Part shown: in pieces, positions 1 to 64,000 of the stretch
Layout of the letters: every line of letters begins with the position of its first letter
Numbering within the stretch: position 1 is the stretch's first letter
NCBI GenBank assembly: GCA_010093745.1
Contig: MU005989.1
Span: 2,776 to 66,775 of the forward strand
Direction: 5' to 3'
Length of the DNA stretch: 64,000 nt
Origin: Piedraia hortae CBS 480.64
Lineage: Eukaryota
Made by a program: the position numbers and the translations under genes
Notes under the pieces: generated by a model
Databases searched by the model: none
What the model was told of the DNA's origin: nothing
What the model saw: the letters and a program-made list of their open reading frames with translations, nothing else

Positions 1-457
1 TGGGTTGGGGATCGGATTGGGATTTGGATGGGGCTTCGCCGTCAGTGGTGATTGTGACGTCCACGGCGAAGTGGGGGGCTCCGTGGTAGGTGTTTTTGGG
101 GGTTGGGTAGGTTAATCCGTCGACGGATTCGTCGAGGCCAAGGAATATTACCTGCGGTTTGGGCTGGGATGGGGCGGGGGAGGCGTAGTAGTCTTCGCCG
201 ATGATGGTTCGTACGTCGGTCCATTTTAGCCAGCCCAGTTTTTCTGCTTGATCTCCGTTTGCTTGGGACACGATGAGGGGGTTGAGGTTGCGGAAGAGGA
301 GGAATTGCGTAGACGAGTGTTTGAGCGCTTGAGAGAGAAAGGTGTTGTCGCCGCGCAGAAATGACAGACGGTTCAGGGGATTTCCGGAGAAATAATTCGT
401 TACTTCACGACCGAAACGGTGTATTAGCATGCTATTTTCCCCGGACTCTGCTGCCAT
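1..457 (-). CDS. NPY1: NADH pyrophosphatase (Nudix, NudC-like), 5' part; runs off the window start
   Basis: Not in the ORF track. Hand translation from ATG 457: MAAESGENSMLIHRFGREVTNYFSGNPLNRLSFLRGDNTFLSQALKHSSTQFLLFRNLNPL...IFLGLDE...YHGAPHFAVDVT, matching the fungal NPY1 N-terminus (SML..FG.EV.NYFSG.PLNR.SFLR). Confidence 0.85.
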   Translation of the reverse strand, partial: MAAESGENSMLIHRFGREVTNYFSGNPLNRLSFLRGDNTFLSQALKHSSTQFLLFRNLNPLIVSQANGDQAEKLGWLKWTDVRTIIGEDYYASPAPSQPKPQVIFLGLDESVDGLTYPTPKNTYHGAPHFAVDVTITTDGEAPSKSQSDPQP

Positions 458-597
458 TGTCAACTCTGAGTTATTGTGAAAGGCTGGTGATGGAGGAGGG
501 GATGTGGATGCCTGAGGCAGGAAGTTACATGCACCCACGAACGCGGTGGTTGAGAGACGAGAATTGGGCTATTTTACGTGGCAGCAGAGTATGCGGT

Positions 598-1123
598 TCA
601 GATACCCGTCCCCAGTGACTCGTTCAGTTCCTCCAGCGTCTCCTCCACCCTCGCATATGCCAACTTCTGCGCTTGTCTATCGAGGTTCACTCTCCTGGCA
701 CACGTCAGAGAAAATTTTCCCTCCCAAAAAGGGGGAGTTTTCTTCCCAAAAGGGGAAGTCCCCCCCCTCCCCTCCCTTGGCAAACTCTTACCCTCTATAG
801 TTAACATCCTGCTGACCCCACCAAACCCACACGAGGTTCTTGAGGATTTTGTGCTCCATTCCAGTAGTCTCTGTGGCTCTTTTCAGAAAGTCGATTGTAT
901 TCTCCACCTTGGCCATGTCGAGGGTTCCGCGTGGTGTCTCTCCACTCATCGCCGGGCCGAGTCTGAAGCGATTTCGTGCAGGTTCGTCGCTGGGCCCGCG
1001 AAAGCGCAAGCGCAGCCTGTCGCGGACCTGATATCGCCCGGGGACGCTGAATAGCACGGCGCGGTATGCGTGCCGCAGAAGTCGTCTGTAGGCTGATCGG
1101 AGGACGGTTATGTCTTGGCTCAT
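598..1123 (-). CDS. Small LYR-like/DUF1763-type protein, probably mitochondrial, 2 exons (142 aa)
   Basis: MSQDITVLRSAYRRLLRHAYRAVLFS.P.RYQVRDRLR..FR...ENTIDFL..A....GMEHKILKNL. GTAAG...CTGAC...CAG intron 791-695 joins in frame to ...LEELNESLGTGI*. Confidence 0.7.
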
Positions 1124-1188
1124 TACGGTTGTTTGGGGGAAATTGTGAATCAAAAAGTAGTTTTACAGACTATCATCACAGTGCAAGG

Positions 1189-2116
1189 CTATCCCGTGAC
1201 ATCCTTGGCATCCACGCCGTCTACGCTCTGTAGGTCCCCGTTCAGGCTGAGTCCCGGACCGTGGGTGGAGCTCAGCACAACTTCGTGAACCTCCTTGCTT
1301 ACCCGGTCGCTTAAGCCCAGCATATCGTGCTTGATGCGCTGGACAAAGGCGCGAATGTTGTCCTGCAGCATTGCAGGTGAGAACTGAAGCTGTCCAACGG
1401 CCATGCGTACGACGCCGAACCGTTCCCTGTACTCGCTTGCGCCAACCATTTCCCTCACGCCAGCGCCGACATCCTTCATTACCGTCCCCAGTTTCGCGCT
1501 GGGCATCAGTCCGCGCGGCCCCAGTATCCGCGCCACGCCCGATTTGCCGAGTTTCGCCAGAGAATCTTCGTGACAGATGCACTTCTCAAACTCGATCCGT
1601 CCCTCTTTGATGGCCGTGAAGATGCTTTCCTCGCCGACGATGTTGGCGCCTGCCGCCTCGGCCGCTTTGGCTGCGCTGCTCTCGGGAGCGGCGATGACGC
1701 ATATCCGCAGATCTGTCTTGACCGGGTGCGGAAGGCGAATGCGACTGCGTATGACGGGACCGTTTCGAAGCGTTCGTAGCCGCACGTGAAGCTCGTACTT
1801 GCTCACCGACGGGTTGTAGCCTACTTCGGCCGCCCGGAGATAGCTGCCTCCCGTTAGACCCGTTTCCCAATCCTTCCGGGACATCCTACCGCATCGCGTC
1901 GATCAGACTAAACTGCCGTACCAGTCTGAGGTCAGGAGTGTTGAAGGTGGGCGAGCTCTTCTTCTTCGCAGGCGTTGAAGACTTTGTGTTGGAGCGCTTG
2001 TATTTGATCGCTGTTGCCTCGGACATGGCCGTTCGTATCGGAATGAGACATGGTGACGGTCTTAACGAGAGGGCGGTAGCGCGCGCGAGGCATGAAGGAC
2101 AGTGTCGCGTGGCCAT
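1189..2116 (-). CDS. MRPL1: Mitochondrial ribosomal protein uL1m, 2 exons
   Basis: L1 motifs (RIRLPHPV, RICVIA, ARILGPRGLMPSAKLGTV, VVLSSTHGPG). 46-nt intron 1889-1844 joins FSLIDAMR to YLRAAEVG. N-terminus resembles a targeting presequence. Confidence 0.9.
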
Positions 2117-2306
2117 TGCCCCAAGTCTGCGGCCGCCGGCGGAGACATGTTAGCTCCTAACCCTAAGATTTTGATATTCAACCACGCGAATGCACAGCAC
2201 AGCTAGAACCGAATGAACAGGGAAGCTACTATAATACACTCTGGATATCTCAACAACCATCGTACAGTTACAGCCGCTCAGAATAGCCTATAAAACATCC
2301 AAAACA

Positions 2307-3080
2307 CTATTCATCCCCGCCCGCAAGAACCTTTATCTTTACATTTGGGTCGACCGGTAGACCAGGCGTCTGGCTAACAACCTTGCCATCTTCGTTAACA
2401 AACTCCCACTTGTATCTGCTGAGATAGTGCGGAATTGCGCTCAGTTGTGAGCCGTAGCGGCCCGTGTTGTCGTACAGTTCGAACAGCGGCACGGCGAGAA
2501 GCTTCATGTTCTTGGGCACGCTGAGCACTTTGCTCTTGGGCAGCCGGATAAAGTAGAGCTTCTTGCACTCCTTGGGTCTTGTAACATGCGCGGGCAGGTA
2601 GGGATACATAAACGTCTCAAAGTTGGGCCTCCACCACTGCGCCAGCGTGTCGTAGATGTCCCATCCCTCGGGGTCGTCGGGGTGCGATGCCGAGAGCGAA
2701 GAGTTGGGCATCGGAGCCAGTCGTTCGTTGAGACGTGCTTGGAACCCCTCGATCTCGGGCTCATCCGGCCGAAGATAGTCTCCCGGAAGCTTGAAGAAGG
2801 CGTTTGCGATCTGAAGCATCAGGATGTGCGGATGATTGTACTCGTGGCAGACCAAGACACCCTCGCACGTGCGCCGCATGCCATGGTCGCGATAGTGGTC
2901 TTCCAGCCGTTTCAGACGATCCTTGACAGACGAATCTTCCTCTTGTTGCGTCTCTTTGGTGCCGAAAGTGTAATTGCTCAACGGATACAGACGGACAGTC
3001 GGTGTTTGGCACGCATCAAACGGCGGTACAATTGGCGGCGGGCACTGAGATACCTGCTGGTCAAGAGGCAGTGTAGACAT
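2307..3080 (-). CDS. NUDT21: Cleavage factor Im 25-kDa subunit (CPSF5/NUDT21)
   Basis: LYPLSNYTFGTKE, GMRRTCEGVLVCHE.NHPHILMLQI, WWRPNFET.MYPY.PAH.T.PKECKKL, VPKNMKLLAVPLFELYDN. Confidence 0.95.
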   Translation of the reverse strand: MSTLPLDQQVSQCPPPIVPPFDACQTPTVRLYPLSNYTFGTKETQQEEDSSVKDRLKRLEDHYRDHGMRRTCEGVLVCHEYNHPHILMLQIANAFFKLPGDYLRPDEPEIEGFQARLNERLAPMPNSSLSASHPDDPEGWDIYDTLAQWWRPNFETFMYPYLPAHVTRPKECKKLYFIRLPKSKVLSVPKNMKLLAVPLFELYDNTGRYGSQLSAIPHYLSRYKWEFVNEDGKVVSQTPGLPVDPNVKIKVLAGGDE

Positions 3081-3345
3081 GTCGTGTTGGTGGACGCGAG
3101 AGCTGCCAAGACAGGTGGCGCGCGGCTGCGTCTGATTGGTCGAGGTAGGGGAAGCGGGCCGCTAGCGTAAATATTGACTCTGACATTCTGCAGAGGTGAA
3201 ATTTCACGCTCGTCTTCTGGTTAAAAAGCATCCACAGCGCTTCACAGCTACCAGTTATTACAATGGTCATCGTCTGTGATTGGAGGATTCATGATTACAA
3301 TTAGAGTGATTGGCTCGTCTACACAGAGCTACAAACTTGGCGTAG

Positions 3346-4650
3346 CTATTCTAGTGTTTCTTTGGTAAAAGTGCGTGGCTTGGCATCCACTACGTGCCGT
3401 GTAGGACGCCAGACTTGGAAGACATTATTGTCCGACGCACTGCACAGCACCCACGGGTCGTTGGGGTTCCATGAAAAATCTGTTAGCTTGCTGGCGTTGC
3501 CTGCGTGCATAAAAAGCAGCTCGGGAACGCCCTCTTCTGCCTCTTCTGGCATCTGTTCCATTCCCACACGGCTCATGTCCCAAATAATTACCCGGCGGTC
3601 ATCTGAACTAGACGCCAGAATGCTCGAGTCGGTTGGGTGCCATTCGACTTTGGTGACCACTTGTTTGTGGCCATCCAGTGTGTGAAGCCGTCCCTTAGAA
3701 GGGAAACGCAAGTCGAAAACGCCCACCGTCTTGTCATCCGAAGCCGTGGCGAAGAGCGATTCCATTTTGGGATGAAAAGCCAAACTATTGATGGCCGCAG
3801 AGTGGGCATTCTCAAAGGTAATGGCCGGACGGTCAGTGCTGGAGGTTCTCATATCCACAAATGCAACGCTGAGATCATCCGACACCGATCCAAACAATTC
3901 TTTTCCGAATTTCGGATGGAACTGCACATCGTTGACGCTCGCACTGTGGTGTGCATAAGTCGTCTGGGCCTCGATGTCCTTGTTATCGGGGGTAAAGTCG
4001 ACCACAAGATCCCAGAGCTTGACGGTGCTGTCGTTGCTACCGGAGATCAGCTGTCCTTCCATGTACGAGTTCCAGTCAAGCGCAAATCCTTCGGCTGTGT
4101 GTCCGCTCAGCGTGGCCTGGGGCTTTGCATCATTGCTGCTCGGATTAGACGAGTGCTTGGTGCGGTCCCATATGTACAGATTGCAGTTGCTCGCCCACGA
4201 GGCAATGATGTTGGGATTCTGGGGTTGATAGCGCGCTCGGTTGACCTCTGTCGGATGCACGATTGTCTGAACAACCTCCCAGCTCATGGGATCTCTCGAT
4301 GCACCATAACCTCCAAGCTCTTCTGTGTTGGCATCGTAGTCGGCGACCGTGGCCGGCTTTGGGTTTGCGATGTCCAAATGGACAATCTGGATGAGTTCTC
4401 GGTCTTGGTTAGACGTGTGCGTCCCCAGCAACAGACGGTGCCTCCGCATCTCCTTTCCCGGAACTTGTCGCACATCCGGCAACCACTGAGTGGTCAATGT
4501 CGGCCATTTCAGAGCGGTGCTGTAGAGAATGTCGTATAGCGGAATCGCATTGTCTCTCCACGTCTTGTATTCTTCGGCAATGATCTTGGCTTCCTCTGGA
4601 GAATGTCAGCCATCGTTTTGGTCGCTCTTCTTCCACCTACCGTCGTCCAT
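3346..4650 (-). CDS. HAT2: Histone-binding WD40 protein (HAT2/RbAp46-48 family), 2 exons
   Basis: ATG 4650 and 45-nt intron 4640-4596 give MDDEEAKIIAEEYKTW...LYDILYSTALKWPTLTTQWLPD. Also LLLGTHTS, EVNRARYQPQNP, WD repeats, PELLFMH, DFSWNPNDPW. Confidence 0.9.
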
Positions 4651-4878
4651 TTTGTGCCAGACGCCTTGCGACGACTTTGACGCGACGCGACAAACGTAGC
4701 TGACTCAGCCGCGCTTTTCCCCTATGGGCTAGCTTTCCCCAGAGTTTTCCGCAAACAGCAATGAAAATGCCCAATCACCTATATCAAGCCTCTCGATCCT
4801 CCATAGACTCCGTGTCTGAAGGTCGCCCTTCCTATCGTCTCACGTATCTTGCACATTCTTCCAAGTCATTCCACAACT

Positions 4879-7800
4879 ATGGGTATGCGCATCTATATCT
4901 ATTGTGAATATTCACTGACCAGACGAAGGCGTGCCCAAGTTTTTCAGATGGATGTCGGAGAGATATCCGGCCATTTCGCAGTTGATCGCGGAGAACCGGA
5001 TACCAGAATTCGATTGTCTCTATCTGGACATGAACGGTATCATCCACAATTGCACTCATGACAACTCAGATTCCCAGCACACGACACACACGCCCGAGGA
5101 TGAAATGTTTATCAAGATTTTCAACTACATTGAACACCTGTTTGGCAAGATCAAGCCACAGAAGCTCTTCTTCATGGCCATTGATGGCGTAGCGCCGCGG
5201 GCGAAGATGAACCAGCAACGGGCGAGACGATTTCGGACTGCAAAAGACGCCGAAATGGCGCGTGAAAAGGCGATTAAGGAGGGCAAAGAATTGCCCAAAG
5301 AAGCTCCATTTGATTCAAATTGCATCACGCCAGGAACAGAATTCATGGCGCGGCTGACGACGCATCTGAAATACTTCATCGCCAAGAAGCTGACCGAAGA
5401 CACCGAGTGGCAGGGCTGCGAAGTCGTGCTGTCCGGTCATGAAGTGCCAGGCGAAGGCGAGCACAAGATTATGGAGTATATTCGCCAGGCCAAGAGCCAA
5501 AAGGACTACAACCCCAATATGCGTCATTGTCTGTACGGACTGGACGCTGATCTGATCATGTTGGGATTGCTGTCTCACGACCCTCACTTTTGTTTGTTGC
5601 GTGAAGAGGTTACCTTTGGAAAGCAGACCAAGGCGAAGAGCACCGAGTTGGAGCACCAAAACTTCTACCTCATGCACCTCTGCCTGGTGCGGGAATACCT
5701 TGAGATGGAGTTTCAGGAGCTCAAGGAGCCAGGTGCTCTGGGCTCGGTTAAGTTTGACATGGAACGCATTATTGATGATTTTATCCTCATGGCTTTTTTC
5801 GTCGGAAACGATTTCTTACCTAATTTGCCGCATCTGCATATCAACGAAGGTGCTCTGGCCCTTATGTTTGGGCTGTACAAACAGGTCTTGCCGAAGGCAG
5901 GCGGCTACATCAACGAGGGCGGGACTATTAATCTCCAACGCCTTTCCATTCTTCTGGGGGAGCTCGGGCATGTTGAATATCGCTTTTTTGAAAAGGATAG
6001 CGAAGATGCGGCCTGGCTGAAAGATAAAGCCATGCAGAAAGAGGATGTTATGGACAAGGTGAAGCGAAAGGGGGCTGTTGATACCATGACTACCCGGCAG
6101 CAGGAGTTGTTTCGTCAGGTGCAGAGCTATGTCAAGTCGCGGCCTGTTGGTGGCGAAGCGTTGCCTCTGGATCTTCCGGCCGGACTAAAGGCAGCTGATC
6201 GCGCTTTTGTAGACGATCTGGCTCGGCGTTTGCGACTGGACAGCAGGACAGTCGCAGATGAAGAAGGAACCCGCCATCTGCAGCTCAGCTTTCCCAGCCG
6301 GCCGGAAGCAGACGATGAAGATGACGACGAGGACGTCGAAGCGCAGGAGGCCTTGTATCGCGTCCTACGGCAGTATGAGAAGGCCAAGGTCGAGGACATA
6401 TCTGCTGAAGAGTCGCGATTGAAGGCCCAGGAAAAGTACGACCGCAAGTTTCAAAAGTGGAAAAACAGCCACTATGTCAAGAAGTTCGGATGGGGTCTGG
6501 ACAACGAGGAAGAACTGCGGAAATTGACAGAAAACTACGTTCAGGGTCTGCAGTGGGTGCTATACTACTATTACCGCGGCGTGGTTTCATGGCCATGGTA
6601 CTACCGCTACCACTACGCTCCCATGATCAGCGACGTGACTAAGGGTCTCGGGGCTGATATGGAATTCAAGCTGGGCCAGCCATTCCGTCCGTTTCAACAG
6701 CTCATGGGTGTTTTACCGGACCGGTCCAAGTCCATCGTTCCCAAAGTGTACTGGTCATTGATGACGGACCCGGACAGCCCAATCATTGACTTCTATCCGC
6801 GTGATTTCGAGCTGGACAAGAATGGGAAAAAGCAGGATTGGGAGGCTGTTGTCAAGATTCCGTTTATCGATGAGAAGAGGCTTTTGGCCGCCATGTCGAC
6901 CAGGGAGCAGGGCTTGTCTAAGGATGAGCTTGCCAGAAACGAGTTTGGCGTCAGCCTGACCTACTGCTACTCCACTGATGTTGACTACACCTACCCAGGC
7001 AGCCTATGCGGCAGCTTTCCTCCCCTACAGAACTGCCACTGCATCGAGAACATTTTTGAATTGCCAACAATGGAAGGGTTGGATGTGTATGTGGGACTGC
7101 TGGAGGGCGTCAAGCTCAACGAGGCGGCCTTGGCCGGCTTTCCCAGTCTGCACACATTGCCTCATACGGGCCAGCTCGATTATCATGGCGTTAATGTCTT
7201 CCAACGCGACAGTAGCAACGAAAGCATGATTGTCACTCTCTCGGATAGGGACAAGACAACGAAGAAGGCTTACGAGCGTCTCGGCAAGGCCGTGCATGTT
7301 GGATATCCGTTCTTGCAAGAGGGTCGTGTGGTGTGCGTGAGCGATGAAATGTTCAGTTATCGGCTTGCAGATCCAGACGCTCCGCCTACGGGGACAAATC
7401 TGCGTCAGGAACCCCATACAGCAGCTGCAATGTCTGATTGGAAGAAAAGAGCCCAGCGTATCGAGTCTACGTATAGCAAGCGATTGGGTATCGTCATTGG
7501 GGATGTGGAGTCCACCGTCCAAGTGGAAATGCTTGACGGGATGCGCAAGACAGAGAATGGTGCCACGGTGAAGTCTTATCGCCAGATTTCTGGTGTTGAG
7601 TGTGAGTTTGCCAGCCAAACGATTGTGGATCATGTTATCAGCGAGGATCAGCGGTTTCTTGAGCAGGCAGCTCTGCCCGTCACCGAGGAGTTTCCCGTCG
7701 CCTCATACGTATTCTTCTTGGGCGATGCGGCATACGGCAGACCGGCAAAAGTCACCGGGCACAGCAGAGAACAGCTGCACATCACGGTCGATAAACTCGA

Positions 7801-9073
7801 CAAGCCCGAGGCTATGTTCGCTCGTCAAATTGTGACGGCGTCGCTACACGGGACGAGGTACTTGCCCAGCTATCAAGTCGCCAAAGTGCTCCACCTGCAC
7901 CCACTGGCCCTCTCTAAGCTCACCTCATCCTTTCACGTCGTATCTTCGGGCCTTCGTCTCAATCTCGGGCTGAATCTCAAATTCGAGGCCAAGAAGCAAA
8001 AGGTGTTGGGCTACAGTCGCAAGGCTGCGAGCGGCTGGGAATTCAGCGAAAAAGCGATGCAACTTTTAATCCAGTACATGACGCGCTTCCCGGAATTTGT
8101 CGCACGGATTCAAGCAAATCCAACCGGCGATGACTGGGCAGACACAACCTTCTACCCCGATCCCACAGAAGCCAAGCAAAAAATGAAGGAGATCGGAGCC
8201 TGGTTGAAGAGCCTCGAGATTCGCGACTTGGAACGCGTACCGCTGGATGTAGAGCAGCTCGACAGCGATGCGGTCGCAAAGCTGGAGCAGGCGGCGGATC
8301 AGATCACTGAAATCGCCGCGACAAGTACGCAACGCATGAGGAACGTCCCACGGCACGGCTTGCTCAAGCCAAGCACCGCCATACAACGCACGAGCTCGCA
8401 GACCTTTGGCATAGGTGACCGCGTCGTCTACGTTCTCGACACGGGGCGCGTTCCCATCGGCCTCCGTGGGACGGTCGTTGGAAAAACACGTACCTCGAGC
8501 CGCACACTTCTGGATATCCTCTTTGACCACACCTTCTTGGCCGGAACGACGCTCAACGGCCGCTGTTCGGATTTCAGAGGGGGCGTCGTCCCTGCCGAAG
8601 CAGTTTTGAACTTGTCTAACAGACAAGTCAGCGCTAAGAGCGCTGCGCAGAAGAGAGCCGAAGCTGCAAAAGTCCCTGTAAGGAGTGCGAATCCGAGGCA
8701 CCCCATGCCTGGTCACTTGACGACCGCACCAGCTCCTCCTCCCCTCATGGGGTCTTTTAGCAACGCTGCGGCGAATAACATACCGATCAGAGGGCCTAGG
8801 GGGGCTACGCGTCCCAATCGTCAAGGCTTCACGATTATGGAGAGAATTGATGCATTGCCACCCTTGGATCCCACACAACCCACCTTCACTCCGCTGTCTT
8901 ATTCCCGCGTTCCGCCGCCCGCAGACTTGGGTTGGGAACGTGGTCGGGGATCGAGGGGTGGCAGGAGCGGTGGAGGTAGAGGTAGAGGTAGAGGCGGAGA
9001 TAGAGGCGGAGATAGAGGCGGAAGTAGAGGCGGAAGTAGAGGCGGAAGTAGAGGCGGAGGGACGTCTTCGTAG
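4879..9073 (+). CDS. XRN1: 5'-3' exoribonuclease 1, 2 exons
   Basis: ATG 4879 plus intron 4883-4928 gives MGVPKFFRW. Motifs DCLYLDMNGIIH, AIDGVAPRAKMNQQR, VPGEGEHKIM, YGLDADLIMLGL, VGNDFLP. Length of ~1380 aa and the C-terminal domains fit XRN1 rather than XRN2. Confidence 0.97.
8974..9060 (+). repeat. Coding 6-bp and 12-bp tandem repeats encoding the RG/RGG tail of XRN1
   Basis: (GGTAGA)x3, then GGCGGAGATAGA x2 and GGCGGAAGTAGA x3. Confidence 0.85.
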
Positions 9074-10237
9074 ATACCCGATATTTGCTGCGCCGCGCTC
9101 ACAGTCAGAAGCAAGGCGGACTTGCAGGAAGAGTCATGCAGTCGAATTTTTTATTCCAAAGGATGATATCTATGCAGAGATTTACTGTACCTTCCCATGA
9201 CTGCTTCAATACTATCAGCTGCAAATGTGTTGATAGAATTGTCATCGTTTGTGAATCATTGACCGCTGCATTAGCCTACGATGGAGTCAGCATCGTGTGT
9301 AGATTAATAGAGAAGTACTGGTCATATTGGCGCCCTCTCACACGGGCATATGTATGACTTCGAAGAAGGTGCTGCTTGCCACAATGTACACATTCACGGT
9401 TACGTCGCAATTTGTCACAGGCTTGCGCCCCTATACCGATCAGATACGAGACTGTCTCCAGCTAAAGCTGTTTCACATTCCACCAAGCTGAAGCCGAGCC
9501 GAGCAGGCTGACACTGAGGATCCCATCCGGCTGCGGCAACGTCATGTGTCGTAACGCTTTGACATGTTACAAGATTGACAGGTTGCATGGGCCAAGGCGG
9601 CTTTGGAAATAGATTCTTGCTCTCCGGTTGCATTCGCTAGGACGGAGTTTCGACCGGGACGACGTGAGCTTATAGGGAGCGAGAGCATCTCGATGTACAT
9701 GGACTATTGGTCCCGAGACAACGGTTAGCAGTAACAGGGTTTTAAGACGCTCAATGGACCAGGATTCGGGCCCGTAACGAGCTGCACGCTGCATCGGGCC
9801 GCAAAAGACGATGGGGCCAATTAGAGTTGGCCGTCTATCTTTATGTCGTCATCCCCCAACCCCACTCCAATGATCAACGTCTGCCGATCCTCACATGAAC
9901 CCCACTGCACGTGCGGCTCTCTTTTTCCCTGTCATTTTGCTGATTCGTCGCATATCCCGTAGCGATGAGGTGGTTTGGTTGCGCAGGGCAAAAAGCAGAA
10001 GTGGTGGATAGACGCCACGGCTCTTCGATCCAGTGGCGTAGCCTTTATTTTTTTGGGTGTCTTCCTCATCCTTTTCTTTCTTGCTGGCAAAACAGAGGCC
10101 ATTTGCTGGCCCCCCACCTCCCCTTCCCCTCCCCTTTTTTTTTCCTGTTGATAGAGTTGTTTCACCTCTTTGTTTCTTTTCCGTTACCTTTTACCTAAAC
10201 AAGTCCGCTACCCTTTCCAAAACTCTTTCCCATCCAA

Positions 10238-11281
10238 ATGGACTACTCTCCACCGACATCCACACGTCTACGGCTGTCTAGCACGGCTTCCAAGTCGAAG
10301 CAACACGAGCAAAAGGAATCAGACGTCTGGAACGGCTACCAATCGGACGAAGAAACCGTTTCGCGAACGGGTCTCGAAGATGACGACTCTCTGGAAGACA
10401 TCCTCAACGACTACTCGAGCATCAGTAGTCTTGATCGCAGTCCCTCTCCTCCTCCTCTCGCGCAAGCGGTTCAAATCCACAATGGCGAAGGCCGCAGACA
10501 AGTCGCGCAAGCGATCACCATCGTGACAGGCAAAGCCAAAGTCATCTCCGTCTCCAAACCCTCAACACCCGTCAGTCCCGTATCGATGGAACTACCTCCA
10601 TCACCACCACCGCCTTGTCTCCCCCCGAAAATCGAAGGAGGACTGACGCCTTCCTTTCCACCCAAGGCCTTCACCCGACAACGGCTTCGACCCCTATCCA
10701 TGACCCCCAGCTTAGCCGCCGCAGCCGCGAACCTCAACCGTGCCCTCCCCAAAACACCAACAACGTCCTCCTCCTCCTCCTCAACCGCAACACCCGGAAC
10801 GAAAGCCTCCTCCCCCACAACAATCCCCTCTCCCACCTCAACCTCCGGCGACTCCGGCTCACGCTTCCGACTCCACAAATTCTCCTCCTCCCTCACAAAC
10901 GTCTTTGGCAAGAATAAAGACTCTATGCGCAGTCCCCGCTCCGTGCCATCCCTACAACGAGTCAAGCCGGGCGATCGCCCAATCTCATCTCTCGGCCTCC
11001 CCCCCGATCCAAACACAATTGGCCTAGGCAGCGAAACCCCACGAACAGCCAAGCCACAAACCAAAAAACTCGTCCCCCGAGGCGCGTCGGAACGCGCGCC
11101 TGCGATTGAACTCCCACCCTGTCCGGAGGATTATAACCCCGATGGGGACGAGTTGATGGTACCGGTTCCCTTGGGACAGATGCACGCTGCGTCTGTGTCG
11201 CAGACGGCGTTGTCGATTGGGAAGAAGAGGGGGATAACAAATATGGGAAGGAGGTTGAGTTACGCTACAACGCTTGGATGA
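10238..11281 (+). CDS. Ser/Pro-rich, likely disordered hypothetical protein (347 aa)
   Basis: Long ORF with a pyrimidine-rich leader and T-rich trailer. Contains the short motif KLVPRGASERAPAIELPPCP. No recognisable domain. Confidence 0.65.
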   Translation: MDYSPPTSTRLRLSSTASKSKQHEQKESDVWNGYQSDEETVSRTGLEDDDSLEDILNDYSSISSLDRSPSPPPLAQAVQIHNGEGRRQVAQAITIVTGKAKVISVSKPSTPVSPVSMELPPSPPPPCLPPKIEGGLTPSFPPKAFTRQRLRPLSMTPSLAAAAANLNRALPKTPTTSSSSSSTATPGTKASSPTTIPSPTSTSGDSGSRFRLHKFSSSLTNVFGKNKDSMRSPRSVPSLQRVKPGDRPISSLGLPPDPNTIGLGSETPRTAKPQTKKLVPRGASERAPAIELPPCPEDYNPDGDELMVPVPLGQMHAASVSQTALSIGKKRGITNMGRRLSYATTLG

Positions 11282-13318
11282 ATACATACATTTGTAGGAT
11301 AGGACGATTGTGTAGTGTTTTAGTTTTTCTATTCTGGCTCGTGAGGTTTGTTTCTTTTCGGTTTTTTGAAGGGTGTTGTTTTTTTTTTTTTTTTCGGATG
11401 TTTGATTCTTTGGGAATCGGAATTTCTCCGAGTGATGTCATTTAACCTCGGGCGGTCGTGCAGAAGCCATGCGCATGCCGTGCATGCGCCCCGGGAGGGT
11501 GGCGTGTGGAGAATCCCTGTAACTGGGACTACGGGCTGAAGAGCGGGAAGGGAACAGGGATGGGATTGCGGACACGCGAACAATGTGTCTGTTTCCTTCG
11601 GGAACGTGCTGGGGAGGTTGCACTGCAGATTTGCACATGGGGTTCGGCCGACTGGATGGCCGAGGGGGTTGAAAAATGGGTAGGCCGATGAGTGGGGTGG
11701 TTCGGCCGAGGGGGATGCTCGGCTGATGAAGGATGTTCGGGTAGGATTCGAAGCTGTGAGGTTTGTGTTACGCTCTGCAGATCTTATCGGGTGATGGACT
11801 TGTACGATTAATTTGAGAGAAGGTTAGCTGCTCTGTAATCTATTCGAGGAGAGCATCCTTCTCGGGCTGTTGGACGTGCACTGTCGGATGATCGGTCTCG
11901 ATTCGTCGTGGGAGGTGGGTTGTTTACTCTCGGGGTGGGTTCGGTTATCCATTGAGGGCTTCTGCTTGCCCAGGCATCCAGAGTGATTCGCCCACTTTGG
12001 TGGAATGGTTCCATGTATGGGTGAATATCACAGTACTGCACAATGGAGAAGGTTTTCTGGTTGGTCAAGGCTAAGGGTATTATTCTCGTGTGTTGTAAGC
12101 CCAGGGTAGACGTTGTTAAGACGGTCTTAAAAATGGGTCGACGGAACGTCTTGATGATCCGAACGAGAATTACCAGCCCGTTTTACATCTCTGATGGTAA
12201 GTTTTCTGTCCAGGAACGAAGGCTGGATTCTCTGGCCTCGATTTGCCGGTCTGTCCCATCCCAAGGGGTCAACAGGTGTTCAGTTTTCATCTTCATGAGC
12301 AAGAAACGAAGAATGTAACATGTGGCAGTAAATTTACCTTCACATATCCGCTGAGATTTCGCTCAAGGTTAGCATCCACGTGACTTTGGGGTTAATTGGC
12401 CGAATTGGGAAATTGCCAAGACCCGTATTGTTGTTGTCTATAAGACCAAGTTCTGTCGCGTGGCTGTTTGGACAATAATGTGACATCGAACCTTTAACTT
12501 TCCTTGAGCTAGATGTCATGCTTGCAATGGCAATCGTATTGAGTTTGTGTTCCTCGATGCCTACAAAAGCTGTATCTAACTTATCGATAGTTGGCGGCCT
12601 GGCTGGTTAGCCACGACAACGGTGTTGGAGGTTTATCCCGCGTATGTAAAGCAGCCTTCGTTGGATTCAGGTGCTGACTAATTTTTGCCAGTGGGTGATA
12701 TCGCTCTGAGAGCCTGCATGGGCTTTTATCTGGGCAATGCGACAAGCCTGAAAATCGAAGCGCTGATAGCTGCGGCAGTCGTCTATTGTGGGCTCCCCTA
12801 TGCTGCAGGGGTATGATCATCCTTTGAATTGAAAGCAGGCGCCTCAAGGCCGCCCGAACATGATGTGTAGCTGAACTAGCTTGCTCGAATGCTGAACTAC
12901 TGTATGCTTCTATCCTCGTCAACCTCGCATTGCTCTACTGCCGCGCCGCGTTTTTATCTCCAGTCGTAGGGCCTTGCGCCGCGGTAAACTGAGAATCGGC
13001 TTTTGACTGTGTTTGCCAATCGCACACTCAAACTGCTGGCCATGGCGCCAAATTTTTTTGCTTCGATGATGGCTGCTGATGCTCCCGTCACAATTCCACC
13101 GCGTTTCACTGGTACAACGAGCTTCAGAACTCTGCAAACCCTACCGTTGTCTCTGCTTCATAGGCTTCTGGACTGCCAGCTGTCGAAAGTGATCAGTCAT
13201 TCGTTCAGTATCATCTGAATGTGATCGTCTTTCCAGCGAAACTACTCAGTTTACACCCATACGCTGGTACAAGGATGAAGATTGATAGCATGTTCAAGGC
13301 TGAATGCTAGCTATACAC

Positions 13319-15860
13319 CAACTTCCACTGGTCCGCCATGGTCTCCCTTTTGTCTGCTTCGTATGCGGCATGCTTGCTCAATTTTAAGAAGCAAAAAATT
13401 CGGTCAAATTGTCGCAATATTCTCTCTTCCGTAGCTTGTTCACTTCATTGGAGGCGCTGAACCACCTCTTCATCTGATTTTGGATTTGTAACCTATGGAC
13501 ACGCCTTTATCTCAATTAGATAACGCCTCAGGCTACCGCACTTGCTGGAAGCTTAATTTCCGCTGCACTCCCCTTCTGACAACACAACTACTTCCTCGCA
13601 CCGACAGTAAGTAGTCCCTAGACATTGATTTGACCACGAAACTGACTCAACGCTCTAGTCATGAACTTCTCGTTTCTCCACGAACCTCTCAACCCTTGAG
13701 AGGTGCATGCCAAGGTCATCACGACGCCGTGTACATTACTCAGTCAGCCTAAACTTGATGGAAACTGACATGTACAGTGGCACCAGCGATCATGATCGTT
13801 TTCCGCATCTTCCACGTACTGTGACATGGCTTTCTGGAAGCTTATAAGCGATTGCTGATCTCGTTAGTAATCTTGCTGTTATCCAAAAGACCTTGGCGAA
13901 GATCGCCCCATGCGCCATAGAATTCAAGCCCACCTTTGTAAGTCGAAAATTCTACCAGGAGATTGACGGGATATATCGGAACTACAGTCTACGAATTGGT
14001 TACTCGTGTCATTCTTTCCGCATACCTCGGAAATTTGTGCCAGGCCAAACATCGAGATCTTGGGGCAAATGGGTCTCTTTGGCCTCTTTCTAGTATTTGT
14101 AGGTGTTCTATAAAGGCTACCAGAGCGGAAGTTTTGGTGGGAAGCGTCTAGCATGTACAGCCGGTTCCCCTTCTTCACTTTCCAAATGTCTACGTATGAA
14201 CTTTGCGTGAATTTTTCACCTCCCCTTACACCTCTAACTGTTACGTTTGTCTGACGAAGTGCCTGCACAAACCATTTCGTTGGCTGCCCTCGCCTTGCTT
14301 TCTTTCCTTGTTTTACTATCGCCGCGGTTTTGTCTCCAGCCGCAAGACTTTGCGCCGCTGTAATTCAGAATGGCCTTTGACTTGCTGTTCAAACGTACAC
14401 GTATGACTCTTAGATATGGGTTCAAGCTGCCTTGCTTTAGTAGCGGTTGCTGCTGAGTTCGCCAAGATTCCACTGCCTCACATTGCCTTAGTAGCTTCAA
14501 CTTTTCTGGAAACTCTTAGAAGGCTGCTGGGTTGCCGCTTTCGAGAGTGGTCAAGTGTTGAACCAGTGTCACCTGACTCTACTTTTGAGCGAGACTTCTT
14601 GATTTATACCCGTAACTACACGGGATCCAAAGAAGAAGAGAATTGACCGCATGCTCAAGACCAAATGCTGACTATACATCAACCGCTGTTGGATGGCTTT
14701 GGTGCAAATGTACAATACGGAACCACAGAAAATAGGTTGTAGTCTCTTCTTCACCTCCTATACGTACAATGGAGTTAGGGCATACTCTCCGCATTACGTC
14801 ACATCCTATTCCATCATGTGCTGTCATATCGATGCCCGACAACCGCCACTCTTCCATCGCAGTCTTTCTTTAGTTTGCAGTCTGTGCGTTGTGCTTACTG
14901 AAATCTGAGAAGCAAGAATTGTAATTCATTTGTCGAAAATATTACCCTCCCGTAGCTTAAGCAATCAATGGGAACTCTCAACCGCCCATTCATCTGACTT
15001 TGGTCTGGTAACCCATGGACACGCTAACATCCCAATCGATGAATGCCTCAAGCCGTCCCACTAGCCGAGAACCTGCATTTTTGCTCCACTCTTCTTACAC
15101 TACAGCTACGTTATAGCACAACTATCTCGTCTTACCGACATTAGGCTGCCCCTGCATACCGCTGCAATCGCAGAACTGACCGTCACAATGATAGACATGA
15201 ATTCTTCTGCTTCCATCAAGCTTACCAATTCGCGCGAGATGCAGGCTAATACCATTACTACCCCGTATACGTTGCTCCAACAACCTAAACTATCAAAACT
15301 GACATATACAGTGACCCGGCCCATCATGGTCAAATTTCGTATTTGTCAGGGGCTGGCCCATGGATTTATGACTGCCCGTAAGCACTCAATCATCTCGTTG
15401 CAGACACTACTAATATTCAAAGTTCTTGGTTATGACCGCTCCTTTCGCTCCCACCTGAGGACCGCAATCTGTGAGTTCAAGATTTTAGTTTGGAGATGAT
15501 GAGCTAAACTGGAACTACAGTCACTGAGATTGCCGCTCGCGGCCTCTTTCAGCCTATATCGGGAATTTTAACCGTGCCAACGCCCAGATCCTGGGGAAGT
15601 TTGTCCTTGTTGCTCTGTTCCTGGTCTTTGTAGGGATGTTGTAATTCTAACAGCGCAGAGGCTTTTAGGGGGCAATGCGTGATAACGAGTATAAATTGTT
15701 TCTCTTCTTCTCTATGGGAATGCCTCCATGTGAACTTTATGTGAAATTTTCACCCCGTCCTGCACCCCTGACTGCATCATCGTTGTATGTGGAAGTGTCC
15801 GCACACATTAGCGGTTTGGCATTTAGGCAAATTTTGCCTCCGCTTTGTTTCTTTTCCCCT
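13319..15860 (+). repeat. Diverged tandem duplication (~1-kb homologous units at ~1.52-kb spacing), probably two pseudogenes
   Basis: Collinear shared blocks: CATCTGA(T/C)TTTGG at 13471/14991, GGAACTACAGTC at 13978/15511, TGAACTTT..GTGAA.TTTTCACC at 14197/15731. Neither copy has an intact ORF. Confidence 0.75.
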
Positions 15861-18800
15861 ACAACGTACTCTTACCTAATTCTCTCTCCTGCAAGGTAAC
15901 GCCGCCGACTGACTCCCTGACCCCATATCGCGAGCTCACAACAGTAGCATTCAAGTACCCAATGTCTGCCTTCAACCGAATCCTGGCCGCTTATCAGCAG
16001 GATACTGCTGCGAGTATTACCTCCATTACCCACCCCTCTCCCACTGCTGCTGACAAACGCATAGTTAAGGCTATGGATCTGATCTCTATTATGATACTTT
16101 TCTCGGCTCTCCGCATCGGCGCTACCTACTGTAAGTGTGGCCATGGCAAGAGAGATAGCTGCTAAACTCGCACAGTGCTCATTTACTCTAATTGGCGTCA
16201 TCGTAATGACCCTCGAGTCAACCGCGGCAAGTTGTTTGAATCTGGCTTATAGATAACCAGCTAACCCAGCTCCTGCAGCGATGAACATCATGCTCCGCCT
16301 TATCTGCGCTGTGTACTTTTGCAGTGTTTTTGGATTCAACGCCCGCTCGCTGGCCTGCATTGCGGCGGCTAATGCTTTTATGGTGTTGCTTGAGATTGTG
16401 CACAATGCCGTGCAGTGAGCGCGCAATCGCTAGTCGGAAGGTAGCCCCGTAACAATCTACCCATGTCGTCACATACTTTCTATCTCCTCTTCATCTAGCT
16501 ATTCTTCTGGCAGATGGCTCAGGTTGGTCCTTGAGGCGGTGAGCGGATCAAAGACTCCTCAAGAAACAATGCTTCTGCACCTCCTACTTACTCCCATTTA
16601 CTGAAAGCCAACGCAAGACCTGAAAACCATGGCTCAATCTACCCTCTCCCACTCATCCGCCCCCTCAGGCCCATGTTGTCATGAATCTCGTTGCTATTAG
16701 TGCACGATTCCACTGCGCGACACCTCTTACACCAGCAGCTGCACCCCAGGTTTTGTGCTCACAGAGGTTTCCCTCAGGGTCATGTCGCATGCGACATGGT
16801 GAATGCGCCCTCCTACTGTTTGAGGTGATCCATGGAGTAAGACTGCATGCTGACGGTCTTACTGCACGTATGACCACTTGCTTACGGTCATACGATTGAT
16901 GACTCTTCATACGAGGCTACGCACTGGCCTACCGACCCAGAATATATTCTCTGATATCACCTCGTAGATACACTTGTTTTCACTTGTACACACACCTCTA
17001 CTCTCCATCCATCGTTCTCACTCCCACATACAATCTGTTTCAGCCCACGCCCCGAAGGAGACGAGCTCATCGGTCAATTCCCAGCGATACCAATACTTCC
17101 AGTAGGGTCACTAACGCACGCACTAATTCTTCTCTTCAAGCTCTTTCTCTAATACGAATACGTGCGTTCCATCTATCTGCGTACACTTTTGAGACGAAAG
17201 GCAAGGAGGCTGATTGTACAGACCAGTGTTGTGTTTACTTGCATTGACTCAGGGCCTGAAAATGTTGTCTGCGCCGAGGGCGAATCCTTCAGATATTTAA
17301 TTCGGTCTTACAAGTGTCCTTAACGAAGAAGACACCAGTGTTGGGATGTAGCCAGGATTCCCCAGGTTAGAGTGTGCTGGACGGCGATGCCGCGTTGCTT
17401 GAGCACTTCTTGGAGCAAATCTGAGAGTGAAACCTTGCGGATATGTCCGATCCACAAGAATAATCAAAGAGTCGCCATGGTCATCCACCCTTCATAGACG
17501 AGTTCATCGTATGACCTAGTGTCAGCAGTCTGCCGCTTGCGGAAGGGGTGTTGAGACCGGATCCATCTCCGAATAAAGGAGATGATGATATGAGAGGGGA
17601 TTTAAGGAAAAAGTCCTCTCATGTATTTAGTCAGGAGGGTTTCCTCCCAGAACATCATCCGTCTAGAGATATTCATTTTGCTCTCTACTGGAGTATGAGT
17701 TCTTTCTTTCCCCTCTGACACCTAGCCTGGTGGTTGGGTCATTAGTGTAGAGGTCTCAATTTCCTGCGGGCCGTCCTGTTTTCGATGGTTCTATCAGGGT
17801 TGCCATAGGCCATGCAAAGCTTCTACAGCACGCTTGAGATGGCGTACTTCGATCCAGAGTCGTTGCACATATTGAGCGAATCATACTTTAAGTATCAAGG
17901 GGTTTGCCATCGTCTGAATAAGGGAACGTTTCACCCCATATTCTGAGTTTCATGAAGCGTTTTTGGAAGAAAATTGATGTCTTGTTTTGAGGGGCATTTG
18001 GCGTGGCGTCATGCCCACTTTATAACAACAGCTGTCCCGCCTGAAGAGGCTGAAAGGCCGTTTCGGTTTAATGTTCGGGAAGAACCGCAGTCCTTTTCAC
18101 CTGCACTCATCTCGATCCCCAGGTCAGAGCATACCCAGCTCTTTCTCAAAACCGTCCTTTCTTTGCCCATCTTATTGAATACAAAGTAGGAGGACAGGTA
18201 GGATTCGTTGAGCACGAGTCGTGCCAGCCTCGGACTGAACAACCGATCTGATGTCATCATCGCTACAATCCAACGACAACATTCTCCACCTTTGTTATCA
18301 GACAATAACACTGGAGAAACTGTCTAGCGTGAAGAGAGATTGGTCGCCAATTTACGAAGATACTAAACGATCTTCCATGGGCGCCTCTTCACAGCACGTT
18401 CAATGGCCCTCAAACACAAGTTATCCGTGAGGTCATTGTGTGTAGCCTGGCAATCACGTCTGAGGAGAAATTTTGTGTAACACCGCAAGGTTACACAGAG
18501 TGATAAGCGTGCATACTCCCGATCTCTTATGGATCGGGAGAGCCCTCATCGGAGATAGAGGAAGTAACACTATTAGCATCATACAGTCTCTCAGCTGCTC
18601 AAAAGTCATACTCCCTGGCGCAGGAGCTTGTCGTTCGGAGGATCATGGAGAGATATGTACGCCTTCACGCCAACCACCAGTGAGATTGCGAAGAAGATGA
18701 TCGCCAAAAACTGTAAAAGTCCACAAAGTCTCACCATACCATCTCCCCCCCTTCATGACCTTCCCCGTCCCACACAGGATGATGGGAGTGGACCACTAGG

Positions 18801-19810
18801 CATCCTCAACCCGCTGATGCAGTGGGCATCGTAATTATTGTCGATGAGGTGGTGAGGCGACGAGATAAAGGTAAGGCAGTCGGCGGCGGCAAACTGTCGA
18901 TTCGATGGCGACAAGACATCCGAGTAGAATGAATAAACTTGTCCTAATTGTAGACGTATGTATACTCTGCAAACCAGGAGAAGAGAGTTGCACGTCTTGG
19001 CAGGTGGGAAGTGCTCAAGCTTGACCGTGATGTGGCTATCTCATGGGGCGATAAGCTTGCCTCAAGACAGCAGTCTTGCTACAAGATCACTAGGACCAGC
19101 CTTTCCAACTTGGAGTTGACGCAAGCTGGGTGGCTCTCGTGTACGTGAATCGTAGCCCGATGAAATAGACTTGGGAGGACGTAACATGAGCCGCAGACAA
19201 TACCCCAATGTCAGACGCCAGACGTTGGCATGTAGTGTGAGATGAGGTAAAGCATCAGGAATTCCCAACAATTGTTGGCGCTTTGGGTATGGTCTTGGCA
19301 AACGCGTGGTCGCGTAAACATCACGTCACTGGCTCACCATTCTTTAGGAATGTGAACCTGTCCTCTTCTGTCAAACGCCTGCCTGCGGTATATAGAGCGC
19401 TGGACTTCCCAGAGATTTTACCTCATCGAGGCTGTTTCTCCACGGATGTGGTCGCTTCCCATGATGTCACCACAGAGAATGTGGTCCGCGTCGTGCCGGA
19501 ATGTGGGGTAGTCTTGGCAGATTTCCCCACTTCCACCTTTCACCTTCCCCCTTTCCTGGCGGCCGCACGCCGCCTGGCGTTAATACAATGGAATCAAACC
19601 TTCCCCCTTTCCATATCATACCAGAATCACATAAACTGTTTACCGTTTCACCCTTCACTTACCCTTCACCACAGTGGAGTGACGTGAGTAAATTCTTTTT
19701 CACTTACAATGTTATCACATCTGATACCTTCAGTGAGATTGCAAAAAGGAAAAGATGCGCTGAAATCGTTTGGGAGGCCGTTGGATGCCAACAATCGTAC
19801 CAATGACCCC

Positions 19811-20440
19811 ATGGGTAAACACCAGAAGATTCAAAGCACGCAAGGTGATTGTGTGGCTTGTGCGTTCGGGAATCAAGCCATGCAGAAATATCTCATGTGA
19901 AGACATTGGTGCCATCAGAGTATGCTAGCAAAAAACTCTTCTCATGACCACCAACCTGGTAGAATTCTCGGGCTTGAGAAGAACGAAGGGGCACGTATCA
20001 AGTAAGTTTCGTCTTCTGGGCGTCGCGATAACTGTACTAACTGGCATATAGGTGTTGGTCCCGTTTGACCTCCTTTCACTAAACAACCCACTCGACAATC
20101 GCGCTACGAGCAGATTCCTCGACGACGATTTCTCGTGATGCACGCATACAGGCACCGCACCGATGACCATTGGGAGTGTTCCGATTGGATGATATTCCCG
20201 GAAAGCCCTGTCGGTAGTACGACGGCCACTACCATTCCCCTATGTCAAGGAGTTGCACCATTGCAACAAGTGTAATTGCTACCACTCAAGGTTCCATGTG
20301 CTGTCACACCTGGAACCAGGAGGTCAATGCAGTCGTCGCTCTTCAGACAGCGGAAGAGATAGCTCGCCAGCGATGCCGCGTTATGCACACACGTACGTGG
20401 ATCGTATCCAAGATTATGGAAAACATATCGGACACATGAT
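19811..20440 (+). pseudogene. Decayed RBR (RING-IBR-RING) E3 ligase-like relic
   Basis: Broken frames read DCVAC, IK|C across a 50-nt GTAAGT...CTAAC...TAG intron (20002-20051), LDNRATSRFLDDDFS*CTHTG, HCNKCNCYH, CHTW..., and GHM. The order matches fungal IBR proteins. Confidence 0.4.
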
Positions 20441-22470
20441 GATGATGATGATTGTTTTACGCCTGGGCAGGAGCGGCCGCCTGCATGCTCCCGAAGGGCA
20501 TGAGGCGTGCTAGTCTAGGCACTATTTACAGAACAGGTTCAGCCTAGCCAGCAGATCGAGCCCCGTGGGGTGGTGTTGCGCGCATGTCGTTCGCATAACT
20601 CCCCGGCCAGCTGGAAATACACGATTTTACGCTCGAGAGCAGGTGTCCCGGTAAAGCCGGGTGTTACTCACGAAGGCGGCGAAGTCCTTTGGCTGCCGTA
20701 ATAGCTGGGCAAGGTATCTCTCTCTCCCTCACTCGATGGTCTCCATGGGCCCTGCCAAAGCCACGGCCACGCTCTCCAGCGAACAATGATCCGCCGGCAG
20801 TGGATAAGGTGGTCGAGTGTTTTCGGTCGCCCGCAGCTAAAGTTGAGAGCGGCAACTTCATGGCCAAACCGGCGATGGTATGCCGCGAACTTACCGTGCC
20901 CAGTGCAGATCGCGAGTAACGGTGCAGTACCGGCCGCTCAAGATGCAACGACTCGATTTCCTGTATCACAAAGGGCATGTGCCACTTCCGATACTCTCTA
21001 GCCAGCTTAGGCTGAATTTCTCTCCAGTGTTGGGTTATCTGGACGCGGAGCAGGCTCTTGGCCTGTGCCTTGATGCCCGCTCCCGTTGGACTGGCCTCCG
21101 GGTCACGAGGGCCTTTGTAGCCGCTCTTGGCCTAATACCAGACACATGATCTTCCGGGATTGGATTATCGACGGGTCGACGGTTTTTGTGTATGAGAATT
21201 TCATAGATTTGAACTTCTGTGTCTAGTGTGGGTTCTACCGAGCAGAGAATAGGGTCGCCAAGCACGACTAGAACCAGAAATGTTAGAATATGTAGCTTAC
21301 ACCTATTCTCCCATCCAATTGCTTTGAATCTTGGCTAGAATCCTCGGGGCTACAGTATCTTGTCATTACAGTGCAAAGTTGACATGACTCGTGCTCGACA
21401 ATGACATACCGAAGCGCTACAGGATGTGCTGGAGCACCTCCTAAAATACAATCAAGCAGCGAAAGGGGAATCCCAGGCAGCATTGATCTCTCGGTAGCCT
21501 GAGAGCATCGGGACCATCATCAACCGAAGCAGACTTATCGTCACACTTACCCAGCTGCCAATGATGGTGTTAAATAACAGACTGCAATCATTTATCAGAG
21601 CGGACTCAAAACAACTATAAAACTCGACCTAACGTCAAATGTTTTTCCTACATCTTCGAGGCTCAAGCTTCTCGTTTTATAAGAAGTATCATTCTCTGGT
21701 TCATCACACGACAATGCCTGAGAGAGCTTACACTCCAGCTGCGCAGAAGTTCTTAGAAGCTGTTGTTCTTCTGTGCCTACCGCGAGTCTTGTTCACTGCG
21801 TGGCAACGCCAGTCTTGGCAACGGCAGCCGGGTTTCCAATCACGAAATCGAGAACATCATAAGCTTATGGATCAAACACGCTTCAGCCAGAAGGCAGACA
21901 TGCTTGTGTGGAAGTGATTCCCGCTAATGAATTTATACTAGAGCTGGACAGGGAGGTCATCGGGGCAGATTGAATGTCAATCTTCTTGACGAAGATGACA
22001 CGATGAATTGATAAGAACGGTGAATCGTCGTCTCAAATTATCATCTGTCGTTTTTCGAAGCTCCTCCTTTAGCCTGATGGGTTGTCATAATGACGGGAAA
22101 AAGGCTCCTTGTGGGGTGTTACTTGCACAGAGGCAGTGTTGCTGGCGATTATGATGAGAATCGAAAGATTGTCAATGACTTAAGGGAATGTTGTGTACGT
22201 GCCATGGTTATTCTATTTTTGCCCGAGTGTTATTAGATGCGGGCGATTTTCAAACGTCAGACGGGCAAGGCATAAATATCAGGTGGGGCCACGTTAAGAA
22301 CTCGCGCTAGGTGGGTTAGGCGGGGAATGCGGGGTATAACCTTAAACAAGTGTGGGGACCCCGCAGATCGCTCATCTCTCGTGCAACGACGCGTGAGGCC
22401 GGGTAGAGAAAAAGTTGTGCGGATTTTGCTCAAACACAACATGCAAAGACTCTTGAGCCCCACGACGACA

Positions 22471-24155
22471 ATGGATCTCGAAGACCACTCGCCTCATGAG
22501 CCGAAGGCGTCTGCTCCGATCGCGACCGCCAGCAACGTCATTTTGATCGACAACTGTGAGTTTCAGAAAGTTTAAACGCGCGCGCAGGCAGCTAACGGCC
22601 TGGCTGCAGACGACAGCTTCACGTGGAATGTGTTTCAGTACTTTGAGTTGGAGGGCGTAAGCGCATCCTGATTGTCTGGGGTTTTGTGTCTAACAGGTCG
22701 GGATAGGGCAAGACGACTGTGTACCGTAACGATGAAGTCACGCTGGAAGAGCTGATCGCGAAGAAGCCAACGCATTTGGCCATCTCGCCTGGCCCTGGCC
22801 ATCCGGACACGGACGCTGGTATCAGCAAGGCGGCGATTGAGCATTTTGCAGGCAAGATCCCTGTGTTTGGCATTTGCATGGGGGAGCAGTGCATCTACTC
22901 CCTCTTCGGCGGTGTTGTTGACCAGACGGGCGAGATTCTTCACGGTAAGACGTCGACTTTGTGCCATGACGGCAAGGGCATCTACCGCGGCCTGCCTCAG
23001 GATTTTGCTGTTACGAGGTACCATTCGCTCGCTGGAACCCATCCAACGCTGCCCGAGTGCCTCGAAGTAAGCAGCTGGGTTCCGTCGGACGTAAGCAACG
23101 GCAAGGGAGTGATTATGGGTGTGCGTCACAAGAAGCTTCTCATTGAAGGTGTGCAGTTTCACCCCGAGAGCATCCTTACTGCTCATGGTCGCCAGATGGT
23201 TCGCAACTTTCTCCACATGCAGGGCGGGACGTGGCAAGAAAACGACTCGCACGCAGTCACCAGCGGAGTGGCTGCGACAAACGGCGACGCAAATGAGACC
23301 TCGATCCTCGAGCAGATTTACGCCCACCGCCGCAAAGCCGTGGCTGTACAGAAATCCACCCCGTCACAGACCTGGGACGACATTCAAGGGGCTTATAAGC
23401 TCCAATTGGCCCCTACTGTCATTGACTTTGCCGCGCGCATCCGGGATTCGCCTTATAAGATATCGCTTATGGCCGAGATCAAGCGCGCGAGTCCGTCCAA
23501 GGGCGTCATCTCCATGACGGTGAGCGCGCCGAAGCAAGCCCACGAGTACGCTATGGCAGGCGCCAGCGTTATCAGTGTGCTCACGGAGTCGGAGTGGTTC
23601 AAAGGCAACCTGGATGACCTTCGTTATACACGCAAGGTTCTCGACAAAGCGACCGACCGCCCAGCTGTGCTACGCAAGGATTTTATCTTCGAAGAGTACC
23701 AGATCCTCGAGGCCAGGTTGGCCGGCGCGGATTCCGTGTTGCTGATTGTCAAAATGCTCGACTCGGAGACGCTGAAGCGGCTGTACGACTATTCGCAGAG
23801 TTTGCGCATGGAACCCTTGGTGGAGGTGAACAACGAGGAGGAGATGAAGGCCGCTATTGCCCTTGGTGCAAAGGTTATTGGAGTCAACAACCGTAATTTG
23901 ACGACCTTTCAGGTCGATATGAAGACCACGACGAGGTTGCTGGATCTGATCAAGGGCCAGGAGGATGTGGTGCTCTGCGCATTGAGCGGCATTGCAACGC
24001 CACAGGACGTCATCGACTACCGTCAGTGCGGTGTCGGTGCCGTGCTGGTTGGCGAGGCGCTCATGCGCGCAGAGAAGCCGGTCAAATTCATCAGAGAACT
24101 GTTGGGCGGTCCGGATTGTCAGTCCTGGATCTGCTAACGAAAGCGAACAGAGTAG
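22471..24155 (+). CDS. trpC: Anthranilate synthase component II / indole-3-glycerol-phosphate synthase fusion (TrpG-TrpC), with no PRAI domain
   Basis: [11 protein letters not shown]...VILIDNYDSFTWN (introns 22556-22609 and 22657-22706). GAT motifs [33 protein letters not shown] motifs [32 protein letters not shown]. Ends at 24137 unspliced, or at 24155 if the 42-nt GT...GCTAAC...CAG intron 24109-24150 is used. Confidence 0.92.
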
Positions 24156-24233
24156 GATAGATATGAATTCTGCCGAATGTCAATCCATGATGAGTGCTGT
24201 ACAATGCCCTGGAAAAGGTAAAATTAGGTACGA

Positions 24234-24743
24234 TTACAATTCAATCTCCAAAAACACCCTGTCAGTAGGAGCGTTCCCGATGATGACGAGTTCAAAGCCA
24301 ACCCAGGCCACAAGGTCTTTGGCTTCCTGCTTGCTATCCTTGTGCAGTGCCACGATTAGCTTGTTCGCCCCAAGAACGTCGCCTGCTAGTTCCATTAGGG
24401 ATATTAGCCTATTGCAAGGTCAGCGACTAAGACAACACAACCTACAACGTCGACATACCCATTCCGGCCGATAGTGTCAAAGAACGCATAGACTGTTTTG
24501 TGGGTGACGAAACCCAGGATGCTCTTCTCATCGCGATACCACAGATTGAAGTTGGATTCCGGCTGGAGACCAAGGGAAGAGCTGTAGGGCTCGCACTCGC
24601 GGAGAATGGTCGAGGGCGCGCTGTCGTCTGTTGTATAAGTGGTTCCCTCAAACCCACCACCCCGGGCCTTTGCCCCCAGGAGAGGTGGATGTCATGTAAT
24701 ATCCGCGAAGTTTGTGACCGTTTAAAACGTAGGCTGATGCCAT
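24234..24743 (-). CDS. OAZ1: Ornithine decarboxylase antizyme (+1 programmed frameshift, 1 intron; ~152 aa)
   Basis: ORF1 24743-24648 is MASAYVLNGHKLRGYYMTSTSPGGKGPGWWV*. The +1 frame from 24649 reads EGTT...STILRECE...LW...ILGFVTHKTVYAFFD...G, then intron 24458-24409, then LISLMELAGDVLGANKLIVALHK...DLVAWVGFELV...DRVFLEIEL*. These match fungal antizyme motifs (LMALIELA, L.WVGFE). Confidence 0.9.
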
Positions 24744-24874
24744 AATTGATTGTCAGGTAGCAGTCGTAGATTTGGAGTAATGCTGTTGTACGAGTCGGAG
24801 AAAGTGTAGCGGAGAATGGGAAAGTTGAGGTTAATCTCGGAAGAGGTGGGGATCGTCTGACATCGGAATTACAA

Positions 24875-24904
24875 GCGGGGCGGGGGCGGGGGCGGGGGCA
24901 GGGC
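24875..24904 (+). repeat. G-rich tandem repeat (C/GGGGG)n between the PRP45 stop and the antizyme start
   Basis: GCGGGGCGGGGGCGGGGGCGGGGGCAGGGC: four runs of at least 4 G separated by single C. Confidence 0.7.
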
Positions 24905-24956
24905 AGAAACACGCTAGGTCGATTGCGGAATAGCGTCGGGACGTCAACTGCGAAAA

Positions 24957-26750
24957 CTATCTGGATAGATCCCGCCTGCTTCTTTTTTCCATGGGCCCAT
25001 CATCCTCACTCATCTTGCGCTTGCCGCTACCCCTCTCTCCCGATGCTTCTGCAATCAACGCATCAACCCCAAACGGATCCTTTCCTTCACGATGTGCCTC
25101 AAATTCTACTGGACCGCTCCGTACTTGTGCAACATCGCTCCCCCTGAATCCTTCCTTTGGAGCTTTGCCCAAGGCTTCGAATCGCTTAGCATTCTTGATT
25201 CTGTTCATAGTTTCTCCCTCATCTTCGTCATCGTCCTGGCCAGCTCCAGGCCTGTAGATGCTGTTCAAAGCGTCCCGATCGGCGAACAACGGTTTATCGT
25301 ATGGCTGGTCCTCGTTGAAGCCGGCCGCAAAGCCCGATGACTGGTTGAACAGTCGGCTATCGTACATGGCCTCCCTGCTCTGAGTCGGCTTGGCCAGGCC
25401 CAACGCCACCTTCTCCGAGATGTCGCGGTTCTGCTCCCGAGCCATAACCTGGATGCGACGCTGGTGGCCCATATTCTTCTGGCGCATCTCACGCTGCGCA
25501 ATTCGCCGCCTTTCCTGACGCGCGCGTTCCCGCTCCCGTCGCTCTTCATCGACAGCGTTGCGCGACCGTGAGCGGCGTCGTGGTGGTGTCCTGGTTCGTG
25601 ACCGTGAACGCGAGTACGACGGCGACCGAGAGCGGGACCAAGAACGCGATCGCGAAGAAGAATAGCTTGATCGGCTTGATCGGCTTGATCGACTCGGGCT
25701 GCGGCTCGTTCTCTCCTCGCGGGCCCTGCGCGCTAGCTCCCGTAGCTGCTCCTCTTTCTGCTCTTTCTCTCGTTCCGCTAGCTTCTGTTGCATCAATGCT
25801 CGCTGCTGTACTTCCTCGCGCGCGTGTCTGTCGGCGGCTTCCAGTGCTTCTGCAAACTGCGCAAACTTGTCGTTGTACGTGTTGTCTTGCAGTCCTCTGC
25901 CGTCTGCCGCGAGACGCTTGTCAAGCGGGATAGTGTACCCCTTGGGGTTCTTCCAGTTGGATATTGCTGGCGGGATTCTCCAAGCCTCCTGATCCGCGGC
26001 CGTGAGTTTGCGCGGAGGCGAGTGCATTACAGGCGGTGGCGGACTGGGAGGGCCCCGTGGGATCTTCTTGATTCGGTATTTCGGCGGCTCCATGGGATCC
26101 TGTTGCCGCTGCACAATCTTCATGATGCGCTCTCGCTTCGGCGCAACGTCACCCATCTGGCTCGTGGGCGTGTAGCGCACGAATGTAGGCGCCGCCCGCG
26201 TGGTATTCTTGATGTTCTTCGGCCTTTGGGCCGCCAAAGCACCGTCGACCAAGCCCTGCAAAGCCATCTGAGTCCGCTCCTTAGTTGCTTCAACCTCCTC
26301 CGCGCTCGGCTTCGCAAAGCTGATTTCCCCGATATTAGCACGCTGCCGCAAGGGGATCAAGTCCTTGAAGCTGGTGTGGATGATGCGCCCCTCGCTGTGT
26401 CCTCTACGTGCAATAGCGTCGTATCGCACCTTGCCTTCGGCATCTACCTCTACCGCCAGCGCATTTGAAGAAGAGGGTGTGTTCTTGCGCCCCATTTCTA
26501 GCGGATACTGAGCGACCAGAATTTCGGGAAATGCACCTCCATCTCCAAAGTCCTCCGGACCGCGAGGCCGCCATCCCTTTCGATGGCCATAGGGCGGTGG
26601 CCCCGACCGGCTCACCGCGACTTGCAATTCTTCGAGCTCGCGTGCGGCCACCACGCGAACGCCTTTCGTTTGCGGCGCATCGGGTTCGTTATTGACGTTG
26701 GCATATTTGGGCTTCGGAAGGGCGCGGGACAGCGAGGCTCCAAATGACAT
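24957..26750 (-). CDS. PRP45: Splicing factor PRP45/SKIP (SNW domain)
   Basis: DFGDGGAFPEI..AQYPL.MG, DPMEPPK, PPSPPPPVMHSPPRKLT, IPPAISNWKNPKGYTIPLDKRLAADGRGLQ, RDISEKVALG, YDSRLFNQ. Includes an RS-rich insert. Confidence 0.97.
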   Translation of the reverse strand: MSFGASLSRALPKPKYANVNNEPDAPQTKGVRVVAARELEELQVAVSRSGPPPYGHRKGWRPRGPEDFGDGGAFPEILVAQYPLEMGRKNTPSSSNALAVEVDAEGKVRYDAIARRGHSEGRIIHTSFKDLIPLRQRANIGEISFAKPSAEEVEATKERTQMALQGLVDGALAAQRPKNIKNTTRAAPTFVRYTPTSQMGDVAPKRERIMKIVQRQQDPMEPPKYRIKKIPRGPPSPPPPVMHSPPRKLTAADQEAWRIPPAISNWKNPKGYTIPLDKRLAADGRGLQDNTYNDKFAQFAEALEAADRHAREEVQQRALMQQKLAEREKEQKEEQLRELARRAREERTSRSPSRSSRSSRSSYSSSRSRSWSRSRSPSYSRSRSRTRTPPRRRSRSRNAVDEERRERERARQERRRIAQREMRQKNMGHQRRIQVMAREQNRDISEKVALGLAKPTQSREAMYDSRLFNQSSGFAAGFNEDQPYDKPLFADRDALNSIYRPGAGQDDDEDEGETMNRIKNAKRFEALGKAPKEGFRGSDVAQVRSGPVEFEAHREGKDPFGVDALIAEASGERGSGKRKMSEDDGPMEKRSRRDLSR

Positions 26751-27020
26751 GGTCTGTAAACTGACTTGTCGCCAGACGCGCGCCGTGAGGTTTGGGCGGA
26801 GCAGTTACGCTAAGCTGCATTAGGAAATCGGCACCTCCCTGTTTCTGCCCGTTAAAGGGCCATTTGAGCGAGTCGCGACTTTTTACACGCGCGTTCAGCT
26901 ATCTCACACAGCACTATGCAATTAAAGCCATCGGTGGATCAAATTCGCTAGAAAAGGAACCAGATAGTCTACTTGAAAACTATTTGATGCCTCTCCCGAT
27001 CTCAGATACAATCAGAATAA

Positions 27021-27305
27021 GCTCGTCAGACAGCCAACACCGCCCTCCCGACCAAGTCGGCACGAAGCCAGACACCCAGCCAGGTTGAGATCATCGCCGG
27101 CATTGTATGTGTCCGAAGACGCACAAATGCCCCAAGTGGCAGTCACTCTGAGGCGGTGTGGATCAAATCATCAGCCGAGTTGGAGTCTGTGGCTCTTGTA
27201 GAGAACACAGTAGCGCATGTTTACTATAGAAATGATTCTATGACTGGTAGATGGTCAGCTGTATGGGCGGCGGTAGGGTCGGGTGGTGCTCACAGTAAAG
27301 TCGCT
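27021..27305 (-). ncRNA. U3: U3 snoRNA with a 50-nt spliceosomal intron (27293-27244)
   Basis: Spliced 5' end GCGACTTTACT|TCATAGAATCATTTCTATAG (boxes A'/A), AAGAGCCAC, CCAACTCGGCTGATGA (C'), CAGAGTGA (B), GCGATGATCT (C), GGCTGTCTGACGAG (D), all in U3 order. Intron is GTGAG...GCTGAC...CAG. AT-rich TATA-like element at ~27335-27345. Confidence 0.92.
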
Positions 27306-27659
27306 GAAGAAGAAGAAGAAAAAAGAGAGACAGAAATTATTTAAGGTGGGCGAGTGAGCACGGGCCTTCGGCTCGGCCCCGCCCTTGCCCCTGAACCATG
27401 ATTTGCCATCTGAGCCCAACTATTGCATACAAATTCCTCGCAAGCACTCGATTGCAAAGCATAAATGAAGTTAATCCGCCATATCAGCTTGGATGCTCGA
27501 AACAATGCATGATCTGAAAAATCCTAAATCTAGTGAACCCTCCCAAACTCATGCGAATATATCGTGCCCGGTGAACGCCAACAAAAAGGGACAAACGTGC
27601 TCGAAACATGATGACAAAAAGGTCATCGTTCAGGCGGCAGCAAACGGCTCCAAACTCGT

Positions 27660-29876
27660 TCAAATTCTTTGAAAACTTTGCCTCCTCATTCTTCGTTCAG
27701 AAAGCTCGCTTCCTCTGTCGTGGGCACGTAACGCATCAAGCGTTAGCTGAGCTTGCGGTGAAGCCCTCTGTTTCGGTGGCATTGAAGTGGGCCGTTTCTT
27801 CTGGTGTTGATTTCCAGGTATCTGGCTGGAGCTGGCGCGCCTCATCGGATGTTGATCGGTTGAAGGATCTGGCGCTTTTACCTTACCAGTCCAGGCCACT
27901 TCCAGCAGCCCTTCGGGGTAGAGTTTCCATGCCCGACCATGCGAGTTGCGAAGCATGACGCGTTGTTGACTTATCACCGGTGCTTGGGGCACGCTGCCGG
28001 GTGGGAGCTGCGGAGACTGTAAAGGCGGCGCAAATCCTGTTGCGGCCAGTGGTCGCGAGAACGACATGCGACGGGAGCGGTGCAGGCTCAAGTTTCGGAA
28101 AACTTCACTCTTATCCACGGCCGTGCGCGTCGAGCTTGTGGTTCCAGGCGTTGGCGGCGTGGCAGGCCGGGGCGGAGTCGCACCGGGTGGTCGTGAGATG
28201 CGCACATCGATGACGAATACCCGTTCATCCATGACCGTACGAGATTTGATGGCAATATCAATCTTTTCTGGATCATTGGGCATCCCAATCTCAGCCACGG
28301 TCGGTGTGTTGGGACACCCCCGTTTTACGCTCTCTGCCTCGCCGCAGGTGGCATTGTGGTCGCAGTACCAGTACGAGTGTTTACCCGCCCATGCAGGCCT
28401 TACGCCGTCCCAGTTTCGACCGACGAACAACACACGGAGACCAGGTATCAAATGTCGGGTGAAGGAACGGCCAGTGTCATCGAACTTGACCATCTTGTCA
28501 TAGCCAAATTCAAGGACAAGGTCTCTACCAGAGGGCAACTTCAGCACTGCCATGGCTCGCACTCGAGGGCCACCGGGCAACAACATGGCCAAGCTCTTGG
28601 AGTTCCACCAGTCGCCAGGCTCAACACGGATGACTCTTGTCTTACCTTGCTCACTGTCGCCGGACATGATGAAAACAAATTTGGGTCCGGATGTTTGCGG
28701 TCCCTCTCGGCGACGCACAATATCAAGAGTCTGCATTTCAGCCTGTTTCATCGTCTCGGCGTCAACACCAACTAGACGGGATACAGAGTCCTCGCCTTTG
28801 AATTCGCAAGCAGAGACATAGAACTGGTCGCTGCCGGGATATTGGCGTAGTCTGAGGGCCAAAGAGCCACGCAAATCTGTTTCATGGCGACAGTTCAGCA
28901 CTGCCAGATACACGTTATCGTGCTGGTTCTTTTCAACAATGACAGGCAGTGTTGCGCGGAGACCCCGATTTGTCATGTGGAAGCCTTGGGGCCTGCCCCA
29001 GCTCACAATGTCCTTGCTATCAGAGAAGTTGTCCGGCGACTCGGCCATGAGCTCGTTGTTGTCTGACGTTTCGACAGAAAGCGCAAAGATGGACAAATCA
29101 ACGGTAAAGCGCATGATTTCCTCTTGCAATCGTGCAAAAGCCCGATTACCCTCTCCGTAAAGGATGGACATACTGATGCCAAAGATTCCCAAGAGAGAAT
29201 ATGCACGATCTTCCACCCTAGCACATCGTCGATTCGCTGCCCAAGAAAACCGCTGAGCCACGCTCACAGAAGTCAGCCTTCGATAGTGCGTGAGCACTCC
29301 AACGTCGACGCCAGTAATGCGAGCAATGGTCCGTACCAGCGTCGCCTTCGTTCCCACCAGCCGCCAGGTCTTGCCATAAAATTTGACCCGACGTGGAGCG
29401 ATCAGTTCTGGGAGGGTCCAGCTTCGCGTGAACCAGCGGCAGTTGGCAAAGGCACGGGACCAGAATGTCATTCGCTGCGAGAGGCTTTCCCGCGACTGAG
29501 GTGAGGGTTCGATATCAGAGTCGGACAGCACGGGGCATGAGCCTTCAAGGTCGTCCAAGAAGACATAGCAGGCTTCTGAGTTCTCATACCACCGGTACAT
29601 GGAGTTGACGGCCTCTGTCCATTCACCGCTGCTGTCCTTGTTGATGCAGCAAGTGTCGATCCAGAGCCAGTCGAGACCGTCCTTGCGGGCCTGGAAACAT
29701 GCCCCTGCCAACTTTTTGTAGACACGATTGACCTTGACGCGGACTTTGGAGGCATGATGCAGTTCTTCGAATGAGGCCTCGTTCTCGGTCCAGGTGTGGG
29801 AGAGGATCGCATAGGGCGGAAGCGCGTCGTCTGGAAACTCCTTGAGCTTGTACGTGCGCGCGTCAAGCAAGCGCAT
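27660..29876 (-). CDS. HET-domain (heterokaryon incompatibility, TIR-like) protein
   Basis: MRLL, PPYAILSHTW, WLWIDTCCINKDSS, EAVNSMYRWY..S..CYVFLDD, WFTRSWTLPELIAP, SVAQRFSWAANR...RVEDRAYSLLGIFGISM.ILYGEG.RAF.RLQEEI. Confidence 0.92.
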   Translation of the reverse strand: MRLLDARTYKLKEFPDDALPPYAILSHTWTENEASFEELHHASKVRVKVNRVYKKLAGACFQARKDGLDWLWIDTCCINKDSSGEWTEAVNSMYRWYENSEACYVFLDDLEGSCPVLSDSDIEPSPQSRESLSQRMTFWSRAFANCRWFTRSWTLPELIAPRRVKFYGKTWRLVGTKATLVRTIARITGVDVGVLTHYRRLTSVSVAQRFSWAANRRCARVEDRAYSLLGIFGISMSILYGEGNRAFARLQEEIMRFTVDLSIFALSVETSDNNELMAESPDNFSDSKDIVSWGRPQGFHMTNRGLRATLPVIVEKNQHDNVYLAVLNCRHETDLRGSLALRLRQYPGSDQFYVSACEFKGEDSVSRLVGVDAETMKQAEMQTLDIVRRREGPQTSGPKFVFIMSGDSEQGKTRVIRVEPGDWWNSKSLAMLLPGGPRVRAMAVLKLPSGRDLVLEFGYDKMVKFDDTGRSFTRHLIPGLRVLFVGRNWDGVRPAWAGKHSYWYCDHNATCGEAESVKRGCPNTPTVAEIGMPNDPEKIDIAIKSRTVMDERVFVIDVRISRPPGATPPRPATPPTPGTTSSTRTAVDKSEVFRNLSLHRSRRMSFSRPLAATGFAPPLQSPQLPPGSVPQAPVISQQRVMLRNSHGRAWKLYPEGLLEVAWTGKVKAPDPSTDQHPMRRASSSQIPGNQHQKKRPTSMPPKQRASPQAQLTLDALRAHDRGSELSERRMRRQSFQRI

Positions 29877-30165
29877 CACTGCAGCCAGTGGAGTGGGCGA
29901 AGATCATGTTCGAACTGGGCGCCGTTCCCGCTAAAGTTGTGGATGAGGTGGCTAATCACTTGGGCGCTCGAGTCTGATTGGTTAGCCAATATCAAGGCTG
30001 GGCTTGCGCCAGCCGTTTTTTGGTTGCGTCCCGGCCCGTGCCGCGCCATAATAGTTAGCCGGTCAATCAAAGCCCGTCAATGTACAGTATGCAGGAGCAC
30101 ACGACTATCGTTCCCAAAACCCTTCCACGTGCACACTGACTCGCAACTCCAGCTCAGCTACCACC

Positions 30166-30796
30166 ATGTCTAGTCGCCTCTTGGGCATGAAATTCATGCA
30201 GCGGGCCGCGGCCTCGTCCGAGAAAGACGCAGCCGAGCCCGCTGCCAAACGTCAACGCCTCTCAGCCCCTGCCGCCGACGCGCCTGTGAAGAATGTCCAT
30301 TGGGGCAATGGTAGCGAAACGAAATGGCGGTTAAACGTTCGTGACCTTCCAGTACGCAATTGTGAACCTCCTTTGCGTGTTGTTCCAGCCGGGTTCACAG
30401 TCCTGGATGGAGAAGTAGAAGACGCAGAAGATGAGGACGGCCCCGGCAGGTCAAAGATGGAAGGCCGAAAAAGTTATGGAAAGTTCAACAAGAGCGTCGA
30501 AGTAGATACCCCCGCATGCTTACGTGATTACGCTTACCCATCTATAGCGACAGCAGAATGCAGATGCCACTTCGTTGGAGTCGGAGGAAAGCTTTGATGA
30601 AGACGAGGGAGAGATAGACCCGAGCAGCGACAAGAACAAGGCACCGTTTACTGTTGATCTGGACAAATTGACCAGTATATCAGCTAATGGAAAGCCTTCT
30701 CTTGCCAATGTAGTGTGTCACAAGTGTGGTGGTCGTGGGCACTTGCAACGGAACTGTCCAGACAAGGACTCTAAAAAGAGAAAACCTAAGTCCTAG
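30166..30796 (+). CDS. MPP6-like exosome cofactor with C-terminal CCHC zinc knuckle, 2 exons
   Basis: MSSRLLGMKFMQR and GRKSYGKFN are Mpp6-family motifs. The 46-nt intron 30502-30547 joins in frame to an exon with CHKCGGRGHLQRNC. Confidence 0.7.
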
Positions 30797-30967
30797 GGAT
30801 TTGCCATCGTAACAAAACATCGGCTATAGTAGAATGTAGTCTATGCCGCCCTAGATGCGGATGAATGAAGTACTTGCGTGACGTCTATGGTGGTCTGCCA
30901 CTGTGTGCATGAACCCCCCCGCACAGCGGTTCCCACCTCACTTCAAACACGTAAACGAACAAACAAC

Positions 30968-31404
30968 ATGAACACAGTACGCAAAACCCCGTTCCTAGCC
31001 ATATGTATCCCTTGCATATTAATCGTTTCTTTCAGCGCGCTTCTGTTGCCTACGGCTGGGGCATCCTCGTCGTCGCGGGCGGCGGGAGTTACTACTTTGC
31101 CAAGCGTAGCATCAACGCCGATCGCACCAAAAGAGCCGAAGGCGTGCAACAACAGCGCGAGCGCCAGGAACTTCTGAGACGGCAGGAAGTCGAGCGCACT
31201 CTCCTGCAAAAGGACTCGCCGTCAAGCGACCTTGCTGCAAAACCCGGGGCCAAGAAAAAGAAGCTCGAGGATGACAGAGACCCTAGCCAGCATGGCGCTG
31301 GAGAACCTGCGGCAGTTGAACATGCTGAGCATGCAAAAGCTGGAGGCAGTAAGTGGGAATCTTCAGAGCCGTTTAGGAGTCAAAAAGGAGATCGGTTTAG
31401 TTGA
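30968..31404 (+). CDS. Small single-pass membrane protein (DUF4748-like), 2 exons
   Basis: MNT, intron 30977-31035, then RASVAYGWGILVVAGGGSYYFAKRSINADR...SKWESSEPFRSQKGDRFS. Confidence 0.75.
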
Positions 31405-32623
31405 GAACATCGCCCAACTCGTTAACGGTTGACCCACCCTAGCCGTAGGTGTGGCCTGGGTCTGAGTACCTTGTAAAATATTGATATCTCTCATAGAATT
31501 TCGCTGGATGTGTGCCAGTGACACTGGCGGATGCCGGAAATACACGGTCAAATCGTCATTCAACCTACCATCAATTCAAAGCAACGTTGTCTCTTTCGGC
31601 GCAAAATCAGCAGCATAAAACGGGAAGGGTGATTTGATCCACAATCTAATTGATCGCTAGCCGGCGGTTTTGCAAGAGCTTTATCTGATCGACTTGCAGC
31701 TGTTAAGCTCTGAATCCAGTTGCTCTCGACTCTGAATCGACTCTGCGCGACTCCTTCCTTACTTCTTCCACCCGCACCATCTCGTCTTCGTCAAGGCTCC
31801 ATGGCTACACCCTCAAGAAGGACAGTCACATAATGATACAGGGATGTGCACTCCTTTCTGGGCCCCGGATATGCTTGCGCAATTGTTTGAACCCAACCGA
31901 AGGCCCCCACAAGCATCATCACTACCCCTTTCCATGACTCAAGTGCTGCGCCTTTGTGATGCATCCACAGAACAGAATGTCCGACGGCACCTAGCCCATA
32001 CAGTAGCACTCGCAAATAGCCATGTATGGTTCCAGACGAATAAAAATCAGCCACCAAATGGATCTATACTGGCTCAATGGTCAAAGAAGCTTCTCGTCGC
32101 GTTGGGGTATCCCAAGGTGGTAGACCCAAGATGGCCCTTGGAAAAGAACATCGACCTCCCCGCCAAGCTTATTAGTAAGCGCCGTGGTCGGGGATCGTTT
32201 GTACTTGGCGAAACCCAAACCCCTTTATTCATGCAAAGTCGGGGCGAAAGTTTCCATCTTCCCTTTAGGGCCTTTCACCCTGCCAAGAAAAAGTACGGGT
32301 CATTCAGAACCTTGTCCACAAATAACGATCGGAGACCCATCTTCTAAGTCCAACAAGAAAGTCTCGTGGAGTATACAGAGTTCAAAATCAATAGTACATT
32401 CAAGAAACTTTCCCGCCTGTCTGATGTATTTGCGGTCTGTCTCACACAGATACTGTAGGGAGATATGAAAGTTAAAAAGTACATACGCTCGTCGAACATA
32501 TTATCCGCCTGCCTGGCGCTGTACACCTCGGTTGCGTTCTGCGGGAATGGGGTATCATAAAGCGCTCTGTGTGCGCACATTCTCTCCGTTCGAAAATATT
32601 AACAGCCCTCCAGCCCGCGGATC

Positions 32624-34501
32624 TCACTCTCCCAACAACATCAGCATGCGCTGGGGCATCTTTCTGACCCGGGTGGGTCTCGACCTCACCGAGCTTTCCG
32701 CCACAACTGCAGAGACGACTGCAGTTTCTCCGTTCGTTACGGTGCTGGCGCTGCCGCTTGCCTTCTGCGCGAGGAGTGTCGTCTTGGCGGACTTGCTAAC
32801 CCGAACTGCTAATTTTTCCATTTGGACATGCTGGTCCTGGGTGGTCATGATCGAGTTGCTCGCCTGAACAGCTGCAGTCGCTGTGTCGCAGATCTGATGC
32901 GTAGTGGTGATTGTAGTTTGGTTTACCGTCACCGCTTGGTACTGTTTGCGGGCGACACGGCGCAATGTGCGTGGTTGAGTAGTTGGTTTGAGGACCTTTT
33001 TGGGCGGACCGTCCTGAGATCCTGCTTTGCGCTTGCGATTACTTGAGGAGGGGCCCTCTTGGGGATCGCGGGGGAGATTCGCCGTTGAGTTGGCTGTAGC
33101 GGTTTCTTCAATGATCGTTGAGGGCTTGATGGTCTTGACCGCGGTAGTAGACCTCTTCACGGCGTTGCTTCTAGGCTTTTTTGCCGGAGTTTGGACAACT
33201 TCCTGCTCCGCCTTGCGCTTTGCTGCGGCCTCCTTTTTTAATTCGATCACGTTGCGCCGCTTGGTCAAAAAGCCGCGGCAGCTTGGCGTGCCGCAGTGGC
33301 ATTTGAGAGGCGGGCCTGCGCATGTCTCGTAGTTGTAATCGTAGGTTAATTCGGTTCCAGCAGGTACACCGTCCTCGCCCGCAAAAACACCGAGGCGCAG
33401 CTTTCCATCGACGGTGAGCATGCGAACCTCGCAGTTCGGCTGGCATGAATGGTTTATGAAGCGCCCGACATTACCCTTCATTCCGTCTATAAGAAGTCCG
33501 TGCGCGAGGCCCATTATGTAGAAACACTCGGCGTAACTGTAATCTTCTCGAATGCGTCGTTGGCATTCGTACTCGGTGATAATTTCACCGGTATACTCCA
33601 TAACGATCTCGCCTGCAGCAAAAGACCGGCATGCGCGGACACCGTACCCGCGATTTGCCGTTTCGATGATCTCCACGCCCACATTGTAAGCTCCACCCTT
33701 TTTAAGGCGGGCCGCAAGATTGGCAAAAGGCCGATTGCCACACATCTTTGGGGGAAGTCTGCAATTGGCGGCGTTGCACTCATATTGCATCGCGCGGTTG
33801 ACACAAAAGTCACCGCACCCAAGCTGCTGTTCGAAATCCTGCGGGGGTTTGCAATCACAGGCTGACGTGTCCTCCTCTTTATTTTTCCAGTGAGTCTTGG
33901 CGTCCCCAATAAAGCGATTCTTATTTAGAATATGCCAGCCCTTAGGCTTTGCTTTCCTTACTGAGATAGAAAAGATATCGTGGGGAATTGTGAAATTGCG
34001 CTTCTGCGCCAGGTATTCATCCCTTGGCAGCGTCATGGAGAACTTCTTCTTGGCAGCTTGGCCTTTAGCGGACAAGGACCTTTTCTTCGGCTGTTTTTTG
34101 CCGGTGCACCCATCTTGGCTAAGATACAGGCTCTCTTGGAGCCAGACTTTGTTCACTCTGTTTCTCTCTAAGATGTTGCAATCTTCCGTGCTCTCTGCGG
34201 CTTCATTGTTTCCCTTGCTGTCTGAAAATGCTCCCGTTGGAGTTGAATTACTCGACGTCGGCGTCGGCATTTGAATTTCGTTAACCGCGGGCTTCAGTGG
34301 CTTTCTAGCGCGAGAGGTCTTGCCCGGGAGCTCAGTGTGCTTAGGCTGGTTTATACCAGTACTGCGGACGGGGACTATTTCCTCTGAAGTTTGCGATGCC
34401 TCAGCGGCTGCGATGTGATTTTTAGGCATGCTGCTACGGAGCGAGCGGTCAGAGCCTGATGGCTTTGGGGGGAGGCCCGCACGACTATTGCATCGAGGCA
34501 T
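32624..34501 (-). CDS. ASH1: ASH1-like H3K36 methyltransferase (AWS-SET-post-SET)
   Basis: KNRFIGDAK, CVNRAMQYEC...CGNRPF, RGYGVRACRSF..GEIVMEYTGEII, RFINHSCQPNC, ELTYDYNY, CHCGTPSCRG. Confidence 0.85.
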   Translation of the reverse strand: MPRCNSRAGLPPKPSGSDRSLRSSMPKNHIAAAEASQTSEEIVPVRSTGINQPKHTELPGKTSRARKPLKPAVNEIQMPTPTSSNSTPTGAFSDSKGNNEAAESTEDCNILERNRVNKVWLQESLYLSQDGCTGKKQPKKRSLSAKGQAAKKKFSMTLPRDEYLAQKRNFTIPHDIFSISVRKAKPKGWHILNKNRFIGDAKTHWKNKEEDTSACDCKPPQDFEQQLGCGDFCVNRAMQYECNAANCRLPPKMCGNRPFANLAARLKKGGAYNVGVEIIETANRGYGVRACRSFAAGEIVMEYTGEIITEYECQRRIREDYSYAECFYIMGLAHGLLIDGMKGNVGRFINHSCQPNCEVRMLTVDGKLRLGVFAGEDGVPAGTELTYDYNYETCAGPPLKCHCGTPSCRGFLTKRRNVIELKKEAAAKRKAEQEVVQTPAKKPRSNAVKRSTTAVKTIKPSTIIEETATANSTANLPRDPQEGPSSSNRKRKAGSQDGPPKKVLKPTTQPRTLRRVARKQYQAVTVNQTTITTTHQICDTATAAVQASNSIMTTQDQHVQMEKLAVRVSKSAKTTLLAQKASGSASTVTNGETAVVSAVVAESSVRSRPTRVRKMPQRMLMLLGE

Positions 34502-36969
34502 GCTAAGCTGGGTGCGGAAGAGAGAGGTGACTTATGAGAGGTGACTTAATCTTTGGGTAAAGTTCGAACTTACGGCCTACCGCCCCTTTGAGATTTTTAC
34601 ACCAAGGCAGGGGTGGGTGTCACATAAAACTTGAGACAGTGCGTGAGCGTTTTTTTCCTCCAAGTCTACATTAATATTTTTCAAGATCCTCAGTTAAGTT
34701 TGATGAGATTTGCTGTATCTTCGAAGCATCGCTTGCTCAAAGTTTTCATCGGGTGTGGAACAATGGTGGTGGGAGAGATAGATAGGAAAGTCCAATGTCT
34801 AAATATGATCGCTTCATGGGAGAAACCCGCAAGCAAGATGTGAAGCATGATGCCAAGTACAATGCCAAACGGTGAAGGCCGAGTATCGGGGGAGCGTTAA
34901 AGATGATCAAGGACCCGGGGCATGATTATCGGAGCTAAATAGCATCAAATTTCGCGGCAATCCGATCGCGTCGACTTTAACCGTCTCTCCTTCCTTGTGT
35001 TTCATTGGCCTCATTCAGGATGAAGCGATTGGTTTTGTGGTGTCCGTTAGCCCGGGGGTCAATACTTTGATGTTCATCGTTGATCACGACCAGACGCCTA
35101 CCTTGTTACTACAGGGCTCACCTTCACTGCCATATTTCTCTTCATCTCCTTCCTCAAAATGCCCCAGTTCTGAAGGGAATGCGGTGGCCGTCCAAAAATA
35201 TGAGGGTTGGAGTGGGCAGCACATATTCGCCGGCCCCGCCGCTGTATGCCCACAGGAAACTCCAGTGCGCCGCTGACAAGCTTGCCGCAGATGAAGAAAG
35301 AAGGAAATGATACGAAGACTATGGCAGAGCGATGCGGCTCAACCTTTCGGTACTCATACGTTGGCAGTCTATCAATGGCTGCTGCGGACCCCCTCCTTCT
35401 GGACAACAGTGTCGTCAGCAAAATCCCTGAGCCGACAGCAACATCCATCCGTGAGAGTTATATTTATGACTTTTCCGACGTGCCAGATACTTTATAGAGA
35501 GCCTTGTCTTGGTGGCAGCCTTACTTTGACGACGTTATTGATATCATTTCGCCTACACCATGGAGCTCGACTGGTATCATGTCCCCCAAGGGTCACTTGC
35601 CATAGAGCCGCGGGCATTAGTCCACGAATAGCTCACAAAAGGATCGGCGCTCAGTTAGGAGACGCGCCGCCGAGCTCTCCAATAAATCGCAACGTCATGC
35701 TAAAGACCGCGGAACGAATCTGTCTACACGTAACATTATGCTCGCCTCCGACACGTAAGCGGATCATACCATCACTCCCATCGCCTTTACAGACCTTTCC
35801 GCATGCTTCAACGCGTTTTCCTTTGACGAAGCGCAAGGCTTCCCTGAGTCAGGCCCGGGATGCAATATTAAATCTTGGCGAACACATAGTTCTGGATGCA
35901 TTGTGCCGCAAACAATTTGTTCCAAGGAAAGGCAAGCAGCAAATAACAAAATGGACGGCTAAGACGAGGCATGGCGCATGCGGGGCTGCTGACTTAATGG
36001 CAAGCCTGTTGTGCGGATGGACGAACCGCACATCTTGTCAATTTACTGAAGATCCTGAGGCATATTTCAATTGACCTATTGCTCAGGGCCACCGAGACAT
36101 ATCATGTCGACATGCGTCATCGAGGGCAACCGTCACGCCCAGCCCTATGATGTCGTTGACATCTATGCTCATAACTGCCCGGTATTCCTCTCCTTTGACC
36201 TCCACGCCACACTTCAGTTCAACCCAAACTTTGTCTTCAATCTGTCCAACCATATCAGAGCAAAAAACCTTCAGGTCAAAGTGAGTTTGCTTCCTTGAAG
36301 GTTGTTTGCTAGTGAAAGATGATATAAACCTTCCACCCACATTTTCTGAGGGCGGTGCTCGGTATCGTGAGGGCTCAGAGTTGGTCTGAGAGCTCTGTAC
36401 ATTGGTAAGCAGTACAGCTTGCACGTTCATCGACACGTTCCTGATGTACTGAAAACAGGACCAACGCCTTGATTTCCTGAATCAGACGGCCCCATCCTGG
36501 AAGGCAGTCGAAACTGCCGCGGCCGCGTGAGGACGACAGTATAGGCCCCAAGCATTGCGACAATCATCTTTCATCTCTCTTATCCTTGGGACGGGACAAT
36601 CTTTACGCTCACGCCCCTTAAAACGTGAAAAGTCCTCCACTGCTCACGGCACAAGTCTAGTTGTTCCGATGTGTACACTGATATCAACTGCCTATGCTAC
36701 AGCAAATTCTCCTGCAGCAGTGAGGTGACACTTTACGTGTGCAAAGTATGAAGACGCAAGGGAACAGAATGGTTCTTTGCAGATTCCATCCTCGATGAAA
36801 AGGCACGCACACACACTAAAGACTCGCTTCCACTAGCAAAACGGAAACTGATAAACGCCTCACGGACTTACAATGGGATACAAGGCTTTCGCTAAGTCGA
36901 AAAATATTTCAATGACGCAGCAGTGATGAAAGTGCACACTGTCAAACAACACCTCACCACGATTTCTGC

Positions 36970-37245
36970 GAGGATCCTCAAGTCTTATATATATCCCTGC
37001 ATCTCTTCCTCGATGGCAGCTTCTACCCTGACAATTTTATTGGACAGTCGACGATTATCTGCATTGCGGCACCGCGCCCTAAGAAGGCAAAAGCATCAAC
37101 ATTCCCTGGAGCAGAGCCGGTGTGGGTGATGCCGACTATCTGTACGCGTTTAACGAAGTCATTATGCCAATTGCCGAGGAAATTGATTCAAACCTCGTTG
37201 TCGTGGCCGCCGGATTCGAGACTGCTGTAGGCGATCAATCTGGCA
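36970..37245 (+). pseudogene. Fragment of a class II histone deacetylase (Hda1/Clr3-like)
   Basis: EDPQVLYISLHLFLDGSFYP, frameshift, HCGTAP*EGKSINIPWSRAGVGDADYLYAFNEVIMPIAEEIDSNLVVVAAGFETAVGD. This is internal Hda1 sequence with a stop and a frameshift, and no recognisable flanking gene parts. Confidence 0.8.
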
Positions 37246-37529
37246 ACCAGGTGCTCCCAGCTCTCAAGCCCTTCCAGCGAGCCTAACTTGGGTTAAAGAT
37301 CAAGCCAATCACGTTACAGCACTTGGTACGAGTGCAAACTGATTGCTCAAAGTTCTAACCGTGGCCGTTTTTACAGGACTTGTACAGTGCCAGGACACTT
37401 GCTGCATCGGGAACTCTCGGACCATGGCTGCAGATCTCGCCGTCTGTTTTACGGCGCTACTGTAAACTGAGATCTCTCACTTCGTCTCAACTCTGGAGTG
37501 CACTGATATTGCACTGTCCAAGGCCTTGC

Positions 37530-38052
37530 CACAAATTTCACTCTCCGATGACTTCCTGTAATACAGAAGACGACTACTCTCCGACTTATCCCTGGACTTC
37601 AATGTCATGTCTTTAGGCCTGTACTGAGTCCACAAACTCCAAACGATCAACCACGGCCAGCCTGTAGTCTTCCGCCCCAAACGACTCTTGCTCATGACGG
37701 CGCTTATGCTGGGCGACAGATTTTTAAGTGACATTTCTTACACACCACAGGCGCAGGTGCGTGGAACCTGTACTTTCAGCCCTCGAACCCGTTATAGAAC
37801 CCAACTTGATAAGGCAATCACGCTACGGCACTTGAGATCAATGTGGAGTGCACGACTGGACTATCAAAGAATGATGATCGTTTTCACAGCACCACGGGGT
37901 GCAGATTGAGAAGAAGCCCAACATATATGGACCAATCCAGACTGCGGAGCAGACCTACTTCTCCTCCTCCGCAAGAGTGCAAGGTCAAGTTCGTAATGTA
38001 TGACTGGAAGGAGCTTCCAGAGTGCGTGAAGAAGATCGAGGAGTATCTCTAG
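37530..38052 (+). pseudogene. Decayed Pho85-type (Pcl/Clg1-like) cyclin fragment
   Basis: DDFL*YRRRLLSDLSLDFNVMSLGLY*VHKLQTIN...RLLLMTALMLGDRFLSDISYT resembles the Pcl cyclin box (NVILLAL.FI.RL...RLLTVALMLGNKFLDDNTYT). Two in-frame stops. Confidence 0.65.
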
Positions 38053-39848
38053 AGCTCCCTGCGAAACATAGCAGGCGCATGGACAAGTCTTTGCTGAAAG
38101 CATCACGAGCAAAGCACAAGAGCGCAGAGAAGCGGCACGAAAGATGATTTGCCGTTTCTACAAGAGAAAGATGCTTCACAGCTTTGGAAGTCAAGAATCG
38201 GTGCGCCGCCGAAGGGGGCACTCGCGATGACATACAGAACGATTCGCTGGGTAGCTTTCTGTACGCCTCCCTGGAGGACTTGCTGGACAACTCAGGACGC
38301 TTCGCAGAGCAATGGAACAATAGAGAAAACCTCGCCGGCAGCGGTCGGTCAGGCGATGCCAGTCACTTCTCAGGCCAGGGACATTAATGTCAGCCTGAAG
38401 AACTAGCACATCTTTTTACAGACAACGGGACCTTCCTTCAGACAGAACGCCGGCATAATCTTGCGCTTGACGCCCTCTTCAGTAACACCAACATAGCATC
38501 GTGTCGTTAACAGCGACAGAGGTGATGCTGCGCGACTGATCACCAAACACCGTCCTATGAGTCCATGATGGCATGCATTGCGCGTGCGTCGCGGTACTCA
38601 CACCTCTACAGTCGTGTTTGCCAGTTTTACTACCCAGAGCAGCTGGATTTAGAGACACGCTGGCAAGAAGACGCTGATAATTGGTGAGGCACGACAAAAC
38701 GCGGTCCAGCGGTATGGAGAGCTCGAGGCCGCATTAAAGGATTTGGAAGAGGAATTGGCTTGTCGTGCGAGTATCAAAGAGTGTAAGTGCGGGTGCTTTA
38801 GGGCCCTCAATAGGGCATCATGAACGCCATTAAGCTTGTAAGAGGGCGATCTCGTCATTTGCGTCCAGGGAAGACGTATTGGTATGGGACATACGAACAC
38901 CCTTCGAGTGGTACCCGCAGAGGATAACCCTAGCCTGAATCAGGATGCGGTGATCGCTGCACAAGCTGGTGTTGGCGTACCTTACCATGTTTTCTAAATG
39001 TCTAGCTAATATTTGGGACCGCGTGGAATCGTTGAAACTGAGTTCCGTAGCGAATTTTTCAAGTGTGATCTCTCCTTCCATTCGGGCAACGGAAGAAAAT
39101 TGAATACCGTCTGCCGCTGAAATCTTTTCCATTGCATGCACCTCTGCGCTGTTCTTTTAAACCTTCCAGTGGCCATATGGCCGACATCGCTTTTTTGATA
39201 GAGCCTACATGGCTTTCCGGGGATAACAACATGCGAGGTCTGGAGCCGCAATGACGTGATGTATCGATGGTTGCTATTCTGAGGTTTTCTCGGGTTTAGA
39301 TATTCCAGAATGACCATCTGTATCGTTTGGCCGACCGTCCAATTTACCATTTTTGATGTAGAAGGAGCGATGCAAGTAGCTTCGGGTGCCAGTTGTCGGT
39401 ATGTAGTGTGTACGATATCTCAGGTCAGTCTCTTGTTTCTCGGAGATTTAACCTCATGCTTTTGTGTGGCCCATACCTGTAAACCTCACAAAGTATCATA
39501 GGTTAGAACCCATCTATATCATGGGTTTGCGAATCTAAATGGCAAACCCAGTCTCCGATTGATACACAATTCTACATGGCAAGGACAAACCTTAAAGTAG
39601 TATGGCCGCATTCAACAGGTATCATAAAGCAATGTAGGATGAACTCTTTCTCTCACACAACATAGAACTTTCTCCAGAAATACATATTGATTCGCTAGCC
39701 ATTGAGTAGTAACTACCTTCATCTCGCTCTCAGCAAGCCAGGATTTGTCCATATACACATAGCCACAGATTGCAGCCAAAAAAATCATGTCAAAGTTGAG
39801 CTGAAAATTTGCCAATCCAAAGAGAAAGACAATAGAAGTACAAAAAGA

Positions 39849-39939
39849 GGGCTCAGCTGAGGTTCGAACTCAGGACCTCCTGCAGATTGAAAATTCTCAA
39901 TTTCCCAAAGCAGGAATCCTACCACTAGACCACAGAGCC
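39849..39939 (-). tRNA. tRNA-Pro(UGG) with 19-nt intron
   Basis: GGCTCTG-TGGTCTAGTGGTAGGAT-T-CCTGC-TT-TGG-G-[AAATTGAGAATTTTCAATC]-T-GCAGG-AGGTC-CTGAGTTCGAACCTCAG-CTGAGCC-C, followed by a T5 Pol III terminator. One U:U pair in the acceptor stem. Confidence 0.93.
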
Positions 39940-40704
39940 ACTTCATTAAACTTAATGTGGTCATGACAGTAATATACACTACTGTGGACATCTTCTGACA
40001 GATAAACGCTGGAAGATCAGGAAGGGAGTAGAAACTGACCTGATGATGAAATGTTACCCGAAGTTCTGCCAATGAGAAGTGTGTTGGAGCCTCAGGCACT
40101 TACAGTTTTGCCGATACCCACTGACACTCTTGGCGGTGCACTGAATGTACGCGCCGCTCACTTCACGCATGTGGACGATCTAATGGCGTATCTCTGTCCC
40201 AGAGCATCGCGATGTCACAGTGCACGATGTGGCTTGCTTCGGTTCTTTGTACCTGGTCCCGATTCCCAAGACGAGATAGGCAGTTTTCTGTTCGGCTCTT
40301 TTCAGCTCGTGCGCATTCTAAGTTTGATTCTGTTGTGTCCTTACTCCTACGTTTACTTCTGACCATTGCTCATTGGTAGCGTTGGCTTTCCATGGCCCTG
40401 GTATGCATTGCTGCGTTAGATGTCTCTTTCTTTCCATTAAAAGGAACTTACCCGCTAGTCCTATAGACGAATTGAAGCTTTGAAATCCCGTCTCTGTAGT
40501 CTTCATCTTTTCGTATCCTCGGCAGGTAATTTCTGGTCTGTATATGTACTATGAAAACCCCATTTTTGCAGGACTCCATGCACTTGTTCCACGTAGTCTG
40601 ATAACTCGTACAGGTCGATGGAGTAATAAGAGATAATTACAGAGGTTTCATATACCCTTCTTTGAATCTCCAGCTTACCCGCCAAGCTCTTTGATTAGTT
40701 TTTT

Positions 40705-41298
40705 CTACCACCATCCATGTTTTTTTCCCTCCCACACTAACACCGCGACCCCAACGATGAATGGAATACCGATGGCAAATCTAAAGGTCGGAAGCCATCT
40801 GAGACGGTTCCAGAAGCTCTCCGTTATGGACACACTGCTCCGACTGGAGCTTGAAGAGCAAGTACTTGTTGTGGAGGAGCCATCATCTGTGCTTGAGATG
40901 TCCCGGCCTGTGTTCGAAGAGGTCCCGCTTGTGGCCAAAGAGCCTTCTCCGGAGGCTGCGGAGCAGAAGGTTGTCACCGAAGAGCAGCTCTCATCCCCGC
41001 AGTGTCCTTGTGTGTCAACGATAGGAGGAAGCTCTGCCTGAATTTCCAATAGCCAGCGTCCTGTCGCTGGGTTATATTCTAGCTTGCTAACTCTCACTAC
41101 CGCGTCTTCGAGACTTGATGTGCGGGTGTGTGCTGGTTCGGGGCGAGTGCATTGGTTTCTCGCATGATCGGGATTTCGTGATGCCGTTATAGTAGTAGCT
41201 ATCGATTGGCCAGATTGATCGTCCTCGGCGGGCGCCTTTGTTTCTTCCTGGGCACTATAGAATGATAGGTGGCTGGACCCTTCGCTCTCATGGCTCAT
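40705..41298 (-). CDS. Ser/Thr-rich orphan protein with C-terminal transmembrane segment (197 aa)
   Basis: ATG-initiated ORF ending FAIGIPFIVGVAVLVWEGKKHGWW, a tail-anchor pattern. No recognisable family. Confidence 0.5.
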   Translation of the reverse strand: MSHESEGSSHLSFYSAQEETKAPAEDDQSGQSIATTITASRNPDHARNQCTRPEPAHTRTSSLEDAVVRVSKLEYNPATGRWLLEIQAELPPIVDTQGHCGDESCSSVTTFCSAASGEGSLATSGTSSNTGRDISSTDDGSSTTSTCSSSSSRSSVSITESFWNRLRWLPTFRFAIGIPFIVGVAVLVWEGKKHGWW

Positions 41299-42511
41299 GG
41301 CTAAAAGGTCTGCTTTACAGTGCCAGTCTCAAGTAGAAGCTGCATTCAATGACATGGTTAATGATGAGTCAACCCCGAGCATGGTTCGGCAGGAAAAAGC
41401 GACCAAGTGTTATCATCTGATCTCCATAGCTGAGTAACTTAGGGTTTGACATTGTTTAGAAAGGCCCGAGATGGAACCTCAATTAATAGACAGGTGCATT
41501 GGGGTTGGATCTGGTTATAGATTTGGCGTTGTAACAATTGCTACTCATGCCAAGCAGACATGTTAAATATAGCATTCTCTGGAAACTGATATTACAGACG
41601 ACTGGCCAAATCGTTTAGTTTTACAAAATATGAAATAGGCAAGCGAACTCTCGTGTCACCGAAACTGCCAAAAGTATATGTAGCACGCCGCGAGCACGTC
41701 ATCATTTAAAGTTGGAGAGACGCGATGCGAATATCCCAAAAGAAGGAAGAGCGTGGTACTAGGTATAGAACTTGTAATGCTGGGTCATTGAACCGAGCCC
41801 CTTGTATGTTACTGACTCAGGAGCCCGCTTACTAAAACCAATGCCAGCGTGGCTGCTCGAATGCAAACCCTCCAGTGCGCTACCTTAGCTATACACCAAG
41901 ATTTGCGGGCCGTTCTGACCTCACCAAGACATTCAATGCAGCGGAAATACATCCCTTTGACAACAGGATCAAAACTACATGTTGAGTTCCTGTTGTTTTT
42001 GGCACTGATCAACTATGCTGTCAGACCGAGATAGCGCGAACCCATCTGGCACAAACTTTTGACCGCTACATAGCTGTACGCAGGTGTCAACAGGTTCTTG
42101 CAGACCGGATTCGAAGTGCCGACGATCCGCTATTTGTCCGCATGCGATCAAAGTCCTGCCTGATAGCTATCTTCGCCAAAGCCATTCTTCTGAAGAGGGA
42201 CCAGACCTTCTGTGTGAATGACAGCAAACAGGCTCAGGCGGCCTGAAGCTTGATCACAAAGTTGGATTAAAGTGCAGTGATAGGTCGGTAGGCTTCCAGC
42301 TCATGGTCGGCTTCTGTCTTTTTTGTAAGTTTTCAGCAAGCTGGTCATGACCTGACGCCAGGTACTCGGCCATGGTGTGCACGAGGGCAAGGTTCCAGGG
42401 GTCATTGCAACCGCGACGCAACCCAATCGATGATGTCGGCATCACCAATCCGCTCTATAATATGAAACATGCGTATGCACACCGCTCGTGCGAGATGGAC
42501 GCCCACAGAGA

Positions 42512-44258
42512 TCAATTAGGAACATATTTCCATACCTTTTCGCCCTGGTCATTTTTTACATGTGCAAAGCGTGTACTGAGCATATGTTTTATGACTTCAA
42601 GCGTGAAATGCGGACACCTATAAAAATCAGTTAAACCACCCTCGTAAATTAGCAATTAGATACCTTTGTTTGACATCCCGAACGAGGGCTGCTCGCTTCA
42701 GCTTACTACCGATGACGGCTAACTTGAACTCATCCAGGTCATTGCCCTCTAGCGGCTTGATTAATGGTGGCAAGCCAACAGCTTGGGGGATAGGCAGGCC
42801 AACGATGGGGGTACTTGGACCAAGCCCGGGTGCGATGCCGATGTAGGGCGTTCGCACGACCGGCGGAGGAGGGTCCATTCCTTTGGCCCAGTACTTCGTG
42901 TCAAAGGGGTCAATGCTGCTGATGCCAGGCACGAGAAAGGCCAATCCCATGCCTTTGAGTTCATCTGCGACTGCGGTAGTGGATGTCTCCCAGCAAATAC
43001 CAGTGGATATGGGGGCAAGCGAAATGTCCAGGTCGGTCTTGGCGCGAGGTGGGCCGGTCTTAACGCGAGGTCGGTCTTCGGAGTCATCGAGGAAGCCCTC
43101 GAGGTTGCCGTCGTCTTCCGGATCTTCTTCCTCTTCTTCTGAGAGAAGGTCTTCGCCACCTCCTTCTGAACCATCATCGACACCTTCCTGCCACTCTGCC
43201 TCGGAGTCGTAGTCATAATCCTTATCAGGGCGGTCGCGTTTAAAGGGGTTTCGGGCGAGGGAGGCACAGGTAGGGATTTTGGTATATGTACCGTAGTAGG
43301 GCGGCCGCACATGGTCAGTAAAGTGGATATAGCGAGTACTAACGATGCGGAGGGCGGCCAGAGCAAATTCTGACGGGGATTCGTTAGACGTCAGATCAAC
43401 GGGGGCAGAGGATGTTCCCTGGAGAATTTCCACCACGGACCGGATGTTTGGCTGGGGAATACCCCGTTCTTGGAAGGGAAAGAGGTCACTTGACAGCGGC
43501 GGGCTGCCACCAGATTTTAGCATTTCTCCAAAACGCACGAGCTGCTTCTCGTATTCGTCTTGGTCGTGGATAATGTATTCCGGCACGTGAACCGTCGTGT
43601 GCGGCGGCGTTTCAAATGGTAGAAAGAATTTGTGATACTCTGTCTCCTCTGTGCCAGGGCCCGAGCCAGCGGTAGGGGATCTCGGGCGTTCGGGCAGCGG
43701 AATGGCCGGCTGCGACTCCGTCTCCTTCTTATCGCCTGGCGCGGCGGTAAAGAAGGCGCCGAGCTTCAGTTGGCTGCGTTCCTTTTTCAGCTTTGCCTCT
43801 TGCTTCCGCTGCTCTTCTAAAGCCTTTTCGCGCTTCTTTGCCTCGCGTTCCTCGTCACGCGTCCGTTTCTCTGCCTCTTTGGCGGCCTTGCGGTCGGCAC
43901 GCTCTTTCTCCTTTTCCTCCTTGGCGCGCGCCCGTTCGGCTTGCTCCTCCGTCGTTAGTTTCCGCCGCTTGGGGGGCGGTGGTATTGCTGCTCCGCCCAA
44001 GGTGTTTTCCGCCATGCTGTCCTGTGTGCCTCCTAGGTCTGTTGGCGGCGGAGGCTGTAGAAATGTTTGCGGTGGAGGCGCAACGAACTGATTTCCGCGG
44101 AGGTTGAGAAGTTTTGCCCTGGGATCGTCGTCTTCAATCATGCGTCGCTTGGACGGCGACGGTGACGACGACTCGATCTCGTCCATGCTTACCGAGTGAA
44201 TTCTACGTGATTCTCGCGATGGATGGAACGCGTTCGGTCGCGTGGCGCGTGGCGCCAT
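42512..44258 (-). CDS. CAC1: Chromatin assembly factor 1 subunit A, 2 exons
   Basis: KER coiled coil, PIP-like QLKLGAFF, YIHFTDHVRPPYYGT, RNPFKRD...YDYDSEAEW, acidic tract. The 46-nt intron 42663-42618 leads to a last exon ending ...EKVWKYVPN*. Confidence 0.9.
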
Positions 44259-45575
44259 TCCCCATCGAGTTAGTTGCCACGCACTGTCAAAATGGGTCCT
44301 GTATCTACATTACTCATGGGCAACCTTGCGGTTTTGATTCAACCAACAGACGCAAGAGCTGATCATCGCCTTAAATTTGCACATTCACATGCGGAAAGAG
44401 GATTGGACATACACTGAAATTTGGGGGAAAAATTAAAACCCCTCGCCCTCTCCCGTTTCATACAAGTTTAGGATGCTCTCCAACTGTCTCACTCTTGTCG
44501 GTTTTTTTTTGGATACCAAATGCGTACAAAATCACCTTGAATTTCCTTCGCAGGCTGAATCAGCCGGTGATTAAACTATGCGCGTACCGTTACCATCAAG
44601 TGAGAAGCTAGATTTTGATTGAGCACTGTACCATGCAAACAACCTGTAGTTTGCCTGTTCAAGACAGGCAGCTACAAGTCTTCAAACTGTATCTTCAGTT
44701 GTATTCTGAAAGCATTGCTTCGGTATATGAGGCAGGCCTGTATGCAATAACCCGATAGCAGCGCCGAGCAAGAGCCTCGGCACCATTTAAGATGATGAAC
44801 TGCTTTCAGACTCCTCATTTCCGAGAGTCTCCTTCAGTGGAAGATAAGAGCAGACTCCAGGAACACGTGACAGAACACCGGTTTGAAGGACGCATAGAGA
44901 CAATCGAGGACCAAGCTTGACGACAAAAAAACAGCAAAATGCACAAGCTCCTATAAATGTCGAGTTTGCTGCCAACGTAGCAATCGTGGAGATGGCTGAT
45001 GGCTAGCACCCACACATATAGGAATTTTATTTGCACTAATCTCTGGATAGGCAGGTTTACGTACACAACGGGTCGGCTTCTGACTATAACGCAAAGACAG
45101 AACTGTCATGGTATGCACACAACTAAGAGTGCTCTGAAAGCGAAGGCGTGGGCGGATAAGAGACTCAAATTTCTTCGCAAGTCTTTTTGATGAACCACTC
45201 GCTTGACTGCTTCTGCAACAGGCAAGATCAGTGTGCTAAATCTGCGTCCCCGTCAAAACACTGAGGTCTGGAAATATGTAGATACCTGCTTGCAAAAAAG
45301 CCCAACATCGGAGAGCTGCTCGCGTTATCTAACAGCCTTTTCTTCTCGGAGGTCGCTACAAGAGTGCGCACCTCGTAGAAGCAGGTTCTAACTTGTGATT
45401 TTCTCAACACGCTGCCTATGGTCGTTACCTACATCTGATCCTGTGGTGATTATCTGGCTAATTAACTCGACACCATAACTTCACACTGGGTGGGGCGAGC
45501 CAAGCAACCCCACCAACGCCAAAACCATACCACCACCATCGCTATCCCTCCTCCAAAGATAGCCCCAAACTTATC

Positions 45576-47086
45576 ATGTCCATACAATTCCAAATCGAAA
45601 CACACCTCCACAAACTCACCAACCAGCTCCTCTCCCCAGACCGCAAAGAAATAACAATCACACTTCCACGTCCAGCTAGATCAACCCCAACGAAAATCTC
45701 CTTCCCAGGTCGAAACGCAGATGAAGCATGGCGATTCAGTCCGTCTCTACCATCGCTGGGCGAGCAGCGTTGACCATACACAGCAGTCGTCCTGCGTTTG
45801 ATGGAGATGATCCACGAAGCATTGAGGAATGATACGGTTTTGTCGAAAAGGTGTGCAGAGCTTCCCTTTCATTTCACTGACCAGATTTCTTTCCTTGAAT
45901 ATCACTATCATTTGGTGCATGCAGGCCGGCATTCTTCCATGATTTGGATACCGTCGGGCAACATCCATCCGTTTTCTCACCTCCATTTACGTCCAGACAA
46001 CCACCCCCCCCCCTTTGCATCCCACCCCGCTAACCAGAGGAAAGAGACCTCTACTACCGCGATCCAGCCCTCTTCCGCACGCAAGCGACCGTGGACCGAT
46101 GGGTAGATATCCTCGCCGCCTCATTCGGCGTGAGCAGGGAACAACTGAACGTCACAGCTGCTGCGAAGGGGCTTGTAGCCGGAAATATCATTTTCACATT
46201 ACAAACCAATTATCGTACACCCTCTGGTGTGGGAGTGAGAAGAGAAGAAGCGACCTCTCGCGTAGCCTCTCAAACAACAGACGACGAAGAACCCCCCACC
46301 CGCGAAGCGACCCTCCTTCTCTCTGCCACATATCAACCGCCCGCCGCAGAGAAAGGAGAAGAACAAAACAATCCAACTCGCGAAGCATCCCTACCCCAAG
46401 GCGATCAGCACCAAACCCTCCGCCCCCCCACCTCCGGCTTCCTAATCCCCCCCACGCGAAGCATCACCCATCTCACCCTCCCCCGGAACATCACGGTCCT
46501 CGTCCTCGAAAAAGAAGCAACCTTCCGCTCTCTGCTGTCCACCCAATTTTGGCGCAGCCATTCATCCCACCTCGTGGCAATAACAGGGAAGGGATACGCA
46601 GATCTATCGACGCGGAGTGTGCTGCATAAACTGTGCACACCATCGAGGGTGAATGGACATGCTGCGCCAAAGGTCGTGGGGCTCGTGGATTGGGATCCGG
46701 ATGGGGTTAATATTCTTTTGGTTTATAGAGGTTTAGGAGGAGGGGATGGGGAGGCTTGCGTTGCTCGCACGGCTGCGACTGCGGCTGCGCCTGCGGCTCG
46801 CCCGGTTCCCGAACGGCTGGATGGCTCACTTTTCACGCCGCAGATTGAGTATCTTGGTTTGAGGAGTGAGCATCTCGCTTCGAATGAGAGGGGGGTTTTG
46901 GAGCTTACAGGGCGGGATCGGAGAAAGGCGGTAAGTATGCTCCGTCGGTTGAGAGAGGGGGAGGCGGAGTATAGAGAGTATAGAGATGCGTTGCAGGAGA
47001 TGTTGGTCTTGAACGCCAAGGCTGAATTGCAGGTTCTGGACGATGGAGAGGGGGTTGAGGGACTGTTAAGGGGGGTTTGTTGTTGA
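45576..47086 (+). CDS. SPO11: Meiotic double-strand-break transesterase, 3 exons
   Basis: ISFPGRNADEAWRF|TVVLR...SKR|DLYYRDPALF (catalytic Tyr; introns 45739-45783 and 45851-46044), LNVTAAAKGLVAG. Toprim motifs VLVLEKEATF, ITGKGYADLSTR, LVDWDPDG, KAELQ. Confidence 0.92.
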
Positions 47087-47261
47087 TTTGCTGCAGCTGG
47101 TGAAATGTTCTCATTTTCTGCTGCAAGAGATGGGCTGATTGTTGCAAGGGACTTACTCATGGCCGAAGCTGCGGTTGTACCAACCTAAGTGGTGCCATGG
47201 AGAAACAGCTGGGCTCGATTGAAAGAGTTTGATTGTCTCATTATACGCCGGATATAAATGC

Positions 47262-49610
47262 TCATACATCAACTTTAACCTTCTTCTCAGCAGGCTCGGC
47301 GGCTGCTTCCTCTGCCTTCCGCTTCTGCTGCTCTGCGGCAATGCGTTTTCTCGCCTCACGCTCCGCCTTTTCCTTTTCTCTGCGCAACGCTTTGCTTTCA
47401 AACTCGTGCCAGTCACCCTCAACATGCTCCAGCTCCAGCACCTGCTGAGCTGTGGGTTCCTCGGCCGTGAAATAAGCATGTTCGAGGACATCCGAGGCGC
47501 TAGGCCGGCTTGCTGGGTCGTAGACAAACATTGCACGCAGTAGGTCGAACGCTTCGGGGCTGACCTTTGCCTCGTACTTTTCTGCAAAGGTCGATGGTAT
47601 CTTCTGCGCCGGACGGAGCAGCTGGTACCATTGCAGATCGACAAGACCTGGCCATTCGTACCGCGACGGTGTGCCCATGACCTGGTAGATCTTGTTCAAT
47701 TGGCTGATCTCGCTGCCCTCACCGGGAAAGATGGCGTGCCGCGTGAAGATTTCCACAAGCACACAGGCCGCGCTCCAAATGTCCACCGCAGGGCCGTACT
47801 GCGTCTCGCCGAGAAGGAGCTCGGGCGACCGATACCAAATGGTTACGACGCGGTTCGTGTAATCCTGCTTGTGGTCTTTATGGTAGAAGCGGGCGAGACC
47901 AAAATCCGCAAGCTTCAACTGACCGGTCTTCGATATGAGGATGTTGGCGGCTTTAATATCGCGATGTAGGACGCCTCTTTTGTGCAGGTAATCCAAGCCT
48001 TCAAACATCTGCTTCGCCAAATGCTTTCGGTGCGCCGCAGAGAGGCTGAAGCTGGGGTGATTCAGCAGGCCAGTGAGATCGTGCGAGAGGTATTCAAACA
48101 CCATGAAGCAGTCGTTGCGCTCGACCATAACCTCCTGCAACGCCACCACATTGATGTGATTTAGCGACTGTAATAGTTTGATCTCCCGCGTGGCAGTCAC
48201 TGGAAAACCGTCCCTCTCGCCTTCCATTCGAATTTTCTTGAGCGCAACCATGCGGCCCGTATAGACATGCACGCCCTTGTATACCTTTCCATACGTTCCA
48301 CTGCCGACAACCGAATCGTTGCCAGTCTTGCGATAGTAGACGCTGGTGGACGCAGCGTGTTCGGCACACAGCTCCGGCCTTGGCTTGAGCCTTTTCTTCT
48401 TGACCACTTCCCGTCTGGTCTCTTTCTTGGACAGCAACGGTGACGTCGTACCGGGAGGCTTTTCATTAGACGGCTGCTTGGTGTGTCCCTTGATAGAAAA
48501 TGATATCAACTCCTTACGGGGTGCATCGACCTCCTTGGGAAGCTTCACCACGGATGGCAATGTGCGCTCTTTCTTGACGGTTTCGTCATCGGCTCGCAAA
48601 TCAGCAGACGGCCTAAAGGGATTCTCGTCGTCATTCGGGTCGGCTTCCCTCTCGGTATTCTCCTGCACGGCCTGACCACCTCTGCGGCCCTCGTTTGGAG
48701 TCCAAGATAGGTTCGCAAAGTGGCCCCGACCACGCTGCGAACCGCCACCGCGCTGCGACGCCTGGCTGCCCGAATGTGGGGCGCTGCCAAATTGCCGCGA
48801 TGGCTTGGGCTGGTAATACTGCACGCCCTGCGGTGCTGGCTGTTGTTGGTAATACTGCTGTTGCGGTATGTAGCCGGTTGCCCCTTGCTGCTGTTGGTGT
48901 GACTGATAGCCCGGACGCTGGTAAGGATAACCCCGGGAATACGGCGGCCCGTGGTTGTACATGTTGTCGCCGCGCGACGTGTGGTGGCTCTCTATGCTGC
49001 GGGACCTTCGGTACTGGCTATCTCGGCTGGGCCGGCGCGAGTGCGAATCGTGCGGTGAACGATAGGCGTAATCTGGCCGGGGAGGTAGATCAGGCCGCTG
49101 GGAGTGTTGACTGTAGCCGCCTCGACGACGGTTCATTCCACGACGGGGCGAGGGCGAGCGTCGGTAGCCGTCTTTGTCACGCAAAGGACTCCGGTATGGG
49201 TCTCTCGACCGCGATCTGTACCGCTCGAACCGCGTCTCCCTAGGCACAGTTCCTCCGTCGGCAGGCCGCGGGGATCTACGAGAGTAACCGCGGCGGTCAG
49301 GACTGCGGCGGCGGGACCGGTCGTATTGCGGCGAGCGAGAATATCTGACGGTTCGGCGCTGGGCCGTTTTTGAGCCTGCTGACGGCGAAAGTGAGGACTG
49401 TCGCTCACGGCGGGACTGTCTCGGGCTATAGCGAGAGCGTCGCGGAGAGCGGGAGAAACGGTCAAAGTCGTCGTACTCCGAGTCTCGATGGCCTCTCTGC
49501 GACTGCCGCGGACCACGCTCCCAATCTCTACTCTCGCTTCGGCCGCGATAAGAGCGGTGTGGACTGCTATATCGTGCGGCCGCCCGCCTCTTTTGGGGTC
49601 TGTCTGCCAT
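47262..49610 (-). CDS. CTK1: RNA Pol II CTD kinase (CTDK-I alpha, CDK12/13-like)
   Basis: RS-rich N-terminus, VGSGTYGKVYK, EGERDGFPVTATREIKLLQSL, HRDIKAANIL, DYTNRVVTIWYRSPELLLGET. First in-frame ATG is 49610. Confidence 0.93.
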   Translation of the reverse strand: MADRPQKRRAAARYSSPHRSYRGRSESRDWERGPRQSQRGHRDSEYDDFDRFSRSPRRSRYSPRQSRRERQSSLSPSAGSKTAQRRTVRYSRSPQYDRSRRRSPDRRGYSRRSPRPADGGTVPRETRFERYRSRSRDPYRSPLRDKDGYRRSPSPRRGMNRRRGGYSQHSQRPDLPPRPDYAYRSPHDSHSRRPSRDSQYRRSRSIESHHTSRGDNMYNHGPPYSRGYPYQRPGYQSHQQQQGATGYIPQQQYYQQQPAPQGVQYYQPKPSRQFGSAPHSGSQASQRGGGSQRGRGHFANLSWTPNEGRRGGQAVQENTEREADPNDDENPFRPSADLRADDETVKKERTLPSVVKLPKEVDAPRKELISFSIKGHTKQPSNEKPPGTTSPLLSKKETRREVVKKKRLKPRPELCAEHAASTSVYYRKTGNDSVVGSGTYGKVYKGVHVYTGRMVALKKIRMEGERDGFPVTATREIKLLQSLNHINVVALQEVMVERNDCFMVFEYLSHDLTGLLNHPSFSLSAAHRKHLAKQMFEGLDYLHKRGVLHRDIKAANILISKTGQLKLADFGLARFYHKDHKQDYTNRVVTIWYRSPELLLGETQYGPAVDIWSAACVLVEIFTRHAIFPGEGSEISQLNKIYQVMGTPSRYEWPGLVDLQWYQLLRPAQKIPSTFAEKYEAKVSPEAFDLLRAMFVYDPASRPSASDVLEHAYFTAEEPTAQQVLELEHVEGDWHEFESKALRREKEKAEREARKRIAAEQQKRKAEEAAAEPAEKKVKVDV

Positions 49611-50649
49611 TGGTGCGGTTGGAGATTGAACTGGCAAGAGTGCAGCTCTTGCAGCGCCCGTATCAAGCAATGAAATGAGAGAATATCCAGCAAGGCGCCA
49701 ACAGAAGCTTCAACTGTCGACTGTGGTTAATGATGGCGCCGGCTTTTATAGGTCCGGCTAAAAGGGTCGGGCCGCCTCAAGTCTTGGCAAACACCGTCGG
49801 TAATCCGCCGCCACACACTCGAGTTTACTAAACCCGTCGTACGGGTGTCTTGAGTGCTTAGTGGCGGTAGATGTAAATTGCGGTCAGAGCAGTCTCTTCT
49901 GCACGTAGGTCACCTCTTCCTGCCACATAGAAATGCCCCTTCCGATGTGTACGTGTAAAACATCGCGCTCCTCCTCTTGCAGTTGCTCGTGCCATACGGA
50001 TCAAGGAACAGCCCTGATCCTTATCCATGGTAAATTCACGGAGCAGAGTGAGACTATATACTGCAGTCGTTGAAAACCGTTGCCTTGGTGATCAGTCAGA
50101 GATGTTCTTGAGTAGTAGGTCAACAGCGGCATCGCTGGGTGAAAAGCATCAAATGCGCGTCATTGCCCTCAGAATGCATCATAGAGCAGCTATGCACCAT
50201 GGTAGCGATATAGCATCCGACAGCATGGTTGCTCAAAACCACGGGCGGCAGGTTTACCCTCGGTCACGGTTAGTGTTCAAGTAAGCTGGCATGAAGCCAG
50301 ATGACCGCCGAGAAGAGCAATACATTAATGCCAGCATTTCAGGTCAGAGCGTCGCGCGCACACCGATGCGGCCGCGGCGATGGAGAGTCAAGCTTCGCAG
50401 ATCCCTCGACGCATGGCTGAGGTTAGTATTGCCATACCATGGATCAATCAACTAATTCCAGTCATCACAGGCTCCAGAGCGGTGGAACAAAGTAACGAGC
50501 ACACGAATGCAGTATTCTGCCTTTGCGAAAATGGTGAGAAGGCTGATATGTTTGGGTGCCCCTCATTTGCACTCGCCGCTGCGCGAGACGTCACCTCTCC
50601 AACTCGCAACAAAACAGAATGTTTTCGAACGCGCCCGACTAAACACACC

Positions 50650-51290
50650 ATGGGGTATCTTTCATAAATTCCAAGAGCATTTTCTGGTCTACTAACGAGG
50701 AACAGATTCAAAGAATCCTTCCTCCAAATTCATGTCAATGAGCGACCGCCCCCGGGCACGCCCGCGCCCAAATTCCCCAGCCTGTACTGGCCCTTTCCCG
50801 TATCCGGGACGCAGGTCCAGTACCTCTACAAGCCAAAGGACATGTGGAAGTTTACCCTCTACTGGACCCTAATTTGCGTCGTGACGGTGCACTTGGCCGT
50901 AGCAGCGTATGCTTGTGGCGTTCACCTCTTGTTCAGGGGAGGGAAAAGAATAGGATCCCAGGATAATGTTCCCAAGGCTCGCCAAGGAGAAAAAGGCAGC
51001 CCTTCTAAGACAGGCCATCAACGCTCTAGTTATAAAATCCTAGTGATCATCCCGCTATACCTCTTTATCGGAGGCATGGAGGGTCTCATTGCAGGGAATG
51101 TGGTTGGTGGGCTGTACGTGATGATCCGTATGTTCAACCCCGTAGACTCGTGCTGATGGTGATGACTAGGCTAGGAGGCGTTTACAAATCAGGCTTCTTC
51201 CGCATGTCTACGTGGATCCCCTTTTCCTGGGGGCTCGCAAATGCTATGATGCTGGTTGTTTCGTCATTTGCTGTCCAGGGAGGGCTGTGA
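50650..51290 (+). CDS. Integral membrane protein (TMEM170-like), 3 exons
   Basis: Introns 50655-50705 and 51114-51169 give FPSLYWPF...YLY...DMWKFTLYWTLI...GGMEGLIAGNVVGGLLGGVYKSGFFRMSTWIPFSWG...SSFAVQGGL*. Confidence 0.75.
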
Positions 51291-51582
51291 TGGACGAACT
51301 GGAGATTTGAAATAGAACATCTGCCACTGAATGGCCCAAGTCAAACAACTTTCCAGAGTTTGAGACGAGGGATATTCCAGAACGACAAGCTAAACGAGCA
51401 AGCGATACCGGAAACAAACAAAACCTGCTTAAGAGCGGACAGAACATGCTAAAGATCAGGCAGAGAATGCTGGAAAAGAGAAACAAGCAGGCAAATCGCT
51501 GAGCAGTAGCGCATATACAACAGCAGGGTATCATACTATGAACATCCCCTAGGATCATTAAACGCCGTCACAGGTGCCGCTC

Positions 51583-52053
51583 TTATGCGATGACTCTTGC
51601 AGAGCGGGCTCCGGATCGTGCGTGCGATGAGGCGACCAGTCCATATTGTGTGCAAAGACCGAACTCTTCGAGAAACGTGACGCCCTTGCACCCGGGGTTC
51701 TTGTCGCAGCGGGTCAGACAGGCGTCCAAGTCGTGCGCCTGATCACGCTTGTGGAACGGACCTCCACGGCCTGGCGGCCCAGGATGACGACCAGTGGGAG
51801 GCCAACCACCGAACATAACGAGTCCAGTGTATTCTTTTCCGCAGTCCACGCCATACTTCTTACCGCCAGGATGAACAGTGGACAGGTTGTCAAGGTGCGG
51901 ACACACCGGTTTGGAGAATGGCGTCAACGCACCGTATTGCGGGTTGTTCGTCATATCCAGCTCGTGATGGTTGATTTCTTCAGCGGCGAGGGTCATGGTG
52001 GATCCAAGGCCCATAATACAGATCAGGAGAATCATCATCTTACGGAAGGCCAT
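51583..52053 (-). CDS. Small secreted cysteine-rich protein with PAN/Apple-like module
   Basis: Signal peptide, then CP...YGVDC...KR...LDACLTRCDKNPGCKGVTF....GLC. 156 aa. TATA (TATATAAA) about 30 nt upstream. Confidence 0.75.
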   Translation of the reverse strand: MAFRKMMILLICIMGLGSTMTLAAEEINHHELDMTNNPQYGALTPFSKPVCPHLDNLSTVHPGGKKYGVDCGKEYTGLVMFGGWPPTGRHPGPPGRGGPFHKRDQAHDLDACLTRCDKNPGCKGVTFLEEFGLCTQYGLVASSHARSGARSARVIA

Positions 52054-54632
52054 GGCTTGTTGACGTGAGTCGTCGGTGGGTTTATATAGTTGTCAGGGGC
52101 TGTGCGAGACAGGAGTTAGTTCTTGAACTTGGAATAGAATTGGTAGGCAGAAGGAAAAAATTACTCACCCCGTGGGTGAGGGGGCTGAGGAGGTGGCAAG
52201 AGCGTAAGATCTTTTTGAGGCAGAAGAGGACAAAAAAAGTGTGCCGTCATCATTTAGCGTGTGTTTGCTGCAGGCAGGCATGATATAGGACACGTGGGGC
52301 TGCGTGCATGTGCACGTACGTGCCCGATTTCAGATCAATTGCGGACCCGGTCTGGCCAATCGCGATGCTGGTTGTTTTTGGGGTAGAGGTGATTATCCTG
52401 GTGTAGACCCAGCCGATCCGACCTCATGGAACCACGTTCGACCCAGCGAAGCATGACGAGGCTGGTGGACCCGGACAGTCATGGAGGCATGACACCTATC
52501 AGGTCGATCAGCCCGTCAAGTTGCTATCTTCTTCAACAAGGCTGAAATCTGGTCAGCTGCTAGGCTGGCAAACGTGTCGGCAGCATACAATGAACCGTAG
52601 ATTCTAGGATTATTCAATTGTTTGACCAAGCATCTTGCACCACCAGAGACTCATGGCTCATTGCATCCGGTACATCAACAAAGTGGAGCTCAAATAATTG
52701 CCGACTTCTGTAAGGTCTCACCAGGTAACTAAGGGATTTATCCGGGCAATGACGAGCATCCATGAGTTGAGGGAGCTTGAGCAGTAGACGATCGACTAAT
52801 GAAAATGACCTCCATGTGCGAGATGAGTAACCTGTGCATTTTTTGGAAGTTTTACGTAAAGAGTGTTCTGTAGATTTCCATTACAGGATAATCTGCTTGA
52901 GAGGCTATTGATTGAGTCAAGTGCGAGGTCTCCATGCCACTAACATTCGTTGGATGATTGAAATGTACTCTTCATGGCTGACAGGAATCTGGCCACATAT
53001 CACGCATGCCCGGGATATCAATGCTTGGCTCCAATCCAGACGAGGAGAAGTCTTGTGCAGTCTACGAGAACCTGCAGTTGGCTTGTCATTGTCGAAATGA
53101 TGTGTATGGGTTTCTAGGTGTACTCCAGCTGCCAAATGCGATTCATTCATATGGGACCACAGTTCTCAAGGGAGCTTGAAAAATCCATAAGCCTCTTCAG
53201 GTGTAGCCACATGTAGCAATCAGAGGGCTAGCACGGCAGTGCCCTGCAATGTATTGAAGTGAGGACACCGGAGACGCACAATTCGGATAGTTTTGCGCTC
53301 GATATTTTGGTCAGTCACTAAACAGGCGGATTTTCAAAGAAGACTGGAACTAATCAGAGAAGTGAGCAGATTGTCCGTTCTGCAGTGAGTAAAACATTTA
53401 TGGCAGCAATTCGGCTTCTTCGGTTGTTATCTCAGAAAAGACCGCGAACGAGTTGTTCAGGAGCAGTCTATGATAGCACTTTCACGCTCCTGTCCACAAG
53501 CTACGTCAAGTGGGATTTTGGGGGCAGGCCTGATACGTCGGAAGACTCGATTCAGAAACGCCAAAAGTGGACCGGGCAGCCAGGAAGGACGGAAAAATTG
53601 CCGTTTTACTCGAGTAGCGTCGCCGACAATGGGTTATCATTGTCACTTTGCCAAGGTTGAACGAGCCCGGAAGATCGATGGGCCAACTCAGATGCAGGGT
53701 GCAGAATTTGTTTTTGTGAGAGAGGATGATCCTTGCCGTGAATGGAAACCCCCGGATGAGGGCTTGAGGACGTTTCCTGGCGATGAAAGGGTGAAGGTCG
53801 AACGGTGTCAGCCTTCACCGGGAGGCCGGGTGCTCCTACCTTTCGTTTTGGCATGCATTATTTGATTACCTCTTGCAAACACGTCGCACCCGCTGAAAAT
53901 CAAATTTGATAGGAGCTTCATATGATTCTTCAGCGTCTACAAGCCAAGTAACAAAACACGCTTGACACGGGCCGGAAGGTATTTTCAGTGCCGTAGTTAT
54001 CTGCTGACCCCCTAATGGTGCTACCAATAGTGCAAAGCTTGTTTAAATGACAGGTTCGACGACGTTCAACAATCTTGATAGCCGTTAATCTGTTCATCAA
54101 ACAAGCTTTGCAAAATGGTCCTCGGCGCGAGGCAAAAATGACCGAAGAACGGCCTGAGCGACTGTCAAGCGAAAGTCCAGCGCGTGTGAGGCATCAAATC
54201 CGTCAGCAATGGCATGGCCCATCAAATGCCTTTGCTGGTTCCTACAGTAAAGGGCTGTCCAATAGTCGCCGAGGGATTTTTGAATCTCGCTTTCTTTGTC
54301 GCAGGTTAATTCAGGGCGTCATGTGGGTGTCAAGTGGCTGACAGCCATGAACCTATTCATTGCTGCCATGGTAACAACACCTCCACCAGAACAACATGTA
54401 GCAGGATGTCGCTTTTACTTTCTTACAGCCGAAGCAACCATAAGAAGAGCATTACTTTTTCTCCGTCACACAGAGACGCACAAAAGCGGCAAATACCGTG
54501 GCAACGTGCACTGGATTGTAAGTTAATCAACATCCATTCATATAAGAAAATCTCACCAGCCTCCCCCTCCCCATTCCTTCTTCTTCTACTTCTTCTACCT
54601 CTCTCCTCGCCTCGAACACCTACACGCCAAAC

Positions 54633-55208
54633 ATGCTCCCAACCCTCCTATTCGGCCTCCTGGCCTCCAGCGTTCCTACCCTCGCGAACGTGACAGGCTG
54701 CAAAGATCCGTGCATGTCCTACCGCGAAGCGTCCCGCGTCGCAAACAACTTCCAAACCCTCATCGCGAACTACAGCGATGCTCTGGCAGACCGTGTGCTG
54801 ACAGTCGACTTTAATGATTGGTCGGACAGCGTCACGACTCTGATCGACAGTGGGTGCTCTTCCCCACAACCACTGGGGTCTGTTACTTTCGACAGCCGCG
54901 ACTCATTCAAGAAGGGACAAGGCTCGCAGCCGGCGATCCCATTCCAGATTCTGAACCTGTGGTACGCGTGTGATGGGCCGGTGGTTATCCGCTGGCGCTC
55001 AACGCAGGAGCCGGAGATTATCACGGGGAACATTGTCCTCGAGACGAAGCGTAGTGGGGATTACGGCGAGCCATGGTTAATCAAGACGGTCTATTCGGAG
55101 TTTAATTCGGGCGCGTGGTTGGTTAATCTGGGTGTCTTTAAGCCTACGTGTAATTCAACCGCGCAGCACAATGCGAGACGGGCTGCACCGATGAGAATCA
55201 GACAGTAA
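54633..55208 (+). CDS. Secreted protein, probably NTF2-like fold
   Basis: Signal peptide, ANNFQTLIANYS..LAD.VL..DF.DWSDS, F..GQGSQP.IPF.ILN.WY.C, IRWRS, IKTVYSEFNSGAWL. TATAAGAA at 54541. Confidence 0.75.
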   Translation: MLPTLLFGLLASSVPTLANVTGCKDPCMSYREASRVANNFQTLIANYSDALADRVLTVDFNDWSDSVTTLIDSGCSSPQPLGSVTFDSRDSFKKGQGSQPAIPFQILNLWYACDGPVVIRWRSTQEPEIITGNIVLETKRSGDYGEPWLIKTVYSEFNSGAWLVNLGVFKPTCNSTAQHNARRAAPMRIRQ

Positions 55209-55486
55209 GGATGTTGGAAGGTGGGGAGGTTACGGTTTATTTCGCTGGGTCGTTTGACCAGACATATTCATAATGCATAACGTTATCTGCCTTTTCTGTT
55301 CTTATGTAGTTGTCTTGATCCTCTGCCCCGCTGCCCCGCTACCCCACCACCCCGCCGGAAACAGCCCCACTGCGTTTCAAGAACTTCTCGGTGAAAAAAA
55401 AAGTTTCAGCGCACACCAAATATCGAACCACATACAAACAAGCTCCTACTCGAAACCCATCCATATCATCCTCAAATCCCCCAACC

Positions 55487-56017
55487 ATGGAAACCCTGCC
55501 CGACGAAACCCTCGACGAAATCCTCTACCTCTCACGCATCGGCGACGGCGACGAACTCTTCAGCTACCTCTCCACCCTCAGCCTCTCCCCAAGCGAAACC
55601 CTCCGTTCCGCCCACGACCCATACACAGGCAACACACCGCTCCACTACGCCAGTGCAAACGGGCACGCATATCTCGTGGAGCGGCTTATAACCGATGGGG
55701 GGATGGATATCAAAATTCGGAATAAAGAGGGGAATACACCGCTTCATTGGGCGGCGCTTAATGGAAAGTTGGAGAGCGTAAAAGTGTTGGTGAAAAGGGA
55801 TAAGACTGCCGTGTGGGAGAAGAATCATGCGGGGTTTTTGCCCGTTTTTGAGGCGGAGAGGAATGGACAAGAGGGTGTTGTGGTGTTTCTGTTGAGGGAG
55901 GCGGGGGGGCTGGAGGATGAGGGTGAGGAGAAGGATGGGTTGGATGGGTTGGATGGGTTGGATGGGGAGGTGGAGAGCATGGGGATTAATGAGGGTGGAA
56001 ACGATGGGGGCGGTTGA
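55487..56017 (+). CDS. YAR1: Ankyrin-repeat protein, Yar1-like (Rps3 chaperone)
   Basis: LDEILYLSRIGD, GNTPLHYASANGH, NKEGNTPLHWAALNG, acidic tail with a (GGATGGGTT)x3 repeat. Confidence 0.75.
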   Translation: METLPDETLDEILYLSRIGDGDELFSYLSTLSLSPSETLRSAHDPYTGNTPLHYASANGHAYLVERLITDGGMDIKIRNKEGNTPLHWAALNGKLESVKVLVKRDKTAVWEKNHAGFLPVFEAERNGQEGVVVFLLREAGGLEDEGEEKDGLDGLDGLDGEVESMGINEGGNDGGG

Positions 56018-56058
56018 TGTTCTGGTTGAGGAAGAAGGAACAGCCCCAGAGCAATAAT

Positions 56059-56648
56059 NNNNNNNNNNNNNNNNNNNNNNNNNNNNNNNNNNNNNNNNNN
56101 NNNNNNNNNNNNNNNNNNNNNNNNNNNNNNNNNNNNNNNNNNNNNNNNNNNNNNNNNNNNNNNNNNNNNNNNNNNNNNNNNNNNNNNNNNNNNNNNNNNN
56201 NNNNNNNNNNNNNNNNNNNNNNNNNNNNNNNNNNNNNNNNNNNNNNNNNNNNNNNNNNNNNNNNNNNNNNNNNNNNNNNNNNNNNNNNNNNNNNNNNNNN
56301 NNNNNNNNNNNNNNNNNNNNNNNNNNNNNNNNNNNNNNNNNNNNNNNNNNNNNNNNNNNNNNNNNNNNNNNNNNNNNNNNNNNNNNNNNNNNNNNNNNNN
56401 NNNNNNNNNNNNNNNNNNNNNNNNNNNNNNNNNNNNNNNNNNNNNNNNNNNNNNNNNNNNNNNNNNNNNNNNNNNNNNNNNNNNNNNNNNNNNNNNNNNN
56501 NNNNNNNNNNNNNNNNNNNNNNNNNNNNNNNNNNNNNNNNNNNNNNNNNNNNNNNNNNNNNNNNNNNNNNNNNNNNNNNNNNNNNNNNNNNNNNNNNNNN
56601 NNNNNNNNNNNNNNNNNNNNNNNNNNNNNNNNNNNNNNNNNNNNNNNN
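56059..56648. other. Assembly gap (590 N)
   Basis: Run of N. Confidence 1.
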
Positions 56649-57599
56649 GTCCGGCGTGGCAGAGAGGTAGAGCAGCATCCAGGCTGCGTTGATGCCGCTG
56701 TTGAGCTGCCCTGCAAACAGCGCCGCCAGCACGAAACCGATAATATCCTTGATGCCGTCGCCCTGGTCGAGGAGGTACTGTAGAGCGTCGTCGTAACGTG
56801 TGCCTGTCTTCCGCCGCTCATTGACGACGCGGCCAAAGGTGCGGTACAGCTTCGCACCGGCGTACAGCCTGCGTGCCTTGGCTGGGACAAGCAGCCACGG
56901 ATACATGATTGAAAATGGGGTCGCCGTTTCCTCGATGGTCTCGTAGAGCTGCAGAACCTCGTCCATGAGCACCGGATCGTCTGCTATCTCCCAGCAGGCA
57001 ACTGTCCGCATGGTAAACTGAAAGACCAGACGGTAAATGCTCTCAAACGGGTCTGTGATTCCCTTTGGGTCAGCGGCCAGAGCGTCCATGCCCAGCTTTG
57101 CATCATTTAGCAGCATCGGAAGGCCCTTCCGGATCCGATCTCCCTTGAGCATGTTCACCAGCCGCTTGTTGAAATACGTCCCGAAGCCCTTCGCAGCCGA
57201 GTTCAGCTCTGCATGGTCGTCTTCAACGAGCGTGTGAGTTCTGCCATCTTCTGACAAGTTTGTAGCTCCGCCAAGCAGTGCCGCATACCCTTCTGAAAAG
57301 CCGAGCTGACGGCTTTCGAAGAACACTTTGCGCGCTTCAGGTGTCGATACCCCGACAATGGGAAACTGACCCGCGCGAAAGGAAAAGTTTCCTGATCGAG
57401 AGAGGGAGATAGCTTGGCGGAAGAAGTCCCAACGGCATGTGAAGAACTGGATGCTGCCCACGACTGGGCGAGAGATCGATGTCAATGCCGGCGCCGATTT
57501 GCTGTTTTTAAGAATCGGTGGCGCGGTGAAGAAGAAGTAGTATGCCGCCCCAATAAGCAAGAAAGTCACAAAAGGGAGAAGCAGCAAGAGTCGATCCAT
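56649..57599 (-). CDS. Cytochrome P450, 5' two-thirds; the 3' part falls in the gap
   Basis: N-terminal membrane anchor, PVVGSIQFF, FFESRQLGFSEGYA, DDALQYLLD, I-helix LAALFAGQLNSGINAAW. ExxR and heme motifs are not visible. Confidence 0.8.
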
Positions 57600-58145
57600 T
57601 ACGAGAGAAAAGGATAAAGCGGATACATGTAGGAGCAGCCCAAGAACATCTGATAGAAGCGCTACATGGATGTTTTACTTATCTTGGGTCAGAGCTCCGA
57701 CCCTGAATGATAATAAAGGGAGTGATCATCGGTCCGGATGTTCGCATTGCCGAGGGTGTCTGGGAGGAGCTGAACGCCTCGCTGCGAAACGGTAATGCAC
57801 CGCTACGAAGAAGATGAGATCGGAAAGCCACACAAACCCCTCCTCTAAAACGACAGTGGAGTCATGTCAGACTTCTGTCAAAGTCAATCTCCAAAAATGG
57901 GAACCCATGATTCAGCGTCTAGTAGGCACATTTGGGAATATCACAAGGTCATCATAAGCATTCATCAAAACTCGTTCCATAAACCAGGCTTCGAGCCCTT
58001 CCCACCTCAAGAATTATAGAAAAAAGAATCCACAAAGAATAAGAAAGAAAAAAAAAAAAAAAAGACTCATTGCTTTCGCCATGCAATACCACCAGTTAAC
58101 CATGAACAACGAAGCCGCGGTCGTTGAGAAGACAAGAGTATTTAC

Positions 58146-59840
58146 TTAGTGAACATGTCTGTTGTCTCGTGCATGTCGATGTAGATGACGCTTTTGCGCC
58201 GTGACGTATGCCGTTTCCACGGCTGTCACCGTCACATCGACCTGCTCGATGACGATTTCGACAATGTCGCTGCCAGACGTCACATAGTTGGTTCCGATGA
58301 TTTCGGGATTTGTGCCTGACATTGTCGGTGCCGCGGTGGGAGACGGCGAGTTGCCGTAGCCACCAGAAGCATGTCCACCGCCATATGACTGCGCAGGGCC
58401 ACCTTGAGATTGCGCGGAGGGAGAACCGCCGTTGCCATTGCCGTCATTGGGACTGCTCTCTGGATGGCCACCGTTCGGAGTACCCGGAGAGCCGGCTTGG
58501 CTGGGACTTCCGTGACTACTAGGCCTTCCTTCAGAACCGCCAGTGGGCATGGCTCCACTGTCAGAATGAGAGCCACCAGTGGGCTTGGCTCCACCTTCAG
58601 AATGAGCTGGGCTGATGGTCGGGGGCAGATCAGGATGGGCAGTGTGTGATGCCGACGAGTACGAGAGCGTCGGGCCCTTGGTAAAGGTGGAAGGCATCGG
58701 GGTGTGGCGCCTAGACGTGGTAGCAACGCCTGAATTGCCAACCACAGGATAATCGGTTGCCTCTTGTGGCCCATACTGAATCGGCACGTCGACAGGAAGC
58801 CCATCACAGGGGCCAAAGACATCGTCGTCAGCCACTTGGGGAGGAACGGGGAAAGTGCACATGGCAGCGTCCTCGTCGGTCTGCAGATCAAACAGCGGAC
58901 AATCTTCGATCTCGCCAGACTCAGCCTGGCACGTGTCGAGCGCATCCTGGAGGAAGTCGGAAGACTCCCAGCCCATTATAAAGTCGCCGTGGTAGCCACA
59001 GCCGGTCGGATCGCCGTTGGAAAGCACAAACTGTCCTTCCATGCCGGCAAAGGCGTGCGTGTTCCAGATGGTCTCGTAGAATAGAAACGGGTAGTGCACA
59101 TTGAAACCATCGGGGCAGTTGCCCGTCTTGACGAGGCTGGGATAGCGGACGTGCGAGCGGTGGTCATCCGAGTCCTTTTCGCCGTTGCCGCAGCTGGGGA
59201 AGGCCAGCTCGATGCGCAAACCGTCAGGGCAGTTCGCGTCCATGTACTCTTTGGTGGGCATCTTGTGGCGGTACAGCGATGCTTCGGGTGCCTTGCTATA
59301 GTCAAGGCAGTTGAACCCGAGCGCGCGCTGCTGGAGGAATTTTTGATCGCTGGGATCCGACGGCCAATATGACAGCGGCTCGTCGGGGAACTGGCCGTCA
59401 AAACTGCGCGCGTTCTTGTCGCCAGCAATCATCTGGAAGCCCTCTGGGAAGGCAGTGACGTTTGTGAGGTAGTAGAGGTAGTATCTGCGCCCGTCAGCCC
59501 GCCGCCGCGCGCCGCGCAAATCAACTTACGCCAGCATACCGCCAATCTGCTCGACCATGACCGCCGTGCCATTGGGCGAGACAAAATGGAGGGTCGGCGT
59601 CCAGTAGGCGGAGCGATCCTGCGTTACACCGCACGAGGTGCAGTTGCTCTCGCTGAGAGATTTGTAGTCGGCCGTCAGTCCCAGACCACCGCCGCCATGG
59701 AACGTATGAACATGTGGGGAGACCTCGCCGGGATTCGCAATGGGATCCAGACGTCCATGGCCCGTCTGCGAGCGGCAGGGCATGCGCCAGAAGGCGTTTG
59801 CGCCGCCAGCGAGGGCCAAAATGCGCAAAAGAGAGCGCAT
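58146..59840 (-). CDS. Secreted DUF1996-domain protein with Ser/Gly/Pro-rich tail, 2 exons
   Basis: Signal peptide, FWRMPC...RLDPI..PG..SPHVH, CTSC.VTQDRSAYWTP, intron 59529-59485, AFPEGFQMIAGD, CPDGLRIELAFPSC, LFYETIWNT, LSNGDPTGCGYHGDF. Confidence 0.9.
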
Positions 59841-60904
59841 CGCGTGTCAGAGAGCGTGAATCTCGTAGGAGAATGAACGGCGCTGTTTGAAAATGATTAC
59901 AAGGAAAAGAGTGACTGGGGTGAGGGCAAAGGACGCGGGGCCGAGTTGTCGCGAGGCTGGGGGTCAAGGTGGTGATGGCACGTCCTGACGTTCGGGCCCA
60001 CCGCCCGACGCCGCGTTTCACTCCCCGTCCCGTACCCAATCGGCCCAAAAGGATCAGCGGTCCGTTCGCGCTAATGTAGGATCCCGTTTCTTCCGCTCAG
60101 GGGCACTTTCTTTTTTTCTCCTTTTCGGAACCTTTCCTGAACGTGATGACAGCGTTGCCAACTGTGCTGACAGTTGACGTGGACATGTAGTCATAACGTG
60201 GGCAGGCTTGATTTGATGCAAATGGCCATTGTTTGTCACCTCAGTACAACTTACTTTTCTCGACAACCGTCATCAGACAGGCAAGGGGCGGCCATGCATT
60301 TACAGTCTTGCATTTCCGGCCAATCATCTCCTCCTGCTCCAGGCCACGAGACCAGGCTTCCAATTCGCTGTTGCATATGGCGCACTGTACGACTAGGATG
60401 TTCTACCATACGCTCGCCCAGACTAGGCTTGATTTAGCACGGGCCACAAGCCACAAATTTATGACGTTGCAACAGTTGGTTCTCGGTATAGCAACGTTAG
60501 GTCTGTCACTGGAATAACATGGCTGTTCACAAAATCTTTCACTGAGCATTGCTAAATGATGCAACAAATGGATACTACAAGTCCTTGCCATTGTTCGTCC
60601 TTGCGTGTCTGAGTTAATGCACAAGCACAATGACCGTATCCTGCTAAATTACAGAGATCGAATCCAGGCTGTCAGCGCCAAGAATTGAGCAAGATATGTT
60701 CGGCAATTAGAGTACTGCCCAATATTAGACTGCATGACGTGGGGCATTTTTCGTTACCGCTTTCGATGAAGATTTCACGCTGCGCACTGACGTCAGCCTT
60801 GACAATACGAACTAAGCTGCGACAAGGACGCACACTAAGCGTGAAAGGTGGTACCTAGCCCGTACGAGTCTGTACCACGACGGTGACAAGTTTGAGAAGA
60901 TTTG

Positions 60905-61705
60905 TCAATCAGAGTCATCGTCGTATGAAACCAATAAGGGTGCAGGCTTTTGCCCCGTCTTTGGCTGCGCCTCTTTCGCCATTTTCTGCGATATCTGAAA
61001 ATTGAAATTATAGGTCGCCTTTGGCGGCTTTTCCTCTTCTTCAGCGGTCAGCCTCCTGATCTTCTCACCAGTCGCGGACCTGAACACTGCTCGAACCTTC
61101 TCATCAATCTCTCGCTCAGCCTCTTTTTCTTCTTCGTCTTCACTCGGGCCAAGAGAGGCCATTATGGCAAGAGCGCGGTCTGGACCCATGCGTTCCCGCG
61201 CAGCACTACGTCTGCGAGCCTCGTCTAGCGCATCCGCAATGGCCATTTCTGTTTTTGTATCTTCCGTTTTCTTTTCCAGTTCTTTCATGGCGTCACGCTC
61301 TGCTTCCTCCCTCTCCAGCCTATCCAGTCGCTCCTCTTCCGTCTCTTCTGCTAGCTTGGCCTCTCGCCACGGCTCAAAATTCCTTTGCGCGCCTCGCTCG
61401 CAAGTGTAATCCATGTGTTTGGGGTCCGTCTTGAATGTGATTTCGGCGCTGCAACGGGTGCACCGAATGTAGAAGCGGTAGATGGTGATGGCATAGTATT
61501 TCTCGTCTGTTGTTTCTTTCCTTGCGTTGAACTTACGACCTTTGTAAATGTATTCGCCGCACGACGTGCATTTCATACTAAACGGTGCCATAAGTCGCAC
61601 ATCTTGGCGTCGCGGACCGCTCTGTTTGGGACCGCGACGCCGCTCAATCTTAGATGGATCAAAATCCGGCGGATAGTACTTGGACAGAACCTTGCGTTCG
61701 GACAT
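60905..61705 (-). CDS. YJU2: Splicing factor YJU2/CWC16
   Basis: [66 protein letters not shown]. Confidence 0.95.
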
Positions 61706-61960
61706 TGTGATGAGAGTTGCGTTGGAAGGAAGTTCGGCCACATGCCCCTGCACGCTAGTGCACGTCGCTGATATTTTTAGCTCTATCATATCCAGTGACC
61801 ACGCACAACACCAACTTTCAGGTATATCATAGTCTCAGCTTGTCCTTTTGCATCCGTCGCTACCGTGTTCCAGTCCAAATACACACATATTGCACCTCTC
61901 ATACATTCCCCGTCGACGTTTATAGGTCGTGCTGTAGTAGTAAAAATGAGGGTCTTGCAG

Positions 61961-63718
61961 CGGACTGTCTAAAAAATAGTCTCCCATCCTTAGAAAAATA
62001 GTCCTCTAACCGCATTGGGACTAGCGCCAGGCTAGTCAACCCCACCACCCGCTCATTCTACTTCTCCTCTTGCTGTCCTGCCGGTGAATAGTTTCCCTGT
62101 CACTGTGGAGGGCCTTGTTATCATTGCAGCGGCGGTTGCTGCCACACACACCAGGAGGTTGATACCAGTGTGGTGGTGGAGGTGTTGAACAAGGCCCTTG
62201 CCCAAAGTTGCCTGGCGGTGCCTGCGGTCACTGGAAGGACGGCGTTTGCATAGCTCGATGTCGTTACTCGAGGGCGTCTAACCTCTCCGAGATTTGCACC
62301 AACGCCCTCTCCGCTGCTGAAGGCTTGGCTGCCTCCTTCCTCGACGCTCCAGTCGATGCTGCACCACCGGCTCTCCCTCATGCACGTCTTGCATTTCTAC
62401 TACCCCTTGCCCGAGCGCCATTTTTTTTCGTCCTGGCCCCAGATGCGTTGTCTGGTCTGCTCATTCTTCCGCTGACCTCGCGGTTGAATACTGATGCTCT
62501 GTTGGCTCTTCCACGCTGGGAAGGCGGCGCAGCTGTTGCTGTGGTTGCTTGCGCAAAAAATTCGGCGCCTTCCTCGTCTATTGAAGCCGCCTTCGTGATC
62601 GTGTTATCCGCTGCAGCCACGCTGTGTTCATCGGGCACAGCGGCGCTGTTCTTCGTTCGGCGACTGTATCCCGGAAGGGTGCGGGAATCATTCTCCTCTC
62701 TTCTCGCTCTCACGACTTCTGAATCTGGCTATTCGTAAATCAGCAGGGTATATACTCTCACTTTCAAGGGGCACGTACCACCAAGGCGGCCTCCAAATGC
62801 CAATGGAACCCTATCTGGTCCGTAGACAACGTGGGCTCGGTACCGTCGTCAGCAGCGGTCTCCAAGACGTTTAGTATCTCATGACGGCAGGATAGGTCCC
62901 TCTGCCTCCGAAACTGGCCCATGCAGGTGGATCGTCGGCGCTCACCATGCGTTTCAATGGCTTTCAGCTCGTCGAGCGCCATCCTGTGCTGTTTGTGGAC
63001 CTTCTTGATAGGTTTCCGAGCAATACGATGGGACAGAGGCTTTAGACATGGTATGGTTTCAATGGCCGTGTACGCACGACGATTTTCGACTGCACACTTC
63101 TGATGAAAGGTGGTCTCCCCCACCTTCACTGTCTTTAAGATGCTCTCATAGAGTTTCCAGAGGTCGCCCAGGCGATTGTCCAGATATCTTTGGAGTGAGG
63201 AGGCAGTGCTCTCAACGCGTCCGGACGAATAGGTTCCGTAATTTCGGTACCCTTTTGTGGCGTACCGCGCCCAGTGGTTTCTCCATGACATCCATTGCGT
63301 CTGAAGATACCTGAGAAGCGCTGGCGCTCATTAGTCAAGTGGGCATCATCGGATATGACCCACGTTGTTGATGGGCGAACTCCGCTCTGAGCAGGTCCCA
63401 CTGGGCCCCAAACTCGGGCTCGATTTCTTTTCGTGTGAGATTCACCTAGGCCTTGAGAAACCCTTTATGGGTGTTCTCATAAGCTCGCGCCTGGGCGGGA
63501 GCGAGGGGCGCGCCCTCCACGCTGCTGGGCTCTTCGCCCTTCTCATAAAGACCTGAAGTCTAATTGCCACGGCCCCGGCAGCCTCTACCTCCTGGATGAC
63601 CTCCATATCACCTTCTTCGCCCGTCACTGTTGTAACATTGGGCAGCGTAGGCGCTAGTCCTAATGCGGCTAGGGAACTATTTTCCTAAGAATGGGAGACT
63701 ATTTTTTTAGATAGTCCG
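61961..63718 (-). mobile_element. Defective Mutator-like (MULE) DNA transposon with ~68-bp terminal inverted repeats
   Basis: TIRs 61961-62028 and 63650-63718 (CGGACTrTCTAAAAAA(A)TAGTCTCCCAT...GGACTAGCGCC). Internal broken frame reads RNYGTYSSGRVES...LQRYL..RLGDL and CMGQFRRQRDLSCRHEI...L...QIGFHWHL, resembling the C-terminal half of fungal MULE transposases. Confidence 0.8.
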
Positions 63719-64000
63719 GTCTAGTAGAGTTGATGTATTCCACGTGACGAGTTTGGTGAAAGCGTCACTGGACAGCGATTCCACAAATGGCAAGAACTAC
63801 AGCCAAAGTCGCCCACGTCGCTTGGCGGGTAGAACAAGATGGAGAACTACCTGCGGAACTGGAGAAATGACCTTCTGGAGCGTCAACAATATGCAGCGGC
63901 CATCTTCGTTGGGGATAAACTGCTGGCGTTGACGGGTGGGTTGAACGACCGTCGCGCAGCTCACAACTGATTCCTTCCAGGCTCAGACACCGATGCAATC

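Follow-up and report, generated by a model that had tools for sequence, protein, structure and literature searches.

The locus considered here raises the question of whether a short reading frame of Piedraia hortae CBS 480.64 (Dothideomycetes, Capnodiales) that ends on UGA, and a longer frame that overlaps it in the +1 register, together make up a gene for an ODC antizyme. The window that we analysed, i.e., the whole 64,000-nucleotide stretch of contig MU005989.1, carries the candidate gene on the minus strand from 24743 down to 24234, and all parts of the gene lie on that strand. Our analysis suggests, with a probability of about 0.9, that this is the ODC antizyme gene of P. hortae and that it is expressed by +1 frameshifting at GUU-UGA. 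The mechanism, the gene family and the use of GUU-UGA in a dothideomycete were already published in 2007.

The first reading frame, ORF1 (24651-24743), consists of 31 sense codons, MASAYVLNGHKLRGYYMTSTSPGGKGPGWWV, running from an ATG at 24743-24741 to the P-site codon GTT at 24653-24651, and it ends in GGG TGG TGG GTT TGA with the TGA at 24650-24648. The original prediction had described a 31-codon ORF1 with the ending GGG-UGG-UGG-GUU-UGA and a stop at 24650-24648, and all of these figures were correct on re-reading. The start codon stands in the context tcaattATGgc, with A at position -3 and G at position +4. Because an in-frame TGA is located three codons 5' of this ATG, ORF1 cannot extend further in the 5' direction. 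A second in-frame ATG is present at codon 17 (24693-24695) in the weaker context tattacATGac; a start at this ATG (24695) would shorten ORF1 to 15 codons and the predicted product to 136 aa, compared with 152 aa when translation begins at 24743.

The shift site GUU-UGA (24648-24653) is followed by G and is directly preceded on its 5' side by UGG-UGG (24654-24659). In the +1 frame, exon 1 of ORF2 (24459-24649, 191 nt) begins with the codon GAG at 24649-24647, contains no ATG and stops 2 nt into a Gly codon that the intron splits. It is followed by an intron of 50 nt (24409-24458; GTATGT..CTGAC..ATAG), which has a branch-like CTGAC motif 11 nt from its 3' end and is shared with the public gene model, and by exon 2 (24234-24408), which contains the core of the ODC_AZ domain and ends with a TAA at 24236-24234. 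The spliced ORF2 is an uninterrupted run of 121 sense codons. Its sole Met is residue 69, within exon 2; no ATG occurs in the +1 frame ahead of this residue, and the frame is closed on the 5' side by a TGA at 24694-24692. The 121-codon +1 frame with a 50-nt intron and without any ATG before it had been predicted in just this form. We thus found the arrangement typical of antizyme genes, namely a short ORF1 that overlaps a domain-bearing +1-frame ORF2 lacking an initiator, and a UGA stop of ORF1 that is preceded by a known shift codon, GUU. The bare motif TGGTGNNNNTGA is unspecific, occurring 9 times in the window versus 2.47 expected. What gives it significance is the conjunction, and not the motif alone: right behind TGGTGNNNNTGA, the +1 frame encodes an ODC_AZ domain that has no ATG.

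The identity of the domain was assessed by profile and fold comparisons. The Pfam profile ODC_AZ (PF02100), for which the curated cut-off is 24.2 bits, matched exon 2 (57 aa) with 27.6 bits and the spliced 113-aa part of ORF2, as contained in the public protein, with 31.1 bits (E 2.4e-7), the latter alignment being limited to profile positions 41-94 of 114. Taken by itself, exon 1 had no Pfam match, and a search of the PDB by sequence gave no antizyme at E ≤ 10. A single-sequence AlphaFold2 model had a mean pLDDT of 62, with values of 76-81 in the beta-alpha core. When this model was compared with the PDB by Foldseek, ranks 1-3 were occupied by chains of human antizyme 1 (5bwa_B, 4zgy_B and 4zgz_D), with E values from 4.7e-4 (5bwa_B) to 3.4e-3, a TMq of 0.52 and an identity of 16-18%; the rows that followed were GNAT acetyltransferases. 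The structure search of the ESM Atlas likewise placed an ODC antizyme cluster in the top row (TM 0.76 over 106 residues) with GNATs next. The GNAT-like fold of the antizyme C-terminal domain was therefore recovered in a model of moderate confidence. An antizyme domain had been predicted for this frame, with a search against the ODC_AZ HMM named as its check, and both the scores above the cut-off and the fold closest to human antizyme 1 agree with that prediction. The +1 frame thus encodes a divergent yet genuine antizyme domain.

Relatives of this antizyme were not recovered in the databases searched. HMMER among 1.84 billion representatives returned no antizyme relative at E ≤ 0.001, and a word-index search with exon 2 found no protein beyond P. 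hortae's own public model; in the same kind of search with the 113-aa part of ORF2, none of the 30 candidates was scored. A metagenome scan that combined a sequence pattern with tblastn led to a single locus (L001, 1033-1194). We rejected it, because the match is to an Hsp70 gene read on its antisense strand, where ESNFNLWY occurs by chance, and it represents a false positive of this search route. The literature searches found PMC1874602 alone on GUU-UGA in antizymes, and none on an antizyme of P. hortae.

The shift site itself can be placed among those already described. According to the survey of antizyme sites in PMC1874602, UCC-UGA is used by the majority of the genes, and UUU, GUU, AUU, CCC, GCG and CCG also serve as P-site codons, GUU being among the seven that are tabulated in its Table 1. 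GUU-UGA is known in Aureobasidium pullulans, Cryptococcus neoformans, two algae of the genus Cryptomonas and two or more (shore) crabs, and Ivanov and Atkins (2007) argue for several independent origins of this site (PMC1874602). Within that paper, the entry for GUU in the Ascomycota in Table 1 is '-', whereas the text and the legend of Figure 1 give GUU-UGA for Aureobasidium pullulans. GUU-UGA is not a new site, having been in print since 2007 for a second dothideomycete as well as for other taxa (PMC1874602). The S. cerevisiae site, quoted in the original prediction as GCG-UAG, is actually GCG-UGA-C (PMC5009743), and GCG-UAG is found in some of its relatives only (PMC1874602). In the human and S. 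pombe genes, the sequence UGG-UGC abuts the shift site and represents module A, a stretch of 6-7 nt that is conserved at this place (PMC1874602, PMC5009743, PMC4505036). The UGG-UGG of P. hortae (24659-24654) occupies the same place and is identical to it in 5 of 6 nt, in a single sequence.

Two RNA stems flanking the site had been proposed as stimulators of the shift. The complementary pentamers do exist, GTGGT/ACCAC at 24660-24656 and 24643-24639 and GAGGG/CCCTC at 24649-24645 and 24616-24612, but they fold no better than shuffled sequences: the GUGGU/ACCAC hairpin had an energy of -7.8 kcal/mol (z -1.65), with 13 of 200 shuffles as good, and the UGAGGG/CCCUCG stem one of -7.9 kcal/mol (z -1.33), with 24 of 200 shuffles as good. 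Moreover, GUU-UGA is located in the loop of the first stem and the stop codon in the 5' arm of the second. With the shift or stop codon inside the stems, neither structure can exist while the ribosome occupies the site, and both were rejected as stimulators. The wider regions did not fold better than shuffles either, with z +0.63 for a 121-nt segment spanning the site and z -0.41 for the 78 nt that follow the stop, and Rfam gave no match beyond a chance one to DUF805b (E 7.4).

In antizyme genes of the N. crassa type, the 3' element is a stem-loop that starts 31-41 nt after the stop, with a loop of 18-130 nt and then 16 nt, after which comes GGAAGARUGUGAGAGR..., encoding EECER(L/F)FC(D/E) (PMC1874602, Fig. 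4A group). The P. hortae gene encodes R-E-C-E at 24601-24590, and within it the E-C-E (GAG-UGC-GAG, 24590-24598) is the only part of the peptide motif that is present, a resemblance that extends to 3 of the 9 residues. This R-E-C-E may be a remnant of the N. crassa-type motif. The distance from the stop codon to E-C-E is about 45-50 nt, which is too short for the N. crassa-type 3' element to fit, and the element as such was not found in the gene. Judging by its sequence, the gene apparently has no 3' stimulator. The same spacing is consistent with the earlier suggestion that the gene is compact and would lack much of the linker seen in other filamentous-fungal antizymes.

Among the known systems, that of Aureobasidium pullulans is comparable to that of P. 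hortae by shift site, class and layout; this fungus belongs to a different order, the Dothideales. Its antizyme gene has the same GUU-UGA, comes from the same ascomycete class and shows the same +1 two-ORF layout (PMC1874602). The N. crassa-type group, with N. crassa, G. zeae, M. grisea, A. nidulans and B. graminis (PMC1874602), shares with P. hortae the ODC_AZ domain in the +1 frame, the UGA stop and possibly the R-E-C-E remnant. However, the shift sites of this group are UCC-UGA or CCC-UGA and not GUU-UGA, and its 5' conservation reaches 95 nt upstream, whereas ORF1 of P. hortae measures 93 nt in all (PMC1874602). Mammalian antizyme 1 and S. pombe SPA (UGG-UGC-UCC-UGA) also shift by +1 at UGA and have UGG-UG on the 5' side, and the fold of the C-terminal domain of mammalian antizyme 1 matches the P. 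hortae model. In both of these the P-site codon is UCC instead of GUU. The P. hortae gene also differs from them in having no 3' pseudoknot, as shown by the absence of an Rfam match and of a significant fold, and in its predicted product of 152 aa, which is shorter than either of theirs. S. cerevisiae OAZ1 (GCG-UGA-C) likewise shifts by +1 at UGA but with a different shift codon (PMC5009743); its site is described as intrinsically very shifty, with flanking and nascent-peptide signals that act negatively (PMC5009743).

Whether the mature mRNA retains the ORF1 stop together with the frame break was addressed with the public run X1, which is only guessed to be RNA on record and in which half of the words sampled from 24100-25100 occur. 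The evidence from this run consists of contigs aligned to 23800-27000 from which rare variants were dropped, and it is uninformative on transcript ends. The first contig record, of 2885 nt and a mean depth of 310, matches the region 24702-24458 letter for letter and without a gap, then skips 50 nt (CT..AC, i.e., GT..AG on the gene strand), resumes at 24407 and passes 23800. Elsewhere among the contigs of the run, a poly-T loose end was observed. The intron-type joint together with the poly-T end argues that run X1 is RNA, and it probably is. The 50-nt intron is real: it is spliced in the contig. The dominant transcript, as represented by this contig, contains neither a joint that removes the UGA nor a joint at the acceptor of the public model, 24628, and the shift site is unchanged in it. 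In these contigs of presumed RNA, the mature mRNA thus keeps both the stop and the frame break. The original prediction had asked for RNA evidence that no intron removes the UGA, and the continuity of the contig over 24702-24458 provides it at a level at which rare isoforms are invisible; it had also named an error in the extra T as an alternative, and the same letter stands in the contig without any indel. The contigs leave 24703-25038 uncovered, an interval that includes the ATG at 24743, the intergenic region and the donor of the public model. The second ATG of ORF1 (24695) lies 7 nt 3' of the point at which the contig begins. In the gap between the upstream gene and the antizyme gene, a (GGGGCG)4.5 microsatellite is present at 24877-24903 (CCCCGC on the gene strand); these positions were skipped as a repeat in the alignment of the run, which may explain the contig break there.

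The only database protein that contains exon 2 is K470DRAFT_271286, a 'hypothetical protein' of 694 aa from P. hortae CBS 480.64, which carries PF02731 (SKIP/SNW) in addition to PF02100 and whose exons we reconstructed as 26750-25010, 24627-24459 and 24408-24234. If this model, which is present in NCBI and UniRef, were right, splicing of 25009..24628 would yield a Prp45-antizyme fusion and a frameshift would not be needed. The 382-nt intron that it implies (24628-25009, minus strand) has canonical GT..AG ends (GTGAGG..CAACAG), and its donor lies outside the coverage of run X1. However, the antizyme contig enters this intron by 75 nt, up to 24702, and shows no joint at 24628. The intron would take with it 17 residues at the C-terminus of Prp45, the stretch between the two genes, ORF1 with its shift site, and eight codons at the start of ORF2. 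A fusion made in this way would lack both the conserved end of Prp45 and 39 N-terminal antizyme residues. Left unspliced, the upstream Prp45/SKIP-SNW gene (24957-26750, minus strand) has a stop codon of its own, 213 nt from the antizyme ATG, and encodes 597 aa with the end ...EKRSRRDLSR. Prp45 lengths among the homologues listed (120 of the 4749 scored at E ≤ 1e-10) are mostly about 580-600 aa, and only one of these 120, which is K470DRAFT_271286 itself, carries ODC_AZ. We inspected the tails of ten of the 120, nine of which were picked for unusual length: a basic/acidic tail similar to it, K-R-x-R-V-D-D, was present in seven, other tails or unrelated extensions in three, and an antizyme tail in none. 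We therefore judge the 382-nt intron and the fusion to be an annotation artefact, its correctness being exceedingly improbable, and both genes to be in need of re-annotation. Mis-splicing of this gene by automatic gene callers had been foreseen, and the sole public model is indeed a Prp45 and ODC_AZ chimera that lacks ORF1 and the shift site.

Two other explanations were considered. The gene could be a decaying pseudogene, or its sequence could contain a one-base assembly error, so that the extra T would be a mutation or a sequencing mistake. The searches for relatives, which returned none that shows a conserved frame break, and the great divergence of the protein, with Pfam scores that exceed the cut-off by no more than about 3 to 7 bits, speak in favour of this explanation. 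Yet the break lies where all antizymes have it, the UGA of ORF1 comes after a published shift codon and UGG-UGG, and no stop interrupts the 121 codons of ORF2 on either side of a correctly spliced intron. An ordinary indel would not make ORF1 end precisely on the overlap. Furthermore, the contig from an independent library (run X1) has the same letters and no indel; since the extra T recurs in it along with the TGA, the assembly is unlikely to contain a base-calling error at this point. Decay or error is thus a very unlikely account of the locus. Alternatively, a minor splice form could remove the UGA and join ORF1 to ORF2 in frame. If only lengths of 35 nt or more are counted, 19 pairs of GT..AG sites would bring ORF1 and ORF2 into one frame that contains no stop codon; the pair that looks best spans 76 nt, from GTGGGT at 24657 to a CAG ending at 24582. 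None of the 19 is seen in the contig, which is continuous over 24702-24458 at a depth of 310, although rare isoforms escape contigs. In addition, most of the donors match the fungal consensus poorly, and the 76-nt form would cost the protein 24 residues, E-C-E among them. The chance that such splicing replaces recoding here appears minimal. Expression by +1 frameshifting at GUU-UGA remains our preferred reading of the locus.

The course of events proposed for this gene applies the established antizyme mechanism to what was found at the locus, i.e., the two overlapping frames, the initiator-less ODC_AZ domain and the contig that keeps the UGA. Ribosomes would start at the AUG of ORF1 and reach the position with GUU in the P site and UGA in the A site. 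At high polyamine levels, a fraction of them would move by +1, either by re-pairing of the Val-tRNA on UUU or by occlusion of the U of UGA. GAG would then be read next and the 121 codons of ORF2 translated, giving an antizyme of 152 aa. A Val-tRNA with the anticodon IAC would keep two of three pairs on moving from GUU to UUU, the same count as for Ser-tRNA moving from UCC to CCU. A move by -2 would land on GGG without pairing, which makes +1 the likelier path. A point against this reading is that G, the base after the stop, does not provide the weakest termination context. The UGG-UGG that abuts the shift codon is a likely 5' stimulator, as it holds the position of module A. Since no convincing 3' RNA structure was found, the shift in this compact gene probably depends on the site itself, on slow decoding of the stop and on the 5' context. 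The predicted antizyme would bind ODC monomers, inactivate them and send them to the proteasome, and in this way exert negative feedback on polyamine synthesis.

On its other side, the antizyme gene is adjoined by a convergent gene on the plus strand (22707-24137), which encodes GATase and IGPS domains (Pfam E 4e-42 and 2e-90) and whose stop codon is 96 nt from that of the antizyme. One contig of run X1 bridges the two genes, which suggests that their 3' ends probably overlap or abut. PRAI is the third domain of the GATase-IGPS protein in many filamentous ascomycetes; no PRAI-like ORF was seen on the plus strand at 24137-25200. The window contains no tRNA genes.

For the public record, these results amount to a correction: K470DRAFT_271286 is chimeric, and the real antizyme, with ORF1 and the shift site, is missing from the annotation. 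Automatic callers can be expected to repeat this error with any antizyme gene that they encounter. The scientific gain is small, and what is mildly interesting is the compactness of the gene and the apparent absence of the 3' element of filamentous ascomycetes. We tentatively raise the possibility, which we regard as rather doubtful, that GUU-UGA is no sporadic variant but the ancestral antizyme shift site of a whole clade of Dothideomycetes, one that includes both the Capnodiales and the Aureobasidium lineage, and that the P. hortae gene is a natural minimal cassette, with a 31-codon ORF1, no 3' RNA structure and a product of 152 aa. If this were true, UGG-UGG-GUU-UGA-G would suffice for polyamine-sensing frameshifting, and the gene would be a convenient small system in which sensing by the site itself could be told apart from the action of accessory stimulators. 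The textbook example of a ribosome that senses a metabolite is antizyme frameshifting, and each new lineage-specific site enlarges the catalogue from which its essential features can be found.
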